Below are positions 1 through 64,000 of a stretch of 64,000 nucleotides of DNA, in pieces. Positions within the stretch are counted from its first letter, which is position 1; the number at the start of each line of letters is the position of its first letter. A model generated the notes under the pieces. It saw nothing but the letters and a program-made list of their open reading frames with translations, ran no database searches and had not been told where the DNA came from. The DNA lies in assembly GCA_965198235.1 (NCBI GenBank), contig OZ240248.1:2784001-2848000 (forward strand). The letters are read 5' to 3'. This DNA is from Candidatus Poribacteria bacterium. Its GTDB lineage: Bacteria; Poribacteria; WGA-4E; WGA-3G. Made by a program: the position numbers and the translations under genes.

Positions 1-130
1 CAGTGAGAATTTTCCAAGATGTCAAGTAAAATACTTTCGCAATCTGGGGAAGTTTACGAGGATCGCGCCAGATTCAACTTTTATGCGGATTGTCCAACCC
101 TACCACTATCACCACCCTCCAATACGATGA

Positions 131-215
131 TGGGCGAGGAGGGACTTGAACCCTCACGAGGCGTAACCCCAATAGATCCTAAGTCTATCCTGTCTACCAA
201 TTCCAGCACCCGCCC
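131..215 (-). tRNA. tRNA-Leu(TAG)
   Basis: Reverse complement folds as a cloverleaf: GGGCGGG acceptor, ATAGA-CT-TAG-GA-TCTAT anticodon arm, long variable arm, GTTCAAGT T-loop. Confidence 0.95.
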
Positions 216-239
216 GAACCCGCTTTATGACACTAAAGA

Positions 240-312
240 TGCGCCGTGAAGGAATCGAACCTTCAACCGCCTGATTAAGAGTCAGATGCTCTGCCGATTG
301 AGCTAACGGCGC
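240..312 (-). tRNA. tRNA-Lys(CTT)
   Basis: GCGCCGTTAGCTCAATCGGCAGAGC...CTGA-CT-CTT-AA-TCAG...GTTCGATTCC. Confidence 0.95.
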
Positions 313-318
313 GCCTGT

Positions 319-362
319 TTCTGCGCAAGCCTCTATAGGAAACCTGCGGGACAATGCGAAGC
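319..362. repeat. 44-bp dispersed repeat; exact reverse-complement copy at 33079-33122
   Basis: TTCTGCGCAAGCCTCTATAGGAAACCTGCGGGACAATGCGAAGC at both sites; partial copy near 28996-29008. Confidence 0.9.
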
Positions 363-388
363 GTTTCTCTATTACCATAGACGCGTTT

Positions 389-424
389 TGTAAGTACCAC
401 TCGCTATGTAAGTACCACTCGCTA
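389..424. repeat. Perfect 18-bp tandem duplication
   Basis: TGTAAGTACCACTCGCTA x2. Confidence 0.9.
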
Positions 425-472
425 ATTGTTAGGTGCGCTTTCAAAGCCGACACACAGCATCCAAAAAATATA

Positions 473-546
473 CGCGCCCGGAGGGATTCGAACCCCCAAC
501 TTATAGTATCTTCGGCTTATTGCTCTATCCATTGAACTACGGACGC
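473..546 (-). pseudogene. tRNA-Arg-like gene with a disrupted anticodon arm
   Basis: Acceptor (GCGTCCG/CGGGCGC), D arm and T arm (GGGGG-TTCGAAT-CCCTC) intact and Arg-like; the anticodon arm ATAAGCCGAAGATACTAT is 18 nt, pairs poorly and lacks U33. Confidence 0.75.
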
Positions 547-554
547 ATATTAAA

Positions 555-627
555 GGTGGATGATGGGATTTGAACCCACGCCCACTTGATCCACAGTCAA
601 GTGCTCTACCCCTGAGCTACATCCACC
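555..627 (-). tRNA. tRNA-His(GTG)
   Basis: Encoded G-1; CTTGA-CT-GTG-GA-TCAAG anticodon arm; GTTCAAATC T-loop. Confidence 0.95.
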
Positions 628-660
628 ATGCTTCGATTCTTCATCGAGCAGTCTGAAAAG

Positions 661-734
<74 letters not shown>

Positions 735-762
735 TCGTACTACAAATTTCGTTCTTTTCTGA

Positions 763-838
<76 letters not shown>

Positions 839-943
839 AAATTCCCTATAATACAAACTTGCCAACAACAAATATGCTGTTAGCAACTACGAGTGCAATA
901 TGTGCTTGAAATTACACCTATATTTCTTCTCGGTGTTGTTTAA

Positions 944-972
944 ATTATACACCATTCTCTCGCGTTTGTCAA
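944..972 (-). promoter_or_regulatory. Sigma70 promoter of the tRNA operon
   Basis: Perfect TTGACA-N17-TATAAT on the minus strand about 105 bp upstream of tRNA-Pro. Confidence 0.85.
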
Positions 973-1260
973 ATTATAATGAAAATTTTTGTCTTTTTTG
1001 GCAACCCATCTCGTCTTGACATACTCTCCCGCTGAAGCAGGGAGTTTTGGCGGGTAAATTAGATAAACATGTCGCATCTCCCCTTTGTCAGTCCGAAAAT
1101 TAACGCAATTTCCAAAAACTAAATCGTTATATCATCCAAAATAACCCATTAAAATCTTTTTACATGAAACTTGTATAAACCTATTTACGATAATTATGTC
1201 AAACACTCCAAATAAACACTTTTTATGACAATAAACACACAAAAAAGTTCAGGAGGAAAC

Positions 1261-2562
1261 ATGCGCTTAATTGAAGGAATATCCATTGGAATCTCCGCGA
1301 TTCGTTCAAATAAGATGCGCTCGCTGCTGACAATGCTCGGCATTGTCATCGGTATCGCAGCCGTGCTGGCGATGATTGCTATCGGTGATGGGGCTAAGCA
1401 AATTGTGATACAAGATGCACAGAAAATGGGTGGTGCAACCCGAATCACACTGTACCAGACATCCTACAAACGGGAAAATAACAGGTGGGTCCGTATCCGT
1501 AGCAACGAATACATGGAATATGGAGATGTATTGGCTATCGAGGCAGAGTGCCCATCTGTGAGTGCTGTCACGCCGAGAATTGCGGATTGGCGAGGTGTCC
1601 TGTTTCAGGGCCCGGGCGGCACTGAAACCCGTGCCGGCTATAACGGTGTAGACGCTAACTATACAACCGCAATGGATTGGGACGTTAAAGAGGGACGCTT
1701 CATTACAGACGAAGATGTCCAAAACGCAACAAAAATCTGTGTCCTCGGAGATGAAATCGCAACCGAACTCTTTGGCAATAAATCACCCTTAGGACAAGAG
1801 ATTAAAATTGCCAGAGATGTCCGATACTACGATCAGTGGGGCAGAAGACGGCGAGGCCGGTTGACCGAGCGCTTCACGGTTGTCGGTACACTCGTACCGA
1901 GAGGGACAAGTTTCCAGTTTGGATGGAGTTACGACAACCTTGCTTTTATCCCTGTATCAACTGTACAAGAGCGTTTCACGGGGGACGATAAGATTCGGAA
2001 TATTATGGTTTTCGCGAATACTGTTGACGTTGTCCCGAAAGCGATCGAAGAGGTGAAAAACATCATCAGAAAGCGGCACAGAAACCAAGACGAATTCGTC
2101 AGAATCTTTGAAATGCGCGCAGGTATGGCACAGTTGCAGAAAATCAGTAAGATGATTAAAATTGCTCTGGGGAGCATCGCGGGTTTCTCACTCCTTGTTG
2201 GGGGCATCGGTATCATGAATATGATGTTAGTCGCCGTCACTGAGCGGACCCGAGAGATCGGACTCAGGAAGGCACTTGGTGCCAAACCTTTAGATATCTT
2301 GGCTCAGTTTCTAATAGAGGCAGTTATAATGTGTGCTGTAGCCGGGGCAATCGGTATCGGATTAGGCATCTTTGCTGGCGAAGGTATGGCAATGATCGCT
2401 GTTAAAATTGCCAAAATTGTTCCCGAATGGCCCTCGGTTGTCTCTATGCAGTGGGTCATAATTTCGGTATCATTCTCCGCAGCGATTGGCATATTCTTTG
2501 GCATGTATCCTGCAATCAAAGCTTCCAGCCTCCCACCGGTCGAAGCACTCCGCAAGGATTAA
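1261..2562 (+). CDS. MacB/FtsX-family ABC transporter permease
   Basis: RSLLTMLGIVIGIAAV N-terminus, GGIGIMNMMLVAVTERTREIGLRKALGA, FFGMYPA...PVEALR; AGGAGG RBS before ATG 1261. Confidence 0.92.
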   Translation: MRLIEGISIGISAIRSNKMRSLLTMLGIVIGIAAVLAMIAIGDGAKQIVIQDAQKMGGATRITLYQTSYKRENNRWVRIRSNEYMEYGDVLAIEAECPSVSAVTPRIADWRGVLFQGPGGTETRAGYNGVDANYTTAMDWDVKEGRFITDEDVQNATKICVLGDEIATELFGNKSPLGQEIKIARDVRYYDQWGRRRRGRLTERFTVVGTLVPRGTSFQFGWSYDNLAFIPVSTVQERFTGDDKIRNIMVFANTVDVVPKAIEEVKNIIRKRHRNQDEFVRIFEMRAGMAQLQKISKMIKIALGSIAGFSLLVGGIGIMNMMLVAVTERTREIGLRKALGAKPLDILAQFLIEAVIMCAVAGAIGIGLGIFAGEGMAMIAVKIAKIVPEWPSVVSMQWVIISVSFSAAIGIFFGMYPAIKASSLPPVEALRKD

Positions 2563-2594
2563 AACACAGTTACCCAGTTAATACCTATCCTCGT

Positions 2595-2627
2595 AGACGC
2601 GCTTTCTAAGCGCGTCTTTTCTTTTTT
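2595..2627 (+). terminator. Rho-independent terminator after the first permease
   Basis: AGACGCGCTT-TCT-AAGCGCGTCT hairpin followed by a T-rich run. Confidence 0.75.
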
Positions 2628-2744
2628 CAACTAATTTCTTTAATCCTTCTCCTCTAAAATTTCCCTCTTTATAGTAAAGCCCGAAAGTATGTGAACATAG
2701 GGATTGGGGACCTCCCTCCTCGCTGGCGAGGTTTCCTTGGGGAG

Positions 2745-2830
2745 ATCCGCAGAAATCCGCAGAAATCCACAGAAATCCGCAGAAACGCCCAAGCAAAAAC
2801 CCCAAGCAAAAACACCCCAAGCAAAAACAC
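2745..2830. repeat. Modular intergenic repeat: (AAATCCGCAG)n + (CCCAAGCAAAAAC)n
   Basis: Same modules at 31161-31330 and, inverted, at 33185-33260; end fragment near 13233-13270. Confidence 0.85.
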
Positions 2831-3154
2831 CTCGCCAACTCTAATGCGTATAGGTAATTATGGGCTTTACTATAATATCTGTTCTCGTAGGCGGGTTTGG
2901 AAAGCTCCTTTGCCCATCGAATCCGAAATCCTATTCACCAACTCCAAAATTCACAACCAACAAACAATAAACCTATTTCACTTAATTGCGTCTAAATCTA
3001 ATAGGATAGTTAACTTCAACAAATGCTATAAGGACTGTGATTTGGAAACCGTTTCTATAAAAAAAGAAATTGCTACGAGAAAAATCGAACTTTATTTACA
3101 CTTTCTTTGTCTAACGCATTAAGGATAGGAGTACTTTTAATTTGGAGGCATGAA

Positions 3155-4459
3155 ATGCGTATAATTGAAGGGGTATCCGTTGGAATTTCCGCAATTCGTA
3201 GCAACAAAATGCGTTCGTTGCTGACGATGCTTGGAATTATTATCGGCGTTGCTTCAGTGCTGGCAATGATAGCTATCGGCGATGGAGCAAAGATGATTGT
3301 GTTACAAGATGCGCAGAAATTGGGTGGTGTAAATCAATTCACGATGTATCGAAGCTCTCACAAGCGGGTCGGAAACCGTTGGATGCCGAATCGCAGCAAC
3401 GAATACTTTGAGTACGAAGATGTATTGGCGATTGAGGCGGAATGTCCATCTGTAAAGTTAGTTGTGCCACGAATTCCAGAATGGCGAGGTGTGCTTGTCC
3501 AAGCCGCCGGCGGAGCAGAACACCGCACAGGTTATAACGGCGTAAATGCCTCGTTCTCGGAAGCAATGGATTGGAATATCCAGCAGGGGCGTTTTATTAC
3601 AAACGAAGATATTGACAATGAGGCAAAGGTTTGCGTACTTGGTGCTGAAGTGACTACTGCCCTGTTCGGGAATAAGTCTCCTTTAGGAAAAGAGATTAAA
3701 ATTGGCAAAGGTCCCGGCGGACGTTTCGATCGATATGGTAGAAAAGACCGGAAGCGGATAACCGAACGTTTCACTGTTATCGGCACAATGGAAACCAGAG
3801 GACGTAGCTTGCGGTTCGGCTGGAATCTGGATGACATGATATTCATCCCGCTCACGACAACACAGGAACGTTTCACCGGTAACGATAGAATTAGGATGCT
3901 CTCAGTTCACGCGAATACTGTTGAAGAGGTCCCGCAAGCAATTGAAGAGGTGAAAGTTGTCCTCCGAAAGATGCATAAAGGTCAAGACGATTTCTTCTCG
4001 ATCTGGGATATGCGGGAAGGCATGGCGCAGTTGGACAAAATCAGTAAAGTTATTAAAATCGCATTGGGAAGTATCGCAGGATTTTCGCTGCTTGTCGGTG
4101 GCATTGGGATTATGAACATGATGCTCGTTGCTGTCACCGAACGCACTCGAGAGATCGGCTTACGAAAAGCGATCGGTGCGAAACGTATGGATATTCTGTT
4201 GCAGTTTTTAATAGAAGCAGTCGCAATGTGTAGTGTCGGAGGTGCACTCGGGGTTCTATTGGGGCTCGTCGCTGGCGAGGGTATGGCAATGCTCGCTGTC
4301 AGCATCGTCAAAATTGTTCCCGAATGGCCCTCGGTTATTTCCACAGAATGGATATTGATTTCGGTATCTTTTTCAGCGATAATCGGTATCTCTTTTGGGC
4401 TCTACCCAGCAATAAAAGCCTCTTCACTCTCACCGATTGAGGCACTCAGGACTGATTAG
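3155..4459 (+). CDS. MacB/FtsX-family ABC transporter permease (close paralogue of 1261-2562)
   Basis: Same motifs, long identical peptide blocks with the first permease; GGAGG RBS before ATG 3155. Confidence 0.92.
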   Translation: MRIIEGVSVGISAIRSNKMRSLLTMLGIIIGVASVLAMIAIGDGAKMIVLQDAQKLGGVNQFTMYRSSHKRVGNRWMPNRSNEYFEYEDVLAIEAECPSVKLVVPRIPEWRGVLVQAAGGAEHRTGYNGVNASFSEAMDWNIQQGRFITNEDIDNEAKVCVLGAEVTTALFGNKSPLGKEIKIGKGPGGRFDRYGRKDRKRITERFTVIGTMETRGRSLRFGWNLDDMIFIPLTTTQERFTGNDRIRMLSVHANTVEEVPQAIEEVKVVLRKMHKGQDDFFSIWDMREGMAQLDKISKVIKIALGSIAGFSLLVGGIGIMNMMLVAVTERTREIGLRKAIGAKRMDILLQFLIEAVAMCSVGGALGVLLGLVAGEGMAMLAVSIVKIVPEWPSVISTEWILISVSFSAIIGISFGLYPAIKASSLSPIEALRTD

Positions 4460-4472
4460 GAGGTAATTCATA

Positions 4473-5789
4473 ATGAATTTGATGGAATGTATTATACTCG
4501 GTATCTCAAATCTGCGGCGAAACCCCCTCCGATCAGCACTGACGATTTTAGGGATCATTGTCGGTGTAGGTTCCGTCGTCAGTATGGTATCCGTCGGCGA
4601 CGGGTCGAGTGCCATGGTTTTGCGGGAGATTGAGCGAACAGGCGGCACGAAAATGATTGAAATCTACAAAGACGCCTGGGACAAACAGTCGGGAACCTTG
4701 AGCCGTGCTGCCGGATCTGCCGTACGTGGAAGAAGCCGATGGCAAAGGAACCGCGCCGAAGATTTGGAAACCGAAGATGCGTTTGCAATTCTTGATAGAG
4801 CCAGAGGGATCGTCAATGTCGTTGCCGAAGATGATATGCCCCGCTGGAGCGTGAGTTACAAAGGCAGAACTAAAGAATCGCGCATCGTTGCCTCAACCGC
4901 TGGGTACGACCGGTCGCACAATTGGTATCCATCAAGCGGTAGGTTTTTCACACCGGAAGAGGTTGAAGCTGCCAGTAGTATTGCCGTTATCGGTCACAAA
5001 ATTAAGGAAGAGGTTTTTCTCGACGAAGATCCGGTTGGAAAAGAGATTAAAGCATCGCGTCCGTCTTACTGGCGTGGTAAACGTGGGCTTTATGAAGTGC
5101 GTCTAAAGGTCATCGGTGTCATGGAAGAAAAAGGTGATGCGATGGACACTTCTGGCTGGGATGACAGGTTCATCATTCCGATAACAACTCTTCAACAACG
5201 TTTTAAGGGCCGGGACGATGTTGAGCGCATTCGCGTAGAAGCAGTCGACGTGGATACAATTCCACTCGCTATAGCTGACTCGAAACGAATCTTAGGAAGA
5301 CAACATAACAACACAGGTGAAGAATATAACTATTGGACAGCTACAGAGGAATTGGCAACTGCCAGAAAAGTAGGTTTAGTAATGAAAGCACTAATGGGAG
5401 GGATCGCTGGCATCGCGCTGATGGTGGCTGGTATCGGCGTGATGAACATTATGCTTGTCTCTGTAACCGACCGGACAAAAGAAATCGGGCTCCGCAAGGC
5501 ACTTGGCGCAACCCGCAACGATATTCTGGCACAGTTTCTGGTTGAAGCAGCCGTGCTAACCCTCTCCGGCGGAATTGTCGGAGCAATCGCCGGGGTCTTC
5601 ATGGGGCAAGGAACAGCCGCCCTCATCTCCAAATTTGTCTGGGAAGGAAGCAACTGGCCCTCAGTGATTTCATTTGGAACGATGGTTATCGCATTGCTCG
5701 TTTCTGTAGCTATCGGCGTTTTCTTCGGGTTGTATCCCGCCAACAAGGCGGCGAAACTTACACCCGTCGAAGCACTTCGGTCCGATTAG
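4473..5789 (+). CDS. MacB/FtsX-family ABC transporter permease
   Basis: RSALTILGIIVGV, GIGVMNIMLVSVTDRTKEIGLRKALGA, FFGLYPA. Confidence 0.92.
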   Translation: MNLMECIILGISNLRRNPLRSALTILGIIVGVGSVVSMVSVGDGSSAMVLREIERTGGTKMIEIYKDAWDKQSGTLSRAAGSAVRGRSRWQRNRAEDLETEDAFAILDRARGIVNVVAEDDMPRWSVSYKGRTKESRIVASTAGYDRSHNWYPSSGRFFTPEEVEAASSIAVIGHKIKEEVFLDEDPVGKEIKASRPSYWRGKRGLYEVRLKVIGVMEEKGDAMDTSGWDDRFIIPITTLQQRFKGRDDVERIRVEAVDVDTIPLAIADSKRILGRQHNNTGEEYNYWTATEELATARKVGLVMKALMGGIAGIALMVAGIGVMNIMLVSVTDRTKEIGLRKALGATRNDILAQFLVEAAVLTLSGGIVGAIAGVFMGQGTAALISKFVWEGSNWPSVISFGTMVIALLVSVAIGVFFGLYPANKAAKLTPVEALRSD

Positions 5790-5798
5790 TCAGAGGAA

Positions 5799-5996
5799 TG
5801 GCTGTCAGCCCTCGGCTGTCAGCACAGACTCTCCCACGCCTACTGATACAAAGCTTTTGAAGAGCGTGGGCGAGTCTGAGAAAGAGAACCTTGTGGCAGA
5901 CACAGAGGTTTTGCAGTCCAAAACCCCCGATGGTTTTCGAGAGCCAATATGTCACAAGTACCTGATAGCCGGCGGCTGATGGCTGACGGCTATTCT
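5799..5996. repeat. Intergenic repeat built from (GCTGA(C/T)GG)-like heptamers
   Basis: Related tracts at about 8004-8090, 29780-29880, 36215-36250 and 61101-61190. Confidence 0.6.
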
Positions 5997-6012
5997 ACAG
6001 GAGGGATTACCC

Positions 6013-7896
6013 TTGAAGAAAGTAATTATTGCTGCCGCCGTTGTTTTGGTTCTCGTCGTTGCAATCGGTTGGGTCGTACTGGGCCGTGGAAGAAATGGGC
6101 AAAACCCAGCTTTAGACCAGAAAATCGAGGTCGTTGAACGCGGCGATTTCCAAATGCGCATCAGTGCAACCGGCAACCTGGAACCGCTCATCGACGTAGA
6201 GATAAAATCCAACGTTGAAGGCGAAATCATTAGACTCCACGTTACAAACGGCGAGAGGGTTGAAAAAAACCAGGTGTTGCTGGAACTCGATCCGGAACTC
6301 TATCAAGAAGGAAAAAAACAGGCGGAAGCGGATGTCAAGGCTGCCAAAGCACAAGTCAGGCAAGCAGAACTAAACATTGAACTCAAAAGTGAACGGCTTG
6401 ACAGCGGACTCACGCGGGCTGACGCAGATTTGAAAATCGCCCAAGCGAATCTTGAGACCGTTCAAGCCACAACGATAACACAAATCAGCCAAGCGAAGAC
6501 AGACATTCAGACTGCGCAGAACTCGCTTGCCCAAGATAACATCGCCCTGGAGCAAGCCCGTATCGCGCTCGAACAGGCAAAAATTACGTTATCTGAACAG
6601 CAAACATTGCTAAAATCTGCCAAGATTTCCCAGGATAACGCAAAATCAGAACTCGATCGGAACACGGAACTCTTTAAAAAAGGGTTGGTTTCCAAAAAGG
6701 CATTGGAAGACGCACACGCTGCGCAGGCAAACGCAGAGGCACAACATGAAAATGCTAAAAAACGGGTTGAATCACAGAACCAGACCATCGTTTCACAAGG
6801 ACGAACCATTACAGTACGAGAGAGTTCCATAGCAACACGTGAAGCAACGTTGGAAAACCAGAAGTTGAACCTTGGCAACCTCATAAAAATGCGACAGAAA
6901 TCAGAGGAGGAGGCACAACTCCGCGTCCAAAATTCTAAGACCCAGTTACAGGAACTGATGCTAACTTTCGACAATGAGAAATCGTTAACGCAGCAATCCA
7001 AAGTGAGTGCTGAAGCGAATCAACTTCGTAGGGAGAGTAGCCTGAAAAACGAAGCAGAACGTCTTGATTGGACCACAATCAGGGCACCAATGGCTGGACT
7101 TGTCACACTCCTTGAATTGGAAGAGGGGGAAATTGTGACTTCTGGACGCTCCGCATTCTCGCAAAGCCCACCCATTATGACTATCGTTGATCCTTCCAAA
7201 ATGGTCGTCAAAACCTTCATCAACGAAGTCGATATGGAACGCCTCCGCTTCGACCAGCGCGCAGAAATCAAGGTAGATGCCTACCAAACAAAAACGTATG
7301 ATGGAAAAGTCTATGAAATTTCACCGAGTGGGCAAGAACAGGATAACATCATCTCATTTGAGGTGATGGTAGAAGTCAATGGTTCCCCGGAGGAACTCCG
7401 CCCCGGCATGAGCGCAGATGTTGACATTATCACCTATGAAGAAAAGGATGTCCTGTTGCTACCGATTGACGGTCTTATAAACGAGCCTTCGGCGACTGTC
7501 ATTGCGCAAGTTGATGATACCAAACCCTACAAGGCAAATCAACCCATTGAAGTCCAGACGATCAGTGAGAAAATTTTTAGAGGTACTGTGACAAATGTTG
7601 GTTCCAACGATGTCACCATTAGCCTCGATGGTTCACAACGCGGTATTCGTCCGGGGCCAACAACTCTGTCGCTTTTGGTAAAAGGTCAAAAGAAAGCCGA
7701 TGGCGTACGTGCTACAATTGAAACGTCGAAGGAAAAATCCGTTATGCTCGATGACGGCGGTGGCAAAGGCACACGTACAGAGGTTGAAACCGGCATGCAG
7801 AACGAAACACACGTGATTGTCAAAAGCGGACTCAAGGCAAGCGACCGCGTTATTCTGCAGCAACGGAAACCACCACAAAATGGATTCGGACGATAA
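6013..7896 (+). CDS. Efflux membrane fusion protein (MacA/HlyD family) with a very long coiled coil
   Basis: N-terminal TM, ISATGNLEP..VEIKS, extended Q/A/E-rich helix, TIRAPMAG, LRPGMSADVDI; GAGG RBS before a TTG start. Confidence 0.9.
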   Translation: MKKVIIAAAVVLVLVVAIGWVVLGRGRNGQNPALDQKIEVVERGDFQMRISATGNLEPLIDVEIKSNVEGEIIRLHVTNGERVEKNQVLLELDPELYQEGKKQAEADVKAAKAQVRQAELNIELKSERLDSGLTRADADLKIAQANLETVQATTITQISQAKTDIQTAQNSLAQDNIALEQARIALEQAKITLSEQQTLLKSAKISQDNAKSELDRNTELFKKGLVSKKALEDAHAAQANAEAQHENAKKRVESQNQTIVSQGRTITVRESSIATREATLENQKLNLGNLIKMRQKSEEEAQLRVQNSKTQLQELMLTFDNEKSLTQQSKVSAEANQLRRESSLKNEAERLDWTTIRAPMAGLVTLLELEEGEIVTSGRSAFSQSPPIMTIVDPSKMVVKTFINEVDMERLRFDQRAEIKVDAYQTKTYDGKVYEISPSGQEQDNIISFEVMVEVNGSPEELRPGMSADVDIITYEEKDVLLLPIDGLINEPSATVIAQVDDTKPYKANQPIEVQTISEKIFRGTVTNVGSNDVTISLDGSQRGIRPGPTTLSLLVKGQKKADGVRATIETSKEKSVMLDDGGGKGTRTEVETGMQNETHVIVKSGLKASDRVILQQRKPPQNGFGR

Positions 7897-8090
7897 CTTT
7901 TTAAACTATTGAATCTGGTCATCGTTCCACTTCGTTTCACGATAGTTTTCGGTTAATTCTAACGGGGATTAGAACGCGAACAGTTATCAAGAAGCTCTGC
8001 AATCAGCTATCGGCTTTCGGCAAAAGAGATTACTCATCCAGTAACCTCTTTACTGACGGCTGACTGCCGATGGCTGACGGTTGACTGCCA

Positions 8091-8891
8091 TTACAACTGA
8101 ATGATTTGTGTATCGTAGGCGAGATAGGCGTTGTCCGGAAGTTCAATATCCATCTCTTCACACTGTTCCGGGAAATACCGATGGTCTAATCGGTGCATAA
8201 TGTGTGTAAAATAGGTCTCCCTCGGTTTTAGGACAGCACTAATTTCCAATGCTTCGCCAACCGACAGATGTGTAGGGTGTCTCGGATTAAAACTCAACGC
8301 ATCAATCACCAGCACCTCAATCCCGGTCAGTAGATCTTGAGACGCTTTCGGTAGTCGTTTCACATCTGGCAGGTATCCGAAGTTATCGATCCGGTAGCCG
8401 TAGGTGTCAACGTTTCCGTGCTCAACCGGAACCGGTGTAATGTCAAAACCGAACAACTCAAATCTCTGGTCCCGATCAACAACATTTGGAAGCAGATGAC
8501 CGACCCCACCCCCTTGGAACGTCTCCTTTGTGAACATATAATCGAAGTTGCGTTGTAAGATGCCAATTGTTTGTTCGGGACCGTAGATAGGCATATCCAT
8601 CTGCTGTTTTCGGCACGGCATCACAATGTCGTTCGTTCCACTGACATGGTCAGCATGCGAGTGTGTGAAGATAACGGCATCTATCCACTCAATCCGATTC
8701 CGAACGATCTGATCCATGAAATTGGGACCGAGGTCGAATTGGAGGTGTTTCCCATCTTTTTCAACATGGGTTGATGAACGGGTCCGATAGTTTTTCGAGT
8801 TGACATCCCGTGCGTCTTCGCAGGTTTCGCAGTCACACTTATACTCAGGAACGCCTGTTGAGGTGCCTGAACCTAAAATCGTAATCTTCAT
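8091..8891 (-). CDS. Metallo-beta-lactamase-fold phosphodiesterase (PhnP-like)
   Basis: LGSGTSTGVP..C.C..C, THSHADH, HPTHLS, THIMH. Confidence 0.88.
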   Translation of the reverse strand: MKITILGSGTSTGVPEYKCDCETCEDARDVNSKNYRTRSSTHVEKDGKHLQFDLGPNFMDQIVRNRIEWIDAVIFTHSHADHVSGTNDIVMPCRKQQMDMPIYGPEQTIGILQRNFDYMFTKETFQGGGVGHLLPNVVDRDQRFELFGFDITPVPVEHGNVDTYGYRIDNFGYLPDVKRLPKASQDLLTGIEVLVIDALSFNPRHPTHLSVGEALEISAVLKPRETYFTHIMHRLDHRYFPEQCEEMDIELPDNAYLAYDTQIIQL

Positions 8892-8960
8892 TTTTTTTAT
8901 TTTTAACTATTAAATCTGTTAACCATCAACTCGTGCTTTAACATTTATAACGGAGTCGAA

Positions 8961-9722
8961 ATGACTAAACTTACGTCCCAAGAATGTCTTGTTCTGGCTG
9001 ATGTCATTGGTGATACACCGACGACGGTTATCTCTGCATCCCGTCTGAAACAGGGAGCGTGCTCGGCTTATGTCGTCGGGACACTGCCGGATGTCACCGC
9101 CGCATTGGTATTTGATGCCTATTGCTCTGATGAACCGTCCGGTTTCGGCACCGATGCTGACGCGCTGTGGCAACTCTTGAAAGCCACTCAGGGATGGGGT
9201 TGTATCGGCGTGAACTCTGCGTGCGCCGAACCCCTTGGTGCACTTATCGAAGCCGATGCCGGCACGTCTGTTCGCTACTACGGTGATGTTTATCACGCAC
9301 TCTTAGAGCCTGTCCACTGTTATCCAAATGAGAACGTTCGCCGTTTGTCATTGGAAGATGTAGAACGTTTGGCGAAGGCTCCCGCGGAAGTCCAAGGAAA
9401 CGGTTACAAAACACACGAAACAATGCTAACAGATGGTATCGCCGCTGGAGCCGTTGTAGATGGCAACATCGTCGCCATCGCACATACCTATGCGGAGACC
9501 GACTTGCATGCTGACATCGGTGTTTCGACAGTCGAGCAGTGGCGTAAAAAAGGATTTGCGACCGCCGCGGCATCCCTTGTTGCACAAGAAATTCAAGCCA
9601 GGGGAAAAGTCCCAGTCTGGAGTTACGGTGAAGGCAATACTGCTTCACTTCGGGTAGCACAAAAATTGGGTTTCACTGAAGTCGCGCAGCGCACCTACGT
9701 CATTCCTGTTTCACCAGAGTAG
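8961..9722 (+). CDS. GNAT-family acetyltransferase
   Basis: C-terminal IGVSTVEQWRKKGFATAA and NTASLRVAQKLGF motifs. Confidence 0.85.
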   Translation: MTKLTSQECLVLADVIGDTPTTVISASRLKQGACSAYVVGTLPDVTAALVFDAYCSDEPSGFGTDADALWQLLKATQGWGCIGVNSACAEPLGALIEADAGTSVRYYGDVYHALLEPVHCYPNENVRRLSLEDVERLAKAPAEVQGNGYKTHETMLTDGIAAGAVVDGNIVAIAHTYAETDLHADIGVSTVEQWRKKGFATAAASLVAQEIQARGKVPVWSYGEGNTASLRVAQKLGFTEVAQRTYVIPVSPE

Positions 9723-9730
9723 AGTTTTGA

Positions 9731-10993
9731 TTACCCGAGGGCATCGTCTACTTTGTTGATAGCAGCTGCCATCAATCGCGTGTGCTCCTCCTGCATATTC
9801 ACGTTAAACCCAAATCGTAGCGCACGACCGAGGATAGATAAAGTCTGTGGACACATATCCGGCGAGTACTCAACATCTCCTTTGTAGCGCGGATCCTTCC
9901 ACGGATACCCAGAAGCGTCTGGCGAATGTTTGAAAAGGATGGAATCCCAATAGGTATAGATATGCCGATCGGGGAAACCTTCATTATAAGCGGTGCCTGC
10001 GTTCAGTCCCTCTGCTCTGAGCGCATCGGCGTACTTTTTGGCGAGTTCCACATCACGCACGATAATCGCGGCACTAATCCCGCATTCGCCGGTCGGATCA
10101 TCTACATGTTGACGGATATAGCCTTTCGGTTCCTCAGCGAGTTCGGCGGTGAACGCTTTTTTGAGTCGGCGTGTATGTCCCAAGATGTCCTCTAACTTTG
10201 AGAGTTGCACACGTGCGATCGCGCCCAAAATTTCACTCGTTCGATAGCACTGCCGGGAAAAAGGTTTGTTCTGCCACTCAGAATCGCTCATCCACATCGG
10301 TAAGCCGGGTTCCGCTGCGAACGCTGCGCGTTCATAGACATCGTAGTCATCGCTAAAGACAAGTCCACCTTCACCACAGGAGATCACCTTGTAGTAGTTG
10401 AGACTCCACGCGCCTGCATCTCCCCACGTTCCAGCATATTTCCCTTTATATTGTCCACCGACGCACTGACAGCAATCCTCAACAACCAGGAGATTGTGCT
10501 TCTGCGCGAGTTCAACAATCCCCTCAAGCCGACACGGCACCCCTTGCATGTGTACCGGTAAGATAGCTTTCGTATGTGGTGTAATTTTCCGTTCCACATC
10601 GGCGATATCTAAACCGAGCGAATCGTCGATTTCGGCTATCACCGGAATCGCGCCTACACCGACAATAGCAGCGGCGGTTGCGATAAAGGTGTAGCCCGGA
10701 ACTATCACCTCATCCCCCGGTCCGATGCCGACCCCAGTCAGGGCGCAGATGATTGCGGAGGTGCCAGAATTTACCATCAAGGCATGCTTGGCACCGAGGT
10801 GTGCCGCTGCCTCCTTCTCAAAACTGGCTACATTTGAATCCTCAACGAACCGAAAAAGTTTCCCACTGCGCAAAACCTCAGTCACAGCATTGATCTCACG
10901 CTCATCTATCACACTGGGCCCGTGCATTCCGCCGGGTATAGAGTCTGCAATAACGGGTGTTCCGCCATCTATTGCTAAACGTGCTGACATCAT
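9731..10993 (-). CDS. DegT/DnrJ/EryC1/StrS-family PLP aminotransferase
   Basis: VNSGTSA, GDEVIVPGYTFIATA, VEDCCQ, SLNYYKVISCGEGG. Confidence 0.92.
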   Translation of the reverse strand: MMSARLAIDGGTPVIADSIPGGMHGPSVIDEREINAVTEVLRSGKLFRFVEDSNVASFEKEAAAHLGAKHALMVNSGTSAIICALTGVGIGPGDEVIVPGYTFIATAAAIVGVGAIPVIAEIDDSLGLDIADVERKITPHTKAILPVHMQGVPCRLEGIVELAQKHNLLVVEDCCQCVGGQYKGKYAGTWGDAGAWSLNYYKVISCGEGGLVFSDDYDVYERAAFAAEPGLPMWMSDSEWQNKPFSRQCYRTSEILGAIARVQLSKLEDILGHTRRLKKAFTAELAEEPKGYIRQHVDDPTGECGISAAIIVRDVELAKKYADALRAEGLNAGTAYNEGFPDRHIYTYWDSILFKHSPDASGYPWKDPRYKGDVEYSPDMCPQTLSILGRALRFGFNVNMQEEHTRLMAAAINKVDDALG

Positions 10994-11110
10994 TTCCCTC
11001 CACAAAATCTTAGAGCGTCGTTTGTAAATTCACCAAGAAAAACGCCAAATATGGTGATACTTTATCAGAAGCATCCCTTTTTGTCAATCGCGTTTCTCTT
11101 ACAATCTGTT

Positions 11111-12058
11111 CTACCTACGCCACCAACTCTTTTTACCCTGATACGACGCAAGGAGTTTTGAAAGCTCTCTCGCCTTCTTGTCCAAATGCAACACTATCTC
11201 GCACGCTTCGATCACTTTCTGTTTAGCATCCTCGTTTTGGGTAATCTGATAGGCATGGTGGTAACTCTGTGCGACAGCAGTATGATACGCCACGAGGTCT
11301 ACGTCTTCAGGGACTTCGGTCGGAAGTTGCGCAAGCATCTCAACTGCCGCGTCCCATGCCTCTGCTTCGGCATGACAGATAACTTGCTGGTAGCGTAGCT
11401 GGTGTTGCGACGGATCTAACCAATACGCCTGTTCGTAACACGTCACCGCCTCCGAATAAGCGTCATTGGCGACGTGCAACTGCGCAAGCTCCGTATAAAA
11501 AGCGGACAACCCGCTCTCTGTTATTGTATAAAGCGACACACCCGTACTGACGAGCCAGTCTCTCTCCAACAGGAAATCGATCGCTGAATTCCGCTCCTCT
11601 TCTGTGATTTGGATATCGGCGAGGAGGTGCTTGGCGACAGCAGCGTTCGGAAAAATCTTGGTGCGGCTCTTCAGCAACGGATACGCCTGAACCGCTTTAT
11701 CCATCGTGATGAGCTTAATCCCCGTAGCAATACGAAAGAGCGACACGATCTGATCGCTGTTTTTGCGGGACATCTCTTCAGCGATTGCATCCCGATTCTC
11801 TGAAAAATGCTGATTGAGTTCCTCGATTGCATCTCGGATGTTGGTGTCGCTTGGAGCGAGCTGATGTGCTTTTGCTAAAAACCGTTGCGCCGTGAAAAGT
11901 TCTCTCCATGTCCGATAGATTGTCCCCAGTCGAAAATTCGCAAGTGCAAGGGTTGACGTATCGTCAGTCGTGCTGAGGATGCTATCGTAGGCTTGGATGG
12001 CTTCCGCAAGCTTGCCTTCGGTTTCCAACGCTTGTGCATCGGCGATTAGATCTGACAT
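11111..12058 (-). CDS. Tetratricopeptide-repeat protein
   Basis: Helical A/L-rich TPR-like repeats (LANFRLGTIY, EAVTCYEQAYWLDP). Confidence 0.75.
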   Translation of the reverse strand: MSDLIADAQALETEGKLAEAIQAYDSILSTTDDTSTLALANFRLGTIYRTWRELFTAQRFLAKAHQLAPSDTNIRDAIEELNQHFSENRDAIAEEMSRKNSDQIVSLFRIATGIKLITMDKAVQAYPLLKSRTKIFPNAAVAKHLLADIQITEEERNSAIDFLLERDWLVSTGVSLYTITESGLSAFYTELAQLHVANDAYSEAVTCYEQAYWLDPSQHQLRYQQVICHAEAEAWDAAVEMLAQLPTEVPEDVDLVAYHTAVAQSYHHAYQITQNEDAKQKVIEACEIVLHLDKKARELSKLLASYQGKKSWWRR

Positions 12059-12266
12059 AAGGGGTGCTGTTCCTTAATAGAGTTCGGGATGGGTTTATTA
12101 CATCTGATTTAGTTCATTCATAAATTTTGACTGCTATTTTAGTTAAATAGAATTTGTTTGTCAAGCGATTTACTCGTGTGGTCAAGGACATCTCATTAGA
12201 TGCAGGGTTTTGGTATGAAACCTCTAATGCTCAGTGGACATCCGCTCGTTAGATGTGATACAATCG

Positions 12267-12473
12267 CTAACCCTCCGAAACCCAGTCCTCTGTCGCTTCC
12301 GCGAATTCTTTGGATAACTCCTCAGAAATCGTCTGCTCTAAGAGTTCAATCAGATCTTCACGGAATTTAACCCAATCGTCGCCACGGCGAGTAAACCGGT
12401 GCCTATCCCCAATTTCAACAAACATGGTATCGTTCGGTTCAGACAGAGACTCAAAATAACGTCTAACATTCAT
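12267..12473 (-). CDS. Small acidic hypothetical protein (68 aa)
   Basis: AAGGAG RBS, natural composition, 48 bp downstream of the HAD gene on the same strand. Confidence 0.65.
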   Translation of the reverse strand: MNVRRYFESLSEPNDTMFVEIGDRHRFTRRGDDWVKFREDLIELLEQTISEELSKEFAEATEDWVSEG

Positions 12474-12521
12474 GATGACTCTCCTTTTATTTTTTATTAA
12501 AAGTACGTATGGGAATATTAT

Positions 12522-13202
12522 TTATAACCATTCGTGCATCTCCCAACCAGATGCGAGGGCTTTCTCACGGAGTACTTTCCCCGGATTCACAACGACGGGA
12601 TTCCCAACACATTCCAACATAGGCAGATCGGATTGACTGTCGCCGTAAGCATAACTCTCTTCCAGTGAAATTCCGTGTTGTTCAGCATACGCTTGCACTG
12701 CTTTCGCCTTCTCCTCCCCGATGAGCGGCGCAGTTGTAAGTTCACCTGTGAACTGCCCGTTTTGCTCATGAAGTTGCGGTGCCAATACAGAATCAATTGC
12801 GAAGTAGTCCGCTATCGGCTGGACAATGAAATCAAGCGAACCGGTTACGAAAACTACGGTGGTGCTTTGCTCCTTGTGCTCCTGAATTTGGGATATCGCG
12901 GCAGGGAAGATCCTCGGACGAAGGTAAGCCTCGAACATTTCGACAGACAACCCCTTAATCTCAGCAACTTTCATCCCACGATAGTTACGATAAAATACCT
13001 GATTGAAACGGGGGCGACTGACTCTGTCCAAAATCAAGTAGTAAACAATCTTCGGAAGGAACCCGATGAGCCATAAGTGCTTTAGAAGGAATGGAGTTTC
13101 TTTGAACCGCATCCAGATATAGTAATGTACAATCGTGGACTTCAATAAGGTGCCATCCACATCAAAAAATGCGACTGCTTTTTTCGGGTTCGGATCCGAC
13201 AT
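12522..13202 (-). CDS. HAD-IB (SerB-like) hydrolase/phosphatase
   Basis: AFFDVDGTL, VTGS, YAYGDSQSDLPMLECVGNPVVVNP. Confidence 0.9.
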   Translation of the reverse strand: MSDPNPKKAVAFFDVDGTLLKSTIVHYYIWMRFKETPFLLKHLWLIGFLPKIVYYLILDRVSRPRFNQVFYRNYRGMKVAEIKGLSVEMFEAYLRPRIFPAAISQIQEHKEQSTTVVFVTGSLDFIVQPIADYFAIDSVLAPQLHEQNGQFTGELTTAPLIGEEKAKAVQAYAEQHGISLEESYAYGDSQSDLPMLECVGNPVVVNPGKVLREKALASGWEMHEWL

Positions 13203-13346
13203 TTTTTAATTATGTGCTCCTGAGTAAAGAAACACCGTTTTTGCTTGGGTGTTTCTTAAGCAAAAACCCTTTCACTGTGGGAGGGGTTTGTAACCCCGAT
13301 TTCTTTCAGGCGAGTTAATTCGCGACTGTGACTGGGGATCGGTTCG

Positions 13347-16300
13347 CTACTTATAAGACTGTCTCAGCATTGATCCAAGTTTTGCAACTCGATTTTGTGC
13401 CAATTCCAAGAATTCTTGGTATCTGTCAGGGTCAATTGGTGTTTTGTCTTGCTCTCCCCAATCCTTCGGTGGAAAGGTAAACGGTTCACCAAAAACGATG
13501 CGAACAGGATGTTTCTTAGGTAAGTTCCGTCCCTTCGGCAACGCGTGATAGGTACCTTCAATATAAGCCGGTATAACCGGGACGTTAGGACTGTAGATGA
13601 GCAAACTGAGTACGCCCGGTTTAAAAGGTTGAAGTTTACCATCAAGCGAACGTGTGCCTTCAGGAAAGATTAACAAGCCGTTATTTTGCGCCATTACCTC
13701 GTTCGCCGCCCTGAGATCCTGTAGAAACTCAGTAAAATTGCCCTCTCGTTCTATCGGAAGCGCGTTAAGGCACGTCTGAGCAAACCAGCCTTGTAAGCGA
13801 GTAGCAAACCAATAATCGCGTGCCGCAAGCGTCCAGAGCTGGTATGCCTTTGTTCCGAGAGCAGTAATCACCGTCAATGTATCCAGGTGACTTGTGTGAT
13901 TCGGCATAATAATATAGGGCTTGCCCTGTGGAATATGCTCAAGCCCATAGCATTTCAATGAAAAATAGTTCCGATAGATACTGGTAATCACGGTGCGGAA
14001 GGCACGCGCATACCATCGCGGCATCTGCCTGAACTTAGGTTTTCCGTCCTTGCGAAGCTCATCTCTTTCTCTCGCAGTGTCTGTAGGGAACGTCTCGATT
14101 AATTTGACTACATCACCCACTGTCTCCAAATTGGCGAGTAGCGCATCAGGAATTGTTTCACCGAGTCTGGATTCAAGAACCAACAGGAGATCAAGTCGCG
14201 TGAGTGAATCAAGCCCTAAATCGGTATCCAAACGGCTTTCCCGTTGAATCTGGTGTTCCGGCATACGTGCCAATCGTGCGAGAGTGGTGAGGATTTCTTC
14301 TGGTATGTCCGATCTTGGTTCAGCACTATCTACATCCGCAGTAGAATCCTCCTGAAGGTCTGCCATATTTTTAATATGCGCCTCCAAGCTGTGCCTTAGA
14401 CTTTGCCGATCTACACCCCCATCTGCAGTCTTTGGTAGGGCATGATCCCAAAAATGGGATTTGTGGAATTGTTGGTAACTCGGTAGCTGCTTTGCTCGCG
14501 CGTGAAGATGGTGCTGAATCTCTGCTTTTGTTGCCTCGTCGGGAGCTGTCGGCACAATCACGGCATGTATAGCCGTATCGGACCCGTCTTCATAAGGAAT
14601 GCCAAGGACACACATTTCAGAGATAGCCGAACTATCCCGGTAGAGTGCCTCCAATTCAACAGGGTAGACATTCTTTCCAGATGCGGGAACGATAATGTCC
14701 TTGCAGTGCCCAGTGAGATAGAGGTAGCCATCTGCGTCCATGTAGCCTAAGTCGCCCGTGTAGAGCCATCCATCGCGAATAGCTTTTTTTGTAGCATCCG
14801 CGTTCTGATAATAGCCTTTCATTGTACTCGGTCCCTTAGCGATAATCTCTCCGATACCATCGCTATCCGGATTCTCAATCTGAAGTTCCACACCTTCTAC
14901 CGCTGGTCCCACCGATCTCCGTTTACTTTTTAGATATGGATTGACACTGAGAACGGGTGCTGTTTCGGTCATTCCGTAGCCTTGATAAAGTGTCATCCCA
15001 AACTTCTGAAATCCGTCGTAAATCGCATCGGAGAGCGAGGCACCACCACTAACGAGAACACGAATTTCCCCACCCATGACAGCTCGTGCTTTTTCTACCA
15101 ATGTCTCACCCGGTGTGTCTACTCGCGATGCTTGTCGTTCGATGGTGCCTTGGAGCATCTGAAAAAGGCGTGGAACACCGATAAAAGCCGTAGTTTTCGC
15201 CTCACGCATTGTCTTCAGAAGCGTTGTGGGACGGAGTGCATTGACGTAAGTCGCTGTCGTGCCACTGTAAAGTGCCATCAATAAACTACACGAGAAACTC
15301 AATGCATGATACAACGGGAGTGCTGACAGGATCCGCTCCGTGTCTGTCGGTGGAAGTGCTTTTGCCACTGCTTGGACATTAGAAATAAAGCCTCCGTGCG
15401 TAAGCATTGCGCCTTTCGCTTCAACAGTAGTCCCCATTGTAAAGATAATCGAAGCAACGGTGTCTGGAGAAACTTCCACATTCGGAAAATCGGCAGGAAT
15501 CTCGGCAGTTGAGGCTTTGCTCTCCGTACCATCGACACTCACAATTTCGCAGTTCCTGTTGATGTTTTGTAACATCGTCCCTGTTGTTGATAGTGCCGCA
15601 TCGGATTTTTCTAATACACTTTCAGAGGCTAAAATCGATTTCGCAGCGGTGAACTCAGCGATTGCCGAAATTTCATGGGCAGGCGTTTGCGCGTCAAGAG
15701 GAACCACAGCGATACCTATCTGGACAGCCGCAAGGTAAGCGATACACCATTCGGGCTGGTTTTCAGAAACCAACACCACGCGGTCGTCTTTTCGCAAACC
15801 GCTTTCCCATAACTGCCACGCGACTTGGCGCGACTGGGTATACGCCTCCGCATAGGTATACTCTTCCCACCCGCTTTCGTTTGCCATCTGCAGCGCGATT
15901 CTATCCGGGATTCGCGCTGCTTGTATCTTAATCAGGTCTACAATCGTTTTTGGGGGGATTTGGTCTGGGGATAGACCGGATTTAGTCTGGGAATAGACTA
16001 AATCCGTTCCTTGTATTACATTTCCATTCCTTGTATCATATTTCCATTCAGGTGCCGTAGCCGACTCCTCGGATTCATCTTGCGAGCTCGCCTTCTCCTG
16101 TTTTGTGGAAGAAGATGCTTCTGTATCGTCTGCCGTGTCATCTTCAATCTTCAAAACATGTCTCTTTATGCCGGGGATATGAATCTCTTGAAAATACCGC
16201 TTCCAGTGGATCCGTGAAACATCGAAGTTAAAACGCTGCTGTTCTGTAGGTGAAAGCGCGTCGTAAAGCCCTTGCGTCTTCTCCGTTTCAAATTCAAAGT

Positions 16301-17729
16301 TAGTTCGCGTATAAGGTGCGTAGATTCTAATGTAATGCAGGAGTGCTTTGATACCACTCTGCTTCAGGACAAGATGGCGGCGTTTCCGCTTGGCGGCACG
16401 TATCGGAAGCTTGCCGAGTGTCTGAACGGCAAGGTCAACCAGACGCATACGACTATCCAATTTCCGCTGAAATTCTTCTAAACTCGGATATTTCCAGATA
16501 GGCACCGCAATCGGTTTTCCATCCTCCAACATTGGATATTTCACAAAATATTCGTAGGTTGCCTCAAAGATACCTCGAAAATAGAGCGGGTTCTGCGTCC
16601 CTGTCGTGACATGATACACCTCAATACCACCGCGTCTTGCTGTCGCCTCAGCGGCTGCCAAGATAGCATTCACTACAAAATCGACGGGAATAATATCAAG
16701 AATTATATCCGGATCTGCCGGAAAATCCGGGAGTCGCCCTTTCCCAAAACCGACGATCAAAGGTTCGGACATCCGAAACTTACCAAGCCATCCGGGTTCA
16801 GGCTCATCAAAACTACTCTCAATAATTGAGGGGCGCACGATAGCAGTAGGCAGTTCACCGCGCAATTCCATAATCATCTGCTCAGCGAGGAATTTCATAT
16901 AGGTGTAAGTATCGTTCCACCCGCGCGAGCGTGCGTGCTTCAACCCTTCCTCAACCAAGCGTTCCTCAAGCCATTCTGCCTTCAGTTCTTCGACTTGTGC
17001 TTCAAGTCCTTTACGTGTCCCTTTTATCTGCGCCTCCGCTTCTCGCTGAAAGTTAGCGAGATTTTCAGGTAACTCAACTTCAGCACGGATAGCGGCACTT
17101 AGAGAAAGCAACCCTTCGATTTCCTCAGAAAGCGTTCCCGGGATAGCAATTCCTGTCTTTTCGCGATGTTGTGTTGCGTAGTGTTCATAGGGTAGTGGAA
17201 GTTCTTCAGGCACACGTCCCGGTTTGTCGCCACAAACATACGCCGTTGAGACATGGAGAAACACGGCATCCTGACAACCCCTTGCAAAGTTGACAACATG
17301 TTTAGCGGCAAGGGCATTCCCCCACAAAGAATCATCGAAAGGTGGATCAAAATCCACAAGACCCGCGATATTAATAAAGACTTGGACTTCGTTCTGGAGT
17401 CTTTGGTATTTCGCATCGCTGAATCCAAGATGCTCGTGAGTGAGATCCCCTTCAACAGCCATCAGTTTCTGCTGTGCCCATGCCTCAAAATTTTCGCCGT
17501 GTAGCCGACGAAGAGATGCAAAAACATCTGAGGTGAGAAGTTCATTTTCTAAGCGTTCTTGAGCGGAAGTGTGCTTCCCAGTGGTATCGGTGCGGCTCCG
17601 AATGAGAAGATAAATTTTTTGGATATCGGGAAGTGCAGTTAAAATTTTTGCGACCATCGGTTGCCCCAAAAATGCGGTGCCACCGGTAATGAGCAGAACT
17701 TTTCCCCGAAAAAAATCAGTTATTGACAT
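13347..17729 (-). CDS. Multidomain fatty acyl reductase - AMP-binding - ACP - acyltransferase (ElbD-like)
   Basis: ITGGTAFLG and YTYMK (FAR), YGMTE and TGDLG (adenylation), LGLDSL (ACP), NHTSHLD and FPEGTRS (PlsC-type acyltransferase). Confidence 0.9.
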   Translation of the reverse strand: MSITDFFRGKVLLITGGTAFLGQPMVAKILTALPDIQKIYLLIRSRTDTTGKHTSAQERLENELLTSDVFASLRRLHGENFEAWAQQKLMAVEGDLTHEHLGFSDAKYQRLQNEVQVFINIAGLVDFDPPFDDSLWGNALAAKHVVNFARGCQDAVFLHVSTAYVCGDKPGRVPEELPLPYEHYATQHREKTGIAIPGTLSEEIEGLLSLSAAIRAEVELPENLANFQREAEAQIKGTRKGLEAQVEELKAEWLEERLVEEGLKHARSRGWNDTYTYMKFLAEQMIMELRGELPTAIVRPSIIESSFDEPEPGWLGKFRMSEPLIVGFGKGRLPDFPADPDIILDIIPVDFVVNAILAAAEATARRGGIEVYHVTTGTQNPLYFRGIFEATYEYFVKYPMLEDGKPIAVPIWKYPSLEEFQRKLDSRMRLVDLAVQTLGKLPIRAAKRKRRHLVLKQSGIKALLHYIRIYAPYTRTNFEFETEKTQGLYDALSPTEQQRFNFDVSRIHWKRYFQEIHIPGIKRHVLKIEDDTADDTEASSSTKQEKASSQDESEESATAPEWKYDTRNGNVIQGTDLVYSQTKSGLSPDQIPPKTIVDLIKIQAARIPDRIALQMANESGWEEYTYAEAYTQSRQVAWQLWESGLRKDDRVVLVSENQPEWCIAYLAAVQIGIAVVPLDAQTPAHEISAIAEFTAAKSILASESVLEKSDAALSTTGTMLQNINRNCEIVSVDGTESKASTAEIPADFPNVEVSPDTVASIIFTMGTTVEAKGAMLTHGGFISNVQAVAKALPPTDTERILSALPLYHALSFSCSLLMALYSGTTATYVNALRPTTLLKTMREAKTTAFIGVPRLFQMLQGTIERQASRVDTPGETLVEKARAVMGGEIRVLVSGGASLSDAIYDGFQKFGMTLYQGYGMTETAPVLSVNPYLKSKRRSVGPAVEGVELQIENPDSDGIGEIIAKGPSTMKGYYQNADATKKAIRDGWLYTGDLGYMDADGYLYLTGHCKDIIVPASGKNVYPVELEALYRDSSAISEMCVLGIPYEDGSDTAIHAVIVPTAPDEATKAEIQHHLHARAKQLPSYQQFHKSHFWDHALPKTADGGVDRQSLRHSLEAHIKNMADLQEDSTADVDSAEPRSDIPEEILTTLARLARMPEHQIQRESRLDTDLGLDSLTRLDLLLVLESRLGETIPDALLANLETVGDVVKLIETFPTDTARERDELRKDGKPKFRQMPRWYARAFRTVITSIYRNYFSLKCYGLEHIPQGKPYIIMPNHTSHLDTLTVITALGTKAYQLWTLAARDYWFATRLQGWFAQTCLNALPIEREGNFTEFLQDLRAANEVMAQNNGLLIFPEGTRSLDGKLQPFKPGVLSLLIYSPNVPVIPAYIEGTYHALPKGRNLPKKHPVRIVFGEPFTFPPKDWGEQDKTPIDPDRYQEFLELAQNRVAKLGSMLRQSYK

Positions 17730-17920
17730 AATTCTCTTTTCTGTGTCATGATAGATATTTGAACATATTGCACGAGGTCCTCACGCCTTGCATTGTTCTC
17801 AACTTATATTCGTGAATTTCGTCTAATCTTTCGGTAAATCACCCAAAACGCAACTTACAAGCCAAAACATCCTATTAAAAATAACACATTTTCTATAAAA
17901 AGTCAAAGGCTGAATAGATA

Positions 17921-19120
17921 ATGCTACCAGAAAAAGAAAAGTTACAATTTTTGCAAAAGACGGAACTTTTTGCAGAACTCCCACAAACTGAGCTAAAAGC
18001 GATCTGTCATATTGCAAACGAAGTCGCTTATCCAGCCTATTCAACGCTATTTGAGGAGGGGGATGAAGGCGATTCGCTCTACTTATTGGTCGATGGTGAA
18101 GTCAGCATCATCAAGGCAGGAACAGAAGTATTGTTCTTCAATGAGAAAGGTTACTGTCTCGGAGAAATCGCCCTGATTGACAACAAACCGCGGAGCGCCA
18201 CGGTTAAAACGGTGAAGCCGACCCAATTTCTGAGAATCACGAGGAACGACTTTTACAACGCTATGGCACGAGAACCGCGAATTGGTAGTGGGATGTTCCG
18301 AGTCTTAAACGACAAAATCCGACGCGACCTTGAGATTCAGATGAGTGCTATCCGTAAGGATATCGCACAAGAAGAATCAATGCGTCTTGCCGCTGAAGTC
18401 CAAAAATCTCTGCTCCCGAATAAAGAAATCGCGCATCCATGTGTCAGTTCCGCCGGATATTGCAGACCCGCAAATAGCGTCGGGGGCGACTATTACGACT
18501 ATATGGAACTCTCAGATAACCGCGTTGCCATTTTCCTCGGTGATGTCATGGGACACGGCTATCATTCGGCGATGGTAGCAGCGATGACGAAGAGTTGCTT
18601 GCAAACACAGATCCGCTTTGACGCTTCCGTGCCGGAAGTCATGAGTGCCATTACCCGTGTCACAGAAGAGGATGCACAAGCCTTTATCTACATGACCTGT
18701 TGTTATCTTATCATTCACCCAGACAATCGGTTGGAGTTCGCCAATGCCGGTCATCCAGAGATGCTTCTCTATCGCGCTGGGCAGAACGGTGACAACAGTG
18801 AGAACGACGACCTACTTGAGTTAAAGTCCTCGTTTCTGCCGGTCGGTATCTCAATGTTAGACACACCGACGCAATATTACAGTACCGAAGTCGAGTGGGC
18901 CCCCGGTGATCTGTTAGTACTTTATTCAGATGGGATCACAGAAGCGTTCAATCCTAACTCGGAAATGTATGGATTGGAGCGTTTTAAAGCACTCATTTCA
19001 CAAAAACGTCATCTGTCCCCCGAAGAGATAAAGGCAGAGATTCTGTCTGACCTTCAGGCACATCAACAGGACGAAAGCACCAATGATGACATTACACTGG
19101 TTGTGGCGAAGTTCTTATAA
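17921..19120 (+). CDS. cNMP-binding domain + PP2C/SpoIIE phosphatase (RsbU-like)
   Basis: GEIALIDNKPRSATV; VGGDYYD, GDVMGHG, NAGH, YSDGITEA, DDIT. Confidence 0.92.
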   Translation: MLPEKEKLQFLQKTELFAELPQTELKAICHIANEVAYPAYSTLFEEGDEGDSLYLLVDGEVSIIKAGTEVLFFNEKGYCLGEIALIDNKPRSATVKTVKPTQFLRITRNDFYNAMAREPRIGSGMFRVLNDKIRRDLEIQMSAIRKDIAQEESMRLAAEVQKSLLPNKEIAHPCVSSAGYCRPANSVGGDYYDYMELSDNRVAIFLGDVMGHGYHSAMVAAMTKSCLQTQIRFDASVPEVMSAITRVTEEDAQAFIYMTCCYLIIHPDNRLEFANAGHPEMLLYRAGQNGDNSENDDLLELKSSFLPVGISMLDTPTQYYSTEVEWAPGDLLVLYSDGITEAFNPNSEMYGLERFKALISQKRHLSPEEIKAEILSDLQAHQQDESTNDDITLVVAKFL

Positions 19121-19162
19121 TTGTCTTGAATTTTCAAAGATTTCTTAATGGTTTTCACCGTC

Positions 19163-20362
19163 CTACTTGAGCTGGCTGACGGCATAATGCATGATATTTT
19201 CCATGAGTGCTTTGTTCATGGAAGTGGTATATTGGCTATCGTTACGAAGGCTGGTAATAATGTATAATCCCTTGCCATACCGTCTCGTCCCAACAACGAG
19301 TTCCTTATTGTCCTCAGTAGTAGCAAAAATTTCATCGCGTCGGTTCCAGTCTACCCATGTGTCATCAACAAAGATTTTTCCGGACTCAATTTTGTTGGGA
19401 ATGGAGAAAAGGGAATTGCCTTTTTCAGTAACAGCGAAATGTTGGGTTAGCGGGCTTTCAACACCTTTCAACTGGTTTCCGTGTAGCCACCCGACACCGC
19501 ACGGCTTCTCAACGCTACTGTCCTGTCCCGTAACAACGACAATGCCACCCTTTTTCACAAACGCTTTAATCTTCTTCTCTACTTCACTGGAAAGGAGGTA
19601 GTGTCCATAACTCGAAATCTCTTCGTATCCGATCCACAGAATATCGGCTTTTTCTAACTGCGGCAACTTATATTCTCTGGTGGGTTCATGAGCGATAGCG
19701 CGTTTGCTGACTTTTTTCACAGCGCGCAGTGCCATATATTCATACGTTGCTGTGTTTGTATAGACAGGGGTTTGACTCCATGTTGGATGCGTGCTATTTC
19801 CTGTTAGGACCAGAACTTTGACGGCATCTTTCGGCGCGGCAACCCACATTTTGCCAGCTAACATGTTGAGAACAATCGATTGGAATGCCTTTGCCTTGCC
19901 ATCAAATGTCCGGGACATCATCGGATCAATGTGCGTAAATGTCCACCAAGAGCCACCGTATCCACCGCGATAGGCACGCATCTGAAACCACGTATTGTCA
20001 ATAAAGCACATACTATCTATGCCATAATGCTCACGATAGAAAACGATAATAGGCATGCCCTGCTTGAGCAGGCTTGCCATCTTCTCCGGTGAGGTGCCTC
20101 GCTTGTAATGTCCAGTGGCAAAGTTCATCTTAATTTCCTTGAGTTCGCTTTTCCCTTTGACATCTTTTTTGACAGTAACAACGCCTCGCAAACGTTTCTG
20201 GTCAACACTCTTTACTTCGCCAAAAACGATGTTCGTACAAGCATCAAGGATTTCACGAATCGTATACTCGCGCTCAATAAACGCCGGTGCAGCTGGCACG
20301 AAAAGCAACCCGATGAGACAAAACCCTAACAATAAAGCAATGAGGTTATATGTAAAGCGCAT
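19163..20362 (-). CDS. Secreted hypothetical protein; C-terminal half related to 39277-40065
   Basis: Signal peptide; shared blocks DILW(I/L)G..EI, LF..PNKI, G.G.YI.TS..N, EN...Y. Confidence 0.8.
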   Translation of the reverse strand: MRFTYNLIALLLGFCLIGLLFVPAAPAFIEREYTIREILDACTNIVFGEVKSVDQKRLRGVVTVKKDVKGKSELKEIKMNFATGHYKRGTSPEKMASLLKQGMPIIVFYREHYGIDSMCFIDNTWFQMRAYRGGYGGSWWTFTHIDPMMSRTFDGKAKAFQSIVLNMLAGKMWVAAPKDAVKVLVLTGNSTHPTWSQTPVYTNTATYEYMALRAVKKVSKRAIAHEPTREYKLPQLEKADILWIGYEEISSYGHYLLSSEVEKKIKAFVKKGGIVVVTGQDSSVEKPCGVGWLHGNQLKGVESPLTQHFAVTEKGNSLFSIPNKIESGKIFVDDTWVDWNRRDEIFATTEDNKELVVGTRRYGKGLYIITSLRNDSQYTTSMNKALMENIMHYAVSQLK

Positions 20363-20587
20363 GGTGGGATCCCCTTCTATACATGTCAGATTTTCTAATT
20401 AACAGATATTATATTACATCTGCGTTGAATTTTCAACTTTTAAACGATTTGACTTCGCGCTGCCCTTCATTACATTTCGGGCAGGTTTCTGACGCACTTC
20501 AGCCGAAATGTATCAGAACCCATCGTGAAACGTAGTGGAACGATGCCCAGGGGCCTATAGTTTAAAAACCGTTTTGTACATCAAGTT

Positions 20588-22213
20588 ATGTCAGAATTCA
20601 AATCTCCCCTTTTGGTGCAGTTGGTAAGCCAAAACTTGCAGTTAAAAAACTCACGGTTTACATCAGCAGAAATCTTTGACGCTGCCACTTACATCGGATT
20701 TCTGATCTTCGTCCTTTCCCTACCGTTCGGGTATTCGACAGCATTCCTCAACATCGGGCTTTCATTTGTGCTATTCGGATGGGTGGGACGCATCATTTCA
20801 GAGCGGAAACTCGGTTGGCAACGCACTCCGCTTGACATTCCTATCTTGCTGTTTCTCGGATTGGGCTTAATAGCCTCACTTCTTGCACCACATCCTGCCA
20901 CCAGTAGCCTCGGCTATTTTTGGAAACTTCTCCGTGCGATCCTGCTCTTTTATGCGGTTATTCACAGTCGATTGGGCACTCGATGGCGACATATCGTCAT
21001 TGTCTTCATCGCCGCGGCAGGGATCTCTTCTGCACTCGGACTCTGGTATTACGCAAATGACACCCGTTTAGGGATTGATTTTATGGGGAGGATTGGGTTA
21101 CAATTTCAGGAAGAACTCGCTGCAGGTGAAGGCCCAACTTTACAAATGTCGGATGAATTACGCACCGAATTGCGAAGTTGCAATGTACCGCTCTCCGAAA
21201 CCGCATTGTTTGTACCTTCAAAGCAACCAAACGAATGGCGCATTGACGATCCAGCGAGAAACAGACGCTACACAATCCGCAAAAGTGAGACGCATCTGAT
21301 GGTGTACATGATCGAGCAGCGGCTCACCGGAACCTTCAAGATGCCGAATGACTTGGGGGCATATCTCGCCCTCGCGCTCCCATTTGTTATGGGCTACTTT
21401 GTAGCTGGCTGCAGCGGTACGACTTTCCATTCGGAACGGACGGAAACACATCGAAAATCACAACGCGTCTTGATTTGGACGACCGTGGGACTCGGTGTGA
21501 TTTTAGCACTGATGAGTGCAAATCTGGCATTGACACTGACGCGCGCTGCGTGGGTGAGTGTCGCCGTTGCGGTAGTTTGCATCGGATACTATTTTGTTGT
21601 AAAGACCTTACTTACATTTATGTCATGGAAACGAAGTCTGCTGGGGTTGGCGTTAGTAAGTGTTGTATTTTGCATATTGATCGTGAATACAAGTTCCCGT
21701 CAGGCGATAGTTGGGATCGTTCCTCGACATATCAAGGGGCGCGTCCAAACGATGATTGCACACCCCGCGGGGTTCATGAGTGAACGTCCACAGTGGTGGC
21801 GGACCTCGCTACAAATGATTCAGAAACACCCACTTACCGGTATCGGATTGGGCAGATTTCGCTATGAGTATCAACACAGTGGGCCGGATGAGCAGTACTA
21901 CACACCCTATCACGCGCACAACATCTACTTACACATCGCCGCTGAGCAAGGCATTCCTTCGCTCTTTTTGTTTTTGTGGATGGTAGCAGTTATTTGTCAG
22001 CAGGTTTTCGTCATGCGAAAGACCAACGATCTTTGGAAAGTGGGAACCTTTATTGGTGCGAGTGGGTTTCTAATCTCTGCGCTTATTTACGGACTCGCAG
22101 ATAATATTTTACATCAGCGGACAGTGTTGCTTTTCTGGTTTATTATCGGCATGATTTTTTATACACAATCATTCAAGGACGAAAAACATGAACAAACGCC
22201 GGGGCCCAATTGA
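20588..22213 (+). CDS. O-antigen ligase/polymerase family membrane protein
   Basis: Multiple TMs, TFKMPND, TLTRAAW, HPLTGIGLG, HAHNIYLH. Confidence 0.88.
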   Translation: MSEFKSPLLVQLVSQNLQLKNSRFTSAEIFDAATYIGFLIFVLSLPFGYSTAFLNIGLSFVLFGWVGRIISERKLGWQRTPLDIPILLFLGLGLIASLLAPHPATSSLGYFWKLLRAILLFYAVIHSRLGTRWRHIVIVFIAAAGISSALGLWYYANDTRLGIDFMGRIGLQFQEELAAGEGPTLQMSDELRTELRSCNVPLSETALFVPSKQPNEWRIDDPARNRRYTIRKSETHLMVYMIEQRLTGTFKMPNDLGAYLALALPFVMGYFVAGCSGTTFHSERTETHRKSQRVLIWTTVGLGVILALMSANLALTLTRAAWVSVAVAVVCIGYYFVVKTLLTFMSWKRSLLGLALVSVVFCILIVNTSSRQAIVGIVPRHIKGRVQTMIAHPAGFMSERPQWWRTSLQMIQKHPLTGIGLGRFRYEYQHSGPDEQYYTPYHAHNIYLHIAAEQGIPSLFLFLWMVAVICQQVFVMRKTNDLWKVGTFIGASGFLISALIYGLADNILHQRTVLLFWFIIGMIFYTQSFKDEKHEQTPGPN

Positions 22214-23135
22214 CATATCATCTGTGACGACTTACCCGCTTCAGAACCGTATCAACAAGGTTTCTGTCCGAGATTTCGCAACACTGCCGGAATTGAAGAT
22301 AGACTTGTCCCCATTTTTAGCAAGTTTGCCGAATATTCTCAAAGGACAGGACTTTTCGGCACTCGTCGACGATATCCTTGTCGCCCATCAGAACAAGAAA
22401 CCTGTCATCGTGATGATGGGAGGACATGTCATCAAATGCGGATTAAGCCCGCTTTTAATTGACTTGGCAAAACGTGGCGTGGTTACTGGGTTTGCCTTTA
22501 ACGGCGCAAGCAGTATCCACGATTTCGAGATTGCGCTTATCGGTGAGACCTCGGAGGATGTCGCCGCTTACCTCCAGAACGGGCAGTTTGGGATGTGGGA
22601 GGAAACAGGACGGTTGATGAATGAAGCAACTCAGTACGCCGCAGATACAGGTATCGGGATGGGTGAAGCACTGGGCAGACAACTCATTGAAATGGACGCG
22701 CCCTATAACGCATATAGTCTTCTTGCCGCTGGCATTCAATACAATGTGCCGATTACTGTGCATGTTGCCATCGGGACGGACATTATCCATCAGCATCCGT
22801 CTGCGAATGGTGCCGCTATCGGCGCAGCGAGTTTCACCGATTTCCGACTCCTAACGGCGTTAGTGACGGATTTGGAAGGTGGTGGCGTTGTGTTAAATTT
22901 GGGTTCAGCAGTAATACTACCTGAAGTTTTCCTGAAGGCATTAACGATCGCGCGGAACTTGGGGCATACGGTGTCTCAATTCACCGCCGCTAACTTCGAC
23001 ATGAATCAACAATACCGTCCCGTAGAGAATGTCGTTAAACGACCGACAGAGATGGGCGGTAAAGGTTATACGTTCACGGGACATCACGAGTTGATGATCC
23101 CGCTTTTAGTGCAAGCGGTTTTGTCTCGGTTGTAG
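22188..23135 (+). CDS. Deoxyhypusine-synthase-like protein of unknown function
   Basis: MGGHVIKCG, NGASSIHDFE, IGTDIIHQHP, GSAVILPEVFLKA, GHHELM. Confidence 0.65.
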   Translation: MNKRRGPIDISSVTTYPLQNRINKVSVRDFATLPELKIDLSPFLASLPNILKGQDFSALVDDILVAHQNKKPVIVMMGGHVIKCGLSPLLIDLAKRGVVTGFAFNGASSIHDFEIALIGETSEDVAAYLQNGQFGMWEETGRLMNEATQYAADTGIGMGEALGRQLIEMDAPYNAYSLLAAGIQYNVPITVHVAIGTDIIHQHPSANGAAIGAASFTDFRLLTALVTDLEGGGVVLNLGSAVILPEVFLKALTIARNLGHTVSQFTAANFDMNQQYRPVENVVKRPTEMGGKGYTFTGHHELMIPLLVQAVLSRL

Positions 23136-23597
23136 ATATTACTGAATTTCCACTGAAAAGAAAAAACGCGCCAACAAAGCGCGCTTCTCGGGATACGCAA
23201 TCGATTCATGGTAAAATTGGCGTATACTATAGAAAATACGATAGACTACTTCCCATTTGAAGGGCATTGTCTCACAATCCCAAGCATTTATGCTTGGGTC
23301 CAATTTTGGTCCCCTCAAACCCCGCTGGCGAGGTTTCCTAACCTCGCCCTATTGGAAAAAAAGGTGAAAACTCTCAAATAAATTCTTAAAACTAAATGAC
23401 CCTATTTGAGAATGAAAAACAGTTGACCTTTGGGATAAAAATACGCAATTAGTAGTTTTGGGATCGGTTAAATTGAGCCTAACATTTGACCTTGTTCTTT
23501 TTATTCAACGATGCCAATTGTTCCATTTGATTCATTTATACCCGTAAACATATCTACTCCCCGATGTTCAATAAAACAAGTTATAGGACTAACTATT

Positions 23598-24737
23598 TGA
23601 GGGGTGTTCATAATTGAACTGAGTCAGGATAAAGGTTATAATCTTATCTAAAGCTAAAAAAGAGAGGATTATAACATGTGTTATCCTGACCGAGACTATT
23701 ATATCAGATTTTTATTTCAACGTCTCAAAGAATTTGAGACTCCCTTGAACTCCGAAAAGCCCACAGACGCGGTCGTCCTAAAGTCCACGCCGATAGTTCA
23801 CTGATCGTCTTTTTTGCCATTATGATGCTCAAAGGCATCCATGCGTTGAAAGCCCAACGGAGATGGCTTCTCGCCACCCCCATTTGGCTTCGACATCTGA
23901 AACTCAAAAGTGTTCCATCACGGGCGACTCTATCGCGTCGTTACAAACAAGTGGCATCAAACCTTGAGGTGTTTATAGAATATCTCGGTGATTTCGGTGT
24001 TTCCCTTGATGTTCAGACACCCCCGGAAGTTGTCTATGAAGACAAAAGCCTATATAAAGCCAAAGGCAGTGTGTGGCACGAAAAACACCGTAAATCCGGG
24101 CATATCCCCGAAGGGCTTCGCGCCCTTGATACGGATGCGAGTTGGTCAACGAGCAAGTATCGCGGGTGGGTTTATGGCTATGGTCTCCACCTAACGACGA
24201 CTGCCAGCGGTTTTCCGAGACTCGCTGACGTCTACACTGCCTCGGTGAGCGAAAAAACAGGGCTTGACGAGAAGACGCAAGCACTTATTGTTCGGAATAT
24301 CAGGTATATCGTCGCTGATGCTGGATATACCGACTTCAACCGGGTTCAGACGCTCGCAGAAAGCGGCTTGTTGCTGTTGACACCTATCCCGGGTGCCAAA
24401 AACCAGAGGAAAGTCGCGTATCTTCAAGCGATCGATGCCGCACCGGAGTTGCGTGCGTATCAGGAGCAGCGCAAAACAGCGATTGAACCTATCTTTAGTT
24501 TGCTCAGTGAACTGACAGGCACTGACACGAATCAGAAGCAACTTCCGATGAGCCGGCTTGACAATGTCCGAACCTTTTTGAGACTCGCAGTGATGTTGCT
24601 ACAGTTGGCAATGATCATTAACTCGATTTGGAACTTACCGAGTCGAGAGGTTTCATGGATGAGGGCCTACTTTCGATAAAACAAACGCCGGGGCGGAAAT
24701 ATACTATTTTGTTATAGGTATTTATGAACACCCCTCA
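23598..24737 (+). mobile_element. Insertion sequence (DDE transposase, IS4/IS5/IS982-like) with perfect 16-bp terminal inverted repeats
   Basis: TGAGGGGTGTTCATAA at 23598-23613 and its complement at 24722-24737 enclose the transposase. Confidence 0.88.
23676..24679 (+). pseudogene. DDE transposase with a -1 frameshift near 23755
   Basis: RBS+ATG 23676 frame (MCYPDRDYYIRFLFQRLKEFE...) closes at about 23804; RRGRPKVH..LIVFFAIMML continues in the -1 frame; GWVYGYGLH, VADAGY and RKTAIEP motifs. Confidence 0.78.
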
Positions 24738-25515
24738 TCTACTTGTAGACGTAAAAGAAGATTCAGCACCAGCTATGGGACAAGTCTGGAGTGACATAAA
24801 AACTCTAAACTCACGGGCAAATGAACGCACTACCTATCCCACCCAAAAGCCAATTGAACTTTACAAACGCATCGTAACAGCCTCGTCAAACAAATGCGAT
24901 CTGGTCTTGGATCCGTTCTGCGGATGTGGCACAACGTTAATGGCTGCGGAAGAACTAAAACGGAAATGGATAGGAATTGATTTAACCTACCTCGCTACTG
25001 GTGCTGTCAAACTTCAAATCGAGAAGTTATTTCCACAACTGCGGAACGAAGTCATTATCGCCGGCACACCTGAAAACGAGGAACAGGCACTCAGACTCGC
25101 CCACAACAATCCATTCGGCTTTGAAGATTGGTGCATCACGCATGTACTGAAATTTAAGCCAAACACAAGAAGGGGAGCAGATGGCGGAATAGACGGCACA
25201 TTCAGGTTCCCAGTGGGAACTGAAAGAGGCAGAGAAAAATATGGCAAAGCCGTCGCACAGGTGAAAGGCGGAAACTATACACTTAGCCACATCAGGGACT
25301 TCCGTACCGCCATGCAGAATGCCGAAGCCGATTTAGGCGTATTCGTCGTCACATCACCTCCGACACGCGAAATGCAGACAGAAGCCACTCGCGCTGGAAC
25401 ATACAAACACCCTTTTTACGAGTTTGAAGCTCCTTGTGTTCAAATCTACGAGATACAGGACTATTTTAGAGACATTTTACCGAAGCTTCCCCTCGCTGAA
25501 AGGGTTGTGTTGTAA
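24738..25515 (+). pseudogene. 5'-truncated DNA methyltransferase fused to an Mrr-like endonuclease domain
   Basis: YPTQKP, VLDPFCGCGTT, GADGGIDG, AQVKGG; no DPPY/F motif; the apparent start ATG lies inside the IS right repeat. Confidence 0.82.
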
Positions 25516-25534
25516 GAACGACAGGAAAATAGCC

Positions 25535-25675
25535 ATGAAAGGCACAAGACCCCTTGACAATTTCGAAATCCGCAGCGTCTCAACATGTTTCACCGGCACA
25601 TTCCAAGTATACAACCGTGGGCCGTTCATGCTCGGCGTGAGTACTGGCGGGCGCATCAGTGAGCTGTTGAGACTA
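25535..25675 (+). pseudogene. N-terminal fragment of a tyrosine recombinase
   Basis: MKGTRPLDN.EIR...LGVSTGGRISELLRL (catalytic Arg box I), then runs into ISAs1 sequence. Confidence 0.75.
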
Positions 25676-25869
25676 ATGAATGGCGATGTCCTTTTTTCTT
25701 GCGTGGATCCGGCACTTCTGCTAACATATCAACTAAGTGGCAGGAAGAAGTTCTTGTCATGATTCACCTCAAAAACTTGTTGAATTTTAGGGTGAAGTAT
25801 ATCTGCTTGTATACAATATTAACACCTGTGAAAAATACAACACAAAAAACCTACAATTGAATGACCCTG
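25667..25869 (-). mobile_element. ISAs1-family end fragment (copy 1)
   Basis: Highly similar to 27192-27423; ends ...AATGACCCTG (CAGGGTCATT terminus). Confidence 0.8.
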
Positions 25870-26194
25870 AGAAAAAATGGAATTTTTCTTCACAAATAAT
25901 GCAGGAATTGTTAATATTGTTAGTATCAACAATACCTTCGCCAACTTATCCAGGCCTGAGTTGAGCAGGTGTTTGATGAATAGAGCCAATAGAAGTCAGA
26001 TGTTCAGTGAGTTGGTCAATAACAATAGGTTCAGGTTTTTGTGGAAGCCTTTTTAATGTTTCTTGTAAATACTTCAGTCCACGGTAGTGCGCTTTGAGAT
26101 CTAAGACGCTAAAGTCAGTGTTTTGTATTGGTAAAGCGAGGAGAAAAACACGCGCAATGAATTGCGCTATTACAAACCTAAGGAGGATATACGC

Positions 26195-26794
26195 ATGAAA
26201 TATATGCGGTTGTTATTGATTCAATTTGTACTGCTTGTATTGGGATTGGTCGGTTATTGCATTGCTACTGAGATTGGCTTTGAAGCCGAAGACGCAGATG
26301 AAATTGTAGAAATCATGGAAATTTATGAAGATAAGAAAGCTTCAGGCGGTATGTATATATCGGCGGGAAAGGGCGGGGGGGGGCGCCACCCCGGTAAAGC
26401 CGATTTCGTGATTAACGTTAGAACACCCGGTCAGTACACGATGTGGGGGCGGGTGATTGCCCAAGATACGGCGAAGGACTCTTTCCATGTCACAGTCGAT
26501 CAGAAGAAAAGTCCACAACCGGGTGATGCCAACATGATCTGGGATACAGGTCAGTATCAGGAGTGGACGTGGGCAAAAGTAAAATGGCGCGAAAAGAATC
26601 CGTTGACCTTTGATCTGAAACCGGGGAAACATACCGTTACATTTTGGTCTAGGGAAGGCGATACCCGTTTGGATGCCGTTTACATGGCAATAGATCCCAA
26701 CGCTGTCCCCAAACTACCGAATGAAATTGAGGGTTTGGCTGTGCATCCCCGGAATCGCTTAACGACAACTTGGGCGGAGCTAAAAAAACGGTAG
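26195..26794 (+). CDS. Secreted beta-sandwich (carbohydrate-binding-like) protein with a Poribacteria-type C-terminal motif
   Basis: AAGGAGG RBS, signal peptide, FEAEDA, YTMWGRV, DSFHV, REGDTRLD, tail LAVHPRNRLTTTWAELKKR. Confidence 0.82.
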   Translation: MKYMRLLLIQFVLLVLGLVGYCIATEIGFEAEDADEIVEIMEIYEDKKASGGMYISAGKGGGGRHPGKADFVINVRTPGQYTMWGRVIAQDTAKDSFHVTVDQKKSPQPGDANMIWDTGQYQEWTWAKVKWREKNPLTFDLKPGKHTVTFWSREGDTRLDAVYMAIDPNAVPKLPNEIEGLAVHPRNRLTTTWAELKKR

Positions 26795-26959
26795 GGCTGG
26801 ACTCAAGCACTGTGACATCAGAGCTGTTAGTCCTAACGGGTGGAGACCAGGTGACTTAACACAACTTAACACAAGTCAACGCAATTTGGCGGTTCCAGCA
26901 GGAGTGGCCTGGTGCTAGGTACGCTATAATCTTTGTATCAAACTGGCTTAGGGATTGGA

Positions 26960-27423
26960 CTTCGACACCTTCACGTTCTGATAAAGTCTGTGTTGTCCAT
27001 TGCGTGAGCGTTTTTTCTACGGCGGTGATGTTGAGACGCTGATAGGGATAATGAAACGTTGAAGCTGCCGGGGTTTGTTTGGCAGTGAACCCCAAGGCAC
27101 GTCGCAGGTCTGGGTGGAGGCGTGCCCATTTGGCAATGGCTGTATAACTGCGTTGCCCACACAAGAGTCCAACAACCGTGAGTGCCAGCATTGAGACTAA
27201 TGGATGGCGGCATCCTTTTTTCTTGCGTGGATCCGGCACTTCTGCTAACATATCAAGTAAGTGGCAAGAGAAACTTCTTGTCATGATTCACCTCAAAAGT
27301 GTGGTAATTTTTAGGGTGAAGTATAGCAGAAGTCGCGTGAAAAGTCACGCGACTTTTGCTTGTATAGAAATGTTAACACCTGTGAAAAATACAACACAAA
27401 AAACCTACAATTGAATGACCCTG
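26960..27423 (-). mobile_element. Truncated ISAs1-family element (copy 2) with transposase N-terminus (start 27284)
   Basis: VPDPRKKKGCRHPL...LLCGQRSYTAIAKWA...TPAAST (H-repeat/DDE-associated domain); no catalytic domain; left boundary approximate. Confidence 0.82.
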
Positions 27424-27464
27424 GCCAAGCGATTCCGAAAATTTACGGAGGCTTGGCATTTTTT

Positions 27465-27800
27465 ATGACCAACTCATTTTTGAAACAGGACTTGAGAACA
27501 CTCATCAATTCCCATCTTTCCTGGGTCGATAACCTCTCCGATGCTGAAATCCGTGAACGCCTTACCAGAGATGGCAACCCTGTCGGTTATGAAGGTCAAC
27601 ACATGATAGGTTACCATTGGTTCGCCTATCCTAACGCGGCAGAAGGGCTATACTCCAAAGTGTTCGCACGTGTCAACATGTTCGGTAGCGACGAGGAGAC
27701 CTGTCTGGTGTGTATCAAGCAAGGCAGGCTTTCGGTAACGCGCCAAGTCTGGGACGATGTCGTCTCGGTTCATGATAAACGGTTGCTGGTGTGTTTATAG
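27465..27800 (+). CDS. Hypothetical protein
   Basis: GGAGG upstream; ORF with natural composition; no family recognised. Confidence 0.5.
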   Translation: MTNSFLKQDLRTLINSHLSWVDNLSDAEIRERLTRDGNPVGYEGQHMIGYHWFAYPNAAEGLYSKVFARVNMFGSDEETCLVCIKQGRLSVTRQVWDDVVSVHDKRLLVCL

Positions 27801-27810
27801 GAGGGTCGCT

Positions 27811-28233
27811 ATGAGAAGCGCAATGTTTTTCCCGAATCGCATCTTCTACCAAGAAGAACTGTTGTTCACAGCCGTCACGTATGCTGTCGATTTGGAAGAA
27901 ACCGAGTTTTTGAACCTCAGGCTCATAATGCCGATTGAGCAGTTAGGTATCCGTCCTGCCGAGTTTCGACTCATCGAGGTTGCTGATAAAATCTTGGAAC
28001 GCTATGCGATTCATGAGCTTCACTACTTGGGTTCCATCAATGCGGATATAGAGCGAATTCAGTATCTTGTTGGGAATTGGGATTACAGAAAGATTAGGCA
28101 TATCCGTATAGGGAACTTCTGCCCCGGTCCCGATGGGGGATACACGATCACGGACGGCAATCATCGCTGTGTAGTATTGGCATTGCTTCTGTCAACGCAC
28201 AGCATTACAAACGCACAAGGGAACCATTTCTAA
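27811..28233 (+). CDS. Hypothetical protein with a ParB/Srx-like motif, possibly degraded
   Basis: GGAGG RBS; YTITDGNHR motif near the C-terminus. Confidence 0.5.
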   Translation: MRSAMFFPNRIFYQEELLFTAVTYAVDLEETEFLNLRLIMPIEQLGIRPAEFRLIEVADKILERYAIHELHYLGSINADIERIQYLVGNWDYRKIRHIRIGNFCPGPDGGYTITDGNHRCVVLALLLSTHSITNAQGNHF

Positions 28234-28435
28234 GTCTTGATGTTTTTTTCAGCTCTATCAACGATGCTTGGAGAGCCCGCAGTTTCGGCAGGGAGGGGAT
28301 GTGCAAATAGATCCGTAGGAGTTTACCCCGTCTGACGCTATCCACGTCCTCGCAACCTTCCAAAATTTCTCGATATGTCAAGTAAGTCATGTTGAATTTT
28401 CCTAATCTTTATGAGGCAAATGTCCCTGAAACCGG

Positions 28436-28984
28436 TTATGACTTTTGCATAACGAGGTCACTGTAGGAAACAGCAATCGGGTCCACAGCATCCAAATGAA
28501 GTGCGGCTTTAACGTGTTGATGCTCATGTATCGCTTCGGCTTCGGTCTGCCCCCGAAACACTGTCTCCAATTCGACAAACCGCCCTAAACCGGCAACCGT
28601 ATCGAGGTGGATGCGGGTGTGATTGAACATCCAGATTTCTCGTTGTTTTTTTACAATTGTTTTGACCCCAAGTGCAACAGTTAGCAAGCCTTTGAGGGAC
28701 CCCGGATCATCAATCTCACAAAGTTCATATTGACTATAGCGCGACGCATCTTGGTTCGGACGCTCATAATAAATGAGCCACCCCTCAGACCACCCTTTCA
28801 CTTCGCGCAACTTGAGCCGCGGCTCACACGCTTCTGATTTTAGAGAGTCTTTTACTTTTGTTATATGGAAATATGTATCGATTTGGTGTACAGTTTCATG
28901 AGGCATCGCATTTAAATCAGCCAACCTCGGGTAGAGTCCGTCAAGCGACTGAAACTGTCCCTTGAATTCTAAATTTTTTGCCAT
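28436..28984 (-). CDS. CYTH-domain protein (class IV adenylate cyclase-like)
   Basis: NLEFK, QIDTYF, RLKLR, VKKQRE, IHLDTVAGLGRFVELE, SYSDL. Confidence 0.88.
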   Translation of the reverse strand: MAKNLEFKGQFQSLDGLYPRLADLNAMPHETVHQIDTYFHITKVKDSLKSEACEPRLKLREVKGWSEGWLIYYERPNQDASRYSQYELCEIDDPGSLKGLLTVALGVKTIVKKQREIWMFNHTRIHLDTVAGLGRFVELETVFRGQTEAEAIHEHQHVKAALHLDAVDPIAVSYSDLVMQKS

Positions 28985-29032
28985 TTTTGGTGTAGCCCGC
29001 AGGTTTCCGAAATTTGAACTTAGGCATCCGGT

Positions 29033-29635
29033 TCATTCAATTTCCCCGAAATCTTCATCGGATTGGAAACTATCGACACACGAGCGGTTGCAACGCTCTC
29101 CGTGCGCTAACAGCCAGCAGGTGTGATGCTTTAACTTTAGTGAACTTATGAGACACGTACGCAACTGCTCTGGGTCAAAATCCCGTCCCATCAGGAAGCT
29201 GTAGTTGCCCCGTGCCATCGTTTCGCGCCCGCTCCCTTCATTTGGGACAATCGTGATGATTTTGACGTACGGCTGATACCGCTTGACATATTCAAAAAGT
29301 CGCGAGCGCGAACGACGTCTGCAGTCCGCAATTATCATCCGATATTTGTGCAACTTCAACAAACCGATCGCCTCCGATGTCCGCTCTGGAATATCGCATC
29401 CGTAGCCCTCAGAACGCAGAAGGTTTCTTACCTTGTCGTGTAAATCGTCGTCCCGTGAAACGAGCATCACATCGCCTTCCAATTCAGAGACGCTGAAATC
29501 CTCTTGAATATCAAGCGGAATGAGTGCCTCTTCTACTTGTCGGTCAAGACTCCTACGCGCTCGCTGCATCCGATCATCTACGCGATCAAGTCTATCGTCT
29601 AAGTCTGGGAGTGGCTTAAAAAATTTTCTCATCAC
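29033..29635 (-). CDS. Atypical receiver-domain protein with a Cys-rich tail
   Basis: VMLVSRDDD..VRNLLRSEGY..EAIGLL..MIIAD pattern; C-terminal CW..HGERCNRSC. Confidence 0.6.
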   Translation of the reverse strand: MMRKFFKPLPDLDDRLDRVDDRMQRARRSLDRQVEEALIPLDIQEDFSVSELEGDVMLVSRDDDLHDKVRNLLRSEGYGCDIPERTSEAIGLLKLHKYRMIIADCRRRSRSRLFEYVKRYQPYVKIITIVPNEGSGRETMARGNYSFLMGRDFDPEQLRTCLISSLKLKHHTCWLLAHGERCNRSCVDSFQSDEDFGEIE

Positions 29636-29924
29636 TTTATATGTTTACCCGCACAATATTTATCCATAAAAGATGCGAACTGGGGAATGTATGTTTAATT
29701 TTAACGCACCTTATGACATATATCAAGGGATTTTTGTTGATAAAAACTGCGAATTCCTCTAAAATCTCGACATGGCTTAATGGCTGTCGGCTTTCAGGAC
29801 TCAGCAGTCGGTAGATCGCGTAGAAGTCACGGACATTTTGTTCCGTACAATGAACTCTTTACTGACTGCTAAAAGCTGATGGTTAACTACCATAGAGACA
29901 TCGAAACAACAAAGGACAAAAGAA

Positions 29925-30974
29925 ATGTCTATACCACAACTGCCCGTCCCTTCACATTTCGATGCCGTTCAGGTAAACCAGGTCTGGCGGATTCCTTATC
30001 AAGAACGCCAACGCGAGGCACAGGCATGGGCGCGGGAGCATACAATCCGCCCCGCATTCGAGGACAGTTTTCGGACTTGTTTGCTGCTCGTTGATGTCCA
30101 AAATACATTCTGTATCCCCAGTTTTGAACTTTTCGTCGGTGGCAGATCAGGAAATGGCGCGGTAGCAGACAATATCCGTTTGTGTCAATTTATCTATCGT
30201 AATCTACCACACATTACTAAAATCGCTTGCACGCTGGACACACATACGGCGATGCAGATATTCCACGAAGCCTTCTGGATTAACGACGCAGGCGAACACC
30301 CTGCCCCCCTACAGACCCTAATCACACAAGCAGACATTGAGGCAGGCAAATGGCGCGTAAATCCTGCTGTTGTCGGTAGCCTAAACCTACCCATCCAAGT
30401 TCCAGAATCCAATCAATACGCATGGCTCAAGGTGTACAGCGAACACTACGTCAAGACGCTTACTGCCGATGGGAAGTATCCGCTCGCGATATGGCCCTAC
30501 CATGCAATGCTCGGCGGGATCGGGCATGCCGTTGTTTCCGCCGTTGACGAAGCCTGCTTTTTCCACGCCATTGCTCGCGGGACCCAGATACATTATGAAA
30601 TCAAAGGACAGAATCCGTTGACTGAAAACTATTCGGTCTTACGTCCAGAAGTCCTTAACGACTCCGATGGGAAACCGATTGCTCAAAAAAACAGTGCCTT
30701 CCTCGAAATGCTTCTTGAATATGATCGAGTGATTATCGCTGGTCAGGCAAAGAGCCACTGTGTCGCTTGGACTGTCAGTGATCTGCTTACAGAAATTCAG
30801 CAAAAGGATACTGAATTAGCCAAGAAAATCTATTTGGTAGATGACCTGACTTCACCCGTTGTTGTGCCTGGGGTAGTGGACTTCACGGAACCAGCAGACG
30901 AAGTTTTCGCCAGGGTTTCGGATGCGGGGATGCACGTGGTGCAGTCAGCAGAACCGATTGAGCAGTGGGTTTAG
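29925..30974 (+). CDS. Isochorismatase/nicotinamidase-family cysteine hydrolase
   Basis: LLLVDVQNTFC, TLDTH, WPYH, KG.NPLTENYS, GQAKSHCV. Confidence 0.88.
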   Translation: MSIPQLPVPSHFDAVQVNQVWRIPYQERQREAQAWAREHTIRPAFEDSFRTCLLLVDVQNTFCIPSFELFVGGRSGNGAVADNIRLCQFIYRNLPHITKIACTLDTHTAMQIFHEAFWINDAGEHPAPLQTLITQADIEAGKWRVNPAVVGSLNLPIQVPESNQYAWLKVYSEHYVKTLTADGKYPLAIWPYHAMLGGIGHAVVSAVDEACFFHAIARGTQIHYEIKGQNPLTENYSVLRPEVLNDSDGKPIAQKNSAFLEMLLEYDRVIIAGQAKSHCVAWTVSDLLTEIQQKDTELAKKIYLVDDLTSPVVVPGVVDFTEPADEVFARVSDAGMHVVQSAEPIEQWV

Positions 30975-31160
30975 CAAACAATTTTTTAGTTATTGCTTGC
31001 GAGCGGTGAGAGCCGTTTCGTAAAACAGTTTTTCTTTTCTGTCCGCAGTCAACTGCTCCGTAGTAAGAATGCCTGCTACGCGTTTTGGTTAACAATTTTA
31101 AAAAGGACATACAGGATGATTGGAAACCTGCCCGAGACGAAGTGGAGGGGTTTTTGCTTA

Positions 31161-31330
31161 AGAAATCCGCAGGGAAATCCGCAGAAATCCGCAGGGAAAT
31201 CCGCAGAAATCCGCAGAAACACCCTATCAAAAACCCCTATCAAAAACCCCTATCAAAAATCCCAAGCAATACGCAGAAATACGCAGAAATACGCAGAAAC
31301 GCCCTATCAAAAACCCCAAGCAAAAACGGT
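31161..31330. repeat. Modular intergenic repeat: (AAATCCGCAG)n, (CCCTATCAAAAA)n, (AAATACGCAG)n
   Basis: Tandem 10-12-mers; same family as 2745-2830 and 33185-33260. Confidence 0.85.
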
Positions 31331-31361
31331 GTTTCTTTGTCCAGGAGGAATAAATTAAAAA

Positions 31362-32624
31362 ATGGAAAATAGACAAACAGGATTAGAAACCTTCGCACGG
31401 TTGTCAGGAATGATGTTCCTTCAGTTCGCTATATGGGGAGCATGGGCAGTGCTCATTGCTGGGCACATGCAAAATCTTGGGTTCTCCGGTAAGCAGATTA
31501 GCTACGTCTTTGGCACCACCGCTATCGGTTCGATAATTTCTCCAATCATCGCAGGGTGGATCGCGGATCGACTCATGCCAGCGCAAGTATTTGCCGCGAT
31601 CTCGCACCTCCTTGGCGGTGTCTGCCTGCTTTTCGCATGGAAGCAGACCAGCTTCCCGATGATGTGGGGCGCAATTTTCCTGCATGCCATTCTCTACATG
31701 CCGACAATCGCCCTGACGAACGCGATCGCTTTCCACCATATGGGACAGTCAGACAAATTCGGAAACATACGGGTCTTTGGAACGCTCGGTTGGATCGCGA
31801 TTAATTGGATATTGAGTCTGTATCTCCGATTTTGGGAAGGACAGGAGACAACCCTGCCACACGTCGGCGACTGCCTCCTCTTTGGAGCCGTCCTTTCATT
31901 CATTATGGGTGCCTACTGCTTGACGTTGCCAAACACCCCACCGAGCAAAGAGGCAAAAAATCCTTACGCTTTTCTTGAAGCCTTTTCCCTCGTCTCAAAC
32001 CGAAACTTCGCTGTACTACTGATTATCTCCTTCGTTGTTGCTATTGAACTCCCCTTCTATTACAACTTGACATACCTGTTTCTAACCGAGGCAGAACACG
32101 GTGTTGGTTTAGCAGGAAGTAGTGCCAATTTAGCGATGAGTCTCGGTCAAGTCGCCGAGGTTCTTTTGATGCTCCTCCTATTTCCGTGTTTGCGGCGGTT
32201 TGGCATGCGGTTTACTATCTTTTTGGGTATCCTTGCGTGGCCCGTTCGTTATGCCATCTTCGCCATCGGTCAACCCGTATGGTTGGTTGTCGGTGCACAA
32301 ACATTACACGGCATCTGCTATTCGTTCTTTTTCGTCGGTGGAATGATCGCTGTGGAACGGCTGAGTTCGCAAGATATTCGAGCGAGTTCTCAATCCTTGC
32401 TCCTCTTTGTTACGAATGGGTTCGGGATGTTAGTAGGACATATTGTCAGCGGTCGTGTGCATGACTTCTTCGCTTACGCAGAAGGTGGGCACGCGTGGGC
32501 GAAAATCTTTATGGTGCCGATTGTCGTAACAGTCTTTGCTGCAATCGCCTTCATCCTGTTATTCAACGAACAGAAATATCAGGCGGATGCAGAGGCAATC
32601 GAACAAGACACCGCGAGCACATAA
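31362..32624 (+). CDS. MFS nucleoside:H+ symporter family (NupG/XapB-like)
   Basis: RLSGMMFLQFAIWGAW, YMPTIALTN, IRVFGTLGWI, GQVAE, LHGICYSFFF. Confidence 0.88.
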   Translation: MENRQTGLETFARLSGMMFLQFAIWGAWAVLIAGHMQNLGFSGKQISYVFGTTAIGSIISPIIAGWIADRLMPAQVFAAISHLLGGVCLLFAWKQTSFPMMWGAIFLHAILYMPTIALTNAIAFHHMGQSDKFGNIRVFGTLGWIAINWILSLYLRFWEGQETTLPHVGDCLLFGAVLSFIMGAYCLTLPNTPPSKEAKNPYAFLEAFSLVSNRNFAVLLIISFVVAIELPFYYNLTYLFLTEAEHGVGLAGSSANLAMSLGQVAEVLLMLLLFPCLRRFGMRFTIFLGILAWPVRYAIFAIGQPVWLVVGAQTLHGICYSFFFVGGMIAVERLSSQDIRASSQSLLLFVTNGFGMLVGHIVSGRVHDFFAYAEGGHAWAKIFMVPIVVTVFAAIAFILLFNEQKYQADAEAIEQDTAST

Positions 32625-32638
32625 TTGAGGTTAAAGTT

Positions 32639-32830
32639 ATGTCAACTCACAAAACCCTCGTGCTTCACCCCTCTGGTGAGAATTTATCAATTTCAGCAAT
32701 GCAGGATTGGCACATCATTGTTTCTGATGATGCTACCGCTGCTGAGCGTTACGCTGCCGAAGAGTTCAAAAAATGGTTTAGCCAAGCAACCGGGCTGACG
32801 TTACCACTGAATACATCACGTTATGCGAAC
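32639..32830 (+). pseudogene. N-terminal fragment of a DUF4838/glycoside-hydrolase-like protein
   Basis: WHIIVSDDATAAERYAAEEFKKWFSQATGLTLP, then the sequence degenerates; end approximate. Confidence 0.55.
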
Positions 32831-33042
32831 GCTACAACATGTCGCACGCCGCAGAAACGCAAACAGCAGAAGCGTATTTCGAGGAGCTCCGCAGCCAATA
32901 GCAGACAATTCTCAACCCACTACATTTCTCTTTTTTAACTATTGACACTTGGGCATCGTTCCATTACATTCCACGATGGTTTCTGGTAAAGTTAGTAACC
33001 TCTCATAACCTAACGTAGGTTCTCTACTTAGACGGAAACCAC

Positions 33043-33086
33043 TGCGAAGCAAAATTATGCCTTAAGTGGCATAATTTTGCTTCGCA
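33043..33086. repeat. Perfect 19-bp inverted repeat hairpin
   Basis: TGCGAAGCAAAATTATGCC-TTAAGT-GGCATAATTTTGCTTCGCA. Confidence 0.85.
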
Positions 33087-33142
33087 TTGTCCCGCAGGTT
33101 TCCTATAGAGGCTTGCGCAGAATGCTTTACATTTGGAGCAGT

Positions 33143-33272
33143 TTAACCATCAACTCGACTCCGTTATAAATGTTAAAGCACGAGTGTTTTTGCTTGGGGT
33201 TTTTGCTTGGGGTTTTTGATAGGGTGTTTCTGCGGATTTCTGTGGATTTCTGCGGATTTCTTCGATGGTTAA
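33143..33272. mobile_element. MITE-like repeat bounded by TTAACCATC/GATGGTTAA
   Basis: Inverted ends enclose the modular repeats; related end at 8912-8959. Confidence 0.55.
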
Positions 33273-33293
33273 CAGATTTCCATAATTAAAAAA

Positions 33294-36041
33294 ATGTTTG
33301 ATTTCCGAACCCCACTTTTCCTGATCCTACTCATCGCGATTCCTGTGCTAATCTTTGTGCAATGGAGAGCACACCTCAGCACAGCGAAGTGGCGAAAGCG
33401 CGTAACCTTCTGCCTCAGAGGTACCGCGCTTCTGTGTGCAATTCTCGCCTTAGCCAACCTGCACCGGACGCATAAGGAACAACGACTCGCTGTCGTTTTC
33501 TTAATCGACACTTCCGAAAGCATCCAGCCCACACAATACGTAGAAGTATCCAAACAGATAAATGCCACTGTCACAAAATTGAAACCAGCTGACCAATTCG
33601 GCATTATCAGTTTTGCGAGGGAAGCCGTGGTCCGGCTGAAAATCCGTCAGAAGCAAGATCAACCAACGGAAATCGCGCCTATAGTGTCCTTGGAAACACT
33701 GGCAGAACAAACGATCCGGCGAGATGGCACCGATGTACTTACCGCACTCAAGCGTGCAATCGCCTTATTACCAGACAATTACCACCGACGGATAGTCCTA
33801 TTGAGCGATGGAGTGCACAACGCTGGTGGAACATCCCTCAAAGACTATCTGCCGTTGCTCTCGGCAAGCAACGTTGAGATATTAACGGTCCCTCTCGGTA
33901 CTGTTAACGATGCAGTTCGGGTAGTGCAGCTGCGGATGCCGTCTCAGGTTCGCAAAGGACAAAGTTTTGAGATTGGTGCAGTGATCGAAACTGATGGTAG
34001 TATCCCCACAATAACCGCCACCCTCTATCACAAAAACAGGTCGATCGACGAGTTTGAATGGACATTGCCAAGAGGTATACACCCTCTCTCCTTAACCTCT
34101 GAACGGTTTTTAGAAGAGGGAAATCATAGGTACACGCTGAAGCTGAACGTAACCGATGAAATTCCCGAAAATAATCAGGGACACGGGGTTGTGACAATTC
34201 AGGATAAACCACACGCCCTATACGTGGAAGAAGATCTGGCACACGCTGCGGCATTGGAAACCGTCCTTGAAGAGAACGGCTTCGTTATTGAGGCAATATC
34301 CCCCACAGAGATGCCAGCGGAATTGGTGGAACTCCAACGCAGCCATGTCTTGATTCTGAGCAACGTTTCTGCAGAGACATTCTCATCTGAGCAGCTGCAG
34401 AGCATCGAAAATTACGTCCGCGACCTCGGGCACGGATTAGTGGTTATCGGTGGCGAACGCGCGTACGGACCCGGAGGCTATACCGATACGGCGTTGGAAC
34501 GCACATTACCCGTGGAAATGACACCGCGTGAACGCAAGGACGCTGTCGCAATTGTTTTCGTGCTCGATACATCGGGGAGTATGGCAAACTACGTTGAGGC
34601 GCGGCAGAAAATCGGACTCGCCATTGAAGGGGTTCGTACTGGCATCCGCAATCTCGATGAGGAAGATGTAGCGGGAATTCTCGGCTTTAACGTAGATGTT
34701 CACACTATCTCCGATCTTACATCTGATCACGATGCGCTCCGCCAAACCGTGAGTCGGCTTAGGCCCACAGGCGGCACCACGAAGATGAAAGATGCTACTA
34801 AACGGGCTTACGAGATGCTCAAAGCAAACGACGCAAAACGGCAGCACATCGTTCTCTTATCAGATGGTAAATCTGATGATGATATGTCTGCTTTCCTTGA
34901 CTTAGCCGAACAGATTGCTGAAGCACGCATCAGTGTCACGACGATCGCGATAGGTGATGCAAACAGAGAACTCCTCACGCAGTTCGCAGAGAAGGGTAGC
35001 GGACGTGCTGTCTTTGTGGAAAATATTCAACAATTGCCAGCGATTTTAACGGAAGCTGTCCGAGAAACGCAGCGTTACATCGTTCAAGAACCCTTTCAAC
35101 CCGTTATTGCTACGACAACTGAATCCATTGTGGCAGGTATCGTTGCACCACCACCGCTCCATGGGTATGTTGCCACGACTGAAAAAGAGACTGCACAGGT
35201 GTTCATCCATTCGCATAAAGACGAACCGATCCTCGCAGGTTGGAATTTCGGTTTAGGGAAAGCGATCGCGTGGACATCAGATGTTAAACCGGCATGGGCA
35301 AAAGAGTGGATTCTCTGGCACAACTTCGGAAAATTTTGGGGACAAGTTATCAATTGGACGCTCCCCGCGGCAGACGCAGGCTCCGACTTCGATCTCAGAG
35401 TATCCATGCACCACAGCGTGGCGGAGGTCAATATTGATACACGAACACCATCAGAAGCGTCTTACAAAGTCCACGTCGTAGGTCCAGATCGCGCAAGTGA
35501 GATCGTTGAAATCCAACAGGTTACACCGACACGTTACAGCGGCACGTTCCAGATGCAGGACCGTGGATCCTATATCGTCACTGCCGAGCGTGAAGGTGAT
35601 ACACGTAGAAGTATCGAAACCCTGTCGCTCCCTTATCCGGCAGAATACGCGGAGTTTAGGGTCGATACCACTTCGCTGAAAATGCTCGCGACTGGCACTG
35701 CTGGTATTTATGAACCTACACCCACACAGATAGCAGCACCGGCTGGGGTGCCAATTGAAAGGCAGACTTCGCTTGCCCAAGTACTATTGGTTGTCGCCGC
35801 CATCCTGTTTGTGTTAGAGATGATCCTCCGGCGTTTCAGCATAACAAATAGGTATCTCGCAGAGTTTCTCGCTCGATTCCGTGGAAAATCTGCGATTAGC
35901 CCGGTAGAGGCTCAAGCCATACACGCACCGACGGAGGACACTATGCCATCGGATAGACGCAACACAGAAGACACAACGCCTCCGCAGTCATCAGAAGTTT
36001 CGATGACTCGATTATTAGCCGCCAAAAGGCGCGCACGTTGA
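33294..36041 (+). CDS. Membrane protein with two VWA domains and glutamine-amidotransferase-like domains
   Basis: BatA-like N-terminus, DTSES and DTSGSM MIDAS motifs, LLSDG, GLVVIGG..AYGPGGY. Confidence 0.85.
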   Translation: MFDFRTPLFLILLIAIPVLIFVQWRAHLSTAKWRKRVTFCLRGTALLCAILALANLHRTHKEQRLAVVFLIDTSESIQPTQYVEVSKQINATVTKLKPADQFGIISFAREAVVRLKIRQKQDQPTEIAPIVSLETLAEQTIRRDGTDVLTALKRAIALLPDNYHRRIVLLSDGVHNAGGTSLKDYLPLLSASNVEILTVPLGTVNDAVRVVQLRMPSQVRKGQSFEIGAVIETDGSIPTITATLYHKNRSIDEFEWTLPRGIHPLSLTSERFLEEGNHRYTLKLNVTDEIPENNQGHGVVTIQDKPHALYVEEDLAHAAALETVLEENGFVIEAISPTEMPAELVELQRSHVLILSNVSAETFSSEQLQSIENYVRDLGHGLVVIGGERAYGPGGYTDTALERTLPVEMTPRERKDAVAIVFVLDTSGSMANYVEARQKIGLAIEGVRTGIRNLDEEDVAGILGFNVDVHTISDLTSDHDALRQTVSRLRPTGGTTKMKDATKRAYEMLKANDAKRQHIVLLSDGKSDDDMSAFLDLAEQIAEARISVTTIAIGDANRELLTQFAEKGSGRAVFVENIQQLPAILTEAVRETQRYIVQEPFQPVIATTTESIVAGIVAPPPLHGYVATTEKETAQVFIHSHKDEPILAGWNFGLGKAIAWTSDVKPAWAKEWILWHNFGKFWGQVINWTLPAADAGSDFDLRVSMHHSVAEVNIDTRTPSEASYKVHVVGPDRASEIVEIQQVTPTRYSGTFQMQDRGSYIVTAEREGDTRRSIETLSLPYPAEYAEFRVDTTSLKMLATGTAGIYEPTPTQIAAPAGVPIERQTSLAQVLLVVAAILFVLEMILRRFSITNRYLAEFLARFRGKSAISPVEAQAIHAPTEDTMPSDRRNTEDTTPPQSSEVSMTRLLAAKRRAR

Positions 36042-36179
36042 TGCTGCGCGGTCAGCATGTACGATTTTTGCTAAAGGATTAAACTATTGGGAGTAGGTTG
36101 GTGTGAATTGAATTGAGTCTGAAGTGAGTTTTCAAGATATGGTCTCTGCTTCGGGTTATTTCGTTTTCGCGGAAACTTT

Positions 36180-36328
36180 AGTCCCGTGGGGACAATATCT
36201 GTGTAGAAAGTCATTAGGGGTCAGCAATCGGTGATCAGGGGTTAGCCAATGCCTCTTGAGTCCCGTAGGGGCGATATCTGTGTAGAAAAGGGGTTCCCCG
36301 GCTCCAAAAGCCCCGTAGGGGCGGCATT
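36180..36328. repeat. REP-like repeats
   Basis: AGTCCCGT(G/A)GGG..ATATCTGTGTAGAAA twice, plus GCCCCGTAGGGGC. Confidence 0.7.
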
Positions 36329-36343
36329 TGTCAGCATTTCGTC

Positions 36344-37204
36344 TCAAACTTCGTCAGGAACCATCGCTCCTACCGGAAAGCTGAATGAACCTGGTCTCTG
36401 CTGAATATTTTCCTGTGCCAATTGATAATACTGAGGTAAAATTTCAATGCCAACAGAATTTCTTAATAACGTTTGAGCGACCTGACACGTCGTACCGGCA
36501 CCTGCAAACGGATCAAGCACCCAATCATTTTCTTTCGTAAACAACTTGATAAACCATTCGGGCAGTGCCTTAGGAAAAACGGCACTGTGTTTCCGATTTC
36601 CCGTTTCCGTCGCCAAGTGTAAAACATTCGTTGGATACGCCATTTTTCGATCTAACCAATTTGAGACATTCTTACCAAACCCACTCCCGACTTTTGATGT
36701 ATCCCGATTTTGATCTGTTTCGCTGAGATTCTTTAACCTTTTCTCCGCCCAATCTCCCATCGGCACCATGACTGCCTCTTGGTACATATTGAACTTTTTG
36801 CTTTTATTAAACTGCAGACATCTTTCCCAAGCGTCCCTGAATCGGTTCGGCCACTTGCCCGGATAGCAGTTTTTCTTGTGCCAGACAAATTCCTCTGTCC
36901 ACAACCACCCCTGCTTTCTCATTTCAAGTATCAACTCAATGACATAAGTATGCCGTTCCCCATCAATAGCCTGCTCTTTGATGTTCAGAATGAACGTGCC
37001 AGACGGCTTGAGGACTCTCAAAAATTCTTCAGCACGGGGCATAAACCAATTGACATATTCATCAGGGCTGATTCCGCCATACGTTTTGGATCGGCGATCC
37101 GCATACGGCGGAGAAGTCATAATCAGGTCGAATGAATCGGTGTCAAAATCGGAGAGTACCTCCACGCAATCTCCAAGATAAAGGTCTGTTTTTATTCGTG
37201 TCAT
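36344..37204 (-). CDS. Orphan beta-class DNA methyltransferase (N4-C/N6-A)
   Basis: LYLGDC, TSPPY, RVLKPSG, HSAVFP, VLDPFAGAGTT; no adjacent endonuclease. Confidence 0.9.
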   Translation of the reverse strand: MTRIKTDLYLGDCVEVLSDFDTDSFDLIMTSPPYADRRSKTYGGISPDEYVNWFMPRAEEFLRVLKPSGTFILNIKEQAIDGERHTYVIELILEMRKQGWLWTEEFVWHKKNCYPGKWPNRFRDAWERCLQFNKSKKFNMYQEAVMVPMGDWAEKRLKNLSETDQNRDTSKVGSGFGKNVSNWLDRKMAYPTNVLHLATETGNRKHSAVFPKALPEWFIKLFTKENDWVLDPFAGAGTTCQVAQTLLRNSVGIEILPQYYQLAQENIQQRPGSFSFPVGAMVPDEV

Positions 37205-37411
37205 CCAATAATCTGCCTTTACGTGAGTAATTACCAAGATAATACCATACCTGCACCAAAAAATCGAGCAAAAGGTTAGCACTTACGCATCACTTTACGC
37301 GGAAACGTCAACGCTCCGATAGGTGTATAGGTCGTAGGTGTGAAGGAAAAAGGGATGGCTATTGATGCAGATAGAAGACCTCTGCAATGAGATCATCGTA
37401 TAGATACTATA

Positions 37412-37544
37412 TAGGACTTACGCATTTCCTCTTAAAGTCCCCCTGATAAGGGGGATTTAGGGGGTTAAATCACTGAAATACTCTCACTGCGAGGCATTTT
37501 TTGGTGAGATATATTGCCGCTTTACGCAATTTGCGTAAGTCCTG
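37412..37544. mobile_element. MITE with AGGACTTACGCA termini and a 5-bp target duplication CTATA
   Basis: TAGGACTTACGCA...TGCGTAAGTCCTG; CTATA at 37407-37411 and 37545-37549. Confidence 0.88.
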
Positions 37545-37661
37545 CTATAGTGAAACCCAACACCTCAGTCCAAGTTACGTTCGTATGTATGAAGTGTTGG
37601 GTTCATTCATTTTGGAAGGCTTCAAATAAAATGAAACAACCAAAAGGCGCGCACGTTAAGG

Positions 37662-39119
37662 TTATGCCAACGGGCGCTGTCGAATCTCATGCCAAGGACC
37701 CGTGATCGCCAGCGTAATCCCGTGACTCTGAATGTTCACAAAAAGAGTCGTACCATCAGGTGAGAACGTCGCGCCCGCGAGTTCAGACATATTACCTGCA
37801 TTTCGAGCGAATCGATAGAGATGTCCGTCAGGTGTCACCCCAATCAGAAACTCCTCTTCTGGACCGTCTTCGCAGATAATCAGATCCCCCCACGGTGTGA
37901 CAGTCAGGTTATCGGCGTTTTCCATGAGATTCCTGTCGTTTGGCTCAATGAAAAGTTGAAGTGTGCCGGGTTGTTTTGCTTCCCGGCTTGTGCCTTCATA
38001 AGGACTCGGTATGTATTTCCAGATCTGCCCTTTGTACGCAATACCACCATTCGTGCAGGCGATATAAAATTCTCCATTGTCGGAGTCACCACCGTACCAA
38101 ATCCCTTCACCTCGTGCGAACTTCGCCGCGTCTTTACCTTCAGTTCCTTGTATGCGGAGATCGTCGTCCGGTGATTCTACGTTCTCAATATCTACCCATT
38201 CAACTGTGAGGGTTTCTCCGATCGGAAGCGGGTTGTACGTCCATGGGAAAATCTTTTGCATCCGGCTTCGCCAGTTTCGGGTGTCTGCGCGCTTCAGATC
38301 CCGAATCTTCAGTGCCTGAAGTTTGCCACCTGCCGCGAGTTCACCCGGCGTGTCTGGGATAAACCGATAGATTAAACTATCGCCCCTGTCTTCGGTTTGA
38401 TAGACAATCCCGGTTCTCGGATCAACAGCGACTGCCTCATGGTTGAAACGTCCCATTGCCTTCAACGGGATAGGCGAGGCTAATCCTATATCAGCAGAAA
38501 CCGGCACCTCAAAATTATACCCATGGTCCACTTCGTACGTTTCCTCTGCCTTCTGCATGGTTTCTTCACAGGTTATCCATGTGTTCCAAGGCGTGAGACC
38601 ACCGGCACAATTCCGGATCGTCCCCGTCAGACTCAAGAAATGTTTCTCCAGCGTCTGGGTCCGCGTGTCATAGACGAGCGTCGTGGTCCCACCGAGGCAA
38701 GGCAATTCACCGGATCCAGCATCATATAAATTGTCGATAGCAGCGCGTTCCAGTTTCTCGTTATTCCATCCAAAGGGTCCGACGTTTTTGGCTGTGGCGA
38801 TCAATTCGTGATTTCGGACGAGAATAGTTTTGCCGTTGGGACCGGGGAAAGCTGCCATACCATCGTGTCCGCCCGGCACCCAAAGTCCATCGTCCATCTT
38901 TTCACCTGTTCTCGAAAAAGCGTGGGCGGTGAATCCTTCGGGGAGGTCAAGAAGGCGATTTGGAGTCGGCGTGTATTCGTAAGGCGGATCAGGTCTGAAG
39001 CCCGGCACTGTTTGAATCAACGCTCGGCTACACCCCAAAAATCCGAGGCTGACTGCTGTAGATGTGACCGAGAGTGTGCCATAACGTAGAAATTGCCGTC
39101 GAGATAGTTTATTCTTCAT
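37662..39119 (-). CDS. phoX: Tat-exported alkaline phosphatase PhoX (DUF839)
   Basis: SRRQFL Tat motif, HDGMAAF, LVRNHE, NCAGG.TPW.TW.TCEE, GRFNHEA, RGEG, DNL, ICED. Confidence 0.88.
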   Translation of the reverse strand: MKNKLSRRQFLRYGTLSVTSTAVSLGFLGCSRALIQTVPGFRPDPPYEYTPTPNRLLDLPEGFTAHAFSRTGEKMDDGLWVPGGHDGMAAFPGPNGKTILVRNHELIATAKNVGPFGWNNEKLERAAIDNLYDAGSGELPCLGGTTTLVYDTRTQTLEKHFLSLTGTIRNCAGGLTPWNTWITCEETMQKAEETYEVDHGYNFEVPVSADIGLASPIPLKAMGRFNHEAVAVDPRTGIVYQTEDRGDSLIYRFIPDTPGELAAGGKLQALKIRDLKRADTRNWRSRMQKIFPWTYNPLPIGETLTVEWVDIENVESPDDDLRIQGTEGKDAAKFARGEGIWYGGDSDNGEFYIACTNGGIAYKGQIWKYIPSPYEGTSREAKQPGTLQLFIEPNDRNLMENADNLTVTPWGDLIICEDGPEEEFLIGVTPDGHLYRFARNAGNMSELAGATFSPDGTTLFVNIQSHGITLAITGPWHEIRQRPLA

Positions 39120-39150
39120 AAAGTTCCCTCACCAAGCGTTAAAGCAGTAA

Positions 39151-39272
39151 TAGGACTTACGCAAATTGAGCAAATATAGGGCATTCCCACGCAAAAAGTG
39201 GCAATTTCAGTGTTTTTACCCCCCTAAATCCCCCTTATCAGGGGGACTTTAAGAGGAAATGCGTAAGTCCTG
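39151..39272. mobile_element. MITE, inverted copy of 37412-37544
   Basis: Same termini and shared CCCCCTAAATCCCCCTTATCAGGGGGACTTTAAGAGG core. Confidence 0.88.
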
Positions 39273-39276
39273 TGTT

Positions 39277-40065
39277 TTATGGATTGATTTTGAGTTGCGC
39301 CCATGTCACAGCAAGTTTGTGGTGCGGTTCAACAGCGAGAATTTTATCCTGAAGGGTAGCGGTGTAGAATAACAGGTTTTCAATAAACGGAAGATTCAGA
39401 TCGACCTGCGCCTGATTTTCATTTTGCATCGATGTGACGATATATGCACCATCACCATGATATAGGAGTGCCACAATGAGATGCTTACCGAGTGTCGCGA
39501 GTGGAATAAAGGCGCGATCGGGGTTGTGCCATTTATCGTTCGTCACAATCACTTTTATCTTGTTTGGCTCGGTGAAAAGCGTTCCGACCTCCGGTGCCTT
39601 TGTCGGTTCAAAATTCTCTGTGCCACCGGTTTCATCACCGTTTAGTGGTTTAGGGAGCCAAGGTGTTGGACATCCCACAGCATCATCGTGGTCCTGCTCA
39701 ACGACAATGCAAACCCCACCCTCCTCAACAAACTCTAAAACGGCATCTGATTCCTCGTCAGTGAAACGCCATCCACCTTCACAAATCTCACCTTGCCCAA
39801 GCCAGAGAATATCAAAGTCTGTGGCATCCGCTTTCGCGAGTTTCGAATCTTGCGTAATCTCGTAATCGAAGGTATAATTCTTAACTTTTTTCACACCTTT
39901 ACTAATCGTTGGTGCTTCAATCTTGCTTACGTTGTTCCCCAATATCAATACCTTTTTTGTTGTCGCAGCTATTGATGTAACAGGGAACGTCACTACAGTA
40001 AGGAGCAAACACAAAAAACATACCGAAACGGTATGAAATTGACTCGTTATTGTTCTTCTTTCCAT
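39277..40065 (-). CDS. Secreted protein with a Poribacteria-type C-terminal motif
   Basis: AGGAGG RBS, signal peptide, tail LAVEPHHKLAVTWAQLKINP. Confidence 0.85.
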   Translation of the reverse strand: MERRTITSQFHTVSVCFLCLLLTVVTFPVTSIAATTKKVLILGNNVSKIEAPTISKGVKKVKNYTFDYEITQDSKLAKADATDFDILWLGQGEICEGGWRFTDEESDAVLEFVEEGGVCIVVEQDHDDAVGCPTPWLPKPLNGDETGGTENFEPTKAPEVGTLFTEPNKIKVIVTNDKWHNPDRAFIPLATLGKHLIVALLYHGDGAYIVTSMQNENQAQVDLNLPFIENLLFYTATLQDKILAVEPHHKLAVTWAQLKINP

Positions 40066-40188
40066 TTCTTGAATACCTCCTTTTGATGCAATGGAAACTG
40101 TGTGCGTTTCAGGACATAAGAACTCACTGTCCTTTTTGCTACGGAACTTATATCACGTTATAAAATGCTGCCGACCTCATTTGGCAAA

Positions 40189-40217
40189 ATGTTAACATAT
40201 TTGTCAAAAAATGTCAA
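40189..40217 (-). promoter_or_regulatory. Putative sigma70 promoter of the cargo gene
   Basis: TTGACA-N17-TAACAT with an extended -10 TG. Confidence 0.6.
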
Positions 40218-40243
40218 GAAAAAATCAAATAATCCTTTTCCTT

Positions 40244-41334
40244 TAGGACTTACGCAATAGTTTAGAAAAGTGTTATACTTAGAGATTATGAAAACCTTAT
40301 CCCTCTCAGAAAAGAAGCAGCCGTTATTTTCGGATTACTGTCAGTTTCTGTTAGCAAGTTTCGACAACTTCACACAGACGTATTTTGCGGATCACACCGA
40401 GAAGTGGAGTCATGACCCACTCAATCGTCTGCTGCGTGAAGAACGTATCTCTGCTGGCGACTTGTGGCGATCGGTGAAAAACGATATAGAGTTTCATCCA
40501 GACGGCTACCTCCTCTTTGACGATACCGTTGTGTCAAAACCCTACGGAAACCAAGCGATTCAACCGGTTCGCAGACAATGGAGCGGTTCTGAGAAGCGCG
40601 TCGTTGAAGGTATCGGTATTGTCACATGCGTCTATGTCCATCCAAAGACGCATGCCTATTGGATCATTGATTATCGTATTTATGACGTTGACCGAGATGC
40701 TAAAACCAAGTTGGAGCATCTTCTGGATATGTTGCGGAATGCTCATTTCGTCAAACGTCTACCTTTTCGGACGGTGTTGATAGATGCCTGGTATGCTTCA
40801 ATGAACGTCATGAAAGCGATTGAAGCACTTTCTAAAGTCTACTATGCGCCCCTGAAACGTAATCGTCTTGTCAGCACTTCGGTAGAAACGCCTTACCCAC
40901 GCATTGAGGCACTGACATGGACACCTGCTGAAGCGTCTGAAGGCACACTCGTGCATATCAATAAGTTTCCCAAAGGTCATCAAGTGAAGGTGTTTCGGCT
41001 CGTGTCCGACTCCGGGCGCACGGAATATATTGCCACCAACGATTTATCTCAATCCGATACCGAGGCGACGCAACAGAAATGTCGTCTCCGCTGGAAGATT
41101 GAGCAACTTCACCGGGAACTGAAACAGACGACAGGGATTGGCGAGTGTCAGTGTCGTCAGCATCGTGCCCAACGCAATCACATCGCCTGTTGTCTATGGG
41201 TCTGGGTCTCTCTGACGCGTGCTGCTCGGGCAGCCGGTCAAACCATTTATCAACTCAAGGAAAGTTTACGCCATGACTACATGCGACAACAACTTCAAAA
41301 ACCTACTATTTCTGTCAATATTGCGTAAGTCCTA
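40244..41334 (+). mobile_element. IS701-family insertion sequence
   Basis: TIRs TAGGACTTACGCAAT/ATTGCGTAAGTCCTA; the transposase stop codon lies in the right TIR. Confidence 0.9.
40270..41328 (+). CDS. IS701-family DDE transposase (start may be ATG 40288)
   Basis: LFDDT, RRQWSG, VLIDAWYA, RWKIEQLHRELKQ..G...CQCR..RAQRNH. Confidence 0.9.
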   Translation: MLYLEIMKTLSLSEKKQPLFSDYCQFLLASFDNFTQTYFADHTEKWSHDPLNRLLREERISAGDLWRSVKNDIEFHPDGYLLFDDTVVSKPYGNQAIQPVRRQWSGSEKRVVEGIGIVTCVYVHPKTHAYWIIDYRIYDVDRDAKTKLEHLLDMLRNAHFVKRLPFRTVLIDAWYASMNVMKAIEALSKVYYAPLKRNRLVSTSVETPYPRIEALTWTPAEASEGTLVHINKFPKGHQVKVFRLVSDSGRTEYIATNDLSQSDTEATQQKCRLRWKIEQLHRELKQTTGIGECQCRQHRAQRNHIACCLWVWVSLTRAARAAGQTIYQLKESLRHDYMRQQLQKPTISVNIA

Positions 41335-41384
41335 AGTAATTGTGTATTTTGCCATAAATGACCCGATGCCTGAGAAATGCCATC

Positions 41385-41413
41385 TTGACAATACAGCGAG
41401 ATTATGTTAAAAT
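41385..41413 (+). promoter_or_regulatory. Sigma70 promoter of leuS
   Basis: TTGACA-N17-TAAAAT with an extended -10 TG. Confidence 0.75.
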
Positions 41414-41464
41414 TTATTCTTGTAAAACCACTATGAACAGGATGAAAAAGGAGACGAACGCGAA

Positions 41465-44017
41465 ATGGAGAACCATCCTTACGCTCCGGCAGAAATAGAA
41501 CCCTATTGGCAAGCCGCGTGGCAAGAAAAAGAAGTATTCAAAGTTCCAAACGATATTGAGACCTTGGCAAAAAAACCGAAGTTCTACGTGCTTGGAATGT
41601 TCCCCTATACCTCAGGTGCTGGACTTCACGTGGGGCACTCGAAAAACTACTTACCTACCGATGTGTACGCAAACTTCCGGCGGATGCAGGGTTATCACGT
41701 GATGCACCCAATGGGGTGGGACGCCTTCGGGCTCCCGACAGAACGGACAGCCGTACGCGAAAACGAACATCCGGCACACATCACACAACGAAACACTGCC
41801 ACTTTTCGCCAGCAGATGCAAAGATTCGGTTTTTCTTACGATTGGTCCCGTGAAATTGACACCTCCCTCCCCGACTATTACAGATGGACGCAATGGATTT
41901 TTCTCCGTCTTTATGAACAAGGTCTGGCATATCTCGCCAACGTACCCGTCAATTGGTGTCCCGCGTTAGGCACTGTTCTCTCAAATGAAGAGGTAAAGGA
42001 TGGAAAATATGTCGAAACGGGCGATCCAGTTGAGCGCCGCCTCATGCGGCAATGGATGCTCAAAATTACCGCCTATGCAGACCGGCTACTGGAAGACCTC
42101 GACTTATTGGATTGGCCCGATGGTCTCAAAGAGATGCAAAGGCACTGGATCGGTAAATCAGAGGGGGCGGACATCACCTTCAATATTAAAGATAGCGATA
42201 ACACGTTCACTGTTTTCACGACGCGCCCAGATACACTCTTTGGCGCAACCTACTGTGTCCTTGCACCCGAACATCCGCTCGTCTCCGAGATAACACACCC
42301 CGAGGCAGCATCCGCAGTTAACGCTTATGTTAAGGAAGCCGTCAACAAATCCGATCTCCAACGGACAGACCTCGCCACAGAAAAGACAGGTGTTTTCACG
42401 GGTGCCTATGCTATCAACCTGTGCAACAACGCGCCTATCCCGATCTGGGTTGCAGACTACGTCCTGATGACATACGGCACGGGTGCCATTATGGCTGTAC
42501 CGGGGCACGATGAACGCGACCATGAATTCGCTTCAGCTTTCGGTATTTCCATTGTTGAGGTTATCGGTGGAGGTGAAAAACCAATCGAAGAGGAGGCTTT
42601 TGAAGGAGACGGTGTCTGCGTCAATTCCGATTTTCTCAACGGCTTACGGGTTGCTGAGGCAAAGAAAAAGATGATCGCCTGGCTTGAAAGTGAGAAGAGG
42701 GGAACGCGCCAAGTTCAATATCGTTTACGAGATTGGCTCTTTTCGCGCCAACGGTATTGGGGCGAACCCTTCCCACTCGCTCACCTTGACGACGGAACTA
42801 TAGTTCAGCTGCCAGACAAGGAACTGCCTTTGGAGCTTCCACCCATTGATGCGTACAAGCCAACAGACGATGGTAAACCGCCACTCGCCCGCGCAGACGC
42901 GGACTGGTTGAAAGTGACGCTACCCGATGGACAAACAGCGACACGCGAAACGAACATCATGCCGCAATGGGCTGGTTCCTGTTGGTATTATCTCCGCTTC
43001 CTTGACGCACACAACGCTGATGCTGCCTTTGATCCGGCACTTGAACGCTACTGGATGCCTGTCGATCTTTACTTAGGTGGTGCGGAACACGCTGTGTTAC
43101 ATCTTCTCTACGCCCGGTTTTGGCATAAGGTTCTGTACGACTGCAATTTGGTATCAACCAAAGAACCGTTCCAAGGCTTGGTGAACCAGGGGACAATCCT
43201 TGCGGAATCGTATCAAGACGATGCAGGCAAATACTATTATCCACACGAAATCGAACAACGCGATGGAAAATCGGTTGCTAAAACTTCTGGCGTGCCACTC
43301 AATGTGCAAATGGAAAAGATGTCCAAATCTCGCTTTAACGTCATCAACTCGGATGATGTCATTGATAAATATGGCGCGGATGCAATTCGTCTCTACCTCC
43401 TGTTTATCGGACCCGTCACAGCCAGCACACCATGGCAAGATGCCGGTGTAGAGGGAGTCTACCGATTCCTCCAACGCGTCTGGAGACTCGTTATTGATGA
43501 AGACAGTGGCGAACTCAGCGAGAAGTTAACCGACGCTGCTGGCACAACAGAGTCTGAACTCTGGCGGGAACTCCATAAAACCATCAAACAGGTAACAGAA
43601 GACACGGAGTCCATCGACAAGATGAATACGGCAATTAGTCAGATGATGATTTTCGTTAACACCGCCACACAAGCGAAATCGTTGCCGAAAGAGATGCTGA
43701 AGGTGTTCCTACATCTGCTCGCGCCTTATGCACCGCATGTTGCCCAAGAATTGTGGCATCGTCTCGGTGAAGCGGGATTCATCGCACATTCACAATGGCC
43801 CACACACGACGAATCAGTCCTGACGAGTGCCACTGTAACGATAATTGCTCAAGTCAACGGGAAACTCCGCAACCGGCTCCAACTTCCTGCCGATGCAACT
43901 GATAAAGAAATCGAGGAAGCTGCACTCGCAGATGAGCGGGTCCAGCGATTTATTGAAGGAAAACCGATTCGGAAGGTGATTGTCGTGCCGAACCGTCTGA
44001 TTAACATCGTTGTTTAG
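41465..44017 (+). CDS. leuS: Leucine--tRNA ligase
   Basis: [21 protein letters not shown] and [12 protein letters not shown] editing motifs, KMSKS. Confidence 0.97.
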
Positions 44018-44075
44018 AGATCCTCTTGCAATAGGTGAAGCACCACAACAAAAACACCCTAAGAAGGATGGGCTT

Positions 44076-45101
44076 ATGCGCATCAAATGTGTGATTAGTG
44101 TGTTCATATTAGTTGTCACGGCAGGTGGGGGCGTGTTTGCAGAGGGTCGTGCGGGGAAATTCGCCTTTGCCATCCGTGAGCCGTTTCTGCATGAAGACGG
44201 TTTCCGAGCTGCAACACGAATGCTGGAGAAAGGCCGAGATACAAAAAAGTGGTGGGAGTTCTATCAGTATAACATCTGTACGATGAACCCGGACGGCACA
44301 AATTTCCGCCGACTCACCAATGATGGGCTTTCGCGCAACCCGCGATGGTCACCCGATAGAGAACGAATTGCTTACCTATCCGGGGTAGACGGGGCAAAAT
44401 CGCTATATGTGATGTGGGCAGATGGTACCGAGAAAAAGCGACTAATCAAGAAACAGTATGGCATTCACGATTTCTGGTGGTCTCCGTTAAGTCACGCCGT
44501 TCTGGTTGTGGTCGAGATCGACCGTCCGAAAGATCGGCTGGAAAATTGGGAGGTAACGGTTGATGGAAAAATAAAACGGTGGCGGAGCCAGCAGTGGGCA
44601 GAAGGATGGCTACATTGGGATGCGAAAGGCAAAACGGTTAAAGAACCGAAAAGAAGATTGCTTGAAGTGTTGCCCAATGGAACAAGCTGGCCCGAGTGGT
44701 CGCCAGACCGTAGATGGATCGCGTTTAAGACCGATGGCCTCCTCGTGCTTGCAGAACCGGAGGTCGTCAGTATAAATAGAAAATGGTTTTTGCAACGCGA
44801 CGAGCCACCGTGTGCAAACATTGAAGAGTGGTCGCCAGATGGCAAACAGCTTCTGTTTTATACGTCAGGCGAGATCTGCGTTGCCACCGTAGAGCGGGGA
44901 CGATTTAAGAACTATCTGAATCTGAGCCTTTACCCAGGACGCGACGCAACATGGAGTCCGAACGGAAACCAGGTAGCATTTGTTGGAGCCAATTTGGACG
45001 GGCGACGCACCAGCGAAATCTTCACCTTAGATGTTGAAACCTCCAAAATGCAGCAGATTACCTCAACCGCTTACGATTACTTTGATCTGCATTGGCGATG
45101 A
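44076..45101 (+). CDS. Secreted TolB-like (PD40) beta-propeller protein
   Basis: Signal peptide; repeated P.WSPD motifs. Confidence 0.85.
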   Translation: MRIKCVISVFILVVTAGGGVFAEGRAGKFAFAIREPFLHEDGFRAATRMLEKGRDTKKWWEFYQYNICTMNPDGTNFRRLTNDGLSRNPRWSPDRERIAYLSGVDGAKSLYVMWADGTEKKRLIKKQYGIHDFWWSPLSHAVLVVVEIDRPKDRLENWEVTVDGKIKRWRSQQWAEGWLHWDAKGKTVKEPKRRLLEVLPNGTSWPEWSPDRRWIAFKTDGLLVLAEPEVVSINRKWFLQRDEPPCANIEEWSPDGKQLLFYTSGEICVATVERGRFKNYLNLSLYPGRDATWSPNGNQVAFVGANLDGRRTSEIFTLDVETSKMQQITSTAYDYFDLHWR

Positions 45102-45225
45102 AGGAACCATTAACTATAGGGACTAAGGTTTGGACAATTCAGACATATATTTGGATTAATCGCAATAATTGCCGAAGATATTGTTAAACCTAAATGGCAG
45201 TCAGGAGTCGGTTGAATAACTTTTT

Positions 45226-47031
45226 ATGACAAATTCCACGCTTGTTAATAGTGAACAAATAACTGAGAAAAACGTTTCGATTATCCCATTAGGAGGTTTA
45301 GGCGAATTTGGGCTCAACATGATGGTGTATGAGACCGAAGATGACATTATCGTCATTGACACAGGTTTCATGCTGCCGAATGCAGACATGCCCGGTGTCG
45401 ATCTGATATTCCCGGATATCCACTATCTGGTTGAACGCAAAGAAAAGATTCGCGGAATCCTTCTAACCCACGGACATGAGGATCATATTGGTGCCTTATT
45501 CTACGTGCTACGGCAGTTGAATGTGCCGGTCTATGGCACGCAGCTCACGCTCGCGATTGCAAGCGGGAGATTACGCGAATACGATGTTCTCAGCAAGGCA
45601 CAACTCAATACGATCGCCCCCGGCGATACGGTCGAATTGGGTGATTTTTCAGCCGAATTCATCCATGTTACACATAGTATCCCAGATGCCGTAACAATCG
45701 CATTACGCACACCGGTCGGTGTTATCGTCCATACAGGTGATTTCAAGTTCGACATGACCCCTGTCGATGGCAAGTTGAGTGATATTCAGACGCTCGCGCG
45801 TTTGGGGTCAGAAGGTGTCCATCTGCTCATCTCCGATAGTACAAATGCAGAGCGACCCGGGCAGACTCCGTCCGAGCGGAGCATCTATGGGACGATAGAC
45901 AATATCTTTCAGAAGACCGAGCAGAAGTTGTTTCTCTGCACCTTCTCTTCGAGTCTGCACCGTATCCAGCAATTCATCGACTTGGCGAATGTCCATCGGC
46001 GACTCGTTGCTGTCACTGGACGCTCCCTCATCAACAACGTCCGCATCGCTTCTGAACTCGGTTACCTTAACCTGAACCCAGACTATCTCATTGATGCCCG
46101 TGATGCGTTCATGTTCAAACCACACGAAGTCGTAATTTTGAGTACCGGCAGCCAAGGTGAGCCGCGCTCCGCCATGTCATTGATGGCACTTGACAATCAC
46201 CCGTTTTTAAAGGTAGAACAAGGTGATACCGTCGTTATCTCCGCAAGGATCATTCCCGGCAACGAAAAGGCTATCGGGAATGTGGTGAACCATCTGCTCA
46301 GACGCGGCGCGAAGATATATCATGAGCGGAATGCAAATGTCCATGTATCGGGGCACGGCGCGAGTGAAGATCTGAAGTTGATGCTCAACCTCTTGCAGCC
46401 CAAGTTTTTTATGCCGATGCACGGCGAGTATCAAAATCTTATGACGCATGCCGAACTCGCCGAGTCTGTGGGTATACCGAGTGACAACATTAAAGTCGCT
46501 GAAGATGGCGAACTCATTCAGCTTACCTCGGAGACGTGCGAGGTCCTTGGACGCGAGGGACGTTCCGGACGTGTCCTTGTTGATGGCAAGCCAGAATTTG
46601 AACTTGAGGATATCGTCCTACGCGACCGTATCCAACTCGCCGAAGACGGTATTGTCGTCCCTATTGTTGTCCTGCACAGTGATACGGGCGCAAGCACAAA
46701 CGCTGCTAATAACGACGGAGAAACACTGGAACGGCTATCTACTGGAATCAAGGATGTTGACGAAATTCTGCAGACAGATGTCCCGTCCAAAACAGGACTG
46801 AACGCCGGACAGATAGAAATTATCTCGCGTGGGTTTGTCTACATGGACAAATCGGAAGAACTGATAGAAGAAGCGAAAGAAATTACTCGGAACGTCATTG
46901 AGAGCCTGAGCGATGAACAAAAGCAGGAAACCGAGACAGTCCAAGACGAGATCCGAGGCGCGCTTCGTCGGTTTTTCTCGAAACAGATGCAACGGAGCCC
47001 GCTCATCTTCCCCGTCGTTATGCGGGTTTAG
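45226..47031 (+). CDS. rnj: Ribonuclease J
   Basis: PLGGLGEFGLNM, THGHEDHIGA, HTGDFKFD, TGSQGEP, HVSGH, PMHGE. Confidence 0.96.
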   Translation: MTNSTLVNSEQITEKNVSIIPLGGLGEFGLNMMVYETEDDIIVIDTGFMLPNADMPGVDLIFPDIHYLVERKEKIRGILLTHGHEDHIGALFYVLRQLNVPVYGTQLTLAIASGRLREYDVLSKAQLNTIAPGDTVELGDFSAEFIHVTHSIPDAVTIALRTPVGVIVHTGDFKFDMTPVDGKLSDIQTLARLGSEGVHLLISDSTNAERPGQTPSERSIYGTIDNIFQKTEQKLFLCTFSSSLHRIQQFIDLANVHRRLVAVTGRSLINNVRIASELGYLNLNPDYLIDARDAFMFKPHEVVILSTGSQGEPRSAMSLMALDNHPFLKVEQGDTVVISARIIPGNEKAIGNVVNHLLRRGAKIYHERNANVHVSGHGASEDLKLMLNLLQPKFFMPMHGEYQNLMTHAELAESVGIPSDNIKVAEDGELIQLTSETCEVLGREGRSGRVLVDGKPEFELEDIVLRDRIQLAEDGIVVPIVVLHSDTGASTNAANNDGETLERLSTGIKDVDEILQTDVPSKTGLNAGQIEIISRGFVYMDKSEELIEEAKEITRNVIESLSDEQKQETETVQDEIRGALRRFFSKQMQRSPLIFPVVMRV

Positions 47032-47119
47032 AATACAGCCTTATCATTTTTCTGCGAACCTTATCGAGCGAAAATGTGAACGCTCAAAAGATGCGTAACT
47101 AGGAAAGGAACAGATTGGA

Positions 47120-48278
47120 TTGAAATCATTTGCATTTATCGTAGCAATCGCCGCGTTGATGATAGGCTTCCCTGCCTGCGATCGAATATCGCAGATCATC
47201 CAACCCGTTACACCTCAGATAGAAGATACGAGTGGCGAGATTTCCATCGGAGTCGTTTTACCTTTGACAGGACACTTGGCTTCTACCGGCAAACTCATGA
47301 AACAAGGCTTTAGCCTGGCTCTCAAGGAAATTAACAACGCACAACTCAGTAACACAAAACTCAAGTTCATCATTGAGGATGATACCAGTACCCCAGAGGG
47401 CGCGGTTAATGCTTTCAATAGACTGATTCACCAAGAGGGTGTGTCTGTTATTCTCGGTCCCACGATCTCAAGTGCGACGCAGGCAGCATTTCCGATCGCT
47501 CAAGAAAATCAGATTGTCGCAATTAGTCCGACATCGGGTGCCCGCGGTCTTAGTGCAATCGGTGATTTTGTCTTTACGTATTCCTCTCGCGACAAATATT
47601 GTGACACTTAAAGGTGTCAAGGCAACGCAGGCAAAACTCGGCTATCAACGGGTCGCTACGATGTATGACGGAACCGATCTCTTCTCTACGGATCGGGACA
47701 CAGCATTGCGAGAGGCATTCACGGTGAACGGTGTTGAAGTGCTAACTACGGAAGTCTTCCAAAGCGGTGATACTGACTTCTCTGCGCAGCTAACTCGGAT
47801 GAAGGCGTTAAATCCGGATGCTATCTTTGTCTCGGCGTTGCCACCTGAAAAACCGGGGATACTGATTCAAGGACACGAACTCGGTATAACCGTTCCTTTT
47901 ATTGTGAGTTCATTAACCAGTGTTGAAGTAGAAGCCGCGGGTGCCGCCGCCGAAGGCGCGATAACTTTCATCGGTTGGCTCACCACAGATGACACACCCG
48001 GAAATCAAGCCTTCGTTCGGAATTACAACGCGACTTTCGGCGTGACACCAAACATCTTTGCTACGGTGTCGTATACCTCTGTCTATATTTTAGCAGAGGC
48101 GATTAAGAACGCCCAATCAACTGACGCAATCTCAATTCGAGACGCGCTGGCGAATATCAGCGACTTTGACACAGTTCTGGGTAAATTCTCTTTTAACGCC
48201 GATGGGGACGCTGTTTATGACCTGAAGGCACTCATAGTAAAAGACGGTGCATTGCAACCTTTTGAGGAACCTTTTTGA
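47120..48278 (+). pseudogene. Branched-chain amino acid ABC substrate-binding lipoprotein, frameshifted
   Basis: IGVVLPLTG N-half and GDTDFSAQLT C-half in different frames; removing the A at 47576 restores GDFVFRIPL. Confidence 0.82.
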
Positions 48279-48373
48279 TTGCCTTTCAGAGGTACCACGG
48301 AATAACTCCGAAAAGTCTTTAAACTGCAGGTTCTGGAAATTTTCAAATCTAATTCATTAGAAGAGTATAAAAT

Positions 48374-49777
48374 ATGAAAACGCAAACGATGTATGAAAAA
48401 ATATGGGAGGCGCATCTTGTGCGCGCTTCTGCAGACGATGTCCCGATTCTCTATATCGACACGCACCTCGTCCATGAAGTCACATCCCCACAAGCGTTTG
48501 AGGGGTTAAGACTCAGCAACCGAAAGGTACGCCGCCCTGAACTGACGTTCGCCACGATGGATCACAACGTACCAACAACGGATAGATCGCTACCTGTCAC
48601 TGACCTGATTGCCGCGAAGCAGATGGAAACGCTCGCGCAAAACTGCGCTGAGTTTGACATCCCGCTCTACGACATCGACAGTCCTGAACAAGGCATCGTG
48701 CATGTCATTGGACCCGAACTCGGCATCACACAACCCGGTAAAACCCTTGTTTGTGGGGATAGCCACACTTCCACACACGGCGCGTTGGGTGCACTCGCTT
48801 TCGGCATTGGCACAAGCGAGATTGAGCATGTACTCGCCACGCAATGCCTCCTGCAACAGAAATCAGAGACCTTTGAGATTCGGATTGATGGCACACTCCC
48901 TTACGGCGTGACCGCAAAAGATATTATCCTCTCCATTATCGGGCACGTCGGTATTGATGGTGGTAACGGTGCCGTGGTCGAGTTTACAGGCTCGGCTATC
49001 CGCGCCCTCAGTATCGAGGAACGGATGACCGTTTGTAATATGTCCATTGAGGCAGGTGCTCGCGCCGGTATGATTGCTCCCGATGACACCACCTATGAAT
49101 ACATCGCTGGCAAACGTTTTGCACCGAAAGGTGAAGCCTTTGATGTAGCAGTTGAACACTGGAAGCAACTCCCGACTGACGAAGGCGCAGTCTACGATCG
49201 AACGTTGCAACTCGATGCCGCAGAAATCGCACCGCAGGTAACATGGGGCACGAATCCCGGCATGGTCACCAATGTAACGGGACGCGTCCCCGATCCAGCG
49301 GACATGGCGACAGCCGACGAAAAAACCGCTACCGAACACGCTTTAGCATATATGGATCTCAAACCCGGTACGCCAATCACAGATATTGCCGTAGATAGAG
49401 TTTTCATCGGCAGCTGCACCAACTCCCGTATCAGCGATCTACGAGTTGCCGCGGAAGTCGCAAAGGGTAGGAAGGTCTCAGGCACTGTCAGTGCGATGGT
49501 TGTCCCCGGTTCACAGGCGGTTAAACGCCAAGCGGAGGCAGAAGGGCTTGACGAGATTTTCCGTGCCGCGGGCTTCGAGTGGCGTGAAGCCGGTTGTAGT
49601 ATGTGCCTCGGTATGAATCCCGATATCCTGATGCCGGGACAACGCTGCGCCAGCACATCGAACCGAAATTTTGAAGGCAGACAAGGCAAAGGCGGACGCA
49701 CACACTTGGTGAGTCCACAGATGGCGGCTGCAACCGCAGTCACAGGTCACTTTGTAGACATCCGGACGTTTGGATAG
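48374..49777 (+). CDS. leuC: 3-isopropylmalate dehydratase large subunit
   Basis: [48 protein letters not shown]. Confidence 0.97.
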
Positions 49778-49855
49778 GTCAAATACGGGCTTGCACGAAA
49801 TGGTAAAGAGCATACCAACAACGTCCCCGCTACCAAGGAAAATACGGAGGTAACA

Positions 49856-50062
49856 ATGGAATCTACCATCATTGAAAAAATCAGGCAGCTTCCTCCGGAG
49901 CTCCAAGAAGAAGTCATTCATTTCATTGATTTTCTACGAACGAAAAAAAGTTCAAAACGGAAAAAAAGCCCGAATTTGGAGTGGATTGGCGGATTAAAAG
50001 CGTATCGTGACCAGTTTACAGCCCTCGAACTTCAGAAAAAAGCGTCAAATTGGAGGGATTAG
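49856..50062 (+). CDS. DUF2281-type antitoxin
   Basis: LPPELQEEVIHFIDFL..K, WIGGL, ELQKKA..WR; stop overlaps the PIN start. Confidence 0.82.
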   Translation: MESTIIEKIRQLPPELQEEVIHFIDFLRTKKSSKRKKSPNLEWIGGLKAYRDQFTALELQKKASNWRD

Positions 50063-50262
50063 TGTACCTCGCGGATACCAATATTTTTCTTGAAGCCTTG
50101 TTGGGACAAGACAAAAAGGACGATGTTCAATCATTCTTACAGACTATTGACGATGCATACCAATACGCTGTCGCCGCGAAATATGAGATGCAACTCATCA
50201 GTTTCGATACGGATTTTGATCGAACTGAAAGGAAACGAAAGGAACCCATTGAGGTGTTATAA
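50062..50262 (+). pseudogene. VapC/PIN toxin with an in-frame internal deletion
   Basis: YLADTNIFLE joined directly to DDAYQY...ISFDTDFD; 66 aa, about half a PIN domain. Confidence 0.78.
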
Positions 50263-50337
50263 TGAAATTCTTGGGTAGTATGAAACCCAAATTCACCAGA
50301 AAATACCAAAAACACCCAGAAGGAGAAAACGGAAAAG

Positions 50338-50928
50338 ATGGAAGCATTCAAAGAGCACGTTGGACGTGTTGTCCCACTCGACCGGATTAATGTTGACACC
50401 GACCAGATTATCCCGAAACAATTCCTCAAACGCATTGAGCGGACCGGTTTCGGTGAATTTCTCTTTAACGACTGGCGTTACCTTGAGAATGGTGAGCCGA
50501 ACCCAGAGTTCGTGCTGAACCTTCCGCGCTATGCAGATGCGAGTATCCTCATCGCTGGCGTGAATTTCGGATGCGGGAGCTCCCGTGAGCACGCGCCGTG
50601 GGCACTCCAGCAGTACGGCTTCAAGGCGATTCTCGCACCTTCGTTTGCGGACATCTTCCGAAACAACTGCTATAAGAACGGTATTCTTCCGATAGCACTG
50701 TCCGCGGATATTATCACTTCACTCAGCGAAGCAGCACATGATACCGAGGGGTATCGGTTGATGGTGGATTTAGAGGAACAATCGGTCGTCTGTCCTGATG
50801 GGACTGCACATACATTTGACATCGGTGTTTTTGAGAAGTACTGTCTGCTGAACGGACTTGACGAAATCGGTTGGACTTTGCAGTATGAGGCAGACATTGC
50901 TGCCTACGAGAACCAGAATCCCTCATAG
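50338..50928 (+). CDS. leuD: 3-isopropylmalate dehydratase small subunit
   Basis: [34 protein letters not shown]. Confidence 0.97.
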
Positions 50929-51250
50929 TTCCCCAACCTTCCTGTCTATAGGCATCAATTGAGTATGCCCAGTAGGATTTCTTAACCCCATCGTCCCGCA
51001 ATTAGGTAGGTGCGGTTTTGCGGCGTACTCGCCCAAATGTGATCTGCATTCCTAACCGCACCCGACCTTCATTACAGTCTGGGGTGTGAGCAAGTTGGAT
51101 TCCACTATGTCCAGCCCAACCTACGAACTTTCTAACCTCTTTCTGAGCACACCTGAAAAAAGATTTGAAAAAGTTTGACGTTTATGGGTTAACCATAATA
51201 CGCTCACTGCTACCTTAAACTAACTGCCCAAACCTTGATAGGAGAGAAAA

Positions 51251-51358
51251 ATGCCATATAAGGCTATTGTATTCGATTTATTTGGAACTTTAGTCGAAAA
51301 TTTCAGCAGCCAAGCTTACGACCAAGTTCAAATTCAAATGGCAAAAGCCCTTTTTTGA
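51251..51358 (+). pseudogene. 35-aa N-terminal remnant of a HAD hydrolase
   Basis: GGAG RBS; MPYKAIVFDLFGTLV HAD motif I, then stops just before the guaB RBS. Confidence 0.65.
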
Positions 51359-51373
51359 CAGGAGGAATGAACA

Positions 51374-52873
51374 ATGGCTCATTTTTTTTCTGAAGCAAGC
51401 CGGACTTTCAGTGAATACTTGCTTTTACCTAACTTAACGACGAAGGATTGTATTCCTGAAAACGTTGTCCTGAGAACCCCCCTGGCGAAGTTTAAAGTGG
51501 GGCAACAACCATCTCTGGAAGTGAATATCCCGTTTGCTTCTGCAATCATGCAAGCTGTTTCGGATCACAATTTGGCAATTGCACTCGCAAGACAGGGCGG
51601 GATATCCTTTGTTTATGGGTCCCAAAGTATTGAAGAGCAGGCAGCAATGGTCCGAGCAGTTAAAAACCACAAAGCGGGTTTCGTCGTCAGCGACTCAAAT
51701 TTAAAGTGCGATAGCACCATAGCAGATGTCGTGAAACTAACCGAAGAAACAGGACACTCGACTATTGCTGTAACCGAAGAGGGTTCGTCTTCAGGAGAAC
51801 TACTCGGACTGATAACGGATAAGGATTATAGATTGAGTCGAGTGGATTTAAACGCTAAAGTAAGCGAATTGATGACTCCGTTTTCCCAACTGATTGTTGG
51901 TCGAAAAGGAATTACGATTGAAGATGCCAACGACCTCATTTGGAAACACAAGATAAATTGTTTACCGATTGTTGATGAAAACCGTAAACTGGTACATTTG
52001 GTCTTCAGAAAAGATTACGATGACCATAAGAAGAATCCCCTTGAATCAGTAGATTCCCATAAAAGACTTGTCGTCGGTGCCGGAATTAATACAAGAGATT
52101 ATAAAGAAAGAGTACCAGCACTGGTAGCAGCAGGTGTCGATATTATTTGCGTTGATTCTTCTGAAGGATATACAGAATGGCAATCAGACACCATTCGATT
52201 TATTAAAAATACGTACGATGATACTGTGAAAGTGGGCGGCGGGAATGTAGTTCACGGAGATGCATTTATGTATTTGGTAGAAGCCGGTGCTGATTTTATA
52301 AAAGTAGGTATCGGTGGAGGTGCTATTTGTATAACAAGGGAACAGAAAGGCATTGGTTGTGGGCAAGCGACTGCCGTCATTGAAGTCGCTCGGCAAAGGG
52401 ATTTGTATTTGAAGGAAACCGGTGTTTACGTGCCAATTTGCTCAGATGGCGGTATATTCCAAGATTATCATATTGGTTTGGCTCTTGCCATGGGTGCTGA
52501 TTTCGTGATGATGGGCAGATATTTTGCAAGATTTGATGAAAGTCCAAGTAAAGTAAGAAAATTGGGTATGAATACGGTGAAAGAATATTGGGGAGAAGGA
52601 ACAAAGCGAGCCTCCAATTGGCAACGCTATCACGAGGGCGGCGGTTCAGAATTACTGTTCGAGGAGGGTGCTGATGCATACGTACCATACGCAGGAAAGA
52701 TGGACGATAATTTGAAAACGACCCTCGCAAAAATCCGATCCCTCATGTGTAATTGTGGGGCGATATCCCTACCGGAATTTCGTCAAAAAGCGAGATTCGT
52801 ATTAGTCTCTTCAGCCAGTATTCGTGAAGGCGGTGTTCACGATATTATCCCAAGAACGACGCAAGATGGGTAA
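51374..52873 (+). CDS. guaB: IMP dehydrogenase
   Basis: [11 protein letters not shown] pair, [37 protein letters not shown]. Confidence 0.93.
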
Positions 52874-52946
52874 AAAGTCAATCATGAAATGCCGAAAACT
52901 TCTCCTGTTTCTTTTTCATGGCATTTTTTTTCTAAAGGGAGAACAA

Positions 52947-54539
52947 ATGAAAACTTTCGACAACAAAATTGCACTTAATCTTGACGATGAGGCAGAAGTC
53001 TCCGTCAAAGGTTTCATCGCGCCGATTGAATACACCCAATACAATTTCCACGTGGAGTGGGACGAGTTGGCAAACTTTCGAGCTGCTGAACCAGAAAAAC
53101 AGTATCCCACATCCGTTTTTCAAGCGTTTTTCCCATCGGAACCGGTTTCGATCGGTGAATGTTGGGAGATTCAAGAAGAGGACACGCTAACGTTACTGAA
53201 GCAACTTCATCCCAACCCACGCCTGAAGCTGACCATTGACTCAGGAGATTCGTATGGTTTGTGGGCATGTCTGCGCGCTTACAATGACGGACTTACTGAA
53301 ATTGTGTTCCGTATCCATGCGGAATTCGTCATGGAAAGCGGTAAGTTTACCCCGTCACAATTTGCTGGACATCTGGTTATTGACCGGGTCGAAGAGAAGG
53401 TCGTCTCTTTCAAAATGTACGTACCTCCAACGACACTGAATTTCGATGCCGGTTGGACGCAAGAAGATGGTGGAACTTTTGTGGAAATCGGCTTTTGTCC
53501 GCAGATGGAACTTGCTGTTGGCACACAACCGCATGATGTCGAATTCACAGCGTCAATCACGCAAGAAGAAGCCGAACGCGCCCTGATATCGCGTTCCTAC
53601 AAGTTTCAGCAAATCAACTGGGTATCGCTGGAGGAAGCATTGGAAATGGCACCCGCAGAACAGAAACCGATTCATGTCATCTCAGTAGATGGACCGCTCT
53701 TCGACGAGGCGTGCTGAGGGAGTGGCAAAGGCCTGAGGGCAGGTGAGCTCTCCGAAGATCGAATCATAGCGTTCTTGAACGAAAACTTTATCAACACGTG
53801 GGTCCCGAATGCGGAATTAGGACGAACACCGAGTTTGCGAGAACCGATTGCGAGGCGACGCGAGCGCGAAGGTAAGACGTTCGATACAACGCACGCCTTG
53901 GCGCAGGCAATTATAAAAAGTTGGAAAAAAGGGTCACCGGTGGACTGCTTGGTTATCTCGCATGAGTTTGAACCGATGGGCAGCGTAGACTACAATGAGT
54001 TCCCTGAGAACTTAGGGGAATTTGACGATGACACAGAGGCTTACCTATTCTTTCTTGAGTCATCCTTGGAAGGAAAACGTCCTGGACTGGGCGACCTTAT
54101 CCTTACCCGTGAACAGCCTTCACAGGAGGTGGTAGACACTTTTCGCACCCCGAAGGTAGCACACCAGGACTACACTGTTGTCGTAATTGATGCCACAACC
54201 TTTGAAAGAGGTGGCACGCTCACCATTAACATCCACGTCGGTAGAGACGATGCCATAGGAATATTCCATCTCCTCGACGGAGACAGTAAACTTCCAACAG
54301 AAAAAGCTCCTGATGGCATTGATCCCGCAGTATGGAACGATCAAGAAAGTGAGGAATATAAGAAGGCATTTGATGCACTTACCAAAGTATGGGGTATATT
54401 CCCCGATGAAACTGGGCGAATTACGTACCAGTTCGATCGCGGTCAACGCTTTAAATTGTGTGCGACTGGAGATCAATGGGGTGGAGTAGGGACCATAAAT
54501 GCTTTTCACGCAAGAATATCTGTAGAGCCAGCAGACTGA
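52947..54539 (+). CDS. Selenoprotein N (SELENON)-like protein, Sec at TGA 53715-53717 (530 aa read-through product)
   Basis: Two ORFs in one frame separated only by TGA; junction FDEAC-U-GSGKGLR..LS...IIAFLNENFINTW; FRIHAEF and TPSQFAGH motifs; RBS before ATG 52947. Confidence 0.88.
53718..53752 (+). promoter_or_regulatory. Bacterial SECIS-like hairpin
   Basis: GGGAGT pairs with GCTCTC; upper stem GCCTG/CAGGT closes an AGGG loop (53736-53739) 18 nt after the UGA. Confidence 0.72.
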
Positions 54540-54579
54540 GGATCAGTTACCAGTTTACAATGGAAGTGTGTCCCGATGC

Positions 54580-55266
54580 TCATCCAACATCCGATAACCG
54601 CACAAACTGGTATCCATCTCGTTTAAGTGCCGCGATGATTCGGTCTGTCGCTTCAACCGTCCCTGAACGGTCCGCCTTCTTATTCTCTGCTTTGCCATCA
54701 TGTAGAACGATAATCGAACCCGGCTTTGTCTTCTTCAATACCGTCTCAGTGATCTTGTCAGGATTCTGTGTTGTCCAATCCCAACTCCATACATTGCAGC
54801 TGATGTGCGTTCGATCCCCTTTCGCGAGTACCCACGCCACCGGCAGAAACCTTGTCAACACCGGTGCTCGAAACACGACTTCACCTGTAATGTTGAATTG
54901 TTGAAGCAGGTTGTCCGTGCGTTCAATCTCCCGTCGAACATAGGTCGGTGGCAAGAAACCCAGCAGCGGGTGGCTGTAGGAATGATTGCCGATCTGATGT
55001 CCCTCAGCGATAACCCGTTTCACTGTTTCAGGATACTTTTCAACCCGATTTCCAATCATGAAGAATGTGGCTTTGACGTTGTGCTTAGCAAGGACATCAA
55101 GCAACCGATCGGTATAAGGCGGATTCGGTCCATCGTCATAGGTGAGTGCGACAATCCGTTGGTCTGTGTTCAGGTGAACAACATTCTTTCCGAACGGCGG
55201 TCTAAGGAAAAGCCATAGTAATGTCGCCGTTGCAAATCCTACCACAGCGGTGATTATTAAACTCAT
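54580..55266 (-). CDS. Polysaccharide deacetylase (NodB/CE4) with an N-terminal membrane anchor
   Basis: ALTYDDGP, ATFFMIG, GNHSYSH, FRAP, DW, IIVLHDG. Confidence 0.93.
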   Translation of the reverse strand: MSLIITAVVGFATATLLWLFLRPPFGKNVVHLNTDQRIVALTYDDGPNPPYTDRLLDVLAKHNVKATFFMIGNRVEKYPETVKRVIAEGHQIGNHSYSHPLLGFLPPTYVRREIERTDNLLQQFNITGEVVFRAPVLTRFLPVAWVLAKGDRTHISCNVWSWDWTTQNPDKITETVLKKTKPGSIIVLHDGKAENKKADRSGTVEATDRIIAALKRDGYQFVRLSDVG

Positions 55267-55852
55267 AGGGACTGTTTCTGCTTTAAAGGAACGAAACTTT
55301 TGGTGTGAACTGTTTGCTACTTAGCGTTTTCTAAATCTTTACATCTAACCCACGTTTTCTACATTATACGAGCAGCATCGCCGTTTGACAACACTTTTTC
55401 AAAAGCGAAAAAGACACCTAATTTCCCAAACCCGGTAGGAGTAGTTTGATGAAAAAAATAATTCGGTAATTGACGAGCGATGAATCGGCCTACTACAAAT
55501 GGAGCTGCTTGTAATCTTGCCATTTATAGCATGTTAGGAAATTACCTGATTAAAACGTGAGTTCGATTTAAGTGCGTAAGGGATCAACGCCGAATGCGTG
55601 TATGCCAGTTGGATTGTTGGGTTTCGCTGTGTCTATCACACGAAGGGTTCATTGAAAAGTGGAACTCCCGGTATAAATAAGATGGTCTTGGTGTTTCAAC
55701 GCTCAACCCAACCTACGTGTCTGAATGGCTATGTATCAGCCCGATTTTTTCTTGACGGTTTGTATCAAACGTGTTATTATTTTTCCAATTGATTGAAATA
55801 CAGCGCGGTTTAGGGTTTTCGCCTGCTGCAGTATCATTTGAAAGGGGCAATA

Positions 55853-56265
55853 ATGCAGAGCCACGAAGTAGATTACGAAAGGATGCCTTCCTCTGCGCCG
55901 CCTTGGGTACCGCACTGGACATTGCCTTCTCACGCAGATTGGGCGCAGGGTTTTTTGGTGGTGAGGGCTTTATTCTCCAGCGCCTACGCGGCGATGGCAT
56001 GGCGTTTGTACATGCTGGCGGGACAGTCGTCAAAAAGGAGCTCGTCAATGAGACGCTCCGCGTTGATACGGGTTGTCTTGTCGCTCTTTCATCCGGTGTT
56101 GACTACGACATTGAAATGGTCAAGGGTTTAAAGTCAATGTTCTTCGGTGGTGAGGGACTTTTTCTCGCGACCCTAAGTGGTACTGGCACCGTTTACCTCC
56201 AGAGTTTACCTTTTTCAAAACTGGCTGACCGTATCATTGAACAAGTCCCATCTTCAAGCAGCTGA
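55853..56265 (+). pseudogene. AIM24/TIGR00266-family gene with an internal deletion and frameshift
   Basis: RBS+MQSHEVDYE start jumps out of frame into KDAFLCAA...[13 protein letters not shown]...[19 protein letters not shown]. Confidence 0.78.
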
Positions 56266-56428
56266 TACTAAAAAGCCTCGCTGCGTCGGAAGTATTTCCC
56301 TTCGCTGTCTTAATTTTCAAAAAACTAATACGATGCTGTGAGCAAGCAACAATGGTCGCTTGCGGACTTTAAGCATAACCGCCAAGTTACCAACCCCGTT
56401 ATTTCACGCTTGGCGCATAGTTAAAAAT

Positions 56429-57532
56429 ATGAAAATTCGCTGTATTAAAGCCTATCAAGTTGACCTCCCGCTCTATGAAGGCAGCTATAACTGGTCCGGC
56501 GGGAAATCTGTATCCGTTTTTGACAGTACTATTGTCTCGGTTGAGATGGATGAAGGCATTACCGGTTATGGTGAGGTTTGTCCGTTGGGACCGTTCTATC
56601 TCCCCGCTTATGCTGAAGGCACCCGCACTGGCATTGCTGAACTTGCACCACACCTCATCGGTGAAGACCCGACGCAGCTGCTTCCGCTCAATCAACGTAT
56701 GGATACCGCGCTCAAGGGACATCCGTACGTGAAATCAGGGATTGACATCGCGTGTTGGGATATTCTCGGCAAGGTTTCAAACCAATCCGTCTGCACGCTT
56801 CTCGGCGGTAGGTATGGTGAGGATTTCATGCTCTATCGTGCGATTTCTCAACAATCCGCCGACGAGATGGCGGCGAAGGTTGCTACCTATCGTGCGGAAG
56901 GATATCGCAAATTCCAATTGAAGGTCGGTGGCGACCCAAATACAGATATTGAACGTATCCGAGCGGTTGCCGAACTGATGCAATCGGGGGATGTACTCAT
57001 TGCGGATGCGAATACCGGTTGGTTGATGCACCAAGCCGCCCGCGTCGTCCGTGGTGTGCGCGATGTGGATGTCTACATTGAGCAGCCCTGTCTCTCATAT
57101 CAGGAATGCCTCGCGATCCGTCAGCGTACAGATCACCCGTTTGTTCTCGACGAGACGATTGACAGCATCGAAGCATTGTTACGCGGTCATGCCGACCGAG
57201 CCATGGATGTCGTCAATATTAAGATAAGCAAATTCGGTGGGTTGACCAAAGCGAAACTCGCGAGAGATCTATGTGTTGAACTCGGAGTCGCGATGACAAT
57301 TGAAGATAGTTGGGGCGGTGATATTACAACCGCCGCGATTGCCCACCTCGCCCACAGCACACCGCCAGAATTTCTCTTCACAGCGACCGATTTCAACAGT
57401 TACGTCACCGTCAGTACAGCGGAAGGTGCCCCGCAACGCGCCAACGGCAGAATGGCAGCTTCAACACAACCCGGTTTGGGGATCACTCCGAATATGGCTG
57501 TGTTGGGAGAGGCGTTAGTTCACGTGGAGTAA
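56429..57532 (+). CDS. Enolase-superfamily (MLE subgroup) enzyme, cis-3-hydroxy-L-proline dehydratase / proline-betaine epimerase-like
   Basis: [51 protein letters not shown]. Confidence 0.82.
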
Positions 57533-57536
57533 TTGT

Positions 57537-58553
57537 ATGCCTATCAGAATCCTCTCCGCGTCCGATGTCCGAGAAGCCCTACCGATGTCCAAAGCAATTG
57601 ATGCGATGCGGCACGCCTACAGCCAACTTTCGGCAGGCAAGGTGACCGCTCCGCCACGCCAACATCTCTCCACTGACAAAGGCGTTACGCTCATAATGCC
57701 TGCCTATCTACCTGAGTGCAGCGAGTTCGGCATCAAAGTCGTCTCGGTCTATGACGATAACCCGAACCTCAACCTACCTCGCATCACAGCGACAGTCTTA
57801 GTGCTTGATCCAGAGACAGGATCCCCAAAAGCATTCATGGACGGTGCCAGCGTCACTGCTATCCGAACAGGTGCCGGTGGTGGCGTGGCGGCAGATTTAC
57901 TTGCGCGGAACGACGCAAAAACGGTTGGGTTATTTGGTGCAGGTGTACAGGCGAGGGCACAGTTACGGGCGGTGATAGCGGTTAGGGACATCGCGCGCGT
58001 TAACCTCATCAGTCGCACACACGCCTCTGCACAACAGTTTGCCACTGAGATTTCAGAGTGGTCAGATGCGCCAGAAGTCAACCTTGTATCTACGCCACAA
58101 GAGGTGGTGCAGGACGCTGATATTGTTTTATGTGCAACGACATCGGCAACCCCGCTTTTTGATGGAAACGCTCTGAAACCCGGTACGCACATCACAGCTG
58201 TTGGCACGTTCGTTCCAGAAAAACGGGAAGTCGATACAACGACAATAAGAAGGGCACATCGGATTGTGGTCGATTCACGGGAAGCCTGCTTAGAGGAGGC
58301 GGGAGACCTGATTATTCCGAACGCTGAGATTGAAAGTCTGTTGCGGACTCAAAAACAAGCAAGCAAAGCACCGCAACAGACTTTCGCTGAAATCGGAGAA
58401 ATCGTCAACGGCGATAAACTCGGACGGCAGTCAGACGACGAAATCACGTTTTTCAAATCGGTAGGCGTGGCGGTGCAAGATGCAGTCGCAGGCGCAGCGG
58501 TACTTGCAGAAGCGGAAGCAAAAGAGTTAGGTATTGTCGTTGAAATGGCATGA
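57537..58553 (+). CDS. Ornithine cyclodeaminase/mu-crystallin family protein (possible pyrroline-2-carboxylate reductase)
   Basis: MPAY, KVVSVY, TAIRTGA, GAGVQA, EAGDL, FKSVGVAVQD. Confidence 0.88.
   Translation: MPIRILSASDVREALPMSKAIDAMRHAYSQLSAGKVTAPPRQHLSTDKGVTLIMPAYLPECSEFGIKVVSVYDDNPNLNLPRITATVLVLDPETGSPKAFMDGASVTAIRTGAGGGVAADLLARNDAKTVGLFGAGVQARAQLRAVIAVRDIARVNLISRTHASAQQFATEISEWSDAPEVNLVSTPQEVVQDADIVLCATTSATPLFDGNALKPGTHITAVGTFVPEKREVDTTTIRRAHRIVVDSREACLEEAGDLIIPNAEIESLLRTQKQASKAPQQTFAEIGEIVNGDKLGRQSDDEITFFKSVGVAVQDAVAGAAVLAEAEAKELGIVVEMA
58332..58385. repeat. 54-bp palindromic element in frame within the cyclodeaminase gene
   Basis: GAAAGTCTGTTGCGG...CCGCAACAGACTTTC perfect 15-bp inverted repeat. 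Confidence 0.8.
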
Positions 58554-58569
58554 GGAGCGGAGTGGCATT

Positions 58570-58935
58570 GTTCAGCGGTGCTTCCTTGAGTCGTGCGAAC
58601 TTAACCATTCGTCCAATGGTCGGCTGCCAAAATCGAACGGTCCGGTCATCACCTGCGGAAACAATCATGGAAAGCCCCGACACATCAGGACGCAGTGCCA
58701 AGTCGTGTACAGGTAGCGTATGATTGTTCAGACTTCGGATCAACTCACCGGATGTCAGGTCCCAGACACGCAGACTCTGATCAACTCCTGTGCTCACGAG
58801 TGTCTTTTTATCATTGAGAAAACAGAGAGACGATACACCGCGTGAATGACCTTCCAACTGCTGGATAGCGGTGCCAGTGTGCAAGTCCCAAAGGATGATG
58901 CGCCGATCCAGACTTGCAGATGCAAGTGATGACAC
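58570..58935 (-). pseudogene. WD40-repeat gene fragment
   Basis: LASASLDRRIILWD, GHSRGV, STGVDQSLRVWD, SAGDDRTVRFW; too few repeats for a propeller; limits approximate. Confidence 0.75.
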
Positions 58936-59098
58936 ATCCCGCTCCCCATAGTCTGCTCCTTGCTCAATCCACAACCTAATCAAGATGTCAATGACTTACA
59001 CAATGTAAACACTATCTAAACACTACCTACAAAAAAAATGCACAATTTCACGGAAATTTGTGAAATTATGCATAATTTTTTACAATTTCTTTATTTTT

Positions 59099-61051
59099 TT
59101 AGAATTTTCCAAAGACACGCACAAAAATTTCCATGTAGTTCTGATCATTAACATCTCCGATTGCGCGCTGATCTATGTAACGTGCGCCGATATGCAGAAA
59201 AAGCCGCTTCTCATAAGCAACAAAACTCTTTTCCATTTCAGCCAACAGGGCTTGACGGACAAAGTCGTTATCGTTCTTAAGCATATCGTTGAACAGGAGA
59301 ATTTGCCCACCACCGGTGAGCTTGATAGTTTTCGTAAACTGATAGACGACCTTGAGGATAAGTGCCGAAGCCATATCCCGTACATTGGCACGTTCAATTT
59401 CGCGCAATCGGAATCGACGGGAGACATCCCTACCGTCGATTTCCCCGGCTAAGGACAGGTATTCAAGCCGGTCATCCGCCATCCGGAAACCATTACGGAT
59501 GGTGGATTTGAACATTGGGCTGATCTCCAGCGATTTAGAAGGACGGAGACGGTACAGGGTTTTGAAAATGCCGACTTCGTAATGTTGGTTGTCCTTCTCG
59601 AAATCGTAGTCGTATTGAATTTTGGCGCGAGCTGTCGTGACCATCCGGTCAATTCCTAAGTATTCATACGTGAGTTTGGCAGTGTTAATCAGGTCGTTCT
59701 GCATAAGCAATGGATCTCTGCGCCGTTTTTCAACTTCGGTGCCACCATCAATGTAAAAAAACTGCACTCCCCCGTCCCTCTCCAGTTTCCGGACTTCCGG
59801 CTGCGCCCGATACAATCCTTCCTCCGTTCCGCTCAGAAATCCAGCATAATACCATGTTTCATCAGGAATCCTGTCTTTCACCAATTTCAGTTCATTCTCA
59901 AAAACAACTGAAGAAGCACGTGCGAGTTCTTTCCGGTAAACGAGATTCGCGAATGCTTTCGTTGAGGATGGCGTATTTCTGAGTCTGAGGTTTTCTTCGA
60001 TCTGCAATCCAAGATCTAAATCAACGACACTCGACTGATGAGTCAGCTTACGGTTCATGAAAAGTCGTATCCCTTGCAGTCCAACATCGAATTCGTAATT
60101 CGGATCCTGATCGTTCTCCTCCTCATCCCGGATGCCGTTGTTGTTTAGATCGCTTTCGTCTAAGAAATCCTCATCGACATCGAAAAGCAGAATATCATCC
60201 TCGTAGTCGAAGATGCCGTTGTTATTTTTATCAAGGTCTCCGGGAATAATCAAGGAGGGTGGGTCAAGCGGTGTGTTATCGGAGTAGCGGTCCTGGTCAT
60301 CGTTGTCGCCGACGGATCGGGAGGCATCAAACCGCGGACCGACGCGATACGCTTCCGCCTGAAAAATCGTATCTCCAACGGTTTGGAATGCTTTGAAAAC
60401 TGTTGTCGTCGCATCGAAACGTGAACTTAAGTTTTTCTGCAACGCACTCTTCGGTGTGACAGCCACCTCTGCTTTTACACCGTAGTTGGTGAAATTAGTT
60501 TCCATATCTACCGCCCATACGGGTGTCTCGCGGAAGTACCAAGAGAGCCCTAATTGGGATCTACCGAACTTTGTGACTTCACGCAAGCCGATACCAGATT
60601 TCTCTCCTCTTCCCTCACGTCCATTCAGTCGATTGAGCAAACCGGGCACCATTAGGATTGTCCAATCGGTGCGATTAGAGCGGACTTCCCAACGGACACC
60701 GCTTAGGTCGATCTGATCGAAGGTGAATTTCGTGAAGGTCGTCGGGACCTCTCCGAGACTCAAAATATTTTTGACACTGCCTGCAGTTTCCTCAATCACC
60801 ATGACACTGTGGAAGCCGCGCCGAAAGAGACGGTCAAAATCGAAACTGTCTTGTCTAACACGCTCCTCCTCTGTATCCGCGAGGAAATTCCGCCTATTTG
60901 TGAAATCGTATTCGACACGTCCGGATAGGAACAACTTACCAAATAGGCTGTACGCATCCTCTGCCTCAGCAGAGAACATCAGAGAACAGTTTAACAGTAA
61001 GAAGAGAAAGCCAGGAATCAAGCACTTTCGGATACCTATTTTTGTGTTCAT
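59099..61051 (-). CDS. Probable outer-membrane beta-barrel protein with Asp-rich Ca-binding-like loops
   Basis: Signal peptide, amphipathic strands, DLDKNNNGIFD and DLNNNGIRD motifs, terminal FVRVFGKF. Confidence 0.75.
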   Translation of the reverse strand: MNTKIGIRKCLIPGFLFLLLNCSLMFSAEAEDAYSLFGKLFLSGRVEYDFTNRRNFLADTEEERVRQDSFDFDRLFRRGFHSVMVIEETAGSVKNILSLGEVPTTFTKFTFDQIDLSGVRWEVRSNRTDWTILMVPGLLNRLNGREGRGEKSGIGLREVTKFGRSQLGLSWYFRETPVWAVDMETNFTNYGVKAEVAVTPKSALQKNLSSRFDATTTVFKAFQTVGDTIFQAEAYRVGPRFDASRSVGDNDDQDRYSDNTPLDPPSLIIPGDLDKNNNGIFDYEDDILLFDVDEDFLDESDLNNNGIRDEEENDQDPNYEFDVGLQGIRLFMNRKLTHQSSVVDLDLGLQIEENLRLRNTPSSTKAFANLVYRKELARASSVVFENELKLVKDRIPDETWYYAGFLSGTEEGLYRAQPEVRKLERDGGVQFFYIDGGTEVEKRRRDPLLMQNDLINTAKLTYEYLGIDRMVTTARAKIQYDYDFEKDNQHYEVGIFKTLYRLRPSKSLEISPMFKSTIRNGFRMADDRLEYLSLAGEIDGRDVSRRFRLREIERANVRDMASALILKVVYQFTKTIKLTGGGQILLFNDMLKNDNDFVRQALLAEMEKSFVAYEKRLFLHIGARYIDQRAIGDVNDQNYMEIFVRVFGKF

Positions 61052-61191
61052 ATCGTATTGGAAACCGTCAGGGCGTTCGCTGCGCTCACTCTCGGCGTAA
61101 TGGTTATCGGCTGTCGGTTTTCAGTTAAGAGGTTGTGGAAGGGGTTTGTAACCCCGATTTCACCCTCTTGCTGACTGCTGACGGCTATTCC

Positions 61192-63999
61192 TCATCTCAA
61201 AATATCCTCGGGTCCGTAAGACTCTGTGAAGGTTGTCCAGATTTCTGTGCGTTTATCGAAACGGTTCAATCCACGATAGGTACCAAACCAGACATAGGGA
61301 CTATCTACAGACATAGAGAGGATACCGTTATGTGCCAAACCGTCCTCTCGGGTGTAAGTCGTCCAACTATTCGTCAACTGATCAAACCGACTGACCCCCG
61401 CGTTGTAGGTGCCAATCCAAACTTCAGCTCCATCAACACCGATAATGGTAATTTTGTTGCTGGCAAGTCCGTCTTCTGTCGTATAGGCAGCCCAAACTTC
61501 TGTCTTTTCGTTATAGAGTGTCACACCGCGGTCGCTGCCAAACCAGACATTGTCACCATCGATAGCGATACAACTGACTTCATCGCTCGCGAGTCCATCT
61601 TCCATTGTGATTGTTTTCCAGATGTCCCGACCAATGTCGTATCGGCTGACACCTCGGCGTGTACCGACCCAGACATGTCTCTTGCTCGCCGTGATACACC
61701 AAATTTGATCGGTAACCAATGACTCCGCGAACTCCTTAGATACAGCAGAAGGTTGAATCTCGGTCCCCGATGTGTAAGTAATCCACGCATTGAGGTCATC
61801 TGCTGTGCGGGGGTACTTCCCTATCCCAGAATTAGTCCCAACCCAGATGCTATCGCCATCGCTGCTCACGGAAGTCACATTGTTGGCAGGCAACCCATGC
61901 TCAGTTTTGTACTGATCCCACTGCAGGGCTATCTTATCAAAACGATTCGCCCCGTCGCGTGTACCGACCCAAACGTATTGTTCATCGACTACAATAGAAC
62001 TCACAACGTCATCGGAAAGACAGTCTTTCTTTTTTCGTCGATGCCGGTGCCAATGACCGCCGTGGGTTTCTATGTTTTCGGATCCGCCCTCCTGCTGATA
62101 ATTCTTCCAGCTCCCCAAAACCTTGTCATAGCGGGACATACCCTCTTCAGTACCGACCCAGACGAAACGTTCATCCGTATCTACTGTCCGAACGGTGCGT
62201 CCAATAAGTGTTGGCAGTGCTGCCAAGGGGGTCCAAGATTCTTTCCGTTTGTCATAACGGGAAAGTCCACGCAAGGTCCCCACCCATACGTAGTCCTCAT
62301 CCACTGCAAGCCCATACTCGCCGACATGGTTATGGAGGAGCCCTTTGATATCTTTAAACGTTGCCCATGTGCCGGAGGCGAAATGAAACCGTCGAAGCCC
62401 TTCGTTGGGTGCAGCTAACCACAGATAGTCGTCATCGGCTGCGAGTTCGAGCGTTCCGCGTCCCGATCTGATTGTCGTCCACTCCTTGTTCCGCCTGTCG
62501 TATCGGGTAACACCTGCATCTTCCCAGGGTCTGTAGAGTATCCAAACATCGTTCTCTGTTGCGATAATGCGTCTAATGGTATTCGCAGCAAGTACGTCAT
62601 TCGTCGAAAACGTCGTCCACTTTTTTGTCTTCTTATCGTATCGTGACAAGGGACGGTTGCTGCCTCTATCCCATTCCGAACGCGCAACCCAGATGAAATC
62701 GTCATCCACAGTAATCCATTCCCCGCCTCTACCTGCCAATCCATCCCTTGGTCCAAAATCCTTCCATTCACGGGTGATTTCATTGTAACGCGTGAGTCCA
62801 CGCCCAGATGCGAACCAGACATTCGGTCCATCAACCCCAATTGCCTTTACACGTTCAACCTCGCGGTTATCTTCTTGTTCAACTATTTCCCATGTTCCAG
62901 TCGCCTTACTATAATGGTTTAATTCCAAACCTATCATCGGAATGACCCAGACGCTCTGCTCACTCACAGCAATTTTATTCACATCGTTTGTAGAGAGTCC
63001 ATTTTCTGTCGTAAAATGCTGCCACGTATCTGTCATTTTATCATAACGGAGAATACCGTAGTCCGTTGTGAACCAGACTGCATCGGTATCCACATAGGTC
63101 CAACGGATGAGTGTCATAGATCTTTTCTGAGTAGACTGCAGAATATCTAAGCGTGTGAAACGCCGCCATGTTGCTGTTGGACGATGAAACCGCACAAGAG
63201 CACCATTCGGCGAAGCCGCCCAACTATTGAGCCAGATGTAATCCCCATCAAATTTGATATTTGAGACTCTGGTTTCAAGGAACGGCTCCCGCACCGGACG
63301 GGATTGATGTAGCACCTCTCTTCCACTTTGGGTGTCATATTCAACGAGACCGTTGTCTGTCGCCATCCAAAGTGTTTCATCTGCATCACACAGAATGTCA
63401 CGAACATTGTATGGCACGTTTGAAAGCGAATTCCAAGAATCGGAAGCAATTGTGTAGCTCCCCAAACCCTGGGGTGTGCCAATCCAAAGGATACCCTTTT
63501 GAAAGGCGAGTGCGGTGACATTGGGCGACGGCAATTGGTCATTAAAGGACAGTGGGGTCCAACGCTGCTGGGTGCTATCATACCTCGCAAGACCTCGGCG
63601 TGTCCCTGCCCAAAGCGTTTCTTCTGTGGGAGAGGTGTTTTTACTTGGGTGTTCCCCCGAATCTGTAGAAAGCAGCACGTTAACATACGGATTCGGAAGA
63701 CCATTGGCAACACGGTGCATCTGCTTATCGGCGATCGAGTATTGCCAAACACCCTCCGCACCCCCAAACCAGACCCTTTCCTCATGAGCAAGCACGGATA
63801 ATATGAGTAGATTTTTGGGCGTATCTGGCAGAGCCAGTTGCATCCACGCTTGAGATGCTGTGTCATACACCGCGGGACCGGAACTCGTACCAATCCAGAC
63901 AAGGTGATCCTGCGATGCGGGGCCCGTATCAACAGATGTCACAAAAGCTTCGCCTTGTGTCTCTGTTCGAGGCGGGACCTGAAATGTCCACTCTTCACC
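61192..63999 (-). CDS. Large multi-beta-propeller protein (Reg_prop-like repeats), 5' end outside the window
   Basis: Many VW(V/F)GT..G.SR(Y/F)D...W and GL..N.V repeats; frame open to the window edge. Confidence 0.88.
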   Translation of the reverse strand, partial: GEEWTFQVPPRTETQGEAFVTSVDTGPASQDHLVWIGTSSGPAVYDTASQAWMQLALPDTPKNLLILSVLAHEERVWFGGAEGVWQYSIADKQMHRVANGLPNPYVNVLLSTDSGEHPSKNTSPTEETLWAGTRRGLARYDSTQQRWTPLSFNDQLPSPNVTALAFQKGILWIGTPQGLGSYTIASDSWNSLSNVPYNVRDILCDADETLWMATDNGLVEYDTQSGREVLHQSRPVREPFLETRVSNIKFDGDYIWLNSWAASPNGALVRFHRPTATWRRFTRLDILQSTQKRSMTLIRWTYVDTDAVWFTTDYGILRYDKMTDTWQHFTTENGLSTNDVNKIAVSEQSVWVIPMIGLELNHYSKATGTWEIVEQEDNREVERVKAIGVDGPNVWFASGRGLTRYNEITREWKDFGPRDGLAGRGGEWITVDDDFIWVARSEWDRGSNRPLSRYDKKTKKWTTFSTNDVLAANTIRRIIATENDVWILYRPWEDAGVTRYDRRNKEWTTIRSGRGTLELAADDDYLWLAAPNEGLRRFHFASGTWATFKDIKGLLHNHVGEYGLAVDEDYVWVGTLRGLSRYDKRKESWTPLAALPTLIGRTVRTVDTDERFVWVGTEEGMSRYDKVLGSWKNYQQEGGSENIETHGGHWHRHRRKKKDCLSDDVVSSIVVDEQYVWVGTRDGANRFDKIALQWDQYKTEHGLPANNVTSVSSDGDSIWVGTNSGIGKYPRTADDLNAWITYTSGTEIQPSAVSKEFAESLVTDQIWCITASKRHVWVGTRRGVSRYDIGRDIWKTITMEDGLASDEVSCIAIDGDNVWFGSDRGVTLYNEKTEVWAAYTTEDGLASNKITIIGVDGAEVWIGTYNAGVSRFDQLTNSWTTYTREDGLAHNGILSMSVDSPYVWFGTYRGLNRFDKRTEIWTTFTESYGPEDILR

Positions 64000-64000
64000 T

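Follow-up and report, generated by a model that had tools for sequence, protein, structure and literature searches.

A probable selenoprotein N-like selenoprotein of Poribacteria, predicted from a conserved in-frame UGA and a bacterial SECIS-type hairpin

Introduction

In the genome of a Candidatus Poribacteria bacterium (assembly GCA_965198235.1), two open reading frames (ORFs) lie one behind the other with a TGA codon between them. Is this TGA a stop, or is it read as selenocysteine (Sec) within a single gene, and, if so, is the product related to selenoprotein N (SELENON)? An original prediction, made from the letters of the window alone (a stretch of 64,000 nucleotides of contig OZ240248.1), proposed a selenoprotein of 530 residues in which Sec257 and the Cys next to it form a vicinal pair. 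SELENON, an animal protein linked to muscle disease, is a worthwhile comparison: a passage of a 2026 review (PMC12936836) applies the word "enigmatic" both to what it does biochemically and to what its selenocysteine is for.

Results

Two adjacent ORFs share one reading frame

The ORFs at 52824..53717 (plus strand, 297 aa) and 53775..54539 (plus strand, 254 aa, TTG start) begin 951 nt (3 × 317) apart and therefore have a common frame. Translation bore out the prediction that the TGA at 53715-53717 alone parts them: with TGA read as U, the frame from 52947 to 54539 yields 530 residues, its sole internal TGA being U257, and the junction on read-through is ...KPIHVISVDGPLFDEAC-U-GSGKGLRAGELSEDRIIAFLNENFINTW.... 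Full-length homologues were colinear with 98 to 99% of this protein, and a genome search recovered the locus as a single match containing one TGA. The features of the locus are collected in Table 1. Relatives begin with M-x-T-[LF]-x-[ND]-K-I at the place equivalent to ATG 52947, backing that start, and in one of them (L059) a stop codon lies immediately 5′ of the equivalent Met. An in-frame ATG further upstream (52884 or 52866), which would add a signal peptide, is probably not the start: the proteins of relatives begin at the equivalent Met and lack a signal peptide, and the hydrophobic stretch is encoded by a T-rich spacer. A purine-rich Shine-Dalgarno sequence was sought upstream of TTG 53775 and none was found, in agreement with the prediction, and the downstream part has neither an ATG nor a ribosome-binding site of its own. 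The flanking genes, guaB upstream and a convergent polysaccharide deacetylase gene downstream, gave no functional hint. The expectation that standard annotation would split the gene into two hypotheticals was also realized, since the named database members listed appear as "hypothetical protein" or as split fragments.

Table 1. Features of the SELENON-like locus (positions in the window)
Feature	Position	Strand	Basis
Shine-Dalgarno-like AGGGAG, 5 nt ahead of start codon	52936..52941	+	Direct sequence reading
Joined coding sequence, 530 codons plus stop, SELENON-like selenoprotein (predicted)	52947..54539	+	Translation with TGA as U; colinear full-length homologues
N-terminal beta-rich domain and linker helices, residues 1-240 (predicted)	52947..53666	+	AF2 model of P0010, pairwise mapping
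Thioredoxin-like fold, residues 241-378 (predicted)	53667..54080	+	b-a-b-a-b-b-a order in P0010 model; Foldseek neighbours
Cys256 codon TGC, putative vicinal Sec partner	53712..53714	+	70 of the 71 homologous sites follow a Cys
UGA as Sec257 codon (predicted)	53715..53717	+	TGA at 61 of 71 homologous sites; Cys in distant homologues
Bacterial SECIS-type hairpin (candidate)	53735..53752	+	bSECIS model fit, family pairing, codon bias
C-terminal beta sandwich, residues 385-530 (predicted)	54099..54536	+	P0010 model strands 432-556; Foldseek
True stop TGA, without hairpin after it	54537..54539	+	Sequence; homologues end at same place

The TGA codon is conserved among homologues

Conservation of TGA or TGC at this codon across Poribacteria had been proposed as a check. 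In 71 distinct homologous sites from this and related genomes, the site codon was TGA in 61, GGA in five, GGC in four and TGG in one; TAA and TAG, which would have spoken for termination, occurred in none of the 71. Even among paralogues that share only 35 to 60% identity, the TGA always came at one fixed codon, directly behind Cys, and was flanked by a conserved ...D[DE][SA]C-U-G[ST]GK.LR... context. All five paralogues in the source genome have TGA at the site, and among the 150 matches listed in a search of the phylum, 141 contained exactly one in-frame TGA and nine contained none. Cys was found at the Sec position in the more distant homologues P0131, P0132, P0152, P0157 and P0162 (...DESC-C-GSGK...). 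Among the 278 database homologues listed, 85 gene calls end exactly on the preceding Cys, and at least 16 proteins have Cys at the site. In poribacterial relatives, Sec was replaced not by Cys but by Gly (at least three times inside one clade), Trp or Thr, an uncommon pattern where a residue is essential for catalysis. These replacements were viewed on a quick tree of 64 rows, from which 7 of the 71 genes were left out, either as duplicates or because the locus gave fewer than 200 residues ahead of the site or fewer than 100 beyond it.

A SECIS-type hairpin follows the UGA

A SECIS-like hairpin had been predicted without coordinates and could be placed 18 nt 3′ of the UGA, inside the coding sequence. 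It consists of a 5′ arm (53735-53740, GAGGGC), a loop (53741-53746, AGGUGA) that begins 23 nt after the UGA, and a 3′ arm (53747-53752, GCUCUC). The bSECIS model, as given in the legend to Fig. 2 of a review, has an apical loop of 3 to 9 nt, a stem of 4 to 16 bp, a G within the first two loop positions, a UGA-to-loop distance of 16 to 37 nt and a minimum free energy of at most −7.5 kcal/mol (PMC13188914). The candidate lies within every one of these limits, with a 6-nt loop, a 6-bp stem, loop positions 2 to 4 occupied by G, G and U, the 23-nt spacing and a minimum free energy of −8.6 kcal/mol for nt 16 to 45 after the U.

Comparison across the family indicated that this helix is maintained. 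Pairing reached 99.0% (196 cells) and 98.3% (240 cells), falling to 31 to 80% when the arms were slid, and both-sided changes were present in three of six and three of seven pairs. The compensatory changes included G-C to C-G, C-G to U-A and G-C to A-U, some of them achieved through amino acid changes on both arms. Alignment A4 includes eight Gly-form rows and A3 one Trp-form row; the gene studied here has a 6-nt-loop register and hence scored four of six pairs in A4. Codon usage was biased in the same region: the Arg at +7 was encoded by AGR in 59 of 59 sequences (30% in the family background), codon +11 was CTC in 54 of 59 (background share of CTC among the family's Leu codons, 18%), and a bias was also observed at Ser+12.

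The significance of the hairpin derives from this family comparison and not from the single sequence. A 91-nt fold around the TGA was no more stable than dinucleotide shuffles (z = +0.45), and the hairpin of this gene outdid its synonymous recodings by only a modest margin (z = −1.29), 9.7% of them being as stable. An Rfam search of 53600-53900 returned nothing beyond two chance-level matches (E of about 8 to 9). A long alternative hairpin with the UGA in its stem region (columns 2-12 against 28-38) was rejected, being paired in 85.0% of cases versus 85.2% in shuffles, with no double changes. DNA of Cys forms was also sought as a control expected to lack a SECIS. P0131 matched one poribacterial locus among genome contigs and had no match in a scan of metagenomes, while alignment A2 matched two metagenome loci, of which only L063 has Cys; in L063 a GGUC-loop hairpin is still present in the homologous codons, which leaves this control (n = 1) uninformative.

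The Sec machinery is present

The presence of selA, selB, selC and selD had been named as a further check, and the whole set was found in the source genome. The scores for selA (592 bits), selB (348 bits) and selD (360 bits) were all over the curated cut-offs, selD itself carries a TGA, and a tRNA-Sec adjoining selB was detected by Rfam (78 bits) and assigned the anticodon TCA by ARAGORN. Across the phylum, selB was found in 119 of 121 genomes. The conserved TGA, the Cys homologues, the SECIS-type hairpin and the complete machinery uphold the predicted 530-residue selenoprotein and its adjacent Cys and Sec257. As judged from sequence, the reading of the two adjacent "hypothetical" frames as one gene for a selenium-containing, probably redox-active protein is strongly supported.

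Predicted fold and domains

Domains were assigned from an AF2 model (pLDDT of 87.4) of the natural homologue P0010, which is 52 to 60% identical, and were mapped onto the 530-residue protein by pairwise alignment. The N-terminal domain contains the two blocks noted in the prediction, FRIHAEF (residues 121-127) and the P.QF.GH block, here PSQFAGH (residues 136-142). The thioredoxin-like elements comprise beta1 (IHVISV), the Cys256-Sec257 pair, helix 1 from Gly258, beta2 (INTWVP), the SPVD loop, beta3 (VDCLVI), beta4 and helix 3. In the P0010 model the site lies two residues ahead of a helix (310-317), which corresponds to Cys256-Sec257 and Gly258 of the 530-residue protein; a thioredoxin fold with Cys-Sec at the N terminus of helix 1 is thus shown, as a model, for a close homologue. 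Foldseek neighbours of this part were 3ira and 7tkv (Thioredox_DsbH). Searches of Pfam (E ≤ 1; whole protein and both halves), NCBIfam and PDB sequences gave no match, not even to the thioredoxin family, and the family profile had none in the PDB.

The extra C-terminal domain, previously put at roughly 150 aa, measures about 146 aa by the P0010 model and mapping. Its best Foldseek match was the ColH collagen-binding domain 3jqw (target-normalised TM of 0.66, rmsd of 2.7, 114 columns). The domain is duplicated in many relatives, and there are relatives of about 400 aa with two copies; this sandwich appears to be an add-on found in the poribacterial branch. No hydrophobic segment was found from ATG 52947, so the prediction of a protein without a signal peptide or transmembrane segment holds from the conserved start. 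Signal peptides are present in other paralogues and an N-terminal transmembrane segment in distant members.

Relationship to SELENON

In a protein-language-model atlas, the nearest cluster to both P0131 (207 of 256 features) and P0010 (208 of 256) was "Selenoprotein N" (Eukaryota, Chordata), at 0.93; atlas matches are leads that come without E-values. The bacterial family profile A1 matched P0311, a eukaryote-like ORF, with 141.5 bits (E of 1e-35, scaled to 5.77 billion sequences). The match is made up of two colinear blocks, one of 78.1 bits over about 100 residues in the N-terminal domain and one of 61.6 bits that straddles the Sec site and takes in about 75 residues; the best of 200 shuffles reached 1.6 bits. 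BLASTP of the 530-residue protein against P0311 gave 48.1 and 47.8 bits. From its motif, which is the one given for animal SELENON in the original prediction and flanks the site on both sides, and from an intron-like insertion, we read P0311 as probably a piece of a eukaryotic SELENON gene. A word-index search with the joined protein returned solely poribacterial proteins among the 120 matches listed, with no named SELENON. Searches with P0132 residues 295-668 gave 12 close relatives, again with no named SELENON, and those with P0270 residues 190-333 gave 32 matches, of which only the weakest, P0311, was eukaryote-like.

SELENON carries an SCUG motif, according to a passage of PMC8584023; the motif is ACUG in this gene and SCUG in four of the five copies in the source genome. 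The disease residues G463, R466 and R469 of SELENON are placed within a UGA-adjacent hairpin in an excerpt of PMC3541580, and G258, K261 and R264 of the 530-residue protein have the same +1/+4/+7 spacing. Portions of two papers describe this hairpin, the selenocysteine redefinition element (SRE), as UGA-adjacent and bSECIS-like (PMC12936836, PMC8584023). An EF-hand was not detected, there being no Pfam match of any kind at E ≤ 1 for the whole protein or its halves. Support for the predicted SELENON homology is indirect, coming from the atlas cluster, the two-block match to P0311 and the motif with its spacing, while the EF-hand and membrane anchor of the animal protein are absent. Membership of the SELENON family, by way of the atlas cluster and the eukaryote-like P0311, is strongly suggested by these sequences but not formally proven.

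Distribution of the family

The family is greatly expanded in Poribacteria, where its members are annotated as hypothetical proteins. Of the phylum's 121 genomes, 95 contain it, a single genome having as many as 23 matches, and tandem arrays occur; the source genome alone has five paralogues. Sec and Cys forms also occur in other bacteria, in atlas clusters labelled Planctomycetota and in diverse metagenome proteins. The N-domain block of P0311 scored best against another bacterial clade, the P0295/P0296 type (...WGALDDQSC), with 67 to 78 bits; in summed P0311 scores, several Poribacteria-type full-length proteins reached 107 to 111 compared with 115 for the P0295/P0296 type. The 530-residue protein stood about 40th of 185 matches to P0311.

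Discussion

The locus very probably encodes one selenoprotein of 530 residues that belongs to the SELENON family, or is a very close relative of it, and has a Cys-Sec redox centre on a thioredoxin fold. We infer that SelB and Sec-tRNA(Sec) would read the UGA as selenocysteine, guided by the hairpin at 53735-53752. The Cys256-Sec257 pair would then sit at the N terminus of helix 1, the position of the CxxC of thioredoxin. Most likely, the protein would cycle between a selenol/thiol and a selenenylsulfide. A substrate bound to the flanking domains would have its oxidised thiols, or oxidants of the peroxide type, reduced or exchanged in the process. One of these domains, the C-terminal beta sandwich, appears to resemble bacterial collagen-binding or pre-peptidase C-terminal modules. 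The insertion of Sec, the redox chemistry, the substrate and the shared family with animal SELENON are likewise put forward as predictions.

Were the TGA an ordinary stop, the locus would hold two genes or a broken pseudogene, and similarity past the stop would be historical. Standard gene callers do split the locus, the true terminator of the gene is likewise TGA, and, taken alone, the hairpin of this copy does not stand out statistically. This reading is nevertheless very improbable given a codon that is TGA in 61 of 71 sites, never TAA or TAG, and fixed after Cys in paralogues of 35 to 60% identity, with Cys there in other lineages. A downstream part lacking its own ATG and ribosome-binding site, a hairpin right after the TGA that is maintained by covariation and codon bias, and a complete Sec machinery all argue in the same direction. 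Some relatives have a Gly codon (GGA/GGC) or the Trp codon (TGG) here, which could suggest that UGA stands for a standard amino acid, through reassignment or near-cognate read-through without selenium. However, the family matches listed hold at most one in-frame TGA (one in 141 of 150, none in nine), this gene ends with TGA, a dedicated tRNA-Sec is present along with selA, selB and selD, and Cys forms exist, making such decoding extremely unlikely.

A genuine selenoprotein could also have come to resemble SELENON by convergence, as an unrelated thioredoxin-fold family with Cys-Sec-Gly. The lack of an EF-hand and membrane anchor, the extra C-terminal domain and a SELENON comparison that uses atlas leads without E-values and P0311, rather than a curated SELENON, would all fit. 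Convergence is unlikely, as the match to P0311 extends over two colinear blocks, more than a redox motif, and two very different bacterial members (P0131 and P0010) independently have the "Selenoprotein N" cluster as their nearest. Recent transfer from a sponge host to its symbiont, an idea raised in the original prediction, draws on the fact that the relatives are Candidatus Poribacteria, which are sponge-associated, and that SELENON is best known from animals. It is not favoured and is most improbable: other bacteria have Sec and Cys forms as well, the in-frame SECIS in use is bacterial, and the source genome has five paralogues within a family that 95 of the phylum's 121 genomes contain, in up to 23 matches each and with tandem arrays. 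The N-domain block of P0311 is, moreover, closest to the P0295/P0296-type clade; the summed scores of Poribacteria-type proteins are similar, however.

The predicted selenoprotein shares with animal SELENON the Cys-Sec-Gly motif, the Gly at +1, basic residue at +4 and Arg at +7, and a hairpin in the RNA just past the UGA. It differs in that animal SELENON acquires Sec via a 3′-UTR SECIS, whereas the bacterial gene would use an in-frame bSECIS, and in that the animal protein has an EF-hand and a membrane anchor, whereas the bacterial copy has neither but has the extra C-terminal sandwich and many paralogues per genome. The C-terminal Gly-Cys-Sec-Gly of thioredoxin reductase similarly presents an adjacent Cys-Sec followed by Gly, with an expected selenenylsulfide. 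There it belongs to the flexible tail at the C terminus of a flavoenzyme, whereas the poribacterial pair is predicted at the N terminus of helix 1 of a thioredoxin fold, with no flavin domain. Bacterial thioredoxin-fold selenoprotein families are known for UxxC or CxxU spacing, unlike the vicinal Cys-Sec of the poribacterial protein. Thioredoxin, peroxiredoxin and DsbA-like selenoproteins, as covered in part of a review, have in common with it the thioredoxin fold, an in-frame UGA with a bSECIS, and the pairing of Sec forms with Cys homologues (PMC13188914). The SELENON motif itself is called reminiscent of the thioredoxin reductase redox centre in a passage of PMC8584023. The structures that come closest to the thioredoxin-like part, of the Thioredox_DsbH/DUF255 type (3ira, 7tkv), have a query-normalised TM of only 0.16 to 0.17, an identity of 13 to 14% and no sequence-level match.

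A bacterial SELENON homologue may already have served for structural work; none was found in the PDB searches or the literature searched. In a full-text library that covers few subscription journals, we found no paper on bacterial SELENON or on selenoprotein N in Poribacteria, and a term search of the available text of one review of bacterial selenoproteins found no mention of selenoprotein N (PMC13188914).

These findings may bear on the origin of SELENON and of its UGA-adjacent hairpin. It is possible, though we consider it rather doubtful, that eukaryotic SELENON descends from the bacterial family and that the human SRE hairpin is a fossil of a bacterial SECIS. The hairpin, at codons +6 to +12, would have been kept after the gene entered a lineage using a 3′-UTR SECIS, and would now, as the human SRE, hold the myopathy mutations G463V, R466Q and R469W/Q. 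If so, the poribacterial tandem copies, with one Sec each, would be a natural library of SELENON-type catalysts. Standard annotation of poribacterial genomes would appear to halve SELENON-like genes systematically, and a large mis-annotated family would join the prokaryotic selenoproteome. A bacterial relative that is soluble and shares the Cys-Sec centre would make structural work, redox chemistry and the trapping of substrates more readily approachable.

Reading frame and start of the gene

The two open reading frames at 52824..53717 and 53775..54539, which the original prediction had joined into one hidden homologue of selenoprotein N (SELENON), were both present in a common frame, and the sole interruption between them was the TGA at 53715-53717, directly after a Cys codon. 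As had also been claimed, the second frame has only a TTG start and no Shine-Dalgarno sequence. Translation from the ATG at 52947, downstream of an AGGGAG at 52936-52941, with TGA read as selenocysteine (Sec), gave a protein of 530 residues (the window protein) with a single internal TGA, U257 (...PLFDEAC-U-GSGKGLRAGELSEDRIIAFLNENFINTW...). The gene's own terminator is also a TGA (54537-54539). The upstream neighbour is guaB (IMPDH, 1e-104) and the downstream neighbour, which is convergent, is a polysaccharide deacetylase gene (1.7e-32); no terminator-like site was found in this context.

An upstream in-frame ATG at 52884 would prepend a hydrophobic stretch to the window protein, and another, at 52866, overlaps the guaB stop codon. 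A signal peptide starting at 52884 is unlikely: the stretch is encoded by the T-rich spacer and is not conserved, and relatives of the subgroup use the equivalent Met as their start (M-x-T-[LF]-x-[ND]-K-I...), with no hydrophobic leader. A stop codon lies immediately upstream of this Met in one homologous locus, L059. These start sites indicated that the window copy probably has no signal peptide, in agreement with the initial reading. Clear signal peptides are present in many other paralogues, and the family includes exported forms.

Features of the gene, of the Sec machinery and of the family (window positions unless a genome, G, and contig, C, are given; G000 is the window's own genome)
Feature	Position	Strand	Details
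Studied gene	52947-54539	+	530 codons
T-rich spacer from guaB to the studied gene	52874-52946		In-frame hydrophobic stretch (…LLLFLFHGIFFL…) behind ATG 52884; looks like a signal peptide
bSECIS-type hairpin	Arms 53735-53740 and 53747-53752; loop 53741-53746	+	Loop AGGUGA
selB			348 bits
selA			592 bits
selD	G000:C1:3115227-3116150	-	360 bits; outside the window; one in-frame TGA
tRNA-Sec			78 bits; ARAGORN: tRNA-SeC, anticodon TCA; adjoins selB
Weak tRNA-Sec-model matches	132-215, 555-627, 660-736	-	32-36 bits; threshold 47
Tandem array examples	G049:C38:59852-71832; G009:C53:9743-21933; G060:C98:67739-78532

Conservation of the in-frame TGA

The TGA was conserved across relatives. The 71 distinct sites taken from the window's own and related genomes comprised 61 TGA, 5 GGA, 4 GGC and 1 TGG, and none had TAA or TAG, which the original prediction had named as evidence against read-through; a Cys codon preceded the site in 70 of them. 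Among proteins crossing the site, Cys was found in at least 16 (…DESC-C-GSGK… or …DEAC-C-ATGK…), Gly in 13 and Thr in 1, while Trp forms, such as P0049, also cross it and fall outside the pattern used for this count. The Cys forms make this a classical Sec/Cys pair. Other non-Sec relatives included Gly forms at loci L033-L038 and L044-L046, a Trp form at L085 and the Thr protein P0045. The Gly replacement series was GGA and then GGC. In a quick tree, all of the Gly forms fell within one orthologue clade of 16 rows (7 TGA and 9 Gly) with several independent changes to Gly inside it, and the Trp form was sister to a TGA form. This placement indicated that Sec is ancestral in this set and was repeatedly lost by single-base changes. 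Repeated Sec-to-Gly change in one clade suggests that some copies gave up the Cys-Sec chemistry.

Searches of Pfam, NCBIfam and PDB sequences with the joined protein yielded no match. A word-index protein search detected 262 relatives at E <= 0.001; among the 120 matches listed, 15 covered at least 90% of the query and the others were pieces. When all 1.84 billion cluster representatives were searched exhaustively, 438 relatives passed E <= 0.001; 282 of them remained at <= 1e-10 and 66 at <= 1e-30. Among the best 150 of the 438, many matches stopped at query residue 256, which was the extreme end of the matched protein, and others began at query 263-264 with the first residue of theirs. Among the first 278 database homologues, 85 terminated precisely on the Cys in ...D[DEQ][SA]C, a pattern that marks an in-frame stop conserved in the family and obeyed by gene callers. 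Named members, among the matches listed, were 'hypothetical protein [Candidatus Poribacteria bacterium]', the single other name being 'BrnA antitoxin family protein' on a C-terminal half.

The window's own genome has five paralogues, and in all of them a single TGA occupies the corresponding codon. In the phylum sample, 95 of 121 genomes had a family match; among the 150 matches listed (935 more were obtained), 141 had exactly one in-frame TGA and 9 had none. A second search, with a divergent N-terminal half as query, gave family matches in 45 of 61 genomes. Some genomes of the phylum sample had up to 23 matches, and tandem arrays of 7-8 SELENON-like genes per contig were observed, almost every gene carrying a single in-frame TGA. 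Such arrays and copy numbers show that this one selenoprotein family has expanded specifically in the lineage.

Unusual architectures were also seen. In P0132 and P0215, an ECF sigma-factor domain (Sigma70_r2/r4) is joined via a hydrophobic segment to a SELENON-like domain ending at the Cys before the presumed Sec, and proteins of this type may be redox-sensing sigma/anti-sigma fusions. Leucine-rich repeats (P0267) or an 800-residue N-terminal extension (P0188) can precede the SELENON-like domain. P0064 continues, with no stop in between, from the C-terminal half of one gene to the N-terminal half of the following copy; some polypeptides of this type may contain two SELENON-like units together with two Sec residues. 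Locus L092 has an open frame of 1141 aa; the TGA stop of its first gene lies directly before the next ATG.

Selenocysteine machinery and the hairpin after the UGA

The Sec machinery on which the original prediction depended is present in the window's genome, with selB, selA, selD and tRNA-Sec all above curated thresholds. Its in-frame TGA indicates that the selenophosphate synthetase encoded by selD is itself probably a selenoprotein here. In the phylum, 119 of 121 genomes had selB above the cut-off. The weak tRNA-Sec-model matches at the window start are most likely an ordinary tRNA gene cluster.

A short hairpin could be formed 20 bases after the U of the UGA in every TGA form, its 5′ arm lying in Leu-Arg-Ala codons and its 3′ arm in x-Leu-Ser codons. 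Loop sequences in the family were GGUC, AGUU and AGGU. The published model of the bacterial SECIS (bSECIS; PMC13188914) has a loop of 3-9 nt with a G within the first two positions, a stem of 4-16 bp, a UGA-to-loop distance of 16-37 nt and an MFE of <= -7.5. The SECIS-like hairpin already proposed for the window gene agreed on every point (6-nt loop A-G-G-U..., 6 bp, 23 nt, -8.6 kcal/mol).

A plain 91-nt fold around the window TGA was no more stable than shuffles (z = +0.45), and the window gene's segment had a z of -1.29 relative to synonymous recodings. For 59 distinct TGA segments, the mean z relative to such recodings was -2.1, with 33 below -2. In a first alignment of 28 sequences, a 7-bp helix was paired in 99.0% of 196 cells, compared with 31.6-68.4% when slid, and three of seven pairs had changes on both sides (G-C became C-G three times, where Leu was replaced by Phe and Ser by Cys, and C-G became U-A in two cases); none of 500 shuffles reached the observed pairing or covariation score. 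A second alignment of 40 sequences, including 8 Gly forms, gave a 6-bp helix paired in 98.3% of 240 cells, with three of six pairs changed on both sides. A longer alternative helix including the UGA was rejected, as it had no covariation support. Codon use is constrained in the hairpin: all 59 sequences used AGG or AGA for Arg+7, against 30% of the Arg codons in the rest of these genes; 54 of 59 had CTC at codon +11 (18% background), and AGY was never used for Ser+12. These data demonstrated that the hairpin is under selection in the family. GGC forms lack the G of the loop (AACU versus AGUU), and a similar hairpin was kept in the one Cys-form locus used as a control (n = 1), which makes this control uninformative. 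Overall, there is little doubt that the window gene would encode a selenoprotein.

Probable relationship to SELENON

The Sec of SELENON belongs to an SCUG motif, and the protein also has an EF-hand and is anchored in the ER membrane (PMC8584023); the EF-hand and anchor are absent from the window protein. Published accounts also describe a small bacterial-SECIS-like hairpin, the SRE, adjoining the SELENON UGA (PMC12936836; PMC8584023) and, within it, the myopathy mutations G463V, R466Q and R469W/Q (PMC3541580). If Sec is residue 462, these place Gly at +1 and Arg at +4 and +7 in SELENON, compared with Gly258, Lys261 and Arg264 in the window protein.

In a protein-language-model atlas, whose similarities are leads that carry no E-values, the nearest cluster to both the Cys form P0131 (0.93, 207/256 features) and residues 23-415 of P0010 (0.93, 208/256 features) was the eukaryotic 'Selenoprotein N' (55 members, Chordata commonest), ahead of two bacterial clusters labelled Planctomycetota. 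A later word-index search detected, at E 0.015, the ORF P0311, 284 residues long and unnamed in its ENA assembly, consisting of …ILFRIHAEFQL…, ∼95 unmatched W-rich residues and a Sec-site block ending …KFVSTW, with W at the Sec position. From its layout, we infer that P0311 is a piece of a eukaryotic SELENON gene whose translation ran on across an intron and took TGA as W.

A profile built from bacterial members only (A1) matched P0311 with 141.5 bits (E 1e-35 for a space of 5.77 billion sequences) in two colinear blocks, profile 106-206 to residues 2-106 (78.1 bits) and profile 244-318 to residues 202-276 (61.6 bits), the latter spanning the Sec position; the highest score in 200 shuffles was 1.6 bits. 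BLASTP of the window protein against P0311 gave 48.1 bits (residues 108-183) and 47.8 bits (216-285). The best matches to the N-domain block among the collected proteins were N-terminal halves with ...WGALDDQSC ends (67-78 bits) from another bacterial clade, which carries an N-terminal membrane segment (P0295/P0296 type) and is nearer to this block than the poribacterial proteins are. Summed scores overlap, with full-length proteins of the Poribacteria type reaching 107-111, and the window protein ranked about 40th of 185. The window protein is very probably a true homologue of SELENON, as judged against the unnamed P0311 and the atlas cluster rather than a named SELENON.

Fold and proposed chemistry

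The protein modelled was P0010, a natural full-length Gly-form homologue standing in for the window protein (52% identity by BLASTP; 59.8% over 493 aligned positions). The model, from a 72-row alignment, had a pLDDT of 87.4 and a pTM of 0.71 and consisted of a signal helix, a beta-rich domain, a b-a-b-a-b-b-a thioredoxin-type unit and a beta sandwich. Mapped onto the window protein, beta1 was IHVISV (242-247), Cys256-Sec257 lay in a loop with helix 1 starting from Gly258, beta2 was INTWVP, a conserved SPVD preceded beta3, and the sandwich spanned approximately residues 385-526. Foldseek searches of the PDB paired the sandwich with the collagen-binding domain of ColH (3jqw; TM 0.66, target-length norm; rmsd 2.7 over 114 columns) and gave weak matches of the thioredoxin-like part to the Thioredox_DsbH-type structures 3ira and 7tkv.

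In the proposed mechanism, SelB would deliver Sec-tRNA at UGA 53715, yielding an oxidoreductase of the thioredoxin fold. Cys256 and Sec257 would join in a selenenylsulfide and act on a target bound by the N-terminal domain, either reducing or isomerising oxidised thiols or detoxifying peroxide-type oxidants there. The C-terminal sandwich may tether the protein to a polymer. Redox catalysis of this thiol/peroxide kind is reasonably likely.

Full-text literature searches, covering few subscription journals, found no paper in which selenoprotein N is linked to Poribacteria or a SELENON from bacteria is described. In the available portion of a 2026 review of prokaryotic selenoproteomes, SelN was absent and 'selenoprotein n' or 'selenon' matched unrelated words only. 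An earlier mention elsewhere, for example in family databases, is possible. What is new here is the predicted occurrence in bacteria of SELENON-type chemistry, decoded through a bSECIS, carried by a different architecture and subject to a large lineage-specific expansion.
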